A stretch of DNA of 64,000 bases, taken from NCBI GenBank assembly GCA_965287045.1, contig OZ336878.1, forward strand, positions 71,114,001 to 71,178,000. Reading direction: 5' to 3'. A program made the translations under genes and the position numbers. How positions within the stretch are numbered: position 1 is the first letter of the stretch; each line of letters begins with the position of its first letter. The stretch is from Carcharhinus amblyrhynchos (taxonomy: Eukaryota). Below are positions 1 through 64,000 of this stretch, one piece after another. The notes under the pieces were generated by a model. The model ran no database searches, was not told the DNA's origin, and saw only the letters and a program-made list of their open reading frames with translations.

Positions 1-19
1 TCAATAATATCCATAGACA

Positions 20-860
20 ATCCTCCTTACCCACATGTGCTCATGATCTCTTCAAATAGTTCAATTAAATTAGATTTGATCGTCCCTTAAAATTATGCTA
101 ACTGATGAATTGGATGTCCAAGTGCTCAGTCACTGTGAATGTTAGATTCTATTAACTTGACTACAATTGGTATCAAACTGACGGGACTGCAAGTATCTGA
201 ATTCCTTCTACTAAGGAATGGAATGACATTTGCGATTTAATAACCCTTTAACCTAAGAACTTTGGAATATGATCTTCTCACCTGTAACGCCAGGGTGGAG
301 ATCAGGCTTTGGAAATTGTTTATTTTCTTAATTGTTTATTTTTCCCCCCAACCATTAAAGCCACTAGTCTTCATCCCTTGATCTAAATTTTTGAATTTAA
401 AAAACACTGGTATTTAGAGCTCCCTTCCTCCACCGTGAAAACAGGTACCAAGCACCAGGGTTGTTCAACAAATCTGCCTTGTCCATTTAGTTTCACCTAT
501 ACTTGTTTAATGAATCCATATTCTTGTTTAATAATTTTTCTCCAACAACATTTAGTGCTAGCTTTCCAATTTTTTTTGTACATCCTTCTAGCATATTCTG
601 CTACATTCATTTTGTTGCTTTTTATGGTCATTGTTGGATTTCTGCATTTTATTGCAGTTCTGCAAGCCTTTTCTTTTAGCTTGATATTGTCACTTAGCTC
701 ATTTGTTGAGCGTGGTTTCTAAATTACACAAGTGGAACAGTTGCCTTTTAAGGGTATGGTTGCAATTAAGTGAGGAAAGGTTGGATGGGCACCCTCCTTT
801 TATATCCTCTCCTTGTTTAACCATAATAGATACTTTCATTAAAATGGATATTTTGCCAAT
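20..860 (-). mobile_element. Heavily decayed CR1-clade LINE ORF2 fragment
   Basis: Stretches such as 'cttcctccaccgtgaaaacaggtaccaagcac...ttgttcaacaaatctgcc' and 'tatcaaactgacgggactgcaagt' resemble antisense CR1 RT-region motifs (LN.YF.SVFT.E; NYRPVSLT). No intact frame. Confidence 0.5.
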
Positions 861-1410
861 TGAGTATTTAACTGTATATGTGCTATGATAACAGACTCAA
901 CCAGACAAGTTTTCACAAAGACGACAGGACAGACAAGCTCAAGTACACAAACACACGGATTGCACATCCACATAATGTGGGGAAGGTAGGATTGAGCAAC
1001 AGAGTCCCTATAGAGTCCAGAGAAGTAAAAGGGATATACAGAGTCTGAAGGTTGGTGCTCAGCTAACTTCACTTACTGTTTTCCCTTGCCGAGCCAATTT
1101 AAATAAAGATTTGGATGGACAATTTGCCTGTTCGTCTGGGAGATAGAAGTGTGGGGTTAAGTTCCTTTAGCGTAGTCAACCCACAAACAGGGTCAAAAGC
1201 TTGCAAGTTGAAGAAGGAAACCTGCCCCACCCCCCCAAAAATCTGGGTCATCTTCCTTCAGCATCTTGTCTGCCCATTCTCTATGGCAGAGAAAGTAGAT
1301 ACTTAAGATAGGTTTGTCACATAACTGTAACCCAGTGATGCAAACATGGTTGTGTGCTGGTGGATTCCATTGTAATTTTAATTCATTGCTGAGAACCCCC
1401 TCTCAACCAA

Positions 1411-1496
1411 GGGTCTGGGTGGGATGCTCTGTCAGAGTTGGTGCAGACTCAAATGGGCCAAATGGCCTCGTTCTGCATTGCAAAGATTCTAGAATC
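1411..1496 (+). mobile_element. HE1 SINE / HER1 LINE 3' tail fragment
   Basis: 'ggtgcagactcaaatgggccaaatggcctcgttctgcattgcaaagattctaga' matches the tail of the full copy at 54947-55269. Confidence 0.7.
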
Positions 1497-3360
1497 ATTG
1501 TAACCTAGCAGATAAATAGTTCTATTGCCAGCAATTGGGTAACAAGCAAGATCTTGGAAACCAGGGTATACTTTTCTGCTTAGAGGGTTAGAGAGTGAGA
1601 TTGAAGTTATAAATAGGACATTAAATCTGTGCCTACCCCTTCACACAGCGTCAAACATCATCCAGGATTCTCGTCAGGGTTACAATTCCAGAAATTAATT
1701 TTATCCCCTCAACCCACATTTGCAACACTGCAATTCAAAGACTGCTCCTTTACATCCTCACCTTCTAAAGGGCTGTACAAACACCCTACACTAAATAATC
1801 ACTGCAACATGAAACATATCTCCCAAACAATTTTTCTGATCAACAAATGATCAAGTACCATTCGAGAAGCACCTCAAACAAGCTTTTGCACAAAAATTAT
1901 TGCATTAGAATTCTCTAATGCATCAAGTGTTCCCATTTGTCACAGAAATGTCACATTAATTAGCTTGATTCACTGTCTGTATGGAAGAGCGGACAATAGA
2001 AATTTTATTAACCTTACCCCACTGGCACAGCTCTTAGTGTTACTGCCTCACCTCGAGTTCAAACTCAGATATGAGTGAACTCTATCAGAGGTCATTCATA
2101 GAGAGTAATGAAAAAACCAACAAGTTAATATGTATGATATCCATGTCATGCCTTGGAACAAATGCTGTACTTATTCACAATTTATATTAAATTGTTGTTA
2201 TGCATTAATTATTCGCGACCTGCTCGTAATTAGTGAACACTGGGCTCTCTTCCTTTCCTCAACCCCACGCAGAAGATATATAATGGATTTTGGATATAAA
2301 TCAAATATAGACAAAAATAGAATGTGCCATTTAATGAAGTTCCAAGTGGAATCTAACAAATCCTGGTGCTGGCAAAACGCTTCCTCCACCATCAAGAAAG
2401 TACAGGACACACATGCACATTGCACCATGCCCAGATGCAATGCCATGAAAAGTTAACTAAAGAGCACAGTGGCAGAAGACAAAACAGCAGAAAGATTTTA
2501 AAATGCTCATCATTGTCTTTAAAAAGACACTGAAAAGGTGGCTTCTTAGCATTCCCTTTGCTGCAATTGTTTTACTTGATGTCTGAAATTGACTAGACAA
2601 TAAAATCACGTGCAGACATGTATACAGTGCCACCTACAGTTAAAAAATGTTGGCTCAGCCATAGGTTACCAACAGGTATTGATAACTTACAACCAGTGAA
2701 ACAGATGTTAGAATTGGCCTTTATGAAACTGTGACCAAAACTAATTGATCCAGTCAGATGTGTGACATTAATTACAACAAAACCTTTATTCCATCAGGGG
2801 ATTGAAACCGGCTCAAAACTCAGGTATTAGCCTGGATTGGAGATGCATATAAAGTTTATCCAGATGAACAGACCATGCAGCAGATTTAGCCTCTCTTTAG
2901 GAAGGCGCAACTAATTCTAGTCAATATCCCCCATAACTTAGATTACCAACACATGACTTAGATTTGAACAACTTTTTGAAATAACTGAAGTAAAGCATTT
3001 ATAAAACTAAAGCATTGCTACTAATCTACTTTGTCTTCGAAAATCTGAAGCCACGGCATGCAGACAACTAGAAGGGCACTGAAGAGAGACATTTTTATTC
3101 TGGCACAGAAAGTCCCTTTACCTTGCCTTTCGGTAGAGACATGGGTAAAAATGATATAAACACCATCTAAGAAGTCCCCCTCAAGTACAACAGAGTAAGA
3201 ATTTCAATTGAAAAATATAGCAGGTAGCTCTGCCAACAGCTGACATGGTCATATTACTCAGGTTAAAAACACAAACTGCATCCCAATGCCACACCCCAGA
3301 ACCTTTTCCTGCTGGCATGATAATCCTTCAGATTCATGCATCAATCCACTAGTTTAGTAG

Positions 3361-3621
3361 TTAAAGTTTATTTATTGTCACAAATAGACTTTAATTAACA
3401 CTGCAGTGAAGTTACTGTGAAAATCTCCTAGTTGCCTGTCTGGATAGACTGAGGGGGAATTTAGTATGGCCAATGCACGAGCCAGCACATCTTTGGATTG
3501 TGGGAGGAAACTGGAGCACCCGGGAGGGAACCCATGCAGACACAGGCAGAATGTGCAAACTCTGCAGATAGTGACCCAAGCTGAGAGTTGAATCCAGGTC
3601 CCTGGTGCTGTGAGGCAGCAG
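3361..3621 (-). mobile_element. tRNA-derived V-SINE (HE1-like head and V domain, alternative 'CACAGTAACTTCA...AATAAATAAACT' tail)
   Basis: Reverse complement gives CTGCTGCCTCACAGCACCAGGGACCTGGATTCAA (B-box region) and the V-domain GTCTGCATGGGTTCCCTCCCGGGTGCTCCAGTTTCCTCCCACA. Tail is shared with the copies at 37545, 53907 and 60441. Confidence 0.9.
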
Positions 3622-5124
3622 AGAAATCAAAAGGGATGACATGCATAATAATTTTATTTATACCTACAAAATTCTCAAACATAAAATGGATCTCAATTTT
3701 AAAAAAAGCAGCAAATTTCCCCAAACCCAATTTCATATACACATATACTATATCACTCATGCATGAGTGGATCAGAGGCTTGGAACATCACAGCGGTGTA
3801 ACAGCAAATCCCTTGGCATCTGCAGTCATTACTCCGCTGAAACGAAGCCAGACTTCAGGAGTCCGTACACAAGCAGAATAATGTGAAAATGCAAAAATTG
3901 CTGTTAGTGATTCCTCTTTCCTCTACTGGGACAACCTCCCATTCTCTGCCCAGAGTGTAAAACTCAGCGTAATTGTACATTTACAATAGTAAATTGCACA
4001 TCTCACTATAAAAACCCTAGAAAAAATTACAACTTATTGAATGGTTTTAGATGGCAGATTAACAATTCTGTTGAACACTGACATTTTTCCTGAAAAGCTA
4101 ATTTCATATTTGAGGAGTTAAATCTATCCCTTATTACAATTAAGTGTCAAAAGACTTTTCCCCTCCCAAGTTTGAGTCCAATCATAATTTTATTCGTTTT
4201 GCTTTCTGACAATTGAAATTTATACAGTGAAGAAATCAGTGCTTTTAACATCTTGGTTTGCAGCCTCTTGAGGATACTTAAACTTGATTGGTTGCCTCCC
4301 CTGCTGCTGCATGCCTCAAGATCCACTTGGAAGTGGTGGTGGATTGAAACTGCTGCCAGGAAAAAGGAAAAATCCATACTACAGAAATTGCTAAGTCCTG
4401 ACAGCTTTATTCAAGGTCAGTTAGTTAACTCTGACCACATTGTATTCAATAGGCCAAAGTGACTGGCTACAAAATACGCACAACTCTTGCTTACCCTTTA
4501 ACTGCTGTCATTCTTTTTCACACTGACTGAACAAGTGACACATTCTATCTGCAGAATGAACTGTACATCCTACAGGATTCCAAGATAGGAACTGGCAGCC
4601 CTTCACTGCACCTTCAATGTACTGCATGTTCACTGTCTTTCTGGACAATATGCTTGTTGTTTCAAGCAAGGTCAATTGTTAAACAAAAAAAAAAGTGCTA
4701 TTGCAATAACATAGCACTCCATTTTAACATACGAATGCCTTGAGAGTACAGCACCTTTCGTTTCAATTGCTCCCTCTGATCATTTTTTTGTGCAATTTCA
4801 GCCACTATGTACTGTGGATGTTTAACTCCAACTTTTAATATTTTACTGGGGCTCCAGCTTTATTCGAAAGGACCAACCATGTTCATTCCATCCCAAGTGG
4901 GACTGGTCCAAACTCTGCCATCAAAACAGTGAGCAAATGGTGCTCATTGCTATTGGCATACTAAGTTTTTTAGGCAAAAGGCAGACACGTAGTCAAATCA
5001 AAACATTCAGAAGTTGCTGCTAGCAGTTAAGCCACTTTACCATTGGCCTTGCAAACCAGTAACTGCGTCTGCTGAAACTGCAAGGTAGTTTCAAACTAAA
5101 CTTAGTTATGGATTGTCCATTCAC

Positions 5125-5125
<1 letters not shown>

Positions 5126-5155
<30 letters not shown>
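5126..5155. repeat. (AAT)n microsatellite
   Basis: About 10 consecutive AAT units read directly. Confidence 0.95.
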
Positions 5156-5158
<3 letters not shown>

Positions 5159-7251
5159 ACAAACTCAGGTCCTTGATGCAGTTTCCTTTACTGCATTAGC
5201 AATACTTTTTCCTCCTTTTTCCATATCTGTTATTGAACAGAAGTGCAACAGTACTCTATATTGAGGCAACACCATACAGCTATAGATCAAAAGCATTTTT
5301 AAAGTAGTCAAAGTCCTAAAAAAACTATTTACCACATGGAATATACTGCAGAGTCTGACATTTTTCTTTTAATACATTGCTCCCACATCAGTAGTTCTGA
5401 ACATCCCTGTAAGGATGTTGTCAATAAGTTGATATTATGCTTGCTTGCCAGCTTTTGCTGGGTCAACAAGGTTAATTTGCTACTGTTGCTGCTGAGAGTC
5501 CAACAACTGCAGAGTGGGCTGTAATCTGAGTTCATGGTTAACTGCTGGCTGACTACGGTAGTAGTTTACACTCTTATCAGACAACACAAGTAGGAGTTTT
5601 TATTCCTTCTTATCACAGATTTATGAATATACTCGACTCAAGGATCCAAATCATAAACCAATGTTCAACGTCAGATATCATCCATGGGGAGTTAAGACGT
5701 CCGGAGATAGGTGACACTCATTAAAACTAGCAATCCTGTGTTTGAGCGCTCAGGTCAAATAGAGACCATAGCTCTGCATCTCATTTATCCCAAAGAGGTC
5801 AGCAGCAACAAGTTTTACTCGAGAGTTCCAGTAACGTTCACAACGAGGTTTTCAAAACAATTTTTTAAAAAAAGGTTTAGCCAGCTATTTTGCTTTTCTT
5901 TCTGGATAAATTCAGTTAATTCAAATGCCACCCACCACGGACACTTGTTAGAAAGTCAGCACCTTTAGAAATACAAATCTTGAAGCTACATGAAAACAAC
6001 AGATCGCTCAGACCCAAATTGAAATTTAAAATAGATAATGCAAAATAGAAAATTGAACTTGGATGTTTTCACTGATTGCAATCCATATGAAAAAGCAAAT
6101 CACTTCCTTTCATTCATCATCCAGGGGATAAGACAAGTAACCTGTTCCCTGGCTGTTTTGCTTTGCAATTTGCCACTGCTTATGTAATCAGTCTTCAATA
6201 ACTTGGTTTATGCCTCTCTGCAGAAAAAACTGACCCCTCTTCTCTGATATCAATGACATAAGTCCAACCACTTGATGTATACCATGAGGCGACTGCTGTG
6301 ACAACTTGTGCTCACATTTACATGTATTTGAAAGGGAAATGTAATTTGGACCACCGATGAGAATTATTTACAAAAGTGCAGCTGTGCACCCCAAAGCAAA
6401 TTGGAGACAGATTATCCTGATGTTCAGAGATAGCAGATCACTCAAAGTTGCCTTTCAGAAATCCTACTGACTCATTTTCCTACCTGGCCATGCCAATGCA
6501 TTGTACTGAGGGGGATATCACCACTCTGCTCAGCCGCAAGCATTCCTGCAGCTTTAAAACGAGGCAGCCAAATTTCAATTTTTACTTCAAGGCTTCATTG
6601 TGAGCCCTTGCACTTTGAAAGTAGTCTGGATAGATCATCAGTCTGGTCACATCTCCATTACATTTGCGTCTGTTGTATCCTAACAGACTATGGGAAAAAT
6701 ATTTACTACAATATTTGATTTGCTACCTAGATAACTACTAAAATGACACAGGAGGAGAGTTCTCAAATCAATTTACCCAGTCAGGCTCTTTTGGAAGGAT
6801 TTTTCATTAGGGGACAGATGGGTTTTTCACTGTTTTGAATAAATGTTAAAGAATCCATGAGATAATGCCAATTTGCAGTTTCTTCACAAAGCCCTACTGA
6901 AAACATATAACCTTTGGCCTAGATACTGTAAACAAATCAAACATTCCATTTGTTTCCCCCCTTAAAGTGGGAAAACGGCAGAGCTTTCAGCATCAACTAA
7001 TACAAGCAGTCCACATACCACTTCCCAATATTGCCCTAAAAATATTTAGGCTGCAGAAATGAGAGTTGAGCAGTTCAATACCAAACTGCAAAAGGTATTG
7101 AATAAATAAATCAAAATAATCTTTGCATTTATACATTGCAGACTTAGACATTTTATTACAAAGGAATTCAAGCCAACATATGGGAAGCAGTCAACTCTTT
7201 GGCACATGTTTGAATACCTTCTTATTGATGTAGTTCCTATCAATCTAGATA

Positions 7252-7494
7252 CAAGTCTTAGTATTTATATAGCACCTTTTGTGACTTTGATGCAACCTCA
7301 AAAACAATACACAATGAATTGTAGTCACTGTTATAATGCAAGAAATGTGGCAAGCAATCTTGTGCACAACATGAGCCAGTCGGGAGATAATAACCAGAAC
7401 TATTTTAATGATATTGGTTTTGGGGTAAATATTGGCCAGAACGGAGATGAACCTGACTGCCTTCTTTCAAATAGTGACATGGGATCTTGTGTCC
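7252..7494 (-). mobile_element. Deu-domain SINE (SacSINE1/AmnSINE1-like), 3' half
   Basis: 'tttatatagcacctttt...tagtcactgttataatgcaagaaatgtggc...taaatattggccaga...aaatagtgacatgggatctt' is the antisense Deu domain plus tail. The 5' half resumes at about 8550. Confidence 0.75.
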
Positions 7495-7529
7495 TTTTTG
7501 ATTTATTTACAGGATATGGAAAATTTCTC

Positions 7530-8240
7530 CTTGGCCAGGATTTATTACTCATCTCTATTTGACCTCAAGAAGGTGGTGGTGAGCTGCCATCTTGAATCAC
7601 TGTAGTTCCAAAGATGCAGGTATAGCCAGAATGCTGTTAGGGAGTTCCAGGATTTTGACCCAGCAAGAGTGATGGAATGGCAATATACTTCAAGTCAGGA
7701 TGGTGTGGAACTTGGAGGAAAACTTTCAGGTGGTGGTGTTTCCATGCATTTGCTGCTCTTTGTCCTTCTAGATGTTAATGGACACCCAGTATTCGGTCAA
7801 TAATCAATCCCCAGTGGGAGATTCAGTGATGGTAATACTCCAGAACGTCAACATCAAGAATGCGACAGTTAGATTATCTTGCTCTTAATGGCCATTGCCT
7901 GGTGTTTGTGTGGTATGCATGAATGCTGCCACCTGTAAGCCAAAACCTAGATATTGCCCAGGTCTTGCTGTATTTGGATAGGAATTGCTTCAGTACAAAG
8001 TCATAAATGGTGAACATCAAACTGTGCAGTCGTCAGCCATAATCTTCACTTCTGACCTTTGGGTGGAAGGATGGTCACTGGTGAAGCAGTTGAAGATTGT
8101 TGCACCGAGGACACTATCCTGAGGAATGCCACCAATGACTGATCGCCAATATTCTTCATATCACATGGAGTGAATTGATTTAGCTGAAGACTGGCATCTG
8201 TGATGCTGGGTACATAGAAATCAGAAGCAGAGTAGACCAT
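7530..8240 (-). mobile_element. Decayed CR1/L2-group LINE 3' fragment
   Basis: 'aaggtggtggtgagctgccatcttgaa...ggagttccaggattttgacccagc...ggtggtggtgtttccatgcatttgctgc' is a common elasmobranch LINE 3' region. Related plus-strand pieces lie at about 21040-21230 and 28200-28840. Confidence 0.7.
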
Positions 8241-8549
8241 TTGGCACAGCAGGCTCAAAAGGCCTTTCCATTTTGTTCATGGTTGATACACAAATACGTA
8301 GGGTTATGGAGGTCGGCCCTGGCTGCGATTGTTGCAGGTGCAGGCTCGATGGGTCAAATGGCCTCTTTCCACTCTGTAGGGATTCAATGATTTTATGCAA
8401 TCAGACAACGTTTTGACCTCAAATACTTTGTGGTAGCGAATTCCACACATTCACCGCCGTCTCGATGAAGTAATTTCTCCTCACTTCAGTTCTAAAAGGT
8501 TTACCCCTCATCCTCAAACTATGATCCCTAGTTATAGAAAAGTACCTCA

Positions 8550-8905
8550 ACAGGAAGGCTGTACGAGAGAAAGACATAGCCTCAGTTTCACGTCTCATCT
8601 GAAAGACTGTGCTTCCTCAGCACTGTGCTATTGTGGAAATCTAGATTATGTGTAAATCTCTGGCATGCCAGAAGCAAAATACTGAGATGCAGAGATTGGA
8701 AACAAAAACAGAAAATGCTGGAAAACCTCAGCAGGTTTCACAGCATACACAGAAAGAAAGAGAGAGAGAGGCAGGATGATCCTTTGTGGTGCCAAGTGAT
8801 GATCCTGACCCAAAACATTGGCTCTATTCTCTCTTCAGATGTTGTCAGATCTGCTGAGTTTTCCAGCATTTTTTGTTTCTGTCCCTGGAATGAGATGAGA
8901 TCTCA
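8550..8905 (-). mobile_element. Deu-domain SINE 5' half, interrupted by a Penelope-type element
   Basis: 'cctcagtttcacgtctcatctgaaagac...ctagattatgtgtaaatctctgg' then 'gtccctggaatgag' match the antisense SINE head seen intact at 17935-18105. Confidence 0.6.
8671..8882. mobile_element. Penelope-like inverted-repeat remnant
   Basis: Arms 'acaaaaacagaaaatgctggaaaacctcagcagg' (about 8702-8735) and 'ctgctgagttttccagcattttttgtttctgt' (about 8851-8882) are near-reverse-complements. A single arm of the same family is at 56998-57120. Confidence 0.7.
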
Positions 8906-9276
8906 TTATTAAAAATCCTTCAAAACAAAATTTATGAAAACATACAGCAAGTCCTGATGACATCCAAGACCCCTGATGGACATAGTTGAGCCCAACTGGA
9001 AGTGAGCTAAGTCAGGCAAGGAGACATGCAGTCAAAAGCTCTTGTAATAGTACCTCAGCCAGGACAAGTGAAGCACATTAAATATTATGCTTGCTGCAGA
9101 ACCTTAAGTCACCTCAAATTTGAGGCAATCATTCCATGCAGAATTGCATTGCCCATCACCTCATGAGAATGACACTTACACCAATGTGATTACATAGATC
9201 ACTGGCATGAAACATGCCTTGGCAATCAATTCAAATTTAAAGATAATTCAGCTGCAGCAACACCTCAATTTCTTAC

Positions 9277-9324
9277 CTCTGACATGGGAAAATAGCAACA
9301 AGCTCTCATGGTTGTGCACTTCAT
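9277..9324 (-). CDS. Candidate alternative first coding exon of the RalGDS-family gene (MKCTTMRACCYFPMSE)
   Basis: In-frame ATGs (second in acaaccATG context), phase-0 end at a strong donor GAG|GTAAGA, and an AT-rich TATA-like TAAATAAAAGG about 30 bp upstream. No homology recognised. Confidence 0.3.
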
Positions 9325-11689
9325 ATAACTTGTGCTCACTGCTCAACCCTTTTATTTAAAAAAAATCCCTTGAATGAAGAAAATTCTTTTAATCAACAGC
9401 ATGCCAGATAGAAAAAAGGAAAACTTTACAACAACACTGGAGCAGCCACAGACAAAAGTCAAAAACAACTCACTTCAGATGTGTCATTTCTTGAAAATAA
9501 AGATGGGTTTAAAGGAATTGACTACCTCCTTCTTCCTCCCCTTCACTAATTTGACATGATACTTTTGTCAGAGGCGATCATTGACCAATGTGCAAGATTA
9601 ATGCCACAGCAACATGTGAAAGTTACAACACTTATACAGCCTTCACAGATCTTGCTTACTTGTAGCAAATTCTAACTAATCACTAATACAGGCAGTAAAT
9701 TAATTGGATTGGACAGATTGCATAATATCTACTGTAAAAACTAATAATCTCATGGAATTCATTTTGGGAAAAATCAAAGAGTAAAATGAAATTGCATCTT
9801 ATTCTCTTTTGGAAAGGAATGTTAACCTTCCAAAATAATACTTAGCATCAGAATGTTCAACTTTATAATGAAACGTGCAAACGAATTCCTCTGCAAGGTC
9901 AGATCTCTGATGCATCACTGCAGTTATGCGATATACACTACCCAGGCAGCTCCACTACTCCCATCATAAACCCCTTTCCGAATGATTCTCTCTCCCTCCC
10001 TCACTCACCTCCCCCCCCCTCTCTCTTTCTCTCTCATACACAAAGACAGAACATGATTTTCACCCGACAGTGAAGTCAATTACCTGAAGCTGCTTTTTAT
10101 CTCCCTGGATATTATCCTCCCTGCACAAAGCCGTTACTGTATGTAAATTAAAAAAGGAAGCTATCTGCAGCTTGGCCTCAGCTGAGCTTGTGCACAATAG
10201 CTGCAGATGAACAATGACAGTGCTTCCCAATCCCCCGTTACCTTTAGGTTGGGGAAAATACAAACATTTTAGTAAATCCCACACTGTAGCAGAACTCCGA
10301 GGTCACGGCTCCGCAGTTAATTAAACGTGCTTTGTTTAAAGTGTGTGGATTGACGATTGATTTTTAAAGAATACCACAACAAAAATCCTTCAACAATCGG
10401 GAACCTTTGTTATCAGTCAACATCTCATGTTTGGAGCACAGGTTTGCCACACTACACCTCCAGGAACGGATGTATATCAGGATAGAACCTGAAACTTCAT
10501 TATTCTAATAGCAGATGTACATTTCCCCCTTACCCCGCTCCCGTCCCCAGCACAAGATTAGATTATTCAGATTTTGTCCCTTATCAGTAGCTAATATTTT
10601 GCAACCGGGCGATTCTATAGCTGCGGTACGCTTTTCTAATAAAGTAATTAGCAGCATCCAAAGTGTAAGGGCTAGGAGCAAAAGACTGCATTGCTGAGGA
10701 GTCACTTGGAAGGCGTTTCAAGACAGCCAAACATTGAAATCCACATCCCCCCTCCTTTTCCCCAACTGTAACATCGAAACAAGAACTCGGGGCTTCACCT
10801 GGACCAGAATTTTGTTTGTAACATTTTTGCGCAGCCAGGCCCTTTGCGAACACATTTGATTTGATGGAATGAAAGATGAAGCTACTTGGTCATGCACGTT
10901 GAAATACTGCTAAAACTTCTCATTCAGTGAATTTAAACCAATTGCTGTTTTCAAATGTCACGTTGCGTTTTGCCCTCCCCAGCAAACACATACAAATCTC
11001 AAATTGCTGAATTTACATTATGATTAAAAAACTAACACAACAGCCCCCTCAGCGGTTGCACGCCAGAACTGTTCCAATAAAAAGTCGCACTCAAGTATGC
11101 GAAAGACCTTCTCTGCGAGAGGCAAAAACTGAGAGGACGGAGCAGCGAGTGATGACTGCTGTATAGACTCTCCCATCAGTAATGCTATGGCGAATATCTA
11201 TCCACCAGCCATCTCACTGGGGAAGACAGTAACAGCCTCTTCCAAACAGGCCAAAGGGGTCTTCCAGAAATAGTCCATTAAAACAAAGTGTCTTTTCTAG
11301 CTTAAATGAATAAGTGGTCAATTAAAACTGACATTTCTGGCTTAACAAATTAAAGTGGCCAACAAAACAAAGTGGCGTTTCTAATTTGACTGATGAATAA
11401 AGCACACCAAATGGTTGTTCGTTCAAAAACCAGTTATTACTTAATACGAGTAAAATAATACAGCACAGAAATTATTATGCAGTCCTAGATATATTTCACA
11501 CAGATGCCACTCAAATATAATCCTTCTCTCCTCCAACCACTGATGCAGAGTCAGGATTTGCCGCGAAATAACCTTATTATGGGAAAAAATAAACTTGCCA
11601 TTTGGAATGTGTACAGCGAGTCCAGCGACAACTATCTGCTCAATACAGCCATCAGTAACCAACCCCCCACACAGTGAGAATCAAGCCTC

Positions 11690-12210
11690 GCCTCTCTCTC
11701 AGACACATACCGAGGAGTTGTTTTCCTCCGGACACCGGGCTTGATAGCTCTGCAGGGCCACATTGGGCTCGTCCAGCAGTTCCAGGACCAAGCTCCGCTG
11801 GATGTTCCGCACTGCCGAGCGCTTGCGGTCGAACATGCCGTGAGTGCCCACATCGGGGCTCCAGATCGGGGCTTGCAAGAGTTCCACAGGAGACGGAGAA
11901 ATCATTGGCGAGAAGGGAGGAGGGGAAAAAAAAACACAATCCACCGGCTCAAAAAGTCATGTTTCGTTCCCAGCACCAAAAGCTGGACTGCAGAGAGGTC
12001 GCCTTGTCTCTCTCTCTCTCCCTGCGGTTGCCTGGCAGCCTCGCGGAAGCTTGCCCCAGCTCTCTCTGCCTAACGAGCAACAGCTGCTGGCCAGCGCCAC
12101 CTTCTCCCCTCCCACTCCACACTCATCAAACTCCGCTCCGGATCCGGATCCAGATCCACTCCGGATCGGGCCGCCGCAGATTACCTCCCACCCTCTCGCC
12201 CTGATCTCAC
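11690..12210 (-). promoter_or_regulatory. CpG island / promoter and 5' UTR of the RalGDS-family gene
   Basis: Sharp local rise in GC and CpG in an otherwise CpG-depleted window. It overlaps the first coding exon and contains a 3-codon uORF (ATG ACT TTT TGA, 11960-11949) and GATCC hexamer repeats near 12138-12170. Confidence 0.8.
11711..11905 (-). CDS. RGL1: First coding exon (65 aa, phase 0) of a Ral guanine nucleotide dissociation stimulator-like gene, most likely RGL1
   Basis: MISPSPVELLQAPIWSPDVGTHGMFDRKRSAVRNIQRSLVLELLDEPNVALQSYQARCPEENNSS ends at donor TCG|GTATGT, with an in-frame stop upstream and GC3-rich codons. The motif RSLVLELLD..NVALQSYQARCPEE aligns with recalled first exons of human RGL2 (RPLRLLLD...VVLSSFRSRDPEE) and RALGDS (VRLEV...VVLHSFTQLDPD). 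The paralog is assigned by adjacency to antisense APOBEC4. Downstream exons were not found in the window. Confidence 0.8.
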
Positions 12211-12305
12211 TCCCCCCACCTCCTCATTCAAATGAGCGACTTGTATGTCTGAGAGAGAGAGAACTCCTGGCAGAAGCTCTGACACACACAACCTAGTCTG
12301 GAGTA

Positions 12306-12446
12306 GGTAAACACAGTAAGACGTCTCACAACACCAGGTTAAAGTCCAACAAGTTTATCTGATAGTAAACCCACTAGCTTTCGGGGTTTGCCCAAAAGGG
12401 GACTTCTTACTGCGTTTACCCCAGTCCAGTGTCCGCATCTCCACAT
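12306..12446. mobile_element. Penelope-derived short element with target-site duplication
   Basis: 'acacagtaagacgtctcacaacaccaggttaaagtccaac...gacttcttactgcgtttaccccagtcc...catctccacatc' is the same family as 60684-60863. Flanked by tctggagtaggta (12297-12309) and tctgcagtaggta (12446-12458). Confidence 0.75.
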
Positions 12447-12869
12447 CTGCAGTAGGTAGGCAGGGTGCAAATTTGGATAAGCGGTCATCTCTCGCTCTCT
12501 CTTTCAGGCAAACCAAATAAACCAAATCAAATTAACTCTCTCACTGCACCAAGACACGCTGAGTTGTTTTTTTACAAAAACAACACATTTCCTCACATTA
12601 AGTGTTCATTATAGTTCATTAGAATGATGATAATTGGAGTCTTCAGCTATGATAGAGGCTGGCTTCCATGCCCCCTGGGCACCGCAGGGACTGGGGTGTA
12701 TTACTGACCCCTTTAATCGCATTTTGATTTGATGTTTTAAGTTTCCTTTGTACTTCTGTTCAGGCTGTTCCCCCTCCTTTTGGGGAGCTGCCCCTTTTAC
12801 TTTGTCCCTGAGTTAATTTGAGTTAGTTAGTTTGGTTTGCTCTAAAAGACACCGCTTATAGCAGAGGGG

Positions 12870-13770
12870 AAGGGGATTGAGGTGCACAAAATTATGGGGG
12901 ACATAGCTGGGTAGATAGGAGGGAACTTTTTTCCCTTAGTAAAGAAGTCATAAACATGGGGGCATAGATTTAAAGCAAGGGGCAGGAGATTTAGAGGAGA
13001 TTTGAGGAATTTTTTTCATCTAGAGGGTGGTGGGGATCATGAACTCACAGCCTGAAGGAGTAGTAGAGGCAGGAATCCTTAGAACATTTGGATAAGCACT
13101 TAAAACACCATGGCATACAAGGCTACAGACCAAGTGCTGGAAAATGGGATTCGATTTGATAGGTGCTTGATGGTCAGCACAGATATAATGGATTGAAGGT
13201 CTCTTTAGGCTATGCTAAAAAGTTCTATTGTTTTTATCCAAGATTTAGGCATGATTTAGGCTTGAATGTAGGAGGGTTGATCAGTAAGTTTATGGAAGAT
13301 ATAAAAATTGGTGGGGTGACAAATAGTCTCAGATTTCAGGAGAATATAGATGGGCTGGTCAGATGGGCTAATAATATGACTTCTCTACTAAGGGGAGAAA
13401 AGTTCCCTCCTATCTACCCAACTAACATATAAACTCAGCAAGTTTTGATGATATGGAGTTCACTACCCAAAAGGGTGGTAGAAGCAGATTTGGGAATCAA
13501 AGCTGGGAGGAAAGAGCAGCAGGGGTTGGGACCAATTGGGACTTTTTGCGAGGTGGTACAGGCACAATGGGATGAAAAGCCTTTATCTATCATGTAAAAT
13601 TATATGACAATGCTCAACAGTGAACTAATAAAGACACATTCTCATAGAGTCATAGAGCAATACAGCATGGAAAGAGGCCCTTTGGCCCACTGGTCCATGC
13701 CAACCATGTGCCCTCCCAGCTAGTCCCAATTGCCCAAATTTGGCTCCTATTCCTCTAATCCTTTCCAATG
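12870..13770. mobile_element. Cluster of CR1/HER1 LINE 3' fragments (mostly +; last piece 13640-13770 on -)
   Basis: 'gggcatagatttaaagcaaggggcaggagatttagaggagatttgagg', LISKF.EDIKIGG in ORF 13163-13432, and an antisense 'catagagtcatagag...gaggccctttggccca' tail. Confidence 0.8.
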
Positions 13771-14699
13771 ATTCAGTCCAGCTCACCCATGCAAAATGCA
13801 GCAATCCATGCTCACCATCCGATGCAGAGACAGGTTATGAGCTTATTGGGAGAGATATACAGAGAGATTGTGTACTCAATATAGCACTGGCTCTCTTCTG
13901 AGATTCAGACCTTTGTTTAAAACAAAATCCTGTTGATACTTTTGAGACTATCATTATGACAGAAATTCTGCCACCTTTGTTACTGCTATCCATATCTTTG
14001 AAATAATAGATTTAATATAAATCATATTTCATGATATAAATATATCATATGATTTGGTAAATGATGCCAATTATTTATAGAAATCTGGAAGTAAAATCCA
14101 AACTTAATTTAGCAGCATCATTCTTATTGTGTTAACTGATCTTTCCTAACTGGCAGACCGATCTTGAAGCACTAGATCCATTTCAAATATAACACTGGGA
14201 GTGACATGGAAACAAGGCGCAGGGACCAGGGTTGTGGGAGGGGGGGCATCTCACTGTTCACACCACTGGCTAGGCCCATCAAAAATGGCCCTCAGTTTGG
14301 GAGATGTCTCACCAAACTATGGATTTTGTAATTAGTCACAAGTTAATGCTCCCCACATTCTTTAACTTGCTTGAAATTATTGTGAGAGAGTAGCTTCTCC
14401 AGAATGACATAAAGCAACCAACTTCAATGGAGGTTGGAAGAAAAGCTTCAGTTGCTGTGAGAGTTAGGGATCTTTTCTAATCAACAAACAAGCTAACTCA
14501 CATGTCATAGAACTCTGACTGGCACAACATAATTAGTACATTTTAATCAAAACAGTCTATGTTGGATTGTAGCTGAAATATAAGTTTGAGAATAATATGT
14601 ATTATTGCTATAGATGGATTTCATAGGTTAGAGCACTTCACATAGAAGGCTACTGTTTTGGACTAATTGTTAAAATCCTCATGCTGAGGAAAGTTGAAG

Positions 14700-15086
14700 T
14701 CCATTTATAGAACACCTTTCATAATCCCAAGACATCCCAAAATGTTTCCAGCCAATTAAATACCTTTTAAGTATACTGACGGTAGGGGAACATTGTAGCC
14801 AATGTGTACCTAGTAAGGTACACAGACAGCAGACAGAATTACCAGGTCATTTATTTAAGTTATGCTGGTTGAGGAGAGAATTCATGTTTTTTTTTGTAGT
14901 GTAGTGATATGGGGTCTTTCATTGATTTAGCATGCAGTGACATGGGATCTTTTATTTCTACTTAGGAAGGCAGACAGGGGCTTGGTTTAACATATCTTAA
15001 AAATTACACCTGCAACAATGCAGCATTCCTTCAGTGTTGCACAGGAGTATAAACCTCAAAGTCTTGGCTGTGGGACTCAAATCCAC
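14700..15086 (-). mobile_element. Deu-domain SINE (SacSINE1-like), near full length, decayed
   Basis: 'gtgacatgggatcttttat...ggcagacaggggcttggtttaacat...tgcagcattccttcagtgttgcac...tgggactcaaatccac'. Confidence 0.75.
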
Positions 15087-16877
15087 TAGCCCCCAGAGCC
15101 ATGGCTAACCCCGGAAGGACAACACTTCATATACATGAATATAGGTGACTGTTTAAATATGGCAGACAATAAAAGCAAATCTGTGTGAGTACTGCCTGCA
15201 TAAAATGCATGATTAAGTAATAAGCGTAATGGGTGAGTGACAAGGAGCTGTACAATTTGATGGTGTGTGAATTGCATATTCAAAATAAAAAGGAGACTGC
15301 CGACTCTGGCAATTTTAACATGGATGAAACTGGCAAACCTTAGCATACATACAGGAAATTCATCTTTTTTCAGTGACTTACTGAAGGTAAAACTCCCCAA
15401 GGGATAAAGAGGCAGATGAGTACAGGCGAGAGAACATATCCCACTATAATTGATCACAGTTAATATTGGAATTCATAAAGAATCCCTCTTTTTAAAATGT
15501 CAGTCTCTCCACATTTCTATTTAACCCCTTTTGTATTGCTGCACAATAGAGTTTTTGCCTTGATTCATGTTAAATAGCGACATTCTGTTAAAAGACTTAA
15601 AACAAGCATTGTATCTTATGTGTTTTTAGCAACTTAATTCTTCACAACTAACCAGCACCTGTTACTTAAGAAACAAAATACTTAATCAGTCTATAATTCT
15701 GGATCATTTCCAAACCATATCATGTGACAAGTTAAAAACTCATAGTGAAACAGACTTTTTGCAGAGTTCTGTCTTCTCTCTCGCTGCTGCCAGATTGAAA
15801 AAAGGAATTTGTATTATAAGATCTGTCTACCCAGAAACCTACAGGGAATTTCAGAGATAGAGTCATCGGTGAATTCCCCCGAGCGGATTTCCCAATGAAG
15901 AGAAGCTTTGGAGTTTCCAGTGCAACATTTTCAAACTTGATTTTCTGCCTTTCCATATTAATTGCTGGTGGCGATGGAAAGCCCCAACTTTTGATTCCTT
16001 TGTGAAAGATCACGGAAAGAGTAGCAGCGGGTGGGCTTGAAGATAACATAGTAAGGGGGGTGAGGCAGATGGGACTGGATGCAATAAATATCCCATTATA
16101 ATTCATCACAGTTGGCCTTGCAATGTACACAAAGATTCTCTTTTTAAAACACAATGTTGGTCCCTGCACCTTTCTAACAAACACATATTGAATCATTGCA
16201 CAACACAGTGTTCATTCTCAAAAGTGACATTATCTTGCCATTGAGAGTTGGACTGGGAAATACATGGGTGCGGACATTGATGTTCTGTCTGATTCAAAAG
16301 CCCAACACTGGTTGTCTGGGCTAAGAGTTCCTAATCAGTGTGTCTTGGCACACTGGTGTCCCATGAAGACCCCCTCCAAGTGTGCTGCAAAGAAAGATGC
16401 AATATTTTTAAAAATTCATGTAATTAAACTAAAACTAACTTTTGTCTTCAGCTTTGTGGTCGACCCCTCCAAGACCCAATGAATCTTGAGCTGCCCATGC
16501 ATGCACTGTCTGGAAAGAGACGCACGTGCGCAGTTTAAATTTTTATGTTTGTCATGCCCATGTGCATAAGCAATGGGACTTGGAGCTGAGGACAAAGGTC
16601 CTATGCAGCTGCAGAAAAAGCAAAAACTCAAAGGGCACCAAAACCCTGGGAGAAGTGAGAGAGAGAGAGAGAGAGAGACAGGAAGAGGCTAAAAACAAAA
16701 CACAGGCAAGAGAGAACAGGGATAAGTTAAAAACAAAGTTCCTGGTAAGGGAAGAAGACAGAGAAAATAGGCGGCCTCAAAATTCTTTCAGTCTGTTAGC
16801 CCCAGAGAGGAGTGGGAAGAAATGGAGGCCATTTCTAGGCTAAAACCTAAGACTCTGGCCTACATTGATGGCATTAT

Positions 16878-17030
16878 TTGATGTTTCACCAAAAATCAAC
16901 ATTCAGATAGTACTGCACTCTCTCAGTACAGTGCTAAAGTATTGGTTTAGATTGTGTGTTCAAGTCTCTGGAGTGGGGTTTAAATCCACAACCTTCTGCT
17001 TCAGGTGGGTATTCTGCTGAGTCACAGTGG
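16878..17030 (-). mobile_element. Deu-domain SINE 5' part (tRNA head)
   Basis: 'tgcactctctcagtacagtgc...caagtctctggagtggggtttaaatccacaaccttctg', similar to 17980-18100. Confidence 0.75.
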
Positions 17031-17684
17031 AGTGATGTATGCGTAAGGAAGAGCTCACAATCAGTTAAAATATGCAAGTTGTTATTCACCAATCTCTGTG
17101 TCAACCAATTAACAAACCACTTGTATGGGGCTGAATTCTTCCAACTGCACATTGAGCCATCTGCTTTGGGGCCATTTCATACCATGGAAGCTCCTCTCGT
17201 GGTGACAATGCAGCCATGAGTGTTGGCATGTCTTCACCAACGCAGCTTTAATTGTTGGATTCCTAGCTAGTTCAAGGATGAATCTCAGTTTTTCATGTGC
17301 TATTTCAGGGATTGAAGTTTTGGAAAAATGCACAGATTTGCAATTCAATGTTGCAGAATGTTGGCAAGAGGTCAAAGGGATGTGAACTGAGTATCACAAG
17401 GTATAACAGTCTCAATTCATTACAGACACTCATTTTCCCCTTTGTTTCCATTCACTGCATTTCAGATGCTTGATAACTTCCATGGAAATTGAGTTCTTAA
17501 TGACAGAGGAAAAATTGTCACAGGACAAGAAAAAATACTAACAATCCCTGGAGTTCATAAACACTCCAACAAAGTAAGAAAGTAGGAATAGGCTATTCAG
17601 GCACTGGAGCGTTTTATTTGCAAATTATCCCATTTAAAGTCTTGGTTTCCAAGACTCGTCCAAAATTACAACATTAAAAATACT

Positions 17685-18105
17685 CTTAGATACACCTTTC
17701 ACAACCTCAAGATGTCCTGAAGCTCTCCACAAACAAGTAAATATCTTTGAAGTGTCATCACTGTTGCAATGCAGGAAATGTAACAACCAACCTGCACATA
17801 TCACATTCCCACAACACCATAATGACCTGGTAATGAATATAATGTTGGTTGAGGGATAAATATTGGTCACAATTTTAGGAAGTACTCCAATGCACTTTGA
17901 AATGGGTTATTTTACATCCACCTAAGGAGACAAGGAAGGCCTTATTTAATGTTATACGAATAAGACAGCACTTAGATGGTGCAGCACTCCCTTAGCACTG
18001 TACCAAAACATTAACCTAGATTATGTGCTCAAGTCTCTGGAGTGGGACTTGAACCCACAATCTTCTGTCTCAGAGGTGGATATTCCCAGTGAGTCATAGC
18101 TGAGT
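17685..18105 (-). mobile_element. Deu-domain SINE (SacSINE1-like), full length
   Basis: Tail 'cacctttcacaacctcaagatgtcctgaagc', Deu core 'gttggttgagggataaatattgg', and tRNA head 'ggagtgggacttgaacccacaatcttctgtctcagagg' (B-box GGTTCAAGTCC on the minus strand). Confidence 0.85.
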
Positions 18106-18259
18106 GGTACATGCATAAGGAACAGCTCGCATTCAATGAAAAAAACCGATCGTTTTTCACCAACCTCAATACTTGGGGAAGTTGAAACCTGTACAAGCTA
18201 GATGAGTTGCACCCCAGCAGGTCTGGTTATTTCCTATTGTAGAACCAGAAGTAATATTT

Positions 18260-18508
18260 CTTTTGGTAATATTTCTTCACTCAGAGCGTGACAAACCCAT
18301 GGAGTTCTCTGCCATAGAAGGATGTGGAGGCCAAATCACTGCACATATTTAAGAAGGAAATAGATTTCTAGACTCTAAAGGTATCAAGAGCTATGGGAAG
18401 AGCGCTGGAGAATGGCATTGTGATAAAAGATCAACCATCATTATGTTGAATGGCGGAGCAGGCTTTAAGTGTCGAATGGCCTATCACGCTCCTATTTTTT
18501 GTTTCTAT
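18260..18508 (+). mobile_element. CR1 LINE 3' end
   Basis: 'tttcttcactcagag...tggaggccaaatcactg...gttgaatggcggagcaggc...cgaatggcctatcacgctcctattttttgtttctatg'. Confidence 0.85.
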
Positions 18509-19829
18509 GCCAACCAACTAATAGTATGAGGCTGAATCATGCAACTCATCTGCTGCTATTCTTCCACAGGAAACAGGTGCCAAAACACTACAAATTGGAC
18601 TAGTTCAGCACATGGAAATCCCCTAACACAGCACTTCATTCAGCATCTTGTTGCAGAACAAATTAGCTATAACAAATATGAAAAATTCTAAATGTGTCTG
18701 TTGTGCTTAATAGTGTAAAAGGTCCGCTTGGGAGGAGACGAGGAAAATGATGAGAAGTGTACAAACTGTGAAATGAAAGCAGAATAAAGTCTAGCCAGTG
18801 CACATAATTTGGAAAAATGCTAATGCTTAAAATTAAACAAATGACTGAATTAAAACCCATTAATGAAGTAATACATTCAAATGTTCTATTGGCCTTACTT
18901 AATTGATGTCAGAGAATGTACTGACTGACTTTTAAACATGTTGAGTTGCCAAATTTTTTAATGCTATAATGTCGCTGTTATTCTTAACGTTGACAATTGC
19001 AAACTGACAGCGAAACAAGGTAATGGATTGGAGGAGCTGACAGCAATTAAACCAAGCAAGTTTCCTCATTGCATTGTCACCCTGCTCAATTGTGTTGCAG
19101 GTATTTGTGCAAGTGATGGATTTAATCTGTATGTATGATGAGCATTTAACTTCATGGTGGATGCTTTGTTTTCCCTGCAGTTTTCAACATTATCAAGGTC
19201 CAAATTAAGCGCCAATTCAAAACAAATTTGGACCAATCCACAAATGACTATCTTACACTCAATCAAGTCTGGCAACATGTAAAACTCAGGATAAATACGC
19301 AAGCACTAATTTCACATGTTGACGAGATTTTACAAAGTAATCATTTATGCTTACAGATCAAAGCACAAAGCTATTGATTTTTTTTGTCCAGACTTTGTTC
19401 ATGCTGTCTTAGCCTAACTCTTCATCTAAAAAGCATTTCAAATTGGTTGACCCATTTCCAATTTAGCGTTTGATTTTCTGCATTTTGTGTTAAGTGCCTT
19501 GGGAAGTCTTGTTACATTAAGGTACAATTGAAGTGCAAATTTCTTTTCGTGATTTCTGATTGTACGTTTGAATTAATAACATTTCAGATTACAGTTTTTC
19601 AGTCCCTTGATCACCATCTGCTCTGCATTTCTGACGCCTGGATTATAAACTTGGTTTGGTGCAGACTGATGACTTCAAATCAAGCCTCAGCTGATGGGTT
19701 CCACTCCCCTATTTTCTGGCTCAGTGGGGTCCTATTAGAAGGAGCTTTCAGCAATCTTAGTTCATAATGCAGTGCTTCCCAAACATGTGTATTGGAAACT
19801 CAGCACCAATCCTAGGACTGTCCTGTCCC

Positions 19830-20080
19830 TTTTAGGGCTGAGATGAAGAGAAATTTATTCACCCAGCAGAGTCAGCCTATGGAATTTGCTACCACAGAAT
19901 GTACTGGGGCAAAAACATTGAGTGTTTTCAAGAAGCAGTTAGATATAGCTCTTGAGGTGAAAGGGATCAAAGGATATGGGATCAGGCTCCTGAGTTGAAT
20001 GATCTGCCACGATTATAATGAATGGCGGAGGAAGCTTGAAGAGACAAATGACCTCCACATCCTATGTTCTATGTTTCTAT
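19830..20080 (+). mobile_element. CR1 LINE 3' end
   Basis: 'tttagggctgagatgaagagaaattt...gaatggcggaggaagcttgaag...cctatgttctatgtttctat' tail. Confidence 0.85.
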
Positions 20081-21239
20081 TTGTCACAAGGCTGTTTGCA
20101 GACCAGATGATCATGGGTACGTAAGGATGATGTGGACATGGGATGTGTTGGCAGCATCAGAGTTCCTCTACAGCTCAGGCAGCCATACAGCATATAAGAG
20201 CTGCTAAGATTGTTGAATAAACCCTTCTGCTTGTCAGTCCCTTGTCGTTAATCAACACAACCCAGCAACTTCTACAACTGTTCAAAGTGTGTCTTGCATT
20301 ATGAGTGTGTCCAAGGAAGCCCCCAACTAATCAATCAGAGCGCTGAATTGAACAGTTAGTCGGGTAGTGTAAGATTGATTAATTGGGGCAGTGAAATGCT
20401 GGCCCATTGATGAACCGTTTGGGCAAAAACACTGACCTCCTGTCGGAGTCTTCCCTTAACAGTTGCCATTGCTGCCTCAGTACTGACTCCACTGGGGCTT
20501 GCCACCCAGGTTTTGGGAAGCCATTGGGGCTTGCCGCCCAAGTTTTGGGAACCTTAGGTTTAGTGGACAGGGGCCACAGCACAAAACAAAAGTCCACAGG
20601 AGAGCTGGGGTTAATATTCTAACAATGGTATACCAATGACTTTTTTGAAACTTGAACAGAAAATGTCACACTGATGCAACTGATACATTCTAGAGGTTGC
20701 TAGTTGCTACGGTAGATTGCTGGGCCAGAGTTAAGGGAGTTTGACTCTCTTTCCAACCCATGCACTTTCCTGCCTTGAGATTGCTTGACGCTGACCCCCA
20801 TCTGAAAACAAAAACTGGTGAAGTCTCCACTAACATCACTCATCTTTACAAAAGCAAAAAAAAATCCAATTTATCCCTTGACTGCTTAACTATGACATTA
20901 GTCACTTTAGAAATTTCACCAGCAAATTAGTAGACCTTTGTCCAGCAACAAGACTTCTAACTTTGATGTGAAAGGGCATTCGATGTGGATAAATCACTGT
21001 GCATTACAGCCCTCCAAGAAAAGCTTCACCTGGCCCAGTATAACTGAGACAACTATGTAAAGCATATAACCAGCTGACTACCTACAAGATATACTGCAAA
21101 ATTATCAAGGCTTCATCAGCAACATCTATAAAACCTGTAACCTCAACCACATAAAAAGACAAGGAGCCACCATCACTTCCAAGTTTCCCATTGAGTCACA
21201 CCATTTTGATTTTGATATATATATTTTGTTTTCTCAGAG

Positions 21240-21335
21240 ATAAAAGATACAAAAGGTCACGTACCAACCAACTCAAAAATGGCTTCTTCCCTGCTTCCAT
21301 CAGACTTTTGAGTGGCCCTACTCATATTAAGTTGG
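21240..21335 (+). mobile_element. Rex1/Babar-like LINE 3' fragment
   Basis: 'cgtaccaaccaactcaaaaatggcttcttccctgcttccatcagacttttg' translates RTNQLKNGFFPASIRLL, resembling the Rex1 ORF2 C-terminus. Confidence 0.6.
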
Positions 21336-22199
21336 CTACATCTCAATAAATAACTCCTTTGACAAAAATGTTTTCTTCAGAAGAGCCACAGAATGCTGTG
21401 CCTGGTGACTGGAGCAGTCAGCACATACTCAGCACCACTTGTGATGTATTTTATATAAAGACATGCTTCACACACTTGTTTTGGACAACATGAAGAAACT
21501 AAACATAAAACAAAATCAGCTTTAGATATGACAGTGTAAATGGATGGAAAGTACATGAAACCTTTTAAAAATATATTTCAATTTTAATGGAAGTTTCAAC
21601 TGCCAGCAAGCACCAGAGAGGTAGCTGAAGTTATAGTCCCTGCAGTAACTGCAATGTAATGCAGTTTGTTATCAATCATAAAAGATGTTCTAATAGATCA
21701 ACACTCAAATACCAGCGTTGCAGTTTATGAATCCTGCCTTTAAGTTATTTTAAAAATATATGTGAATTATAAATAATGATCCAGGTTTCTCAGAATGAGA
21801 ATGGAAGTTGTATAGATTACTGCAGCAATATTCAGGCCTCAATAAGTTTGCACCAGATGTGACACCAGATCCGTTTAATATTTAATAATCTTATCTGAAA
21901 GAAGTTCCAAGTCTTACTTCATATTGCAGAGTTAATTGCCTTTTACATGTAGGATAACACATTTGCTGAGAGTGAGTTGATAGGGTTCTTTTGGATAGTG
22001 TATAAGGGTCACTAGTTTGTAAGTATAACAGCTGAACTGCTACCTAGCATTGCTTGGTTGAATCCTTCTGTTAGATCACAGAATGTCAATCAATATGGAT
22101 TTCACTGTACAATCAGTGGTTGGGGTTCAATATATAGGAAGTATTGAACTTTGTTTGATGGACAACATCGAGGACTATCATGGTATGAAAACGAAGCTC

Positions 22200-24620
22200 C
22201 AGCACACATCCTGAGTGCTCATTAGTTTCTATGAAGGGACTAAGATATCATTGAATACTGTGTCAAAACTGACTGGGCCACATCTTGCTCAGATGACAAG
22301 GCCATGCAGGGCGTAAACTTGGCAGGCTTCCGACGAATGCAGGGTAATGAGTGTTTGTCGATGATCGCATGATTGTCCTGCTGACCCACTCTGTAAGGAC
22401 AATACTAACATAACTCGCAGATTTGCATTCATGTTATCATATGAAATCTCTACATTCTGATGTCCGATGGCATCCTGAGGCTCAATATCAAGATGTGACC
22501 TTGGCATTAATCATGCATGAGAAATGGCATATGGAGATCTGGCATTTGGAGAGCTGGTACTTGAAGAGCTGGTGCTGTCCAGGTGAAATTCCATCTTCAC
22601 ATGGTGAAATGACAACAATTGATGGGATGTTTTCCTCTTGATGTTGCCTTGCCAAGTTCCTGTTGTCACACTGGCATAAGTGCACTGTTGTGTGCAACAG
22701 CCTCCTGAAGGCTGCTATGGCCACTGACATTTTCTGCACCGTGGTTAAAAGGATTGCACTGTCTGTAGTTGCTGAAGAATGAGAATTGGTGGACTACTTA
22801 TCCCATTGCATAGCGCCACAAGCTCCCTAAGTTACTGCACCATCCAAGGGCGATCTTATCATTATGGTTTAAGTTAACTTGTGCTTCCACCATTATCTTG
22901 AGATTGACAACCTTTCCTGAGATGAAATAATGACAATGAAAGCCTTAATGTCTCCCTTGCATTGAAGCGTCAGGAGAATTGCGCTCATATCAGCTTGGCT
23001 TCACCTTACTCCTCCTGCCATTACACTTGACCCTGTTATTGTGCACATGACTATCCACCCCCCTCCCCCCCACCCCAATTCCCTTCAACATTGATGTGCT
23101 CATGTCCTTTGTTGATCTGACCCTACTCCTTCTTGAAGCTACCTGCGCACTTACTGTCTGGGAGTTGCACCATGAGACCATCCATGACTTTGCAATTGCC
23201 AACTTATCAAATCCTGATGCCTTCCGTGAATGCCACAGTGCTCTCTGACTCCAACTCCAAGGACCAAATGCCTTCATTGACTGACCACACCTTTCAAACC
23301 ATTCTGCCCAGCGATGCCTTTTCTCATCCAAGATCAAACCAAGACATTTGTGCCACGCGGAGCATTAAAACATGGCCCACACAGACCTGGGACAGTCTCT
23401 TCAATTTGCCCCCAACAGAACAGCCTCAGCCACAGCATAGTCTGTTCAGTATCCCGCTGACAGTGTGGTCTCATCCCTAGGATAATCTCTTCAATATGCC
23501 TCTGACAGCATGGCCTCAGCCTCAGGGCAGTCTGTTCAATATTCCTCTTACAGTGTGGCCTCAGCCTCAGGCTAGTCTGCTCAATATCCCCCTGACAACA
23601 TAGCCTCAGCCTCCTTGTACAGTCTTAACTCTTGCCCTAGGACTATTTTTCATTTCTCCACTTTGTTCCTTGATCAGTCCATTGCCCATCCCATCCCCAG
23701 TCCTGCTTTTCTCTTCACCTTTCCCTCCTATGCTCCAATACTCCCTGCTGAAACCTGCCTCCATCTGCCCCTCCTCACTGGCCATTCCTCCCATGCCAAG
23801 CCTTGGTGCAGCTTGTGATATAGGCATCTGAAATCTTGCAGCAATGCTCTTTGAGGTAGGCAAAGCAACAACTGAGCACCTCAAAATCGTTGATGAACTG
23901 GAGCTCACATATATACAATCAGGAAACCAACCATTTTAATTATCTACTGGCATGGTGCTTAATTTGGACAAGAACATTATCCCACTGCATTGGCTATTTA
24001 ATGAGCATTCATGAAATACAAATAGTTGCAAATCTGGTTCCCAACATAGATAAGCAGGAAACTCGGCCTGCCTTTAATCCACCATCAAAGCTGGGAGAAC
24101 AAAATATCAACCTCATCTCCCACCGAGATGAAACTGAACAGGCCACCCAGATTTTATGCTTCAGCTCGCCATGTTTCCCATTGTTGGTGGGAGTGGAGGA
24201 TTCCACCTACTGGTGGCCATTTTGCACCTGCACTCACTGTGAGCGCAAATGGCAATGTGGGCACACAATGTCATGAGAATTGGAAACTTAGATTCTCATT
24301 GGTGCAATCTCATTTCCCAATTACTTGTGAGTAGGAATCTTATTTCAATACATTTCAATAAATTTTAATATGATTAGCAGACTTCCCCGCCATATGGGCA
24401 CCCTCATATTTAGAATTACTCCACGTCACGTTGGCAAGGTTTAAAAATGTTCTTTAAAACCATGAAGCAATCAAAGGGAACCAGCCAGGGGCTGGTAAGT
24501 ATAGTCTCCAGGGAAGAAGGACATGCCTGTGCAGTGCATGTTCCCTGGCACCCTGGCTCTGCCTCCTGGCATTACCCTCTGGCACTGCCAGCTCTGTCAG
24601 TCCCAACCCACACCTCCAGA
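22200..24620 (-). mobile_element. Possible decayed PIF/Harbinger-derived element (Myb/SANT-like ORF remnants)
   Basis: Antisense remnants 'AARF-SDA', 'LAWEE' (about 23780-23850) and 'HNNR...GGG'-like (about 23010-23045) recall Harbinger Myb/SANT proteins. Frameshifted; boundaries uncertain. Confidence 0.35.
23374..23613. repeat. 45-bp minisatellite, about 5.3 degenerate copies
   Basis: Unit 'ggcctcagcctcagggcagtctgttcaatattcctcttacagtgt' recurs at 23422, 23467, 23512, 23557 and 23602 (exact 45-bp period). Confidence 0.9.
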
Positions 24621-25184
24621 TTTTTGTGCACAGAGTGCTAGATTATCAAGAGAGAAAACTTGGCTGTGCAGCTGGAGAGCTGCAAGGCAGTTTTATTGCC
24701 TCAGCCAGTGCTCTGTGCATACAGTAGAAAATCACCTCCACTGTCTTTGTTTTTGGGCCTTGCACTGGCCGTGACCCTATACTGAGCGAACATATTGTAC
24801 AAGGAAAATTATTTCTGTATGTGTTGATGCTGGTTTTGGAGAGGGGGTAGGCATGAAAGCGTTTCAAAATTAGAGTGAAGGGAAGAAATTTTGTCTTAAA
24901 TTTTAACTTCATGCATCCAAATGCTGCCACATTTCACCCATGAGAAACAACATGCAAAGCAAAAATTTTAAGATTTTAAAATATTAAGATGATTTAAAAC
25001 TGAACTAAAATAATTTGAATGTTTGCCTCCAAAGTGAAGAAGGCAACAACTTTTTCTTATCGACGGATTTCCTGATCAGATTTGTATTACTCAGAGAGTG
25101 TGCACCAAGGTTGTTTCAACCCAGGACATTAATGAACTAACTGTACAAATTGACTAAGTAAATCATACAGTGGTGAATGTCGTG

Positions 25185-25934
25185 TGTGATGATACTGTGC
25201 TATTTTGCTATATTTTAAGGTGGAGCTGCTTTAAGAGGCAGTGCTTCGTTACAAGTGCCAATTGTCTCGTAAGCATGTAGCAGATGTTACAAATGCAGGC
25301 TAAAAACTGATTTTAGCTGGCAATGTGTTACTTTACAGAGTTAAGGCACCTTTTGTTTATTTAGGTTCTCCTGAGATTTTAGACTAGCTATGTAGAGTCA
25401 TGTGAGTTATGATTAGGTTGATTAACAGGGACACAGTCATGTGGTTAATGGGAGGCACTAAACTTGCAGTAACAAAACGGTTTCATTTTCATTTTAAATT
25501 ACAAGCAGTTGCTGTCTGGACCTGCTAGAAGAAACAAGTGTCTCTCTCTCCCCCTCCACAGGTTTTCTGAAAACTCCAGGACTATTAACCTAAGTCACAG
25601 GCAAATATGCATGATTTTGGTAACCAAGTATAAAGAGGGGTTTAAGTCTGTCAGGGTAATGTTGCTAGATTGGAACTCAGTGATAGGTTAGCAGTTAAGA
25701 ATTGTATCTTGTCATATTTAAGTATTCAGTTGTCAAAGGTTAAGCTAATTCATTTGTTATAATTAAACCATGTTATTAAATAAAGTTCATTTTCGTTAAA
25801 AGTTCCCTGGTTTGTCAGTACAATTGCAACTGGAGTGAAACATCCTCCCCTCACATTAATGCCAAAATAGAAAATTGTTGGGGTCTGGTCTGACTTCAGA
25901 ATATACATTAGAGTTTCTGATCAGTGTCTTAACA
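25185..25934 (+). mobile_element. Probable solo LTR (Gypsy-like)
   Basis: Begins TGTGATG and ends TTAACA (TG...CA), about 750 bp, with internal AATAAA near 25779. Flanks cgtg/cata are only an imperfect 4-bp TSD. Confidence 0.55.
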
Positions 25935-27081
25935 CATAGATGCATTTAAGAGAAAGCTGAGTAAGTACATGAAGGCAAAAGGAATAAAAGGGTGTACTAG
26001 TAGGATGAAATGAAGTTGGTGGGGAGGAGACTCATGTGCAGCACAAATACAGACATAGACCTGACCTGTTTCTGTGCTGTCCATTCTCAAATTCTCCATA
26101 ACTTCCTGATTCAAGTGTACACACCGACTGACATCTCAGTGATGTATTCACATGAAGCTGACTTAATATTGCCTCATTCAGCTCAAATGAATTAAAACCA
26201 AAGGCCAATACTCTACTGTTTCAAAAATGTCAGCTTCACCGGGTATCTCCTGAAACTGTATAATGGCCACTTTGGATGACTCAATGCAATAATTATTAAA
26301 ATTTTTGACATCCAGCTTGCACAAAGGGAGTTATAACAAGGGTCCAGATGAACTGCAAGAGTAAAAATGCAAGCAGCATATTATTTGAATTCAAAAATAG
26401 CTACGAAAACTTGGAGAATTGCAGTCAGGTATAATTCTCAGTTTAGTCCTGTTTGAGGTGAGAAGTTGATGCCCTCCCTGATCAGTCCCTGGTTCATGGC
26501 ATGGGTCTGACAACAGCAGATAAATGGGTATATTACATTAAATGGGCTTCATTTTGGCTGACAGGAAGCATTCCTGATAAAGAAAATATGAATGGTTTCA
26601 ATAGTTTGGATTTTGTTGAACAAGAAATTTCCTCAACTAAATTACGCAGTACATTGCAAACTACCATAGTGAATCAGCTGTATATTTCACATGGGTGTAA
26701 TATGTGCAGCACATGTGTTGTATTGGAAAGGGGCCACATGGAGGTGAGAGCTGAACTGCACAATCCACTCATCGCAGTCATTAGTGACTTACATCAATCA
26801 AGGTAATATACTTAACGTAGCATTTGATTTTATCTGCATTGTAACTGCATCAGAAGAGCAATGCTAGTCCCTGATTTTAGTTGATGCAGACTTAAAACAT
26901 TCTGCACTTTCAAGATGAAAATGGTGCAGAAGTGGATGTATCGGAAGGCGCATGCATTGTGGAGGCTGTTGAGCACATTTAGAAATTTGTCTGTAACCTG
27001 GGGCTTCGGAACTTAAATCACTTATCAACCTGAGTTCCACTATAGTTTCAAAGAATTCTGAAATCACAACAGAAAGCGCTG

Positions 27082-27660
27082 GGGCAGAAATTAATAGCCC
27101 CCACACCACCTGGCAGGTATTGAAGTGGAGGGGTGGGCAGTGTGAAATTGTATGGATGGGATTCCCTCTGGGTTCCTGCCTACCACACTCTGGTGGTGAT
27201 TTATGTTCAGGCAGGCTGGGCTTTGGATAGGAAGCTCACCCTTGTCCCAATTAAGGCCCTCAGTAGTGGCTGGCAGGTGGAATGCAGCCAAAGGGGTAGT
27301 TGTGGGGGGCAGGAGGGGGTGTAGAATTGTGTAAATCAGAATAGTTGGAACATGGGGAGGAAGTCAGGGCCTCCTTCAGAAGGCTGTCTGGGGACATCTT
27401 CCCCACAAGACTCAGTAAACTCTGGATTCCTCCTTCTCCCCTGACCTATCACCACCCCCCCCTCCCCCGAGACCCCAATTGCTCCGCCTCATGACCATTA
27501 AGGCCTTCCACACCTCCACCAGGATCCCTGCCAATTGCCTTGCCCTCTGTTTCCTGGAACTTAGTGCCTGGAAACTCTCTGCAGTTCCTCTTCCTGTTAC
27601 TGCAGCGCTGTGCCTAGAATGACTGAATATTCTCCGTATTAAGGGGTGGAAGTGTCATCT
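27082..27660. mobile_element. GC-rich non-autonomous DNA-transposon-like repeat
   Basis: Starts GGGGCAGAAATT and contains 'ccaattaaggccct'. Both motifs are also seen in 44169-44930. Confidence 0.45.
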
Positions 27661-27774
27661 TATGCCAATTATATTTATCTCCTGAATTCATTGCCTTCCT
27701 CATCATATTCTTAACCTTGTTACCTCAATCTTTCCCATTGTGTCAATTATAGACAACTGTCTGTGATCATTTAA

Positions 27775-28094
27775 GGATGCCATTTGGCCCATCATGTCTG
27801 CCCTGGCTCTCCAACAGAGCATCTTATCCAGACCCACCCCCTTATCCTATTCCAATAATTCCATTTATTAACCCTGCTAATCCCCCTAACCTACACATGT
27901 TGGGAACACTAAGGGATGGTTAATAATGGCCAACCCATCTAACCTGCATATGTTTGGATTGTGGGAAGAAACGAGCACCCAGAGGAAACCCACACACACT
28001 AGGATAATGTGCAAACTCCACACAGTCACCAAAGGCTGGAATCAAATCACGGTCCCTGGTGCTGTGAGGCAGCAGAGCTAATCACTGTGCCACC
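27775..28094 (-). mobile_element. HE1 SINE, near full length
   Basis: Antisense tRNA head (GGTGGCACAGTGATTAGCTCTGCTGCCTCACAGCACCAGGGACC), V domain and HER1-type tail (GATGGGCCAAATGGC). Confidence 0.9.
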
Positions 28095-28279
28095 CACTCT
28101 GAAAAAAAAAACTATGCCCAGGTCACCCAGAATTGCAATTTTAAATTTCCAACCTCTAAGCCTTTGCCATTTACTACCATACTTCTGCAGTTGCTGATCT
28201 AAGCAACCAGCTCCAAGTTATACACTGTCTTGACGTTGCAATATAACACCATTCCTTCAATGTTGTTAGGTGTAACTAA

Positions 28280-28702
28280 ACAGCAACTTACAGTTCTATG
28301 GCACTTTCAAGTATTAAAATGCCCCAAGGCACTTCGCGAGAGCATTAGAAAGCAATATATCACACTGAGACACACAGGGAATTGTTAGGACTGATGACCT
28401 AAAGCTTGGTAAAAGAGGTAGTTTTCAAGGAGTACCTGAAGAAGGAAAATACGGTAGAGAGGCGGTGCACTGTACAGAGGGAATTCCAGAACATAGCGCT
28501 CCATAATGGACCAATTAAAATCAACGATTCTCGAGAAGCCAGAAAACTAGGATGAGAATCTTAAAATCAAATTTTTTATTTGACTGGATGTCAGTGTAGT
28601 TCAACAACATGGGGGTGACAGGTCAATGACATTTGGCATGGGTTAAGACATAGGCAGAAGAGTTTTGGATGGCCTCACGTTTACAAAGGGTAAAATTTGG
28701 GA
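28280..28702 (-). mobile_element. L2 LINE 3' end, inserted into an older LINE (host pieces about 28200-28270 and 28715-28840)
   Basis: 'cccaaggcacttcgcgagagc...aaagcttggtaaaagaggtagttttcaaggag...gagggaattccaga'. Same family as 38105-38350 (-) and 29545-29700 (+). Confidence 0.7.
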
Positions 28703-29544
28703 ACTCCCAATTTAACCTTCATTACATGGACTGCAGTGGTTTGAGTCAACAGCTTGCCACTGCCTTCTCAAAGGCAGTTAGGGTTGAGCAATAAATATGG
28801 GCCTTGCCAGTGACATTCACATCCTGGGAACAAAAAAAACTCCACAGGGTAAAATTCCTCTGACATGAGTTCTGAGGCACTGAAAGTGTGGCCAACAGCT
28901 GGCCTCAGCCACATGTTGCTTTTTTGACAAATGATGGTAGATACTGTATGCCGCGCCTGTTACACTGGTATACATGACTGCATACCAAACATTCCAGAGC
29001 ACGGAAACAGATGCCAAAGATTACCAGCCACTATATAGACAAGCCGATCTGCACACTTGTTTCAGGAGTTGCTAATATCAAAGTCTCCCCTTGCTTCAGA
29101 TTAAATGCAAAACATTTTCAGAGAAAAAAAGATCAATTTCAAATTCCATTCTGCTGTGGATTATTTTGCTGAATCATCGAATGCAATGAGAACCATGAAT
29201 TCTGTCATCACCTAATTTTGACACTTGTTAAATAGTCTTTAACAAGATTGATAGACAACGGGGTAGGAAAACAAACCCCAAATTCCCAAATTGAGTAAAG
29301 TTACTCTGATGAAATATTTGAGTCAATACAACAACATGGAAGTCCCTGAAGGTGCTTCAGAATTTGAAAGGAGAAAATATCTGTGGAGGTAGAGAAGAAG
29401 AGAGAATTAAAGGTGTGAAGAGACCTACCTGGGTGGTATCATAAAGTCAGACTATGCAAATATTATGAGAGAAAATTCAGTACCTTGAATAATAATGCCA
29501 AGAGTAGTCAAGTTGATCCAATATGTTGTCAGATAAATGATGAT

Positions 29545-29700
29545 CCATGCCAAATGCCATTGTCCTATCACCCCTGTGCTTGCTGATCTACATTGGCACC
29601 CAGCCAAACAACAGTGTGAGTTTAAAATTCACATCCTTGTCTTCTGGCTTCTCGAAAATCATTGATTTTAATTAGTCCATTATTGATGGCTGTTCTCACT
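29545..29700 (+). mobile_element. L2 LINE ORF2 C-terminal fragment
   Basis: Translates ITPVLADLHWHPAKQQCEFKIHILVF, matching the L2 motif HITPVL..LHWLP...RI.FK. Confidence 0.8.
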
Positions 29701-30592
29701 CAGTTATTGAAAGAGAACAACTCTTTCAATAACTGGGTGAGAACGATCACCAAGTTGTACTTGTAACAAAATATTGCTTTGTGAGAAAAACAGCACGTGT
29801 AAAAAGAAATGGGACAGAGAAAACTGGTGGGACAATGAAATGGAGAGAAATTGAGTGGGGGAGTAGATCAATTTAATAAGAAAAGTTGCCACACTTCACT
29901 CAGCATTATTACCATTTTCAGAAGTTATATTCAATGGGCCAGAATTTGCTGGCAGAATAAAGAGTGTTTAATGACATGCACCATTATTAGTGTGTAAAAT
30001 GTTCAGCAATTTGTGGTGAGAAAGATATACCTATGAGCTGCAAAGATGGTGAGATTTATGTTCTTGCAATTTTATTCAGTCTCACCAGCCTGGAAAGGGA
30101 ACAATTTAAACCACAGCACCTTATTCCTGTCAGTAATGCGTTATTACTGGCTCGCTTACATTTTAGTTTTGTCTTTTTTTATCATATCTTTTAATTTTCT
30201 TTCTGTACCCAAATTGCTGTAATTATCCTGATTTTTTCTTAGCCCTTCCCCTGTTTGTTTTTGCAATCTGAAGATAATCTTGTCCTCCACTGAGGTCCCA
30301 AATGCCCCATTGCTCTTCCTGTGTTATTATCAGCTTGCACTGCTGGCAATTTGCAACATGCAAAAATTAAACTCAATGACAAGGTGAAGAATAATCCATC
30401 TATAAATTCCGAATTTTTTTTTTTGGCAATTATCAATCTCACCATTCTCTCCCCAAGGCCAGATCTCCCAGCACATATAGATAGCTTGATTGGCCAATGC
30501 AGCTCAACAGATCTTTTTGCACAACCATTTGCTATCAGACGACATGACAGCTGCTGTTGGCACATCTCAGCATGTGACACTGCAGTACTTAC

Positions 30593-30634
30593 CCTGTATA
30601 ACAAGCACACCAAGTGAGAGGCTTCCTGCTGCAT
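30593..30634 (-). CDS. Weak candidate alternative first exon (MQQEASHLVCLLYR)
   Basis: ATG to a consensus donor AGG|GTAAGT in phase 0. Weak Kozak context, no homology recognised. Confidence 0.15.
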
Positions 30635-30871
30635 TAAGTAATATTTTTCTCAGTACAAGTAGGAGCTTAATACAAGTGGCTCCAGGCCAAGCTGAATGAA
30701 ATTTCTTCATTCCCAACAATCAATACATGTCATTAAAAAAGCTGGAAGGCACAGATAAGGCAAACACAAATCTTGTAAATTCAAAGCGCATTAATTTAGC
30801 CTGCACTCTGAAGCAACATGAAACAGAATATTGGTTCTCTTTTAGAGTCATAGAGGTTTACTAATTAATAT

Positions 30872-30990
30872 GACACACACACACACACACGTACACACAG
30901 ATACATACACACACACACATATACACACAAAGACACAGACACTGACATACATACATACAAACACACATACAGGCATACGATACACACGCT
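30872..30990. repeat. Imperfect (CA)n microsatellite
   Basis: Direct reading of CA/TACA-rich repeats. Confidence 0.9.
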
Positions 30991-32069
30991 CCAAACCCAG
31001 GTCCCCAGAGAATGACCCTGGGCCTCTAGATTATGAGTGCAGTGACAATACCATTACCATCTCCCCTTTGGTGATATTTATAAGTGTATAGCATTTGAAT
31101 AGTTAATGGCAGCATTTTTCAAACGAAAAGCATGAATGTGACTTGGCTTCAGGTGCATATTACCACCAGCTCTGCTTTTAGGTTTAATAAAAACCTAAAC
31201 GAACTTGATGTTTTCCACTTTTGTAGATTATGTTCAGAGAAGTACATACAATTGATACAAAATACAAAAATGTAGGAGTTGCAGGGAGAGAGGAGGAGAA
31301 CCTTTGAGGAAAGGGCTCAACACTGCCTGGTAGTTGGTGTTAGTGCTGGAATTCACATATGTGGATGGACAGCACTAATATGGCAAAGATGTAAAAAAAG
31401 CGCAATTGGTCAGAGCAACAACAAATTGTAATTTGATATACATAAATCTGCTTGATATTAGTTCAACTTGATGGATGTTATCCAGGTTCTCTTTTCCTCC
31501 CTTGTATGATCTTCAATATCTAAGCACTCAAAAAGGTCGAGGAAATGACCTTTTATTCAGTCTCAGCACCTGAGTTGCTGCCTTTTCTAATCTTCCTCTG
31601 CTTTTGCTAATTCCAACAATGGCAAACCTATGGCCACACTTAGAATCTTCTGTCTTTGCTTGATAGCAATCAAAGGAGACTTTAGATCCATCAACCCATT
31701 GACTGTGAGAAGACCTGAATACAGAATCTGTGCCTTTTATACATCACTATTTACACGTGGTATACTTATCACAGAGCAGAGCTTCTGAATAAATTGACCC
31801 TGACATAAGGAATGATCTACATCTAAATATTCCACAAAAATACAAAGCAGGAAATATCTTGACTCACATGAAAAGGCCAGACATGAAAAGACTTACTAGT
31901 CCACCCAGCCAATCTCTGTAATTGTGATGTGTTATGTTTCATAGTACATATTTCTCTTGGCAAAAACACACTAAAAACCCAGGCCAAATAGAGAGAACAA
32001 AAAGGCAGAAAATTCCTTGCTGATCACCTCAGACAATGTAAACTAGCCCGGGATACCACATTAACCCAA

Positions 32070-32297
32070 TCTAGAGGAAGAGTAAGAGGTGACTTGATTG
32101 AAGCCATTAAGATCCTGAAGAGTATTGGCAGGGTGGACGTAGAACAAAACATCCTCTCTTATCAGAAAATCTTGAACTGGAGGTCACTGTATAAAGATAC
32201 GCGGTTGCTCATTTAAAGACAGTGATCAGGAGAAACTGTTTCTTGCAGAGGGTAGTGATTCTCTGGAACTTTCTTCCTCAAAAAGCAGTGGACGCAG
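32070..32297 (+). mobile_element. CR1 LINE ORF2 C-terminal fragment
   Basis: 'agagtaagaggtgacttgattgaagccattaagatcctg' (RVRGDLIEAIKIL) and 'ttcttgcagagggtagtg'. Confidence 0.75.
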
Positions 32298-32298
32298 A

Positions 32299-32390
32299 GG
32301 GCAGAATTTTCCCTTCCTACCCGCCATGGGAATTGTAGCAGACGGGACACGGACCACGCAAAGATCCGTGACCTTAGGCAGCAATTTATC
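32299..32390 (+). mobile_element. Short hairpin-rich MITE-like element (partial)
   Basis: GGGCAGAATTTT start; 'cccgccatgggaattgtagc...acggaccacgcaaag' matches 41835-41960. Confidence 0.65.
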
Positions 32391-34090
32391 TTTGTTTGCA
32401 ACCACTGACATTCTTGTCACCAGGGCAGATTCTATGCTGTACAGAGGGATATATGTATAATACTATACACTTAGACTGTTTGAGATAGCTGGAGAAGATC
32501 TGTGCAGGACCATAATGTTAAAATTATAATGCACCACCCTCTCCCTCCACCAAAACAAAATGGGAGCTTAGAGTAGTTTGTTTTGAGGGGCAGGAGCACT
32601 CAGTAGCCACTGGGGTCACTCGTAAATGGACAATCAGGATAGCAGGTCAATGCTGCCGTATGGTAAACAACATTTCTGATGAAGTGTACAGTCAAAGTAT
32701 GCTGACTTTTCAAGAGAGAAGTGGGAATTTGTCAACACTATTCAATTTAATGACTTTCGCTAGAATAAACTGTTGAAAGCCAAGGGAACACTTGCACCAG
32801 TGAGGGAAGGGACTAAATGGCAAATCAGCTGCTCAAGTCATAATTTGACAGAAGGAAGTTTTTTTGCTTTGTTGTTTTGCTGCACCAGATAGTTGACTTT
32901 TAGTGACGCTTTAACTCATTTAGTATTTTGCTGAGGAAAGCCATTAAGAGCGAGAGAGAGAGAGAGGATGGTCACGTTTGATTTCTGTGCAAGATGCCAG
33001 ACTCTAAGGGTAAAACTCTGAGCTGCAGAATCTGCATAATTCGACCACAGCTCAGCACTTTTGCTTTAAATTTCAGCCCACAGCACTTTCCAACAGAGAT
33101 ACTGATGACTCACGTTGACTGTGACCACTGCTAACAGTCTAATAGATGGAAACATCCCTCATGGCTTTCCCCAGTACAAATGCTCACTGATAATGTGTAA
33201 ACTAAATGGAATTTCAATCCTTTACACACATGAAGTATTACTGGTATACGGTTCCAGAGGCATCCACTGGGCGATTGGGAATTTCTGTGCCTATTTCATT
33301 AGGCCACTGCTGCTGGTATTTTCAGCTGCCTCATCAAACTCCTTCACGGTATATTACTACATCCCCAGGATATCACCCATACAGAGATAGTTGCAGCATA
33401 TCGAGTGGAGGAGGCACAGTGAACATGAAGGGCGACTCCAGACAATTACACACAACGAGAGTTTGGAAGCCTGATGGATAGCAGGCCTGAAGGAATTCCA
33501 AAATGTAATTGATAAGGCAGTGGGTAGGTAGTTGGACAGACAGAATCTGCTCTCTGTGGATTCAGAGCAGCATATGGTTTTGACCAGAAAAGAAAAGGTC
33601 ATCCGCTTTACTCACTAACTACGCTGGAGAGACAAAGAGAGATAACGAGCACAGCAGGGAAAGTAGAAGAGGGAAAGAAAAGGAGAAACTTGAAGTCGAA
33701 TAAAGCAGGACTGTATCATCACTTCAAAAGAAAGCAAATGGAAAATACGATTTGTTGCCCAGAATTGAATCCTTGGAAATTAAAGGTCAACAATATTTTT
33801 TAAATCAAGAAATAAAGTTCCTTGGTGTATGATTCCCAATGTCTGGCAGGCATTTAAGTTACAAGAAAATGAAAAGGAACCCTGTACACGACAGAAGTCT
33901 CCACACAACTGGTACTATTCCAAAACATGTCATTACTGTAACAAATGCCTGCCCCAGAAAGAGTTCACTAAGATCATTTTACACGATGCTCACTGTAACT
34001 TCATGGAAATGATTTAAGAGACGCCGCACTGTCAGCATCTCAAATATGATTGCCTGCTGCAATGCAGTGCACCGTTAAAAATACAATTAA

Positions 34091-34219
34091 NNNNNNNNNN
34101 NNNNNNNNNNNNNNNNNNNNNNNNNNNNNNNNNNNNNNNNNNNNNNNNNNNNNNNNNNNNNNNNNNNNNNNNNNNNNNNNNNNNNNNNNNNNNNNNNNNN
34201 NNNNNNNNNNNNNNNNNNN
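34091..34219. other. Assembly gap (129 N)
   Basis: Run of N. Confidence 1.
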
Positions 34220-35030
34220 TGGACTAGCTGGACCAGAATTTAGTGCATGATGAGATGTCAAACTGATTTACTTAGTCAGATAACTTATTGTTGCTTTTTT
34301 GCCCATATTGCCTTTCTGTAGGTGGCGTCGTAAATTAAAAGTCAAATTACTTTCTCAGCCAGCATTGATCACTGAAACAAGCAAATAGACATCTTGTCAA
34401 AGCAATATATACAGCACACATTGGCCACATTCCCAGGCAACACTGTGGCCATCATTTGACCCGTTTTGGCAGTGCAAGTTCTTTTAGAGAGTTATCCAAT
34501 TGGTCCAACTTTCCAACACTGTTGTTCCATTTTTAACCAAAGATGCAGTTCCCTTTTAAAAGTTACTTTGAATCTGCCTCGTTCATGCTTTCAGTCAAAA
34601 AGCATTCCAAAAGAAAAAATCTCATCCCACCCCTGTATGATGTATGACAAATCTATCCAAAGCTAAAAAGGAACTGCATTCGGGGGATCCACTGTTGGCA
34701 CCAGATGGCATTTGTACTGAGCCAAGTTCAGTCCCTGATATGGTGCTAGACTGCAACAAGAGACAGTATATCTGTTCACCATCACCCTCTAGAAACACTG
34801 AAAGTGAACAAGATTAGGGAAAAAAGGATAAAATCTTGAGCCCATGTTCACCGTCTGCAAGGTCACCAGTGGGAGCTCACGATCCAGAAAGCACAATTCT
34901 CAACAGCATTCTTGAGAATGCTGTGATATTATGGCATGATGTAACGTTAGTGTGTTTTACAACAGCCCCCCACAGCCATGGTGAAACAGCCTGCCAGCAA
35001 TCAAATTTCTATTCTCAAACTGAAAAATGT

Positions 35031-35386
35031 AATCACTTAGAATACCTACAGTACAGAAGGAGGTTGTTCATCAAGTCTGTCTCGACCACCACCCATCCTA
35101 GGCCCTATTTCCATAGCCCCACACATTTACCCTGCTAATTTCCTGACACTAGGGTCAATTTAGCATGGTCAATCAATCAACCTCACCTGCACATCTTTGG
35201 ACTGTGGATTGAAACCAGAGCATCCAGAGGAAACCCATGCAGACATGGGGAGAAAGTGCAAACTCTACACAGACAGTGACCCGAGGCTGGATTTGAACCT
35301 GGGTCCCTGGCGCTGTGAGACCTAAAAAAAAAGAGGCCCTGGTGCTGTGAGGTAGCAGTGCTAACCACTGTGCCATCATATTGCCC
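35031..35386 (-). mobile_element. HE1 SINE, full length, with internal 15-bp duplication
   Basis: Antisense GGGCAATATGATGGCACAGTGGTTAGCACTGCTACCTCACAG through V domain to tail CTTCTGTACTGTAGGTATTCTAAG. Confidence 0.92.
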
Positions 35387-37544
35387 ACTTGGACCAGGCT
35401 CTGTCAGTCCTCCCAGAACCCTGCCCCAAACAAGAGAGAAACTGGAAACGGACTTGGAAAATTCCATCACACATATAGAAGTTAGGTGATCCCATGACTC
35501 AGATGAGCGCTCCTAAACTGAAAATCATAGTATTTCACAACAAAATTAAGACTGCCACCCTGCCCATTGAACTCATGCCAGTCCTCTGAAAGAGCTACCC
35601 AAATAATTTTTCACAAGGTGTTTTTCTTCTAGCTCGCATTGAGTTCATTGGAACAATGCCAGAGACTGAAGACAGAGAGGTCACAGCGGGGAATTAAGAT
35701 GACAGAATTTTAACTGAAGATTGTTTTGGTCCAAAATGCAATTTAAAAGAAGGGAAACAGAGCATCACAGCACTAATGATTTCCAGCTGTGGCATTCATT
35801 CAGATAACACTGAGTGTAACACAGTGCAGATGACAACCAATGCTGATTTAGCTACTTGGACAATTTGCTTCCTCTGTAATACATGCAATCATTGTTTAAG
35901 ATATAAAAATATTATACAACAAAACCACAATACAACTTGATTTCCTTGGTTCCATCTTAAGCCACATGCTCACAAATAGAGGAAATCAAATTCCAACAAG
36001 ATGAAGCCTTTAGGCCAGTCAAGCTTCCCCACTGTTTATAGCAATGTTGGATTATACTCTGGGTCATAATTTAGTGAATTCAGAGTTTTGGGCCAAAGAA
36101 TCCAAAAATGTCCATGTGGCACATTAAAGTTTAACATAGCAGATCCACATACTGTTGCAAGTCTGCGAGAGTTACGCCATTATGAAACATTAAATGAAAA
36201 CCATCTGCTGAAATCTGGCACACAACCTCATCTGCTTTGAGCAGCACAAAACAATTGCAGAAAGGGCGAATGTGACACTCTCGCATCATGGTGCTTGTTC
36301 ACAGCTTAGAGGCTTCCACACACCGGACAGTCAGATCAATGCCACGATGTCCACATCCCATGACAGAATGAAAAATTATTGGCACTATCGATCTGCGTAT
36401 GAACCGCAATCACAACCCAGGATCTAGCAATCACGTAATTCAGTCATAACGTTCTGAGTGTCAGATTCGTTTTGTAACTAAATATTAATTTTCTCCACTT
36501 CCAAAGGACTTTAAACATTTAAAGTTTAATATGTTAAGTAACTGCAACATCATAAGGCAGATGACTTATATTAACTGAAGCAGTATCACCTGATTAAAAC
36601 TAACATCACAAATTTATTGATTGTATCACTATAAACCTTATAGAGTTTAAGCGATAGGATTATGAGCATGTGATATCTTAAGAGATGTCGACCACCACGT
36701 TTAATAACTAAACAAACTATCTTTTGTAGCAAATAAATTATGCAGAAAAAAGGTGCTACTGACTACTTCAACTCCAGTTTTAGATTGCCTGGAAAAGCCC
36801 GCTCTCAGCCCCAGGATTCACGCACTTTAGCCTGATTGTCCGATCGAGTCACAGAACACAATCACCTCCCACCAACCCCGGCCTCCCCGCCACTTCCCCT
36901 TATTCTACGAAAACTTGCCCCAAAAAGCGGCTCACAATGACTGGACACAACATCCTAGCCGGCATCTCCTGTGGCTCCTCATCTCTACCCTAGACGGACT
37001 TAGCTCCCTTCCCCAGCATGTAGAACAGTGCAGGGTCGGATGGACTTTATTGCTAATCATGGGAAAACTGCTAATATTTAACTGTCTGCCTGATCAAATT
37101 AAGAAGGCTCTGGCCAAAGGAATGAATCTATATACATATTTCCTTTAGGAGATGCTATAGCAAACGTTTTGTAAGTTATACATGGAAGTTTCAAGTTAAT
37201 ACAAAGCTTCACAATGAAAAATACTGACAACTGACTTGTTACGTATCCAGTAATCTTGCATCAGGGGTTGCCTAGTGTTGGGATGGTGTTGTCCACAGAA
37301 TGTGTCTGTTGGAAATGTCTTTGTAATCTTCTATATGTTAACAGCAAGTCTTAATTAATTGCTTGAAACTATATATAGGTATGCAGGAAGGGGTACAGGC
37401 AAGGAGATATCTCCATTTTTATGTTTGAACACATGACAGGTCAACATTATACTGACCCTTGATGTAGATCACATGCCTTCTTACAGCACTGTGCGCGCAG
37501 AACTGTACTCAGTTGCAAATCTACTGGACCCATATACCATATCT

Positions 37545-37858
37545 AAGTTTAAGTTTATTTATTATTATCACAAGTAGGCTTACATTAACACTGTAATGAA
37601 GTTACTGTGAAAATCTCCTAGTCGTCACGCTCCGATGCCTATTCGGGTACACTAAGGGAGAATTTAGCACAGCTAATGAACCTAACCAGCACATCTTTTC
37701 GACTGTGGGAGAGAACCAGAGCACCTGGAGGAAACTCACATAGACAGACACAGGCAAAACGTACAGACTCCGCACAGGCCTTGACCAAAGCTGAAATTGA
37801 ACCTGGGTCCCTGCAGCTATGAGGCAGCAATGCTAACCATTGTGCTACCATCCTGCCC
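37545..37858 (-). mobile_element. V-SINE, full length, alternative tail
   Basis: Antisense GGGCAGGATGGTAGCACAATGGTTAGCATTGCTGCCTCATAG...TTTTCACAGTAACTTCATTACAGTGTTAATGTAAGCCTACTTGTG. Confidence 0.92.
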
Positions 37859-38104
37859 TAGCTCCTAGCTTTAAGAGAATAAGTACAGTGTGCTAAATTT
37901 AACAGAAAGACAGGGTGGCAAGCATGAACTCTCTCCCTACAATTAAAGATCAGAATGTGCCTGGAGCTTCTCATCTTTGATTACTGTGCAGACTGGCAAG
38001 TGCCAGATTCTATCCTTGTGGCCTAAGCTGAGTTAGTTTATCTCAGTCAGGTTACAGGTCACAGGGCTACAAATCGTCCAAGGAAATCCTGGACTACAAG
38101 AAGA

Positions 38105-38350
38105 AAACAGCTTGCATCCATAAAGCACCTTTAATGTATAAAACTATTCCAAAGAGCAGGCTGTAATCAGACAAAAATGGATATCAAGCCAAAGGCTGAG
38201 ATCTGGAAAGAAGGTCAAGAGAGTGGGTTTGAAAGGAAGGTATTAAAGGAGGGAAAGGGATGAGAGGCAGAGAGATTGAATGGGACAACTTCAGAGTAAA
38301 AGTCCTCGATAGCTGACAGCATAGCTGTCAATAATGTGGCAAAGGACAGA
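38105..38350 (-). mobile_element. L2 LINE 3' end
   Basis: 'cttgcatccataaagcacctttaatgta...aaggtattaaaggagg...gagaggcagagagatt', similar to 28280-28500. Confidence 0.6.
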
Positions 38351-38658
38351 GATTGCAAGTAAAAAAATAAGCCATGTTCTCTCTTGTCATCCATCTAATT
38401 GTACTTATACTGCACATGGATGGATCTTGGTTGAGAACAAGATCAGGCTCAATGCCTCCAAGCAAAATAGCTTGCCAGCACCAACAGGAATCAAATATGG
38501 TTAAGGATAGTCACAGAGAACACCCCAAGCCCATGTAATCTTACCTTCAGGAACTTTCAAGAGGAAAATATGTGACTCTATACCAAGCTGGAGTTGTGCA
38601 TTACCCTTGGTGTGATGTGCGACTTCTTTTGATTGTTTTGTGCACTGCAAAAATATTT

Positions 38659-38795
38659 TGGCTGGAATCTTACCACTGTTCACGCCGGTGGGATTTTCCC
38701 ACCACGCCACAGTGAACGGAGATTTAGTTGGCTGCCAAATTCTCCAACTTCATTGCAGCAGGAGTGTGTCATGAACGGCAGGTAATATCGTGCCC
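38659..38795. mobile_element. MITE-like element
   Basis: Termini GGCTGGAATCTTACC and GGTAATATCGTGCCC are imperfect inverted repeats; internal 'ggtgggattttcccacc' hairpin. Confidence 0.6.
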
Positions 38796-38887
38796 TATGT
38801 TGGATAGATGACTTGGTCAAAATCAAGGTGGTGGCTATTGATGAAAAGTTGAAAATCTGATTTCAGGTTTTTTGACCTATCATCAGA

Positions 38888-39150
38888 ATCTCAGGATGTC
38901 TCACGGCCAGTGAAGCACTTCTGAAGTACAGCATAGGGAGCACAACAATCACTGTGCACACAGCACGGTTCCCCTCGCAGCAAAGAAATAAGTGACCAGA
39001 TCACCTGTTTTTTGTGACATTTGTTGAGAGATAAATATTGGCAAGTAGAAATAGTGTAATTCCACTGCTCTTTGAATAGCACTGTGGAATCTTGCATATT
39101 CACGAGGGAAGGCAAACAGACCTCAATTTATTGTCTCATTAGGTGGACAG
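38888..39150 (-). mobile_element. Deu-domain SINE fragment
   Basis: 'ctcaggatgtc...gttgagagataaatattggc...tttgaatagcactgtggaatctt'. Confidence 0.7.
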
Positions 39151-39225
39151 TAACCCACACCCACCCATGCCTCCACCTCCCCCCGCCTCTCTCCCCTCTT
39201 CCCCATTGTGCAATATTTTTCCAAT

Positions 39226-39500
39226 AATCATAGAATCTACGGCACGGAGACAGGCCCTTCAACCCAAACTGGTCCATGCCGACCAAAAAGCCCACCTAAG
39301 CTAACCCCATTTGCCTGCAATTGGTCCATATCCCTCTAAACCTTTCCAATCCATGTATCTGTCCAAATGCCTTTTAAATGTTGTCAATGTCCCTGCCTCA
39401 ACCACTTCTTCCTGCAGCTCATTCCACATACATACCACCTTCTGTGTGTAAAAAAAAATGTTCCTCGGGTTCCCATTAATTTTTTCCCCTCTTAACTGCT
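39226..39500 (-). mobile_element. CR1/HER1 LINE 3' end
   Basis: 'atcatagaatctacggcacggagacaggccctt...ccatatccctctaaacct...agctcattccacatacataccacc'. Confidence 0.85.
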
Positions 39501-41058
39501 GGATTTTAATATGACTGGATCAAGACTGGCACAATCCATAGTTGCCAGGCAATTTAGATAAGTCAGGAGAGATGAGCTCATGTGTTGCAAGTGTAAATAA
39601 ATTCAGATCAGAGTTAGGGGGTTAGGGAATGCTAGGCTATGTGCCATACTGTAGCATGCATCATGATCAAATAACAGGTGAGAAAAGAACTGCTGAGAAA
39701 TAATAAATATTTTGTTTCGGCAATCGCTACCATTTTTAATCTGGAACATAAACACAGAATATACCTGCCTATTATTCTGCTGTTAACACTCTACATAACC
39801 TACACGTAACTTCTTGTGGAGGGGCGCCAATCTCAAAACAGAGCTTTCAAGTGGCATTTGAAAATGTGCACACTCCATCCATTCTACAGAAACATTAAAG
39901 GGACAATCAATTTTCTTGTTCCTTTTCAGTATTAATGCATACATCAAGAAACCAAAATTCCAACTGGTGCTTGAATAATTTTTTACTGAAGCTCTTTGAA
40001 GGAAAAATCTATTCGTCGTGAACCCAGCTCTTTTCCCTACTGATCTGCAAATGTTGCTTTCTCATGTGCATTTTGAAACTTGTTATTAAATTTAAAGTTC
40101 TTTAGTTTTATTTGCCTTAAATCTCATCCAGCACACTAAAGTAAGTTTTGCTCTTTCGACTTGGGTGGCTTAAGTGGAAAATGAACTGGAATGCTGAGCA
40201 CTACTCCAAGATTTACTGGTGTTTGCGCATGTTACACCTGGGACTTACTTTTTTCTCTTAAATGCAGCTGTACACAAATTATCAGTTGCTTAACCTACCC
40301 AGAGACCTCCACAAAACCTTGGCTTCAAACTGGTCTTGCTCTCAAGTATCACTTGGGATCAAAGGAAGCGGATTGCCCAATAGTGAATATTTAAGCCACA
40401 TTCCCTCACTATGCTAACAGGCTCATTAAATGTGCATAGCTCATTTTTAAAAACCGAACTTGGCATCACAAGGCTGAACATTGCTCAAAGGTACCACACC
40501 TTTCCTCCAGCGCACGTCAGGTCTTATTGCGCTCCACACAATCCAATACTGCAAACAAACGATAGGTTGAAACAGCAACAGTGCTGAATATTAGCCTATG
40601 ATGTGTGTAAACAATAAATTACACAGCAAGTGTCATTGGACCTTGCCTTGTAACTGATATTCCCTTTACTCTTATCAGAAGAAATAAAGTACCGTGTACT
40701 TGTGAACCTGACTTGAAGGCACAAGATTTTTCCAGTCTTTTCTGGAACAAACCTTCACTCAAATCTGACGCTATTGACTTTAAAAAAATGTTAGATTCTC
40801 CCCAAATAACCAAATTACACAAAAACCAAAAAACTTCCACAGTTCAATTACGGTTGGTACTTCACCTAACAGGTAAATCATACATCAGGAGCGTATTCAA
40901 AATAAATGAGAGTTAGGACTTTGCTCTATGCCTGGCCTGTGCTATAGATTCACAAAGCAGAAGAAGCTCTTTGGTCTGTTGTGCCGATGCCAGCTCTTAA
41001 TGGGATAATCCATTAGTACCACTGCCCTGCTCTGTTCCCCACAGAATTGAAAATATTG

Positions 41059-41192
41059 GCCGGAACTTTGTTCGCTCCGGCGGGATCTTCTGATTCTGCC
41101 AATGGCACCCCACCGCCACAGGCTTCCCAGCGACATAGGGTCGCATCAATAGGAAATCCCATCGAACATGTCGTGGCCAGACAATCCTACCC
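41059..41192. mobile_element. MITE-like element inserted in an old CR1 tail (40940-41240)
   Basis: GGCCGGAACTTT...CAATCCTACCC termini, flanked by att/att. Internal sequence resembles 63420-63628. Confidence 0.6.
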
Positions 41193-41834
41193 ATTGCCTT
41201 TTTACCATACACACACCTTTTGAAAGTTATTATTGCATTTAAAGTTCTTCAATTGGTGCTGGGTAATAAAAGTGAAAATACACCCCATTGTTCCTTTACA
41301 TCAAAAGGACGTATACAAATTAACAAAAGAAAATTTCACCGTCATTCCATTTATTCTTCTTACGCAATACCATTATGGACTTAAAATCTAGCAACAGCAA
41401 GATCCAATTACCTTGATTTTCTAATCACCTTGTATTTTCCTCCCCTAATGGCATGCCCTCGCACCCCATTCCCATCAGCCATGAATTGGGTGCATAACCA
41501 CGCTTGGTGGAAAGTTATAGGTGAAAAAGTATGTTCCAATATTTTGTTGGAAATCCCAACAGTCCATTCAGGTCAATACCCTGATCTGATCTCATTCTCA
41601 TGACCTCACTGAATGGCAGACGGACTCAGTAGGACTCCTATGTCCTAAGATCTGGTCTTGCTTCTTAACCTCCCAGTTGTCCGACTGTAATTCCCCTAAA
41701 TTAATATTCATTGGTGCCCAGCCTGCGAATGTGAAGCACAAGGATACAGTGGGTTCCAGAAGGGTCTACAGAATATTCCAATAGGGTCATGTGTCCATCT
41801 CACATACATATGATGCCATGGCAGACGATTCTCA

Positions 41835-41960
41835 GGACGGAACTTTAATGCCCCGTCCGCCGCGGGAATTGTAGTGGGCAGGATACGGACCATGCAAAGG
41901 TCCATTGATCACGGGAGGGATTTTCTGGTCTTCAGCAAGCAAGGCCAGAAAATCCCACCC
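41835..41960 (+). mobile_element. Short hairpin-rich MITE-like element
   Basis: Ends in the hairpin GGGATTTTCTGG-n-CCAGAAAATCCC; related to 32299 and 54300. Confidence 0.65.
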
Positions 41961-43199
41961 TTGTGTGGTTCTCACAAAACAAGGACCATGAGAAAAGTTT
42001 TTTTTGGATATGATATCATTGCAAAGTGCATCAGTTGTGTGAAAACATCTGCACAGCTGTGTTAAGTTAACTAGCTGTCACCTATATTGATGATCACCAT
42101 CTGATCTGGGCGTCTCACGGGTTCAGATAAGCCTCTCTGGCTCTGCTGAATTTTTCACAGTATGTATTTCAGTGTACCTGTTCCTTCAGACCGCCAAATG
42201 CCCCTTCAAGATTGACCCCTGCTCCTTACTCACCCTGTCCATACCCCTCATAACCTTATACACCTCATATCCAATACTGCATTTGCAGAGATTCCATGTA
42301 CCACATAAGATGTAAACCAAGGCCCATTTGCCACTTCAGGTGGAATGAAAAGTAGGCCTGGCACTAATTAGAAGAGTAGGGAGGTCTCCCTGATGTCCTG
42401 GACAACATTTATCCTGAACCAAGTCATGATAGCTGCTGTATAAGAATACATGCCCATCCAAATTTCTTTTTTCAATCAATGTGCCAAGATCACTGTTCCT
42501 CTGAACTTTCCTCCTTTTGTTTTAAACTCTAAGTACACCATTCTACACTTCCTTCCTTTCCCTTGTAGTGTCACTTTTGAAAACTGGATGTTTGTCACAC
42601 CATCTCTTAGTTCCGACATTCTCAAAATTGTGGGACTCCTTTCCCAAGAGTTTAGTCATTTATGTTTTTAAAAAAGCTAACTCTGACACCAGGTAATCTG
42701 TGCCTGATTCCAACCACACCACCCCCAACCCCCCACCATCTCCTCCCCCTCCTCCACATCATCTCCTGCTCTTTTCAGCCTTGGCTGTATACTGCACTAC
42801 AGACTTTTAGCTAATAACCCTAATATTTATTTAAAAAGTAACTCCCCCAGAGTAGCACAACTGGCCAGAACCGCTTTTCCTTATAGTTACTGGCATTAAA
42901 AATATTTTGAATGCAGTTTAACAAATCAAAATATGAGTTCAGCTTCATCACATTCTCAGACACATGTGGCGGATGAATTGTTTGCTTGTACTAAGTCTAG
43001 CTGGGCTATGATAATGCCAAATGAAGGATTCCAGAGGAATAGAGAACACATTACTGACATTATGCACTGTAGTAGTCTTTGCTATCTGAATACTAAACTC
43101 TCCAAATATCCTAAAATGTATGCAAAGAGCCAAGATACAATGCACTTAATATAGCACTTTTGATTTTAATTTGTGATTAGTTTGTGAAGGCTGATGACC

Positions 43200-43680
43200 C
43201 TACCTTCCTCTCGCCACTGACATTCCCTGGCACACTGGTACTGCCCACTAGGCACCAGGCACTACCAAGGGGATGGGCCTGGGGTGCGGCGGGGGCGGCG
43301 GGGGTCTGATGGCAGCTGAGTTTGACTGGAGGTGGAACCTGACGGTGGAGGAAGGTGGGGGGGGGGGGGGGTTCTGTAGGAAAGGATTAAAGGGGGAACT
43401 CTGCATCAGGGGTACAGGAAGTGATGGGGGGGGTGGCAATTGGGAGGTTGGTGAGCAGAGTACCAGTGATCAGGGGGCTGGCAATCATGTTTGGGGATGG
43501 TGATCAAGGGGGGCGTTGATGTCCTGTGCACTGGCACTCCCAGTGGCTTCCTGGCATGAATAGGCTCCATCCACTCCCCCTGCTGGCAGGAATCGCACTA
43601 CAGTCTCTGTATTGCACAAAGTGCTATAAGTTATGGCATCTACCTTGTTGGCACGACTGGAGTAAATTCTTGTACATTGC
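43200..43680. mobile_element. G-rich non-autonomous repeat
   Basis: 'ggcacactggtactgcccactaggcaccaggcac' motif (similar to 24545-24590) followed by long G tracts. Confidence 0.4.
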
Positions 43681-44168
43681 ATTTTGAAATCTTATTTGGA
43701 AGTTCCCAAGGTGCTGTTATTGCAAGAAACATTATCCTGGAATGACCCTCTTTATCCTAAGTTCCCATCCGAGATTTCCGAGCAGTGGCTCCAGCCATTC
43801 ACTCATGGAAGAAAGCGGAATGAGAGGGAGATTCCAGAGTTACTCATACACACCATCTTGCTGTTGTGCTCACAGCAGTGTTAGCAGAGGCCTAGGAAAG
43901 TTATCAGCCAGCTGAACCAGTAATAAATGCCATGTGGCATTTAACTGTGGAAAGGGGAGAACATGCATTTAGGGAATGTTTCACAAAAAGACAAAGGGCT
44001 CCTGATAACAAGACTCACTTTTCAAGGCAGAATTCAGTTTTTAATTTTGCATTATTAGAAAGTTTATCAAGACATTTCCCAGACAGGGGAAGGGGAAATT
44101 CCAACAGGCACAGAGGGAAAGGCAATCAAATACAGTTTAATTAATATCAAGAGGCACAATAAAAACAT

Positions 44169-44930
44169 GGGGCAGAATTCAATGCTCCCACTCCATGAAT
44201 CGAGTTGTGAGGCACACTGTGTGATCGAGTGGAACAGTGCAGAGGAAAGATCTCGCTGCCTTTCCTCCTCTCAGCAGTTAAGTCTGGGAGAGGAAGGCTT
44301 GCAGGTGGCCTTCTCATCCTGGTATCAATTAAAGCCCTTGTGAGGCACTTAATGGCCACTTAAGGGCCTCAATCCATCACTGCTGGTATTCAACCAGCGC
44401 TAGGCGGGAGATCCACCATGTGGGAGACGGACAAGCAAATCCTAGCAGCATACAAGTTGTGAGGGGAGCATCCCTTGTTCAAAGGCACTTAGTGCCTGGG
44501 CAAGGGACCCGGGATTGGGAACGTGGGGCAGGTGCGGAGGGGGGTGGACGGGGGGTTAGGTAGGTGGGGGGTGGTAGGTGTGCCTGCAGAGAAGCAACCC
44601 TTCCCTTTTCTCCATTATGTCTCTCCCACCCATCACTGGCACCTTCCATCACATATCTTCCTCCAGAGGTCCAATAATGAATCCTGCTGAAGGCCCAAAT
44701 CAGCAGCCATTTCTCCCAGTGGCACTGTGGGTCATGGAGGGGAAGTTGGGCTGCTGGGTGGGATTTCTGCCCTGATGGTGGAAGTCCTGGAATTAACTGC
44801 CCCACCACCCCCCACACAGTGTGCTTCCCACTGCCAATTATGGACTTACTTAATTCCCTCAGGGTGCCTGGAGATTGGGTTGGTGACGGTGCCTTGGTTT
44901 TCGTGGTGGACATGGGGCCCCCTGCCACCC
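44169..44930. mobile_element. GC-rich non-autonomous DNA-transposon-like repeat
   Basis: Starts GGGGCAGAATTC; 'caattaaagcccttgtgaggcacttaatggccacttaagggcctcaat' is a palindromic core related to 27082-27660. Confidence 0.45.
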
Positions 44931-45967
44931 TCATTGATTTCCATCCACATCAAAGACTTTGCTGAAGCACTTTTAAAAATTGGATAAGAGAATGAAGAGA
45001 ATGATATTGAACCAGACTCTTCTGGGAGGAATTATACAGGATGTCAATTCAGAAACAGCTCCCCTGCTGGTCTGTCATTGTTTGGAAAGAGCACCACTTG
45101 CAGCCTAGAAAAAGAACTACATTCTCTATCGGGGCAAAGTTGTCTGTGAACAACTTATATGCTGCTTAAAGACACTGACTTGTAGCCCAATGAAGGCTCA
45201 TGGAATAATTAACCAAACGGTTCAATTCACGATTACCATGGCACAGATCTCAGTGTACAAGCAATGCCATATTAGGGTTCGGTCTAATAAGCATGGAAAA
45301 CCCATAGTTCATGAATGCTATGTTTATATTTCCACTGACTCTCAAAACCCACACCATTTCTATTGCATTCATAGGCAAGAAACTTCATGTAAAATAGGGA
45401 GGTCCCCAGCAGGAGAGAAAATAGAAAAGGTAATTGGGAAAGATAGAAGAGGAGGGAGTGAAAGACATAAAGAAAATGAGGCCATTGTCAAAACCATGGC
45501 TCTCAGGGGATTCCTGAAAGTAGGATCAATAGTTACATGGGCAGGAAGTCCCAAAAGGTCAGAGTGAAGTAGCTGAATAAATGGTAGAGCAAGCAAGAAC
45601 AAGGCAGAGGAATCCTAAAGAGTGTGGACAGGGAGATGACACAGAGGGAGTCACTAACATACTGAAGAGATAGTTGGAATTGTGAACACCTATAACAAGA
45701 GTGGACCATTTAGCTTTTCTACTATTCAGTTGGACAGTGGCAAATTTGCTTTTGAACTTCATTTGCACACATTTGAACCACACTCATTTCAAGTGTACCA
45801 GGGTCAGGCAGAAAGCTACGGGCGATTTTGATGCCCTGGTGTATGTCCTCTAATTTTTTTTATTTAGCAAATACTAGGGTCAGCTTCAAAAGAAGCAGGC
45901 TTCTTCTTGCTTTGTTAGCTCCAACTGCCACTTTAACAGGAGGGACAAAAAACCTTTCCAACATAGT

Positions 45968-46365
45968 GGATGGCATGGTGGTGCAGTGGTTAGCAATGCT
46001 GCTGTGCAGCACAAGGGACCTGGGTTCAATTCTGGCCTTGGGTGTTTGTCTGTGTGGATTGTGTATGTTCTCGCTGTGTTTGTATGTGTTTCCTGTGAGT
46101 GATCTGGTTTCCTCTCACATTCCAAAGATGTGCAGCTTAGGTGGACTAACCATGCTAAATCGCCCTTTCATGTCCCAAGACGTGTAGGTTGGATTAGTCA
46201 TGGTAAATGTGTGGCATTATTGGGATACAGTGGTGGAGCAGCCTGGATAAAACACTCTGTCAGGAAAAGCTAAATGGTCTACTCTTGTTATAGGTATTCA
46301 CAATTCCAACTATCTCTTCAATAGGCTGAATGGTCTCATTCCACACTGTGGGAATCCTATGATTC
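45968..46365 (+). mobile_element. HE1 SINE, full length
   Basis: GGCATGGTGGTGCAGTGGTTAGCAATGCTGCT (A box), GGGTTCAATTC (B box), V domain, and a partly duplicated tail. Confidence 0.88.
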
Positions 46366-47626
46366 ATGTGAATACTTTAAACTGCTGCCTACAGGGCTGG
46401 AATTTACTCCTTTACACTGAGCAAGAAAATATTGCAATCAAAACGATGATAGAATAAACAAATAGACTTGTTTGGATGTATAGAATCAATTCATCTTTCA
46501 CCAGCAGTTAAGGCAGTCCTCAGATTAGACCAGACAATTTGATAATCGGGTTGATAAAAGATAGATAAAAATGTTGAAATACTTAAAACTACTTCTCTAT
46601 GGCATGAAAGTCTCCCCTCTTACAGTTTATAGATTGAAACATTTGATATCCTCAGTTATAAGCTATTTCCAAAAAAGGTTATTCATAAATGAAAAAAATT
46701 AATCAAGGGGTCGGAGGAACTATTAGCAGTAATTTTGTTTGCATGTCTGCAGCTTGATTAACGATGTGCTTATTTAGTGGAGGTACTCACTAGAAGAACT
46801 GAAAGCCCAGTCCCTCCTGCCCCCCTCTCCGTCCCTCACCCCCAACCATCCAATTTCTTGACAATTCTCCTTTATATTCTCCTCTGAGAGCCATTGATTC
46901 CTGTTGGGTCCACCCGGTTTTGCAGTTGACAGTCAGTGATCAGTGTTTGCGGGCCAGCCTTACAATTGAGTATCAACACAATCTTCAACCAAATACTCAA
47001 CCTCATTCCACATTTGCAGGCAGATTTCCAACAGCAACAGGGACCCCCCCCCAGTAAAAAAAACTTCCCCTTCCTAGTTTTGGACAATGGAACCGAACTC
47101 TGAGTGCAGCAGCAGCTGAAAGTAACTAAACACAGACTGGGGATTGAGTGCTTCCTGGCCCTGTGACACTCATTAACCTTAGCCTTGTGAAGGGAGGAAT
47201 GGGAAACAATATTAAATTCCATCTCCCACCTCCCCATCCCGCTGAACACCATCAGCTCTTGTTAACTCTTGCACCTTGTATCCCCAAAAATCAATCAACT
47301 CCATCTTTAGCTGAACAAACTACCAGGAAACAAATAATACAAATGTAATCAGATTTTAAAATCAGGAGACGAAAGGTGTTAGCTGCTAAACATTCATCAA
47401 AAGCAGTTTGAGGAGTTGACTGTTTTTGTTTGGCAGGCTGAATTTATATGCTTAAGTTAGTTCCTTACATGTACATTTAATGCAAACATGCTAAATCTAC
47501 TCAGTACACCAGTGACGATGAGAAATCTATCCCAATTATTATAAAGAGTCAAAAGTTGCCAACTGTGATAAAATATATTCCTGGAGGTTTCATCACATCA
47601 CTTGCTCCATGCCCCATGTTCCAGCC

Positions 47627-48270
47627 AACATAAGAACTAGGTGCAGGAGTGGGCAATTCGGCCCCTCGAGCCTGCTCTGCCCTTCAATACAATCGTGGCC
47701 CATTCTCCATAACCCTCCAATCCATTACTAATTAAAAATTTGTCCATCTCATCCTTAAATTTACTCAATGTCCTAGCGTCCACTGCAATCTGGGGCAATA
47801 AATTCCGCTACTGACTCATGACCTTTTCAGAGGAAGTAGTTTCTCTTCATCTCTGTTTCAAATTTGCTACTCATTATCCTTAAACTATGATGTCTTATTC
47901 CAGATTGTTCCACAAGAGGAAGCATTTGCTTCTGTTTTGTCAATACCGTTTATCATCTTATATTCCTCAATTAGATCTCCCCTCATTCTTCTAAACTTTA
48001 GAGAGGTTTGGACTAAATAGCCCAATCTCTTTTCATAAGACAAGCCCCTCATCGATTGAGTGAACCTCCTCTGAACTGCCTCTAATGCCACTACATCTTT
48101 CCTCAAGTAAGGAGATTAGAACTGGACATAGTATTTCAAGTGTGGTCTCAGCAATGCCTTGTATAGTTGCAGCAATACTTCCTTACTCCATTCCTCTAGC
48201 TATAAATGCCAAAATTCCATTTCCATTCCTTATTACCTCTATGCCTGCATATCTATCCTTGTGATTTATT
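47627..48270 (-). mobile_element. CR1 LINE 3' fragment (ORF2 C-terminus and tail)
   Basis: ORF 47885-48106 RKDVVALEAVQRRFT...FRRMRGDLIEEYKMINGID. Confidence 0.92.
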
Positions 48271-48739
48271 AGCTTCCCACACCAACTGGAAAGCAAATAG
48301 AGTCATCACCCATGCTTGACTGTCAGACAGCCTCTCCTGCAGTCCATTTTTGATATTTTTATTTCTGCTAAAAAGGTCAAAGAAAATGGCAAAAATATAC
48401 AATTAGCATTGGATTGCTACTCTGTATCCAAATATCTGAGCCAATTTTTTTCTGTGCCTGACTTGGCCAATCTTCTTGACTCAGTGTGGGCAAGATCCAG
48501 ACAGCAGAGGGATCACTGAGACACAGCGTCGAAATCTATCAGAGCAGGAATGAAGGAGGACATGCCTCCTTTTTTTATCATATCGCCATAAAGCATTGAA
48601 AATGACAAGCCAGGAAGAAGGTAAATGTCTAAGGTAAATGGATGACATTTGAGGGGTGGAGGGGAATTGAGACATTGGAAGGGGAGGTCGAACATGGTTG
48701 GGGGTGAGATATCAGGGGCTTGGGGGGTCAGACAGTCAG

Positions 48740-49166
48740 ATAAGAACATAAGAAATAGGAGCAGGAGAAGGCCATCTAGCCCTTCGAGCCTGCCCCACCA
48801 TTCAATAAGATCATGGCTGATCTGAAGTGGATCAGTTCCACTTTCCCGCTTTCTCCCCATAACCCTTAATTCCCCTGTCTATCAGAAACCTATCTACCCG
48901 TGACTTAAATATATTCAGCGAGGTAGCCCCCACCACTTCAACGGGCAGAGAATTCCAGAGACTCGCCATCCTTTGAGTGAAGAAGTTCCTCCTCAACTCC
49001 GATCTAAACTGCGCACCCCCCCCCCCTTACTTTGAGGCTGCGCCCTCTAGTTCTGCTATCCTTTCTAAGCGGGAAGAATCTCTCTACCTCTACCTTATGC
49101 ATCCCCTTCATTATCTTATACGTCTCTCTAAGATCCCCCCTCAGCCTTCTAAACTCCAACGAGTAC
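48740..49166 (-). mobile_element. CR1 LINE 3' end
   Basis: 'ataagaacataagaaataggagcaggag...gcagagaattccagagactc...tttgagtgaagaagttcctcctc'. Confidence 0.9.
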
Positions 49167-50974
49167 AGATGGGGAGGGTTGTGTTGGATTAAGGGTGGAA
49201 ATTCAGGTCAGGTCGGGGAAGGGGTGGGGTAGGTTAGGTCTGGGATACACATGATAGGGAGGTCAGGCTGGGTCGGATTTGTTGGGTGGTTGGGGGTCAG
49301 GTTGGGGCAGATCTAACCAGGTTGGGAGTTAGGTTGGATCGCATTTGTGGTTGGGGAGAGCTGTGGAATCCCGTGCAGGTAGTGAGTTGGGGGTGGGGAG
49401 TACTGTGGGGGCGGTTTGTCAGGAAGTTGTGGAGTAGTCCCCAGTACAGGTGGGAGTGTGGATGAGTCCCAGGCAAGGATCAGCCTGGGTCTTTAAAATG
49501 AACGCAGAAGTTAGAAGTGGTTTTAATTCTTCTAACTTTTTCTGTGTAACTATTCGTGTAAGACAGGCAGAATGACCTAGAGCTAATAATTGAAATCACT
49601 TTGTCAGATGGCTCCTAGACAGTGCAATTGTCCAAGGGAAGTAAACCCTTAGCTGGGAGCTGCCAAGAGGAATTTGCCAGCACATCTTTGGGGTAGCTCC
49701 CAAATCAGACATCGGGGAGCCCAGCAGTTAAGTCACAATATCCCTTGATATCCTAATGATTTTGCTCCAGAGTTTCACATAGCCAGTGCACTGGAGATTG
49801 ATCTTCAGTCCCTGGAGCCTGCAGGCCAATCCTGGAGGGCTGGCAATCTGAATCAAAGGCCCTCCATCGTATTTCCTGCTCCACATGACAAGGTCAAATA
49901 TTTTGCTGCAAACATGCCTTCCCTCATCCTCGATCCAACCTCTTTTGCAGACACGCAAATGTTTACTGGTATTCGAGGCTCTAGGATGAAAGATCAGCTT
50001 AAAAGCAGCTGAACCTCAGACACTCAAAATTTGAAACTTGAAACCTTACCAGTCACAGGTAGAATCCAAAATCAAACTGACGGGTTTGGTTAAGATTTGC
50101 ATCTCATCAGCCGTTTACAAATCTGCTGTCACATGGAGCCGGAATGCTAGGAAGCGTGCATAGTTTTTTGCGTCACAGGTCGGCCTCTGGGGTTCAAGAG
50201 CTGCATTATTAAGAGTTTATTCCCCATTGATTAGATGGCTTTCGGAAATGGTGCCAAGTTGGAACAGTTTGTGACTTATTCACAAACGGGAAGGCTGAAT
50301 GTGAAATTCTATATACAAGTGCCCGTCGGAAATATCTAACTGATTCGGTACTTTAAGGGAGTACGCGATTAACTTTTACATTTAAGACCTGCAAGAGACA
50401 TTTCACAGGAAGCGCTGCAACAGAGTCAGCACAAACCAGGTCATGGTTCGGCACACAAGACACAAGCCCTTTTCCATAATTTCCTGAAATAGCAAATTGT
50501 GCACTATTTCAGGTTGATCCTGTCCCCTGCCCCCGTGAACCATCTGGTAGAGTACTTTCCAAATTAAAATCTCCTTCAATTCTTTGGCAGCCTGAAGCAT
50601 GACAGGACGGCAGGAAATCTTCGTGCGCCTGGTTCACAGACACAAGCCTACAAAGCCTTCCAACTCCAGCCTCCAGAAAGGAACCCAATAAATAGTGATA
50701 TCATTATGGCCGCATGCCTAAAACAAAGTCAGATTAACCAAAACAAAAAGTAGATAAAATACTGGGTTCATTTTATTCCATCATTTTTCAACATGCCTCT
50801 CATACATACGGAACTATTGCTTAACATTAGTGGAAGTTCTTAAACGTTGCCCCATATTGAATGTACACATCATCGATATCATCCCCTCCCCGGGGGAGAG
50901 TGCCTCCAAGAATTATGTCCATTGCTGCACATTTACACACAAGCTTCGAGCCACCAAAGAAGTAAGTACCTCCA

Positions 50975-51550
50975 TGAAACTGCAAAACTGGAATAGATGT
51001 AGGCAAGTCGGTCCTTTGCGCCTACTTGGCCTTTCAACACGATCATGGCTTGTGTTTGCAGTTCTGCATTCTCATCTACCTCCCGGTAACCTTTGATTCC
51101 ATTGCCGAACAAGAATCTATCTACCTCTGCCTTAAAAACAGTTTGGTTTTTTACCAGATACTAGTTCCAGGTCGACCCCATTTGAGATATTTGAATCCAA
51201 TGGTGGGTTCAAATATGCTGCCAGCTGATTTTTTTGTGTGTTGTGTTTGTTAATCTAGGTACAGAGAGATATGCAGCATGGAAACAGACCCTTTAGTCCA
51301 ACTCGTTCATGCTGACTGACCTTTATTATTTGCTTGTGTTTAGCCCAGATCCCTCTAAAGCTTTTTTTAGCCATGTACCTGTACACATGTGTTTTAAATG
51401 TTGTAATTGTACCTGTCTCTACCACTCCGCATTCCACATACATTCCACCCTCTATGTGAAAAAGTTGGCCCTCAGGTCCCTTTTAAATCTTTCCCCTCAC
51501 ACTTTAAACCTCTAGTTTTGGACTCTTCTGCCCTGGGGAAAGGACTATAT
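50975..51550 (-). mobile_element. Two CR1/HER1 LINE 3' fragments
   Basis: Tail at 50975-51140; ORF 51255-51443 (VVETGTITTFKTHVYRYM) is a CR1 ORF2 terminus. Confidence 0.8.
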
Positions 51551-52355
51551 ATATAAGGTGATTCTTTGCTAGTGAAAATACGTTAGTAATTCAACAGTGT
51601 GGCCAGTTATACATATATTTACTGAGCTGATGAATGAAATGAAGGGATTGCCTCCTACAGGATTTCCCTGATTTCAGTGTCTACACACCCAGAACACACC
51701 TGGTGGCACGGATATGCAGCAACCTGAGCGGTGCATGAATGCAAATACACTGGTCTAACCAGCCTGTAACAAAAAAGCCGACTGACAGGGGCTCTGCTGC
51801 AAAACACACCAAACAGCCCACACCGGCGAGAACTTGCTTTACGAATCATTGAAAACCTTGCCGTGCGGGTCACAAGATAACAGGTTAATCACTTGCCACC
51901 GAATGAGAAGTCAAAGCATGCCCAATTAGGGCATCTGCGCCCTGACTTGCTGCCAGTGGTTTCACCTCTCAAGTTTGGATCTAACGCAGAACCTAACCTG
52001 GCTCCAGTGCAAGTCAGCGGAAACATGCCTCCTCTGGGGAATCAGCCCTCAGACCAACGCTGATTTTTAACATTACCTTCTTGATGACACATAGAAAGAA
52101 CAGCGCAGGGTGAAATATTTTGCCTTACTTTACATGCGACGTTCCCAGTTTAAATAAGGAAAAATGCAGATTCAAATATCTCAAAAAGCAGCAATTCTGT
52201 TTATACAAAGCCTCATTATACTTTTCCAATTTTAAAATGCACAGAACATTTCAAGCTATGTATATAAAAACAGCTGCTAGAAAAACACTCAGAACGCACT
52301 CTTCTCCAACAACGTTTCCCTCTCTCCCATTCCATTTAAGCCGAGATATACTAAC

Positions 52356-52790
52356 CAACAAAGGAAAATAAGCCATTCTTCTGGACCATATTTTGCATTT
52401 GCCTCAAGGTGAACCATGGTGAGAAAGAGATACAGTGGCACTTGGGAAAGTCATCCTCCAGGTTACAGCTGAGATCCAGCAGGTTACTCCACTCCGAGTT
52501 CAGACCTTCCACTCTCCCCGCTGAAAGTCGAGATCTGCGCAGATCTAGGACTAATTTGCAGAGTGCTCGCACAGTGCCCGTCCTTGGATGAGGGAGAAGA
52601 TGAATTCCCTTGCCCGATGCTAACTAAGGAGATGTTCAGCAACAATTGACGGAAGTGAGCTGCTGAGCTGGTTTAATCTGCATCATGCTCCCACACAGAC
52701 TGTGTGACTCCTGCTCTGGAGGAGGGGGGTGGGGAGGGGGGGGGTGCAGCGGAGCGAGAGACAGAGAAAAGCAGCTAACTTGGCCGTGCC
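52356..52790 (-). promoter_or_regulatory. Candidate distal promoter / alternative first exon of the minus-strand gene
   Basis: Non-repetitive, locally CpG-enriched block with an ETS motif ACGGAAGTG (about 52649-52658), a G-tract Sp/KLF-type box (52718-52746) and a minus-strand donor TTG|GTTAGT at 52356. Phase-0 micro-ORF MAYFPLL (52376-52356, agaATGG). Confidence 0.45.
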
Positions 52791-53906
52791 AAGAAACTAC
52801 TCCAGATTTTCAGCAGCCTTTTCAGATTTGACACAAGCACTTCTTTGTTGTTCTAGCTTTTGTCTTGATATTTCCAAGTAACCCTTAAGCCAAAAAGTCC
52901 ACATTCGACAGATTAAAGAGGTATCTATCAAGTTATTCAATTGTAAACAAAATTGAATTCTTAACAGCTCGTCACAGACTTGAGTGGAAGAGAAAAGAGG
53001 CAATTTCAAAATAGCAAAACATTCCTAAGCGTTGCTGTCATTTTCCAAGTGTGAAAAACAATGTTTGGGGACTTGCTATGCTTCCAGAGAAAGTTGAGTC
53101 GATAATGAGGACTTTAATGTCTTCCTTTCAAAGCTGGGTTAATTAGTGTACCTGCAGATTTTGGCAATGGGCAAATCTCATTCAGACTCAATGTAAATGA
53201 ACAATTATAACTCAATTATAAACACATACATCCTAGGCAGTCAAATAACTCGCTCTCTAATGAAATGAATAACCTAAAAACAGACTATTTTGTTCAATCT
53301 GAAGGCATTGCAGATCTAAACTCGTGTGCCTGTACTCTGCATGGATGTGCTTTTTCCTCAAGGCTGCTACTGCACTGGTTTATGTCAGTAATTCTTTTTT
53401 CTTTTCCACCCCACCCACAACCGATAAGGCCAAGCTTACGATCAAGCTACAAAAAAAACTGAACAGATTTCATTCCATGAAAACAACATTCAAAGCTCTG
53501 CCCCACTTCATATCTAGGATTCCTTGAATATTGCACATCTAGTCTGCCAACATTTGAATATATTATGACAAATTGATCTAAAGCACACACTTTTAAAGTG
53601 GAATTGGATACATACTTGAAAATGGAAAAAAAGAGTTATGGGGAAGTTGTAAAGGACTGGGAATATTTGGTTAGTTCTTTTAGAAAGGTACTACAATAAC
53701 CATGACCTACTTCAGTGCGGTGTGATTCTATGAATACTTTTAAGAAGAGCCAGAATACAACAACCTTAAAGCTTAACAATCTGAAAATTTGTGATGTCCC
53801 ACGAAGGCACTGTAATTTTAAAACAGATATTGAGCTTGACATTCATTCTTTTCACCAGATAAATGATATCCCTAATTTATTCTGCTAGGAACAGGAATTA
53901 ATGTAT

Positions 53907-54210
53907 AAAGTTTACTTATTAGTCACAAGTAAGGTTTACATTAACATGGCAATGAAGTTACTGTGAAAATCCCCTAGCCCCCACACTCCGCTGCCTGTTC
54001 GGGTACACAGAGAGAATTTAGCATGGTCAATGCACTTAACCAGCACATCTTTCAGACTGTGGGTGGAAACTGGAGCGTCCGGAGGAAACCCATGCAGACG
54101 CCAGGAGAACGTGCAGACTCCACACAGACAGTGACCCAAACCAGGAATCGAACCCGGGTCCCTGGCACTGTGAGGCAGCCATACGAACCATTGTGCCACT
54201 ATGCTGCTCC
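53907..54210 (-). mobile_element. V-SINE, full length, alternative tail
   Basis: Antisense GGAGCAGCATAGTGGCACAATGGTTCG...GGGACCCGGGTTCGATTCC...GGGGATTTTCACAGTAACTTCATTG. Confidence 0.93.
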
Positions 54211-54299
54211 AAATGCATAAAAATGCATTCAAAAGAATCGAGTACCAGATAATAGAGTCATAGGGAGGGACATGGACCATGTAAAGTTCTATTGACCTT

Positions 54300-54455
54300 A
54301 GGTGGGATTTTCCGGCCTTGAGGCGAGTGGGCTCGGAAAATCTTGCCTCACTTTTCCTGAAATCTTAAAATCCTGCCTGAGGTCAACAGACCTTCCCATG
54401 CTCTGCCTCTCACCCGCTCCAATTCCCGTGGCAGGTGGGCTGGTAAAATTCTGGC
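54300..54455 (-). mobile_element. Short hairpin-rich MITE-like element
   Basis: Antisense of the 41835-41960 family; hairpin GGGATTTTCCG...CGGAAAATC. Confidence 0.65.
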
Positions 54456-54790
54456 TATAGAGTTTTACAGCACAGAAAGAAGATCTCTGATCCATCGTGT
54501 CTGTGCCGGCATTAAGCACCTATATATTCTAATCCCATTTTCCAGCATCAGAGGCCTAAAACTTTGTATAGTTTAGCATTTCTAAATGCTTCATCGATAT
54601 TGTGAGGGTTCTGCCTCTATCACCCTTTTAGGCAGTAAGTTCCAGATTCCCACCACTCTCTGGGTGAAAATTTTTTACCTCAAATTCCCTCCAAATCTCT
54701 TGCCCTTTACCTGAAAACCTGGTTATTGTCCCCTTGACTAAGGGGTAAAGTTTCTTCCTATCTGTGCTATTAATGCCCCTCATAATACCC
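54456..54790 (-). mobile_element. CR1 LINE 3' end
   Basis: 'tatagagttttacagcacagaa...ttccagattcccaccactctctgggtgaaaa...cccttgactaagggg'. Confidence 0.85.
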
Positions 54791-54946
54791 CACTTGCACT
54801 GACTTCAAATGCTGCACCAAAGCAGTGGGGACCTGAGTCACAAAAAATCCCAAACATTTAAGTTTTTAATACAAAGCCACTGTGTTGCCATTTCTACCAG
54901 AGCCAATTTTGGGGACTCACTCAATTTGGAAATAAAGTTTAAACAT

Positions 54947-55269
54947 GGGCAGCATGGTGGCACAATGGTTAGCATTGCTGCCTCACAGTGCTAGGGACCT
55001 GGGTTCAATTCTGGCCTCGGGTTACTCTGCGTGGAGTTTGCACACTCTCCTTGTGTCTGCATGTGTTTCCCCTCGGCGCTCCATTTTCCTCCCACAGTCC
55101 AAATATGTGCAGGTTAGGAGGATTGGACATGATAAATTGACCCTAGTGTCAGGGGATTAACAGTGTAAATATGTGGGGTTGCTGGAATAGGGCCTAGGTG
55201 GTTTTGTGGTCAGTGCAGTCTCGATGGGCCAAATGACCTCCTTCTGCACTATAGGGATCCTATGATTCT
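54947..55269 (+). mobile_element. HE1 SINE, full length
   Basis: GGGCAGCATGGTGGCACAATGGTTAGCATTGCTGCCTCACAG...GGGTTCAATTC, V domain, then GATGGGCCAAATGACCTCCTTCTGCACTATAGGGATCCTATGATTCT. Confidence 0.95.
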
Positions 55270-55362
55270 GCATATCTGGAAGTATCACAATAGGACATGT
55301 CCCAAAACCAATTGGCTCTTAAATCAGAACAATGTTCGGTAATACAGGGTTTAGTCAAATTT

Positions 55363-56346
55363 TCATAGAATCCCTACAGTGCAGAAGGAGGCCATTCATA
55401 GAACCATAGAAACATAGAAAATTACAGCTCAGAAATAGGCCTTTTGGCCCTTCTTGTCTGTGCCGAACCATTTTTTGCCTAGTCCCACCGACCTGTACCT
55501 GGACCATATCCCTCCACACCCCTCTCATCCATGAACCCGTCTAAGTTTTCCTTAAATGTTAAAAGTGACCCCCCATTTACCACTTTATCCAGCAGCTCAT
55601 TCCACACTCCCACTACTCTCTGCGTGAAGAAGCCCCCCCTAATATTCCCTTTAAACTTTTCTCCTTTCACCCTTAACCCATGCCCTCTGTTTTTTTTTCT
55701 CCTCTAGCTGCAGTAGAAAAAGCCTGCTTGCATTCACTATATCTATACCCACCAAAATCTTATACACCTCTATCAAATCTCTCCTCATTCTTCTACGCTC
55801 CAGGGAATAAGGTCCTAACCTATTCAATCTGTTTCTGCAACTCAGCTTCTCAAGTCCCGGCAACATCCTTGTGAACCTTCTCTGCACTCTTTCAACCTTA
55901 TTTACATCCTTCCTGTAACTAGGTGACCAAAACTGTACACAATACTCTAAATTTGACCTCACCAATCCCTTATACAACATTACCATAACACTCCAACTTT
56001 TATACTTGATACTCCGATTTATAAAGGCCAATGTACCAAAAACACTCTTTACACCCCTATCCACCTGCGATGCCACTTTTAGGGAATTATGTACTGTATT
56101 CCCAGGTCCCTCTGTTCGACTGCACTCTTCAGAGTCCTATCATTTACCCTGTACATTCTACTTTGGTTTGTCCTTCCAAAGTGCAATACAATTCAGTGCA
56201 ATACAATTCAGTGCAATTCAGCCCATCAAGTTTGCACCAATCATAATCCTACCCAGGCCATAACCCCACATATTTACCCTGCTAATCCGCTGACATTAGG
56301 ATGAATTTAGTATGGTCAATCAACCTATCACACACATCTTTGGACT
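55363..56346 (-). mobile_element. 5'-truncated HE1 SINE (55363-55397 and 56216-56346) split by a LINE insertion
   Basis: 'catagaatccctacagtgcagaaggaggccattc' joins seamlessly to 'agcccatcaagtttgcacc...catatttaccctgctaatcc' when the LINE is removed. Confidence 0.85.
55398..56190 (-). mobile_element. CR1/HER1 LINE, 5'-truncated, relatively young
   Basis: ORFs 55651-56076 (LYKGLVRSNLEYCVQFWSPSYRKDVNKVERVQRRFTRMLPGL) and 55479-55670 (FFTQRVVGVWNEL) are the CR1 ORF2 C-terminus with one frameshift; (TTCTATG)-type tail. Confidence 0.96.
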
Positions 56347-56634
56347 TTTACTTTTAATTTAAGTAATATACTGCTCACTTACATTTGCTCAATTTGGTCT
56401 AATTTCAATTCTTTTCCCACACCAAGTAGCACACTAGGGCAGACTGTTGTCAGTTTCCCTTGTTAGTTATTCCTAGAACAGCTTGCTAGTCCATCATCAA
56501 AACTTGGGAAGGCCACTCCATATCAAGTTTGGCTGACCAGGAGTTTGTCCCACTCTTACTGTCAACATTGGTGTATTTGGAAGGATTTGCAAGTCGACAT
56601 TAAAATTGTTCAGTTGTATAATGAACGTATTTTC

Positions 56635-56713
56635 AATGGCCATCAAGTGGGACTCGAACGCAGAACTTCTAGCTGAGAGGCAGTGACACTAACCCCTGTG
56701 TCAAAAGACCTCC
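56635..56713 (-). mobile_element. tRNA-derived SINE head
   Basis: Antisense GGAGGTCTTTTGACACAGGGGTTAGTGTCACTGCCTCTCAGCTAGAAGTTCTGCGTTCGAGTCCCACTTGATGGCC, with A/B-box-like motifs. Confidence 0.55.
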
Positions 56714-56997
56714 CACTTTGGTTGCAAAGTAGAAATCAATTGTTAACATTTCAAAACTTTAAATGAAGTAGATTGATAAATGCACAAGACCGTGGATAAC
56801 AGTTTATAGCACAAAACTAACATCAACTGAATTAAACAGCATTTAAAGTAAACTTTATAGTTCTTGTACAAAAACAAACCAAAATATTTGGAAAGACAAG
56901 CGGCTCCCAACTTTAGCACTCTAGTGAGTGAAGAAAGAAAAGATAAGGGATGGCAGGAGAAGGGAGAGGAACAACTGCAGAAAGACCAGATTTGCAC

Positions 56998-57120
56998 TGA
57001 TGAAAGCCACACACCAGATCGTGAAGACGTTTTCATTCCACAGATGCTGCCAGACCTGCTCTGAGCATTTTAAGCATTTTCAGCTTTATTGTTCAATTTG
57101 CAACACCCGCATTATTTTAT
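56998..57120 (+). mobile_element. Penelope-like terminal fragment
   Basis: 'ccacagatgctgccagacctgctctgagcattttaagcattttc' is the same family as the right arm at 8830-8882. Confidence 0.6.
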
Positions 57121-60100
57121 TTTTGTAATTTTTGTGGCCATGTATGATCTTGCCTGTCACCCTTTGATTTGCCAAAAGATGAAAACCAGCAGTAAAGTTG
57201 AAACTGAGCATTTTAGTTTGGGGGGAGAAACACACACACACGCTAGACGACTTATCCACATTCATTTCCTAAATAGCAGTTAACTACAGTCACAAACACT
57301 CCAGGCACTAAAACATGGCTTCTGCTTGATCATTTAGAGCTGAATTCAGTAAAACTCAAGCCCCCCCCTTCCCCCCAGTGTATCAACTCAACTTCAATTC
57401 CAAGAACTCTCAGTGACTTAATCCGACAGATCAGAAATTGCTGGAAACATAAGATTACGGAAGTGTATTTTTCTTCTGTTGTTCACATCCATACACCAGC
57501 CCAACTGTCTCCTATTGCTCCAAATGGACTCTGCCATTATGTGCTAGCTGGGAACACTTAGTTCTCTGCCGTATCACAAGAGGCTGCTCCAGCTGAGGCA
57601 CTTCCTGTGCATGTGTTGCCTAATGCGTTCAGCACATCATTTGAAGCAATCCAGCTCCCTAGGAGCCAGTAAGACCCCGAATCAAATGAACAGATCTTAT
57701 TTTTATTTTAATGAGGAAACTGGAGTATGAAATGTGAATGACACACACAAATGCCTCTGACAATGGCATTCAACAAGTAGAACTTTACTGTTCCGGTTAG
57801 CTGCAGTTGAAAACAAGTGGCTAGGATTGCTCAACTTCCCAGCACTTCCCTACACAACAAGCTACTTTGTTGTAAATGTAACTCATCCCTTGATGATGAG
57901 TCAATGATGGGATTTAAAATTAATGCTTAGTTATTATAAGTCAGCAAAACAGCAGGCTGAGATATTGTACCCTGTTGTAACCCCAAATGAAATTTCTAAC
58001 AGCACACAAATTGAAGTACTTGACAACACAAAAGTTGTTGATGAGTGCCTATTCTACAAGCTTCAGACAGCAAAGCCCAGAACATTAGTTACTCACAACT
58101 TCAGGGAACAGATGTTTTCCCATACAATCTTGGGTTCTGTAAATACACCCATTAACCAACTAAGATAAACCAAAATGTACACACCTCCCACTCAGGCCAA
58201 CAGAGTATGAACTAATCTCTTAGTCGCTAAACATTAGTTATTCCCTTCCTCTTTCATAAAGAAAACTTTCCATTGTTCTAGCAAAAGGCTCCACCGAGAA
58301 AATATTTGCAAACAGCCACAAAAGCCAAGAAAAATGCTGCTTTATTATCCATTCATACTTGCAAACTAAAATTAAGAAAACCTTCTCCACAGGACAGATA
58401 CACATTTTTAATAAGGGGTAAAGTACATGTCCACCCACATTCTACTTAGTGTTTTCTACAGTAAAGATGACATGAGGACAAGACAACCCTAAAGAATATA
58501 CCAAATAATTATAGCCATTTTAAATTATTTTGGTTCTGTTTCTAATGTGAGCCATATATTCCCAAATTAGGCTAAGGCAGAGTGCTGGGAGCAGTATTAT
58601 GCATCTGATCACAACGATATAACTTGACCATTTTTCCACATCAACAGAATTAAGCTTCCAGAATTTACAGCCATTTTACACGATAGACATAGTGAAAATG
58701 GATGAGTATAAATTAGCGATTTATAAGAAGAAGAACAAGGATGATGCTTTGCACTGGACTGTAGATGAACAAATGAGTGCAGGTGAAGCCATTGGAGGTG
58801 ACATTCCATGAGCATCCAGGGAGGACCAAGACTCAGGATGTTGTTTATATTTGAAAACAAAATCAATGTCCTTTGGCAAATATTCATCTGTTTCCCAACT
58901 TGAACTATACTTCAGTGCAACTTTATATCCATGATCTTGGGACTGTTGTTTTTATTTTATCCTCATTGCCAATGTAATAATTCCTGTTCCCTAGTTAGGC
59001 AAATAAAAGCTGCATTGTTTATTTACATATAACTATAATACAGAGGTTTGCAGCCTCATGGCTGCCAGTCAGCTTCCAGGATTGAATTTATATAGAAGCC
59101 CACACTTGCTAGGATGAACCCCCACCCTGGTCCCTGATTGGTTACCTGGATCCTGTGACCCTCTCGGCAGATCGCTCTATAGAGGGGACAAACACCACAA
59201 GGGCCTAAAGTGTTCCAGCTTGCAGTGTGCAAGTTTGAGGACAGGGCAAGTTCTAGGAACTTCAGTTGAAAGAAGGGGAGAAACAGAAAGGAATTACAAC
59301 ATTTTCCAACAAAGTTTATGGAAGCAATAAATCTAGACTCCTTTTTTTTCTTGTTTTGATTTTCATTTCTGGCTCATTCTTAAGTTACTTCTTCCCTCCT
59401 TCACAATTCAGAAAGCAAAATATTAATCTTATCCAAAAATGTGAAGGAGTCTGGACAGTCTTTGTATTATTTTTTGGCAAGTACGCTATTGTAAAAAAAC
59501 TCACAAATGTTCTGCAGCTTTATATTGAATACTTTGCAACAGTGCCAATTGATGTGTAGGTATCACCAGAATAATTATCTAAGTCATTCATCATCAGTTA
59601 CAAATAACATTGGCAGCATAGACTAATGAGGAATTTTGTTTGCTGCACCACGTCATTAGGAGCCTGTTTGCCAGATGGTAAATAAAACATTAACTATTAC
59701 CAGCATTTTGGCTGCAATCTATTTCATTTGAAATGCTTAAGAGCTTAGTTAATCCTTACTGGATTGAAATAATTTTAAACTGCATATTTGAGAGAAAGAT
59801 ACTTATTTAAAGCCAAAATGATCACATTCTGGCACATTCATAAAACAATCCATCTTTCTTACTTCACCCACCCTTCCTATTTTAGAAAGGCCAGGTCTGC
59901 ACGCTTTCCTGTTTCCAGTGGTTAGGTTTGGAGTGTTCAAAAAAATGCCAAGCTGCACATGGAATAAATATGATTCTGGGCTTTGTCAATCAGTGACTAT
60001 TGCACAGCAAACTCAAAGTTACATTGAAATGAGGCAAGATGGCACAGCCCAGATTCCTGAAATGACAGATTAGCTAACAAAACAAGTCAATGGTCAACTG

Positions 60101-60440
60101 TCAGAAATCTCCAAATTGGAGATATAAATACATTCCTAGAAAGGTTAAAAAGTGGCATATTAAACAATAGCATTCCATGAATGAATCATGAGAGATTAAA
60201 GGTAATCAACAGAAGATAAAGTGAAGGTTCCCAATACAGAAAATAACCAAGATATTAAAACTAAAGGAGTAGTGATAACATTGTGGTTATGTTACTAGAC
60301 TAGTAATCCAAAGGCTGAGACAAATAATTTAGAGACAAAATGCATCATCACAATGGGGAAATTAAATAAATCTGGAATTTAAAAATAACTAGTCTTAGCA
60401 AGATGATCATGAACCTACTGGATTGTGAACAAATCATCTA

Positions 60441-60661
60441 TTTTTATTTATTAGTGTCACAAGTAGGTTTACATTAACAGTGCAATCAAGTTATTGTGAA
60501 AATCCCCTAGTTGCCACAGTCCATTGCCTGTTCAGGTTCAGAGGGAGAATTTAGCATGGCCAATGCATCTAAACAGCACGTCTTTCGGACTGTGGGAGGA
60601 AGCCGGAGCATGTGGAGGAAACCCACGCAGACACGAGGAGAACATGCAGACTCCACACAGA
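60441..60661 (-). mobile_element. 5'-truncated V-SINE, alternative tail
   Basis: Matches 53907-54130 closely. Confidence 0.9.
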
Positions 60662-60683
60662 TGTAGTTCACTGATGTCCTTTT

Positions 60684-60863
60684 GGGCACAGTAAGAAGTC
60701 TCACAACACAAGGTTAAAGTTCAACAGGTTTATTTAGAATCATAAACTTTTGGGGCGCTTCTCCTTCATCAGATGAACCTAACTAAACCTGTTGGACTTT
60801 AACCTGGTGTTGTAAGACTTCTTACTGTGCCCACCCTAGTTCAATGCCAGCATCTCCATATCA
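60684..60863. mobile_element. Penelope-derived inverted-repeat element with 15-bp TSD
   Basis: Arms gggcacagtaagaagtctcacaacacaaggttaaagttcaacaggttta / taaacctgttggactttaacctggtgttgtaagacttcttactgtgccc. tgatgtccttttggg is duplicated at 60672-60686 and 60864-60878. Confidence 0.85.
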
Positions 60864-61819
60864 TGATGTCCTTTTGGGAAGAAAATCTGCCATCCTCACC
60901 TGTTCTGGCTTACATATGAATCTAGGCCAACAGCAATGTTGTTGATTCTTAACTGCCCTCTGAAATGGCCTAACCAGCTACTCATTTGTACCCAAGGAGA
61001 AGGTTCATCACCAACTTCTCAAGGGTAAATGGAACTGCACAATAAATACTGGCTTTAACCACGCTGGTACATTCCTATTAATGAATTTAAAAACATTAGA
61101 AAAGGTAGAATCACTCGCTAATGGAGTACAGCTCACAAAAAACATTTTTCACTGTATCCCAATACATGTGACAATAATAAATCAAATCGCGGTGTAGGGC
61201 AGACTTGATGGACCAGGTTCTCTTTCCCTGTATTTTTTTGTGTGGTTGTAAGGATCCCACCTGGATTATATGTGGAAATAAATCTGAATATGTGTACATA
61301 AAATCACCCTGTAGTCTGTAATTTCCCTGATAGTCTGCATCAGCAAGTTCAATACTGCTCATTACTTTATTAATTACTCTTCCAAGTGATTGAACAATAG
61401 CACCAAAAAGCTACAAACAGCTAGCACCACTAACCAATTTAAAACTAGCTTTAGTAGTGATTTAACAGTAATAAAATTCTTGTACATGGCACATGTCTCT
61501 TGGAAGCACAACGCCTGCTGTCACACTTTAGCAAATCCTCTGACTCACATGAGCGACAGCAGATTGGCTGCTGTATTTGAATAGCAAAACCGAAAGACCC
61601 ACCAGGGAAATAATAGGGGAATTGAAATCATCAGGCTCAAGATGAAACCCACTCAAACCTTTATTCTCATTATTTCTCACAATCCCTTAACTTGCACAAT
61701 CCTTCGTAACTGGCAGTCAGCCAGCCATCCATAACATTTAAAAACACACATCATTCAGTGAACTTTGTCGTGTACAATGTGGTATTTTGTCTTATCATTC
61801 CAGTTTTGAAATACTCAAT

Positions 61820-61990
61820 GATGCAAGCAGTGGCAACACTGTGGTCTTATGATGATGATTTAATTAGGTTAAGGAAACCTGCCAGAAATGTACAAGCCCT
61901 CTACGCAAGGAACTGTAACCTAGCACAAAGTCTCATTGCCATGGAGTTCATTATCCGTTCCCTTTATTCATAAACAAAAGCTGCCCCACC
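61820..61990 (+). promoter_or_regulatory. Candidate APOBEC4 promoter with X-box-like and forkhead-like motifs
   Basis: GTAACCTAGCAC (61915-61926), TTGCCATGGAG (61936-61946) and ATAAACA (61970-61976) lie just upstream of the candidate exon 1. All are imperfect motif matches. Confidence 0.3.
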
Positions 61991-61999
61991 CTCGCTAAC

Positions 62000-62197
62000 A
62001 ACTCACTAACAAAACAAATTCCCCAGCAAATGGACAGAAGCAGAGGTGAAAGAAAAATACGTTTGCAAGATCTACTGTAGGGTTTCACCAAGAGAAGTCC
62101 GACGTTTGGAATACACTTCGTATTTGAGACGAATCGAAAAGACCACAAGTGCCAGGAAAACAGGTTACTGAAGCTTAGCTGGGTCTCCAGGATACAG
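62000..62197 (+). other. Candidate non-coding first exon of APOBEC4 (5' end approximate)
   Basis: Non-repetitive, CpG-enriched patch ending at donor CAG|GTAAAC about 1.56 kb upstream of the APOBEC4 acceptor. Human APOBEC4 also has a non-coding exon 1 and a single coding exon. Confidence 0.45.
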
Positions 62198-63087
62198 GTA
62201 AACACTTAAAACATACACCCTGGATAATTTACATTTCCACCTTCAGGCCTAAGCCTATCATTCTAACTCTGTACTTGACAGTTTCATATTCAGCTCATAA
62301 TAGATTCACAGGAATTTATTTATAATGACTCTAGGCTTTAGTGCCGCGCTCGAGATTCAACACATTGAGTGATATTTATGCAGCACAGCTGAAATGATTT
62401 ATTTCTAGCTCGAAGCCTAGCTAGATTTTACTCCAGCAATAAAGCATATATTTGCATTAGTTTTGCTACCAATTTGTTTTTCTCATTTTGCATTTCAATG
62501 CTGAAACTAATTCTTCTTGCTACTGCTCACACTTGTGGATGCAAGTCTCCATTTAAAAATTACGTGGCCATCAATCATTTATCAAATTTCTCTCAACAGA
62601 GGTGAACCTAAAGGCTACCAACTCCAATTACATATGTTCCTGAAGGTTTCACCATACTACCTCCAATCATCACACTCAGTCAAACAGCTTCTCACCTGCT
62701 TTAGTGTCCTTTGTGCCTTGGAGAGAAGAGGAGAAATCAGACTAAGTTGGGACATCTAAAAATGGGTTCATTATCTCCTGAAACCTCACAGGTGAACGAT
62801 TACAAAGGTCACTTGTGCAACATACCAAGTATATCCGGCACTCGTACAAGCTAAACCTAGTGAAAGGGGCTAAAATATTCAAAGGGCAGAGAAGAAGGGA
62901 AAAATGTCCATTCAAAAAATAAAATTCCAACTCACCAAAATAGGTAGATTGAAAAATCATGGAGAAATTTTATCCCAATGTAATCATGTGCAAATGCACA
63001 TGATGTTATTATCATTTGGTGTTGTTAGTACTTAATAAATTTGCTACGATAATAGTCTCACCACTGGAGAGGTTCTGTCCCAGGCTC

Positions 63088-63310
63088 CCTATTACAGCAC
63101 AGAAACAGGCCATTCAGCCCAACTCTTTTTTATACTATTTATAATCTCCTCTAATTCTATCTAATATATCTTCATATTGTTTTCCTCTCTTCTAGCTTCA
63201 TTTTGAAAGCATCCAAGCTATTTGCATAAACCACTTCCTATGGAAGTAAGGCCCACATTCTAAGCACTAAGTAAAGACATTTCTAATTTCCATATTGAAA
63301 TTATTAGTAA
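63088..63310 (-). mobile_element. Decayed CR1 LINE 3' end
   Basis: 'ttacagcacagaaacaggccattcagccca...cccacattctaagcact'. Confidence 0.7.
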
Positions 63311-63419
63311 CTATCTGCTATTTATGGCCAATACAAAAAGAAATGTTGCAAATGCTAGAAAACTGAAACAGAAAGATTCAAAACCTGAAATAATTTTAAA
63401 AGAAGGCATGCTGACAAAA

Positions 63420-63628
63420 GGGCCAGAATTCTCTTGCCCTTCATGCCAGCGGGATTCTCCGGTCCTGGCAGCAGTGCACTCCTGTCCATAGTTTCCCACC
63501 GGCATGGGTGTGATGTCAAGGGGATTTTCCACTGATAGCACCAGGGCCAGAGAATCCTGCCACTAACAAACAACGCAACACCTCCCGCTGGCGGGAAACA
63601 CTTGGCTGGGAGGCTGGAGAATCCTGCC
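63420..63628. mobile_element. MITE-like element with terminal inverted repeats
   Basis: GGGCCAGAATTCTC ... GAGAATCCTGCC termini, with internal repeats of GGATTCTC/GAGAATCC. Confidence 0.7.
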
Positions 63629-63757
63629 GAAGGTTTTGAGTTTCCATTGTCTACTTTTATACTAAATTTGGAACATTGACTGCCTTTCCTTCTTACACAA
63701 TCCCTGTAAAAGCACCTTTCTGTAAATAATCAGCACCCATTTTAACTTCTCTTTCAG

Positions 63758-63832
63758 GAATACATTTTTCTTAAAGGATTATGATGGTGCAATGAAATTA
63801 TACTTTCCAAATGCGGAGATGAACCAGCCATC
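63758..63832 (+). other. APOBEC4 coding-exon 5' UTR (after splice acceptor)
   Basis: Pyrimidine tract and acceptor ttttaacttctctttcag|G at 63757/63758; in-frame TGA at 63782 precedes the start codon. Confidence 0.7.
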
Positions 63833-64000
63833 ATGACAGCCATTTATGAAGAATATATTGCTCCTCAGGGCACACTGGTGAAACCTTACTACTGGCTGTA
63901 TTTCACTGAAAGCTGTCCAAAATGTCCATATCACATCAAGACAGGGGAAGAAGCACGTGTTTCCTACATTGAATTTTATGAAAGCTTTGGGTTTCCCTAT
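63833..64000 (+). CDS. APOBEC4: APOBEC4 (AID/APOBEC family putative deaminase), N-terminal 56 codons; continues beyond window
   Basis: Translates MTAIYEEYIAPQGTLVKPYYWLYFTESCPKCPYHIKTGEEARVSYIEFYESFGFPY, colinear without gaps with recalled human APOBEC4 MEPIYEEYLANHGTIVKPYYWLSFSLDCSNCPYHIRTGEEARVSLTEFCQIFGFPY. Start context gccatcATG; antisense to RGL1 as in human. Confidence 0.96.
   Translation, partial: MTAIYEEYIAPQGTLVKPYYWLYFTESCPKCPYHIKTGEEARVSYIEFYESFGFPY

What the first reader, a model, noticed from the sequence alone, without database searches (positions are those of the whole stretch)
63758..64000. Shark APOBEC4 hidden at the window edge (missed by the ORF track)
Seen: an open frame from 63833 to the edge, with a splice acceptor and upstream in-frame stop, encoding YEEY...VKPYYW...CPKCPYHIKTGEEARV...FGFPY. 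Known: this is the APOBEC4-specific N-terminus with a CxxCxxH motif. APOBEC4 is a poorly understood AID/APOBEC member with no established substrate and is reported missing from teleosts. Inference: ungapped conservation between shark and human implies strong constraint on this non-catalytic N-terminal module.
Basis: partly seen in the sequence, partly recalled or inferred. Interest (0 to 1): 0.7.

Follow-up and report, generated by a model that had tools for sequence, protein, structure and literature searches.

The report
Intact shark APOBEC4 gene
This is an ordinary, intact shark copy of APOBEC4, a little-understood relative of the enzymes that change C to U in DNA and RNA; it contradicts a review saying sharks lost the gene, and it keeps two pocket residues that no placental mammal copy examined keeps together, which would make it a useful protein for testing whether APOBEC4 edits anything.

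Summary
Observation confirmed. The frame from 63833 continues past the window edge as one intact 373-codon ORF, with one match in the genome. It is APOBEC4: 87% identical to white shark APOBEC4, with HPE and PCx6C motifs, an AID/APOBEC fold, a place among shark sequences in a tree, and RGL1 next door. Probable RNA contigs of a relative splice a non-coding exon (donor 62198) onto the acceptor at 63758. The CxxCxxH motif is not new: Krishnan 2018 predicted it as a second metal site with a loop-3 cysteine (C86 here). Residues 39-56 belong to the deaminase domain, not a separate module. Ten named cartilaginous fishes already have annotated APOBEC4, although a 2021 review says sharks lost it; one teleost also has it. 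One lead: Asn85 plus an aromatic residue 123 (AID/APOBEC3A pocket positions) occur together in 11 of 12 cartilaginous fishes and 0 of 38 placental mammals, and the negative assays I saw used placental proteins. Pro93 and Ala155 argue against canonical activity.

The parts
62151..62197 (+). 3' part of the non-coding first exon of APOBEC4 (its 5' end is unknown)
   Evidence: 47 letters lie on this side of the joint in contigs of X1 and X2; followed by GTAAAC
62198..63757 (+). 1,560-nt GT-AG intron in the 5' UTR; holds high-copy repeat fragments
   Evidence: Joint L002:198 to 1772 with 13 letters between that match the start of exon 2; GT and AG read from the sequence
63758..63832 (+). 5' UTR part of exon 2, with in-frame TGA (63782-63784) and five out-of-frame upstream ATGs
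63833..64000 (+). APOBEC4 codons 1-56 of 373; the ORF continues 954 nt beyond the window
63914..63934 (+). C28-x2-C31-x2-H34, three ligands of the predicted second metal site (fourth: C86, outside the window)
   Evidence: 103, 103, 103 and 104 of 104 homologues; predicted in PMC5889660
63947..64000 (+). Residues 39-56: start of the canonical deaminase domain (helix 45-52 and the beginning of loop 1)
   Evidence: Model residues 39-234 align to APOBEC3A 10-196, Z 20.5, rmsd 2.1; helix from the model
52356..52376 (-). Probable upstream coding exon of the neighbouring gene RGL1 (context)
   Evidence: 6 of 7 residues match the N-terminus of skate RGL1, E 0.004 within 286 kb; followed by GT
11711..11905 (-). 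Coding exon of the neighbouring gene RGL1 (context)
   Evidence: 89-91% identical to shark RGL1 N-termini

Best explanation
This is the shark's intact APOBEC4 gene, whose protein is predicted to be one AID/APOBEC deaminase domain with two zinc sites and likely works as a slowly evolving nucleic-acid-binding regulator rather than as a general single-stranded-DNA mutator. Shown: a non-coding exon, a 1.56-kb intron and one coding exon of 373 codons, head to head with RGL1; catalytic-type ligands H92, C126, C133 and E94; near-invariant C28, C31, H34, C86. Predicted: residues 39-234 fold like AID/APOBEC3, and the tail after about residue 241 is mostly low-confidence except a conserved VVRHL patch and a basic end. 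Inferred: a second zinc ties the N-terminal extension to loop 3 and so shapes the substrate groove; the groove grips a specific structured nucleic acid, but Pro93 removes the backbone NH that reads the target cytosine in APOBEC3A/3G, so deamination is absent or narrow. Confidence in the gene's identity is about 0.98; the number below is for the mechanism.
For: Identity: best hits are named APOBEC4 from sharks to mammals; PF18775 74 bits against a cut-off of 27.2; starred placement among cartilaginous fishes, apart from this genome's AID-like and APOBEC2-like loci; fold Z 21.3, rmsd 1.9 over 172 residues to AID; RGL1 adjacent. Not a general mutator: human APOBEC4 did not deaminate the ssDNA substrates tested and its effect survived zinc-site mutation (PMC4889046); human, mouse, rat and 'Mf' APOBEC4 base editors gave 0.02-0.56 in the 32 of 148 rows seen (PMC7189382); the A71 NH of APOBEC3A and the A258 NH of APOBEC3G bind O2 of the target cytosine and this position is Pro in 12 of 12 cartilaginous fishes, as in the N-terminal domain of APOBEC3G; the loop-7 Arg of AID aligns with Ala155; 25 of 33 changed codons among the 35 coding differences listed against the related organism are synonymous; bowfin keeps the second-site residues but not H92 or C126 (one sequence).
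Against: E94 is kept in 104 of 104 homologues, H92 and C126 in 104, C133 in 103, as expected of an enzyme. The shark keeps Asn85 and Tyr123, aligned with the Asn and Trp of AID, so negative results on placental proteins may not carry over. No expression pattern, substrate or partner was obtained for the shark. The geometry of the second site could not be measured, and residues 1-30 have low confidence in the model (block means 42-54).
Confidence: 0.55

Rival explanations
1. Shark APOBEC4 is an active cytidine deaminase on a narrow substrate (a structured RNA or DNA, possibly needing a cofactor); placental mammals eroded the pocket, which is why their proteins test negative.
For: Asn85 plus aromatic 123 together: 11 of 12 cartilaginous fishes, 24 of 28 amphibians, 15 of 18 sauropsids, 0 of 38 placentals; aromatic 123 alone 62 of 67 versus 0 of 38; 20 of 28 amphibians also lack Pro93. 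N57 of APOBEC3A is described as critical and W98 contacts the -1 base. E94 is invariant. Chicken APOBEC4 is reported to reduce viral RNA (review passage).
Against: Pro93 and Ala155 are non-canonical. Lampreys, bichir and the teleost have Gly or Ser at 85 and His at 123, and sturgeon Asp and His, so the state is not universal and its ancestry is unresolved. Tarsier, left out of the count, keeps Tyr123; 14 of 38 placentals keep Asn85. Position 123 is one of 9 positions that differ this way between placentals and the rest, and placentals are one clade, so this may be a single event. W98 reads the target cytosine through its backbone, not its side chain. The N85 equivalence rests on sequence alignment, not a residue-level superposition.
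Confidence: 0.3
2. The protein acts as a zinc-stabilised scaffold through protein contacts (N-terminal site, VVRHL patch, basic tail) and does not need nucleic acid in the pocket.
For: R314 and H315 are kept in 98 and 100 of 104 homologues inside an otherwise variable tail; human APOBEC4 binds ssDNA weakly and only with its lysine tail.
Against: Pocket positions Y157 and H158 (102 of 104 each) and E94 are conserved; no partner was identified.
Confidence: 0.13
3. Pseudogene, or a different AID/APOBEC clade (AID, APOBEC2, NAD1).
For: Pfam NAD1 scores higher over the whole protein (86.2 bits over 163 residues) than the short APOBEC4 model (74 bits).
Against: No stops, one genomic match; named hits and tree are APOBEC4; AID-like and APOBEC2-like genes lie on other contigs; spliced contigs in a relative. 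No NAD1 sequence was in the tree.
Confidence: 0.02

Closest known systems
APOBEC4 of cartilaginous fishes (NCBI/UniRef annotations, e.g. Carcharodon carcharias)
   Same: 87% identity over the full length; same motifs and length; RGL1 on a contig of the same length in five named species.
   Different: Only ordinary sequence divergence.
Human and mouse APOBEC4 (PMC4889046; Rogozin 2005 seen only as a citation)
   Same: HPE, PCx6C, CxxCxxH plus C86, VVRHL patch and basic tail in placental homologues; 44-48% identity.
   Different: Placentals examined lack the aromatic at 123 (0 of 38) and often Asn85 (14 of 38 keep it); sharks mostly have Ala at 155 (10 of 12) where others have Gln.
Cnidaria-algae-APOBEC4 clade of Krishnan et al. 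2018 (PMC5889660)
   Same: Predicted second metal site from two Cys, one His and a loop-3 Cys; slow evolution.
   Different: The paper lists APOBEC4 from tetrapods, sarcopterygians and agnathans, not chondrichthyans. It places CxxCxxH in loop 1, whereas my model puts it just before the first helix that aligns with APOBEC3A.
AID and APOBEC3A (active deaminases)
   Same: Fold (Z 20-21, rmsd about 2), zinc ligands, catalytic Glu, aligned Asn, loop-5 aromatic and loop-7 Tyr.
   Different: 16-19% identity, six residues between the cysteines, Pro in HxE, no loop-7 Arg, extra N-terminal site and a tail of about 135 residues.

Membership tests
AID/APOBEC deaminases | HxE and PCxnC zinc-site motifs | tested here: met
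   H92-P93-E94 and P125-C126-x6-C133
AID/APOBEC deaminases | Deaminase fold | tested here: met
   All listed Foldseek and VIA-align rows are AID/APOBEC; Z 21.3, rmsd 1.9, 172 aligned
AID/APOBEC deaminases | C-to-U activity on polynucleotides | not testable with these tools
   Needs assay; human APOBEC4 was negative
APOBEC4 | PF18775 above its curated cut-off and best hits named APOBEC4 | tested here: met
   74 bits against 27.2
APOBEC4 | Residues of the second metal site (2 Cys + His + loop-3 Cys) | tested here: met
   C28, C31, H34, C86
APOBEC4 | Those four residues meet around one metal ion | not testable with these tools
APOBEC4 | Coding sequence without introns | tested here: met
   One 373-codon ORF; feature stated in PMC8201067. 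A 5' UTR intron is present
APOBEC4 | Groups with APOBEC4 orthologues in a tree | tested here: met
   100/99 for the 25-row APOBEC4 group and 100/100 for cartilaginous fishes; 27 rows, only two long-branch outgroups, midpoint root
APOBEC4 | Linkage to RGL1 (human arrangement recalled, not from a call) | tested here: met
   RGL1 exons on the minus strand within and left of the window; nesting inside an RGL1 intron was not shown
AID or APOBEC2 | Orthology to these genes | tested here: not met
   Separate loci on C903 and C22 resemble the AID and APOBEC2 rows of the Krishnan supplement
NAD1 clade | Groups with NAD1 sequences | tested here: inconclusive
   Highest whole-protein Pfam score, but no NAD1 sequence was in the tree and no listed hit bears that name

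The most novel reading that the evidence does not exclude
APOBEC4 is a real C-to-U editor in sharks and frogs, with a second zinc site that gates its substrate groove, and it looked dead only because the assays used placental-mammal copies whose pocket had decayed; shark or frog APOBEC4 would reveal the family's missing substrate.
Probability: 0.2. Interest if true: 0.65.

Novelty: new member of a known kind. Interest (0 to 1): 0.3.

Why it matters
The gene itself is an expected orthologue, already annotated in ten named cartilaginous fishes. It corrects two statements in print (lost in sharks, PMC8201067; emerged in amphibians, PMC3880073). The pattern of pocket residues points to a cheap test of an old question, whether APOBEC4 has any catalytic activity, by assaying shark and frog proteins instead of placental ones.

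Tried and rejected
RFX X-box (ciliary programme) at the promoter: motif recalled, not from a call; no strict match in the window, and the one 2-mismatch site near exon 1 is one of 12 such sites; literature searches gave no direct support. Rejected. Nesting inside RGL1: no RGL1 exon was found beyond APOBEC4 in 286 kb with 11 full proteins and 8 N-terminal peptides; non-coding exons would be missed. Expression: no run on record as RNA holds the stretch, so there is no tissue information; contigs give no level or strand. dN/dS: no coding DNA of orthologues was available; only a synonymous/non-synonymous count on 35 coding differences from a table showing 40 of 270 rows. Sequence searches of the PDB gave only APOBEC3 chains (weak with the single protein; E 4e-5 with the profile); no APOBEC4 structure appeared. 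Poly(A) signal: first AATAAA/ATTAAA 2,162 nt after the stop, uninformative. The RA-domain search did not find even the main RGL1 gene, so it says nothing on the copies. The Atlas search used the white shark homologue and returned the APOBEC4 cluster. Three earlier scan notes on giant-virus APOBEC4-like genes were not used.

Full report
Observation. The sequence shows a pyrimidine tract ending in AG at 63756-63757, an in-frame TGA at 63782-63784 and an ATG at 63833 that opens the quoted peptide. The window lies at G000:C9:71,114,001-71,178,000. In the flanking DNA the frame continues without a stop to a TAG at C9:71,178,954, giving 373 residues. The protein has one match in the genome (the tool scores only its best candidates), as has the first-exon region.

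Identity. Of 844 candidates, 145 match at E<=0.001 and 120 are listed. The best are APOBEC4 of cartilaginous fishes (87% white shark down to 58% Callorhinchus; ten named species and one unnamed), then lobe-finned fishes, tetrapods and sturgeon. Pfam APOBEC4 scores 74 bits over its full 74 positions; NAD1 scores 86.2 over a longer stretch. The genome has three APOBEC_N loci; the other two resemble the AID and APOBEC2 rows in the supplement of PMC5889660. A 27-row tree places the protein among sharks inside APOBEC4 (24 hand-picked homologues of 120, two long-branch outgroups). The species was not determined.

Gene structure. Contigs of runs X1 and X2 (one study, a relative about 90% identical, RNA status guessed by the tool) join L002:198 to 1772 with 13 letters between that match the start of exon 2; this gives an intron from GT at window 62198 to AG at 63757. 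Contigs of X3 and X4 cover the intron and that joint is not listed for them. Among 35 coding differences taken from a table showing 40 of 270 rows, 25 of 33 changed codons are synonymous. The neighbour on the minus strand is RGL1, with an exon at window 11711-11905 and a probable one at 52356-52376, about 10 kb from the first APOBEC4 exon. APOBEC4 and RGL1 records share contig lengths in Heterodontus, Heptranchias, Pristis, Amblyraja and Callorhinchus, indirect evidence of old linkage. That the human gene lies within RGL1 is recalled; nesting was not shown here.

The N-terminal motif. Alignment A2 holds 105 of the 121 proteins; 16 (five named primates, eleven unnamed records) were left out beforehand. 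C28, C31 and H34 are kept in 103 of 104 homologues and C86 in 104; residues 1-56 are ungapped in 96 of 104. Mean modal-residue frequency is 0.65 for residues 1-27, 0.81 for 28-56, 0.69 for 92-133, 0.72 for 134-240 and 0.31-0.35 for most of the tail. Lampreys, bichir, bowfin and a teleost keep CxxCxxH and C86 but little of the first 25 residues. Krishnan et al. [quoted passage not shown] The AlphaFold model (mean pLDDT 71.7; block means 83-98 over residues 31-240, 42-54 over 1-30) aligns residues 39-234 to APOBEC3A 10-196 (Z 20.5) and from residue 40 to AID (Z 21.3). So most of what the window shows after the motif is the start of the deaminase domain, and the motif sits just before its first helix. 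I could not measure ligand distances.

The pocket. H92, E94 and C126 are kept in 104 of 104 and C133 in 103. By sequence alignment with this genome's AID, Asn85 matches the loop-3 Asn and Tyr123 the Trp of SWSPC. In APOBEC3A, N57 orients the substrate, W98 contacts the -1 base with its side chain and the target base with its backbone, and the NH of A71 binds O2 of the target (PMC5414352; likewise A258 of APOBEC3G, PMC6018426). An aromatic 123 occurs in 62 of 67 non-placental and 0 of 38 placental rows; Asn85 with it in 11 of 12 cartilaginous fishes, 24 of 28 amphibians, 15 of 18 sauropsids, 1 of 5 monotremes and marsupials, 2 of 4 bony fishes and 0 of 38 placentals. Against this reading: tarsier, among the 16 rows left out, has Tyr123; lampreys, bichir, sturgeon and the teleost have His123 and no Asn85; position 123 is one of 9 with a similar placental shift; placentals are a single clade; and the shark has Pro at the A71 position and Ala at the loop-7 Arg. 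Twenty of 28 amphibians have Asn85, an aromatic 123 and no Pro93, so frogs are the best candidates for activity. That APOBEC4 lacks the SWS motif is already stated in general terms (PMC8201067), and PMC5889660 reports near-zero entropy at substrate-binding positions of APOBEC4, which my count at 123 does not match.

Mechanism. Most likely (0.55) a two-zinc deaminase-fold protein that binds a specific nucleic acid and regulates it with little or no editing; next (0.3) a narrow-substrate deaminase still active outside placental mammals; then a protein scaffold (0.13). Human APOBEC4 is expressed in testis, showed no ssDNA deamination and enhanced promoters independently of its zinc site (PMC4889046). 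In a base-editor screen the four APOBEC4 proteins seen were human, mouse, rat and 'Mf', with values of 0.02-0.56 in the 32 of 148 rows read; I take these as percent, against 32.3% quoted in the text for rAPOBEC1, and did not read control rows (PMC7189382). All mechanistic steps for the shark protein are inferred.

Literature and novelty. PMC8201067 says APOBEC4 is lost in sharks, PMC3880073 that it emerged in amphibians, and PMC5889660 does not list chondrichthyans; databases already contradict this. Loss from teleosts is incomplete: Aplochiton taeniatus has an annotated copy (10 of 54 profile hits were looked up). Ten literature searches listed no paper devoted to shark APOBEC4 or to a placental loss of this aromatic residue; the library lacks most subscription journals. 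What I saw: PMC5889660 passages, section 10 and a few supplement places (file cut when stored; its APOBEC4 alignment, Fig. S13, was not read and may bear on both the shark and the residue claims); PMC4889046 abstract and sections 3, 10, 13; PMC7189382 passages and 32 supplement rows; passages only of PMC5414352, PMC6018426, PMC8201067, PMC3880073, PMC11545081 and PMC10661471; Rogozin 2005, Lada 2011 and Shi 2020 only as citations.

Verdict. A real, intact, ordinary APOBEC4 orthologue: new member of a known kind, interest 0.3, with one testable lead about pocket residues.

Noticed in passing
G000:C9:71.48-73.62 Mb (right of the window); L026, L027: Eleven extra copies each of the RGL1 REM exon and a CDC25 exon, in both orientations. 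Two copies checked are 90-95% identical to the main gene's DNA with the exon open. The exon at window 11650-11950 has four extra copies, 95-100% identical. A recent segmental expansion of RGL1 that spares APOBEC4, or an assembly problem; completeness of the copies is unknown.
   Followed up: partly
G000:C9:71.051-71.074 Mb (L010-L012): Shark RGL1 proteins carry a tandem array of about 25-residue units between REM and CDC25 that match many short repeated exons here; protein lengths range from 798 to 1235 among cartilaginous fishes.
   Followed up: no
window 63781-63835: Five upstream ATGs, all out of frame; two short upstream ORFs end in a TGA that overlaps the main ATG (ATGA), a possible translational control.
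   Followed up: partly
protein P0246 (bowfin APOBEC4): Lacks the catalytic-zinc His and first Cys but keeps CxxCxxH and the C86 equivalent; single sequence, could be decaying.
   Followed up: no
protein P0276 (unnamed, 677 aa): Distant hit (E 3.5e-5) with a CxxC-x4-H motif, the loop-3 Cys, HAE and PCx6C, suggesting the second site is older than vertebrates.
   Followed up: no
G000:C9:55.01 Mb: The nearest ARPC5-family exon is 16 Mb from APOBEC4; in human these genes are neighbours (recalled), suggesting a local rearrangement.
   Followed up: no
window about 63092-63124 and 63421-63628; L002:3028-3089: High-copy repeat fragments in the intron and downstream of the stop (very high contig depth); not classified.
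   Followed up: no
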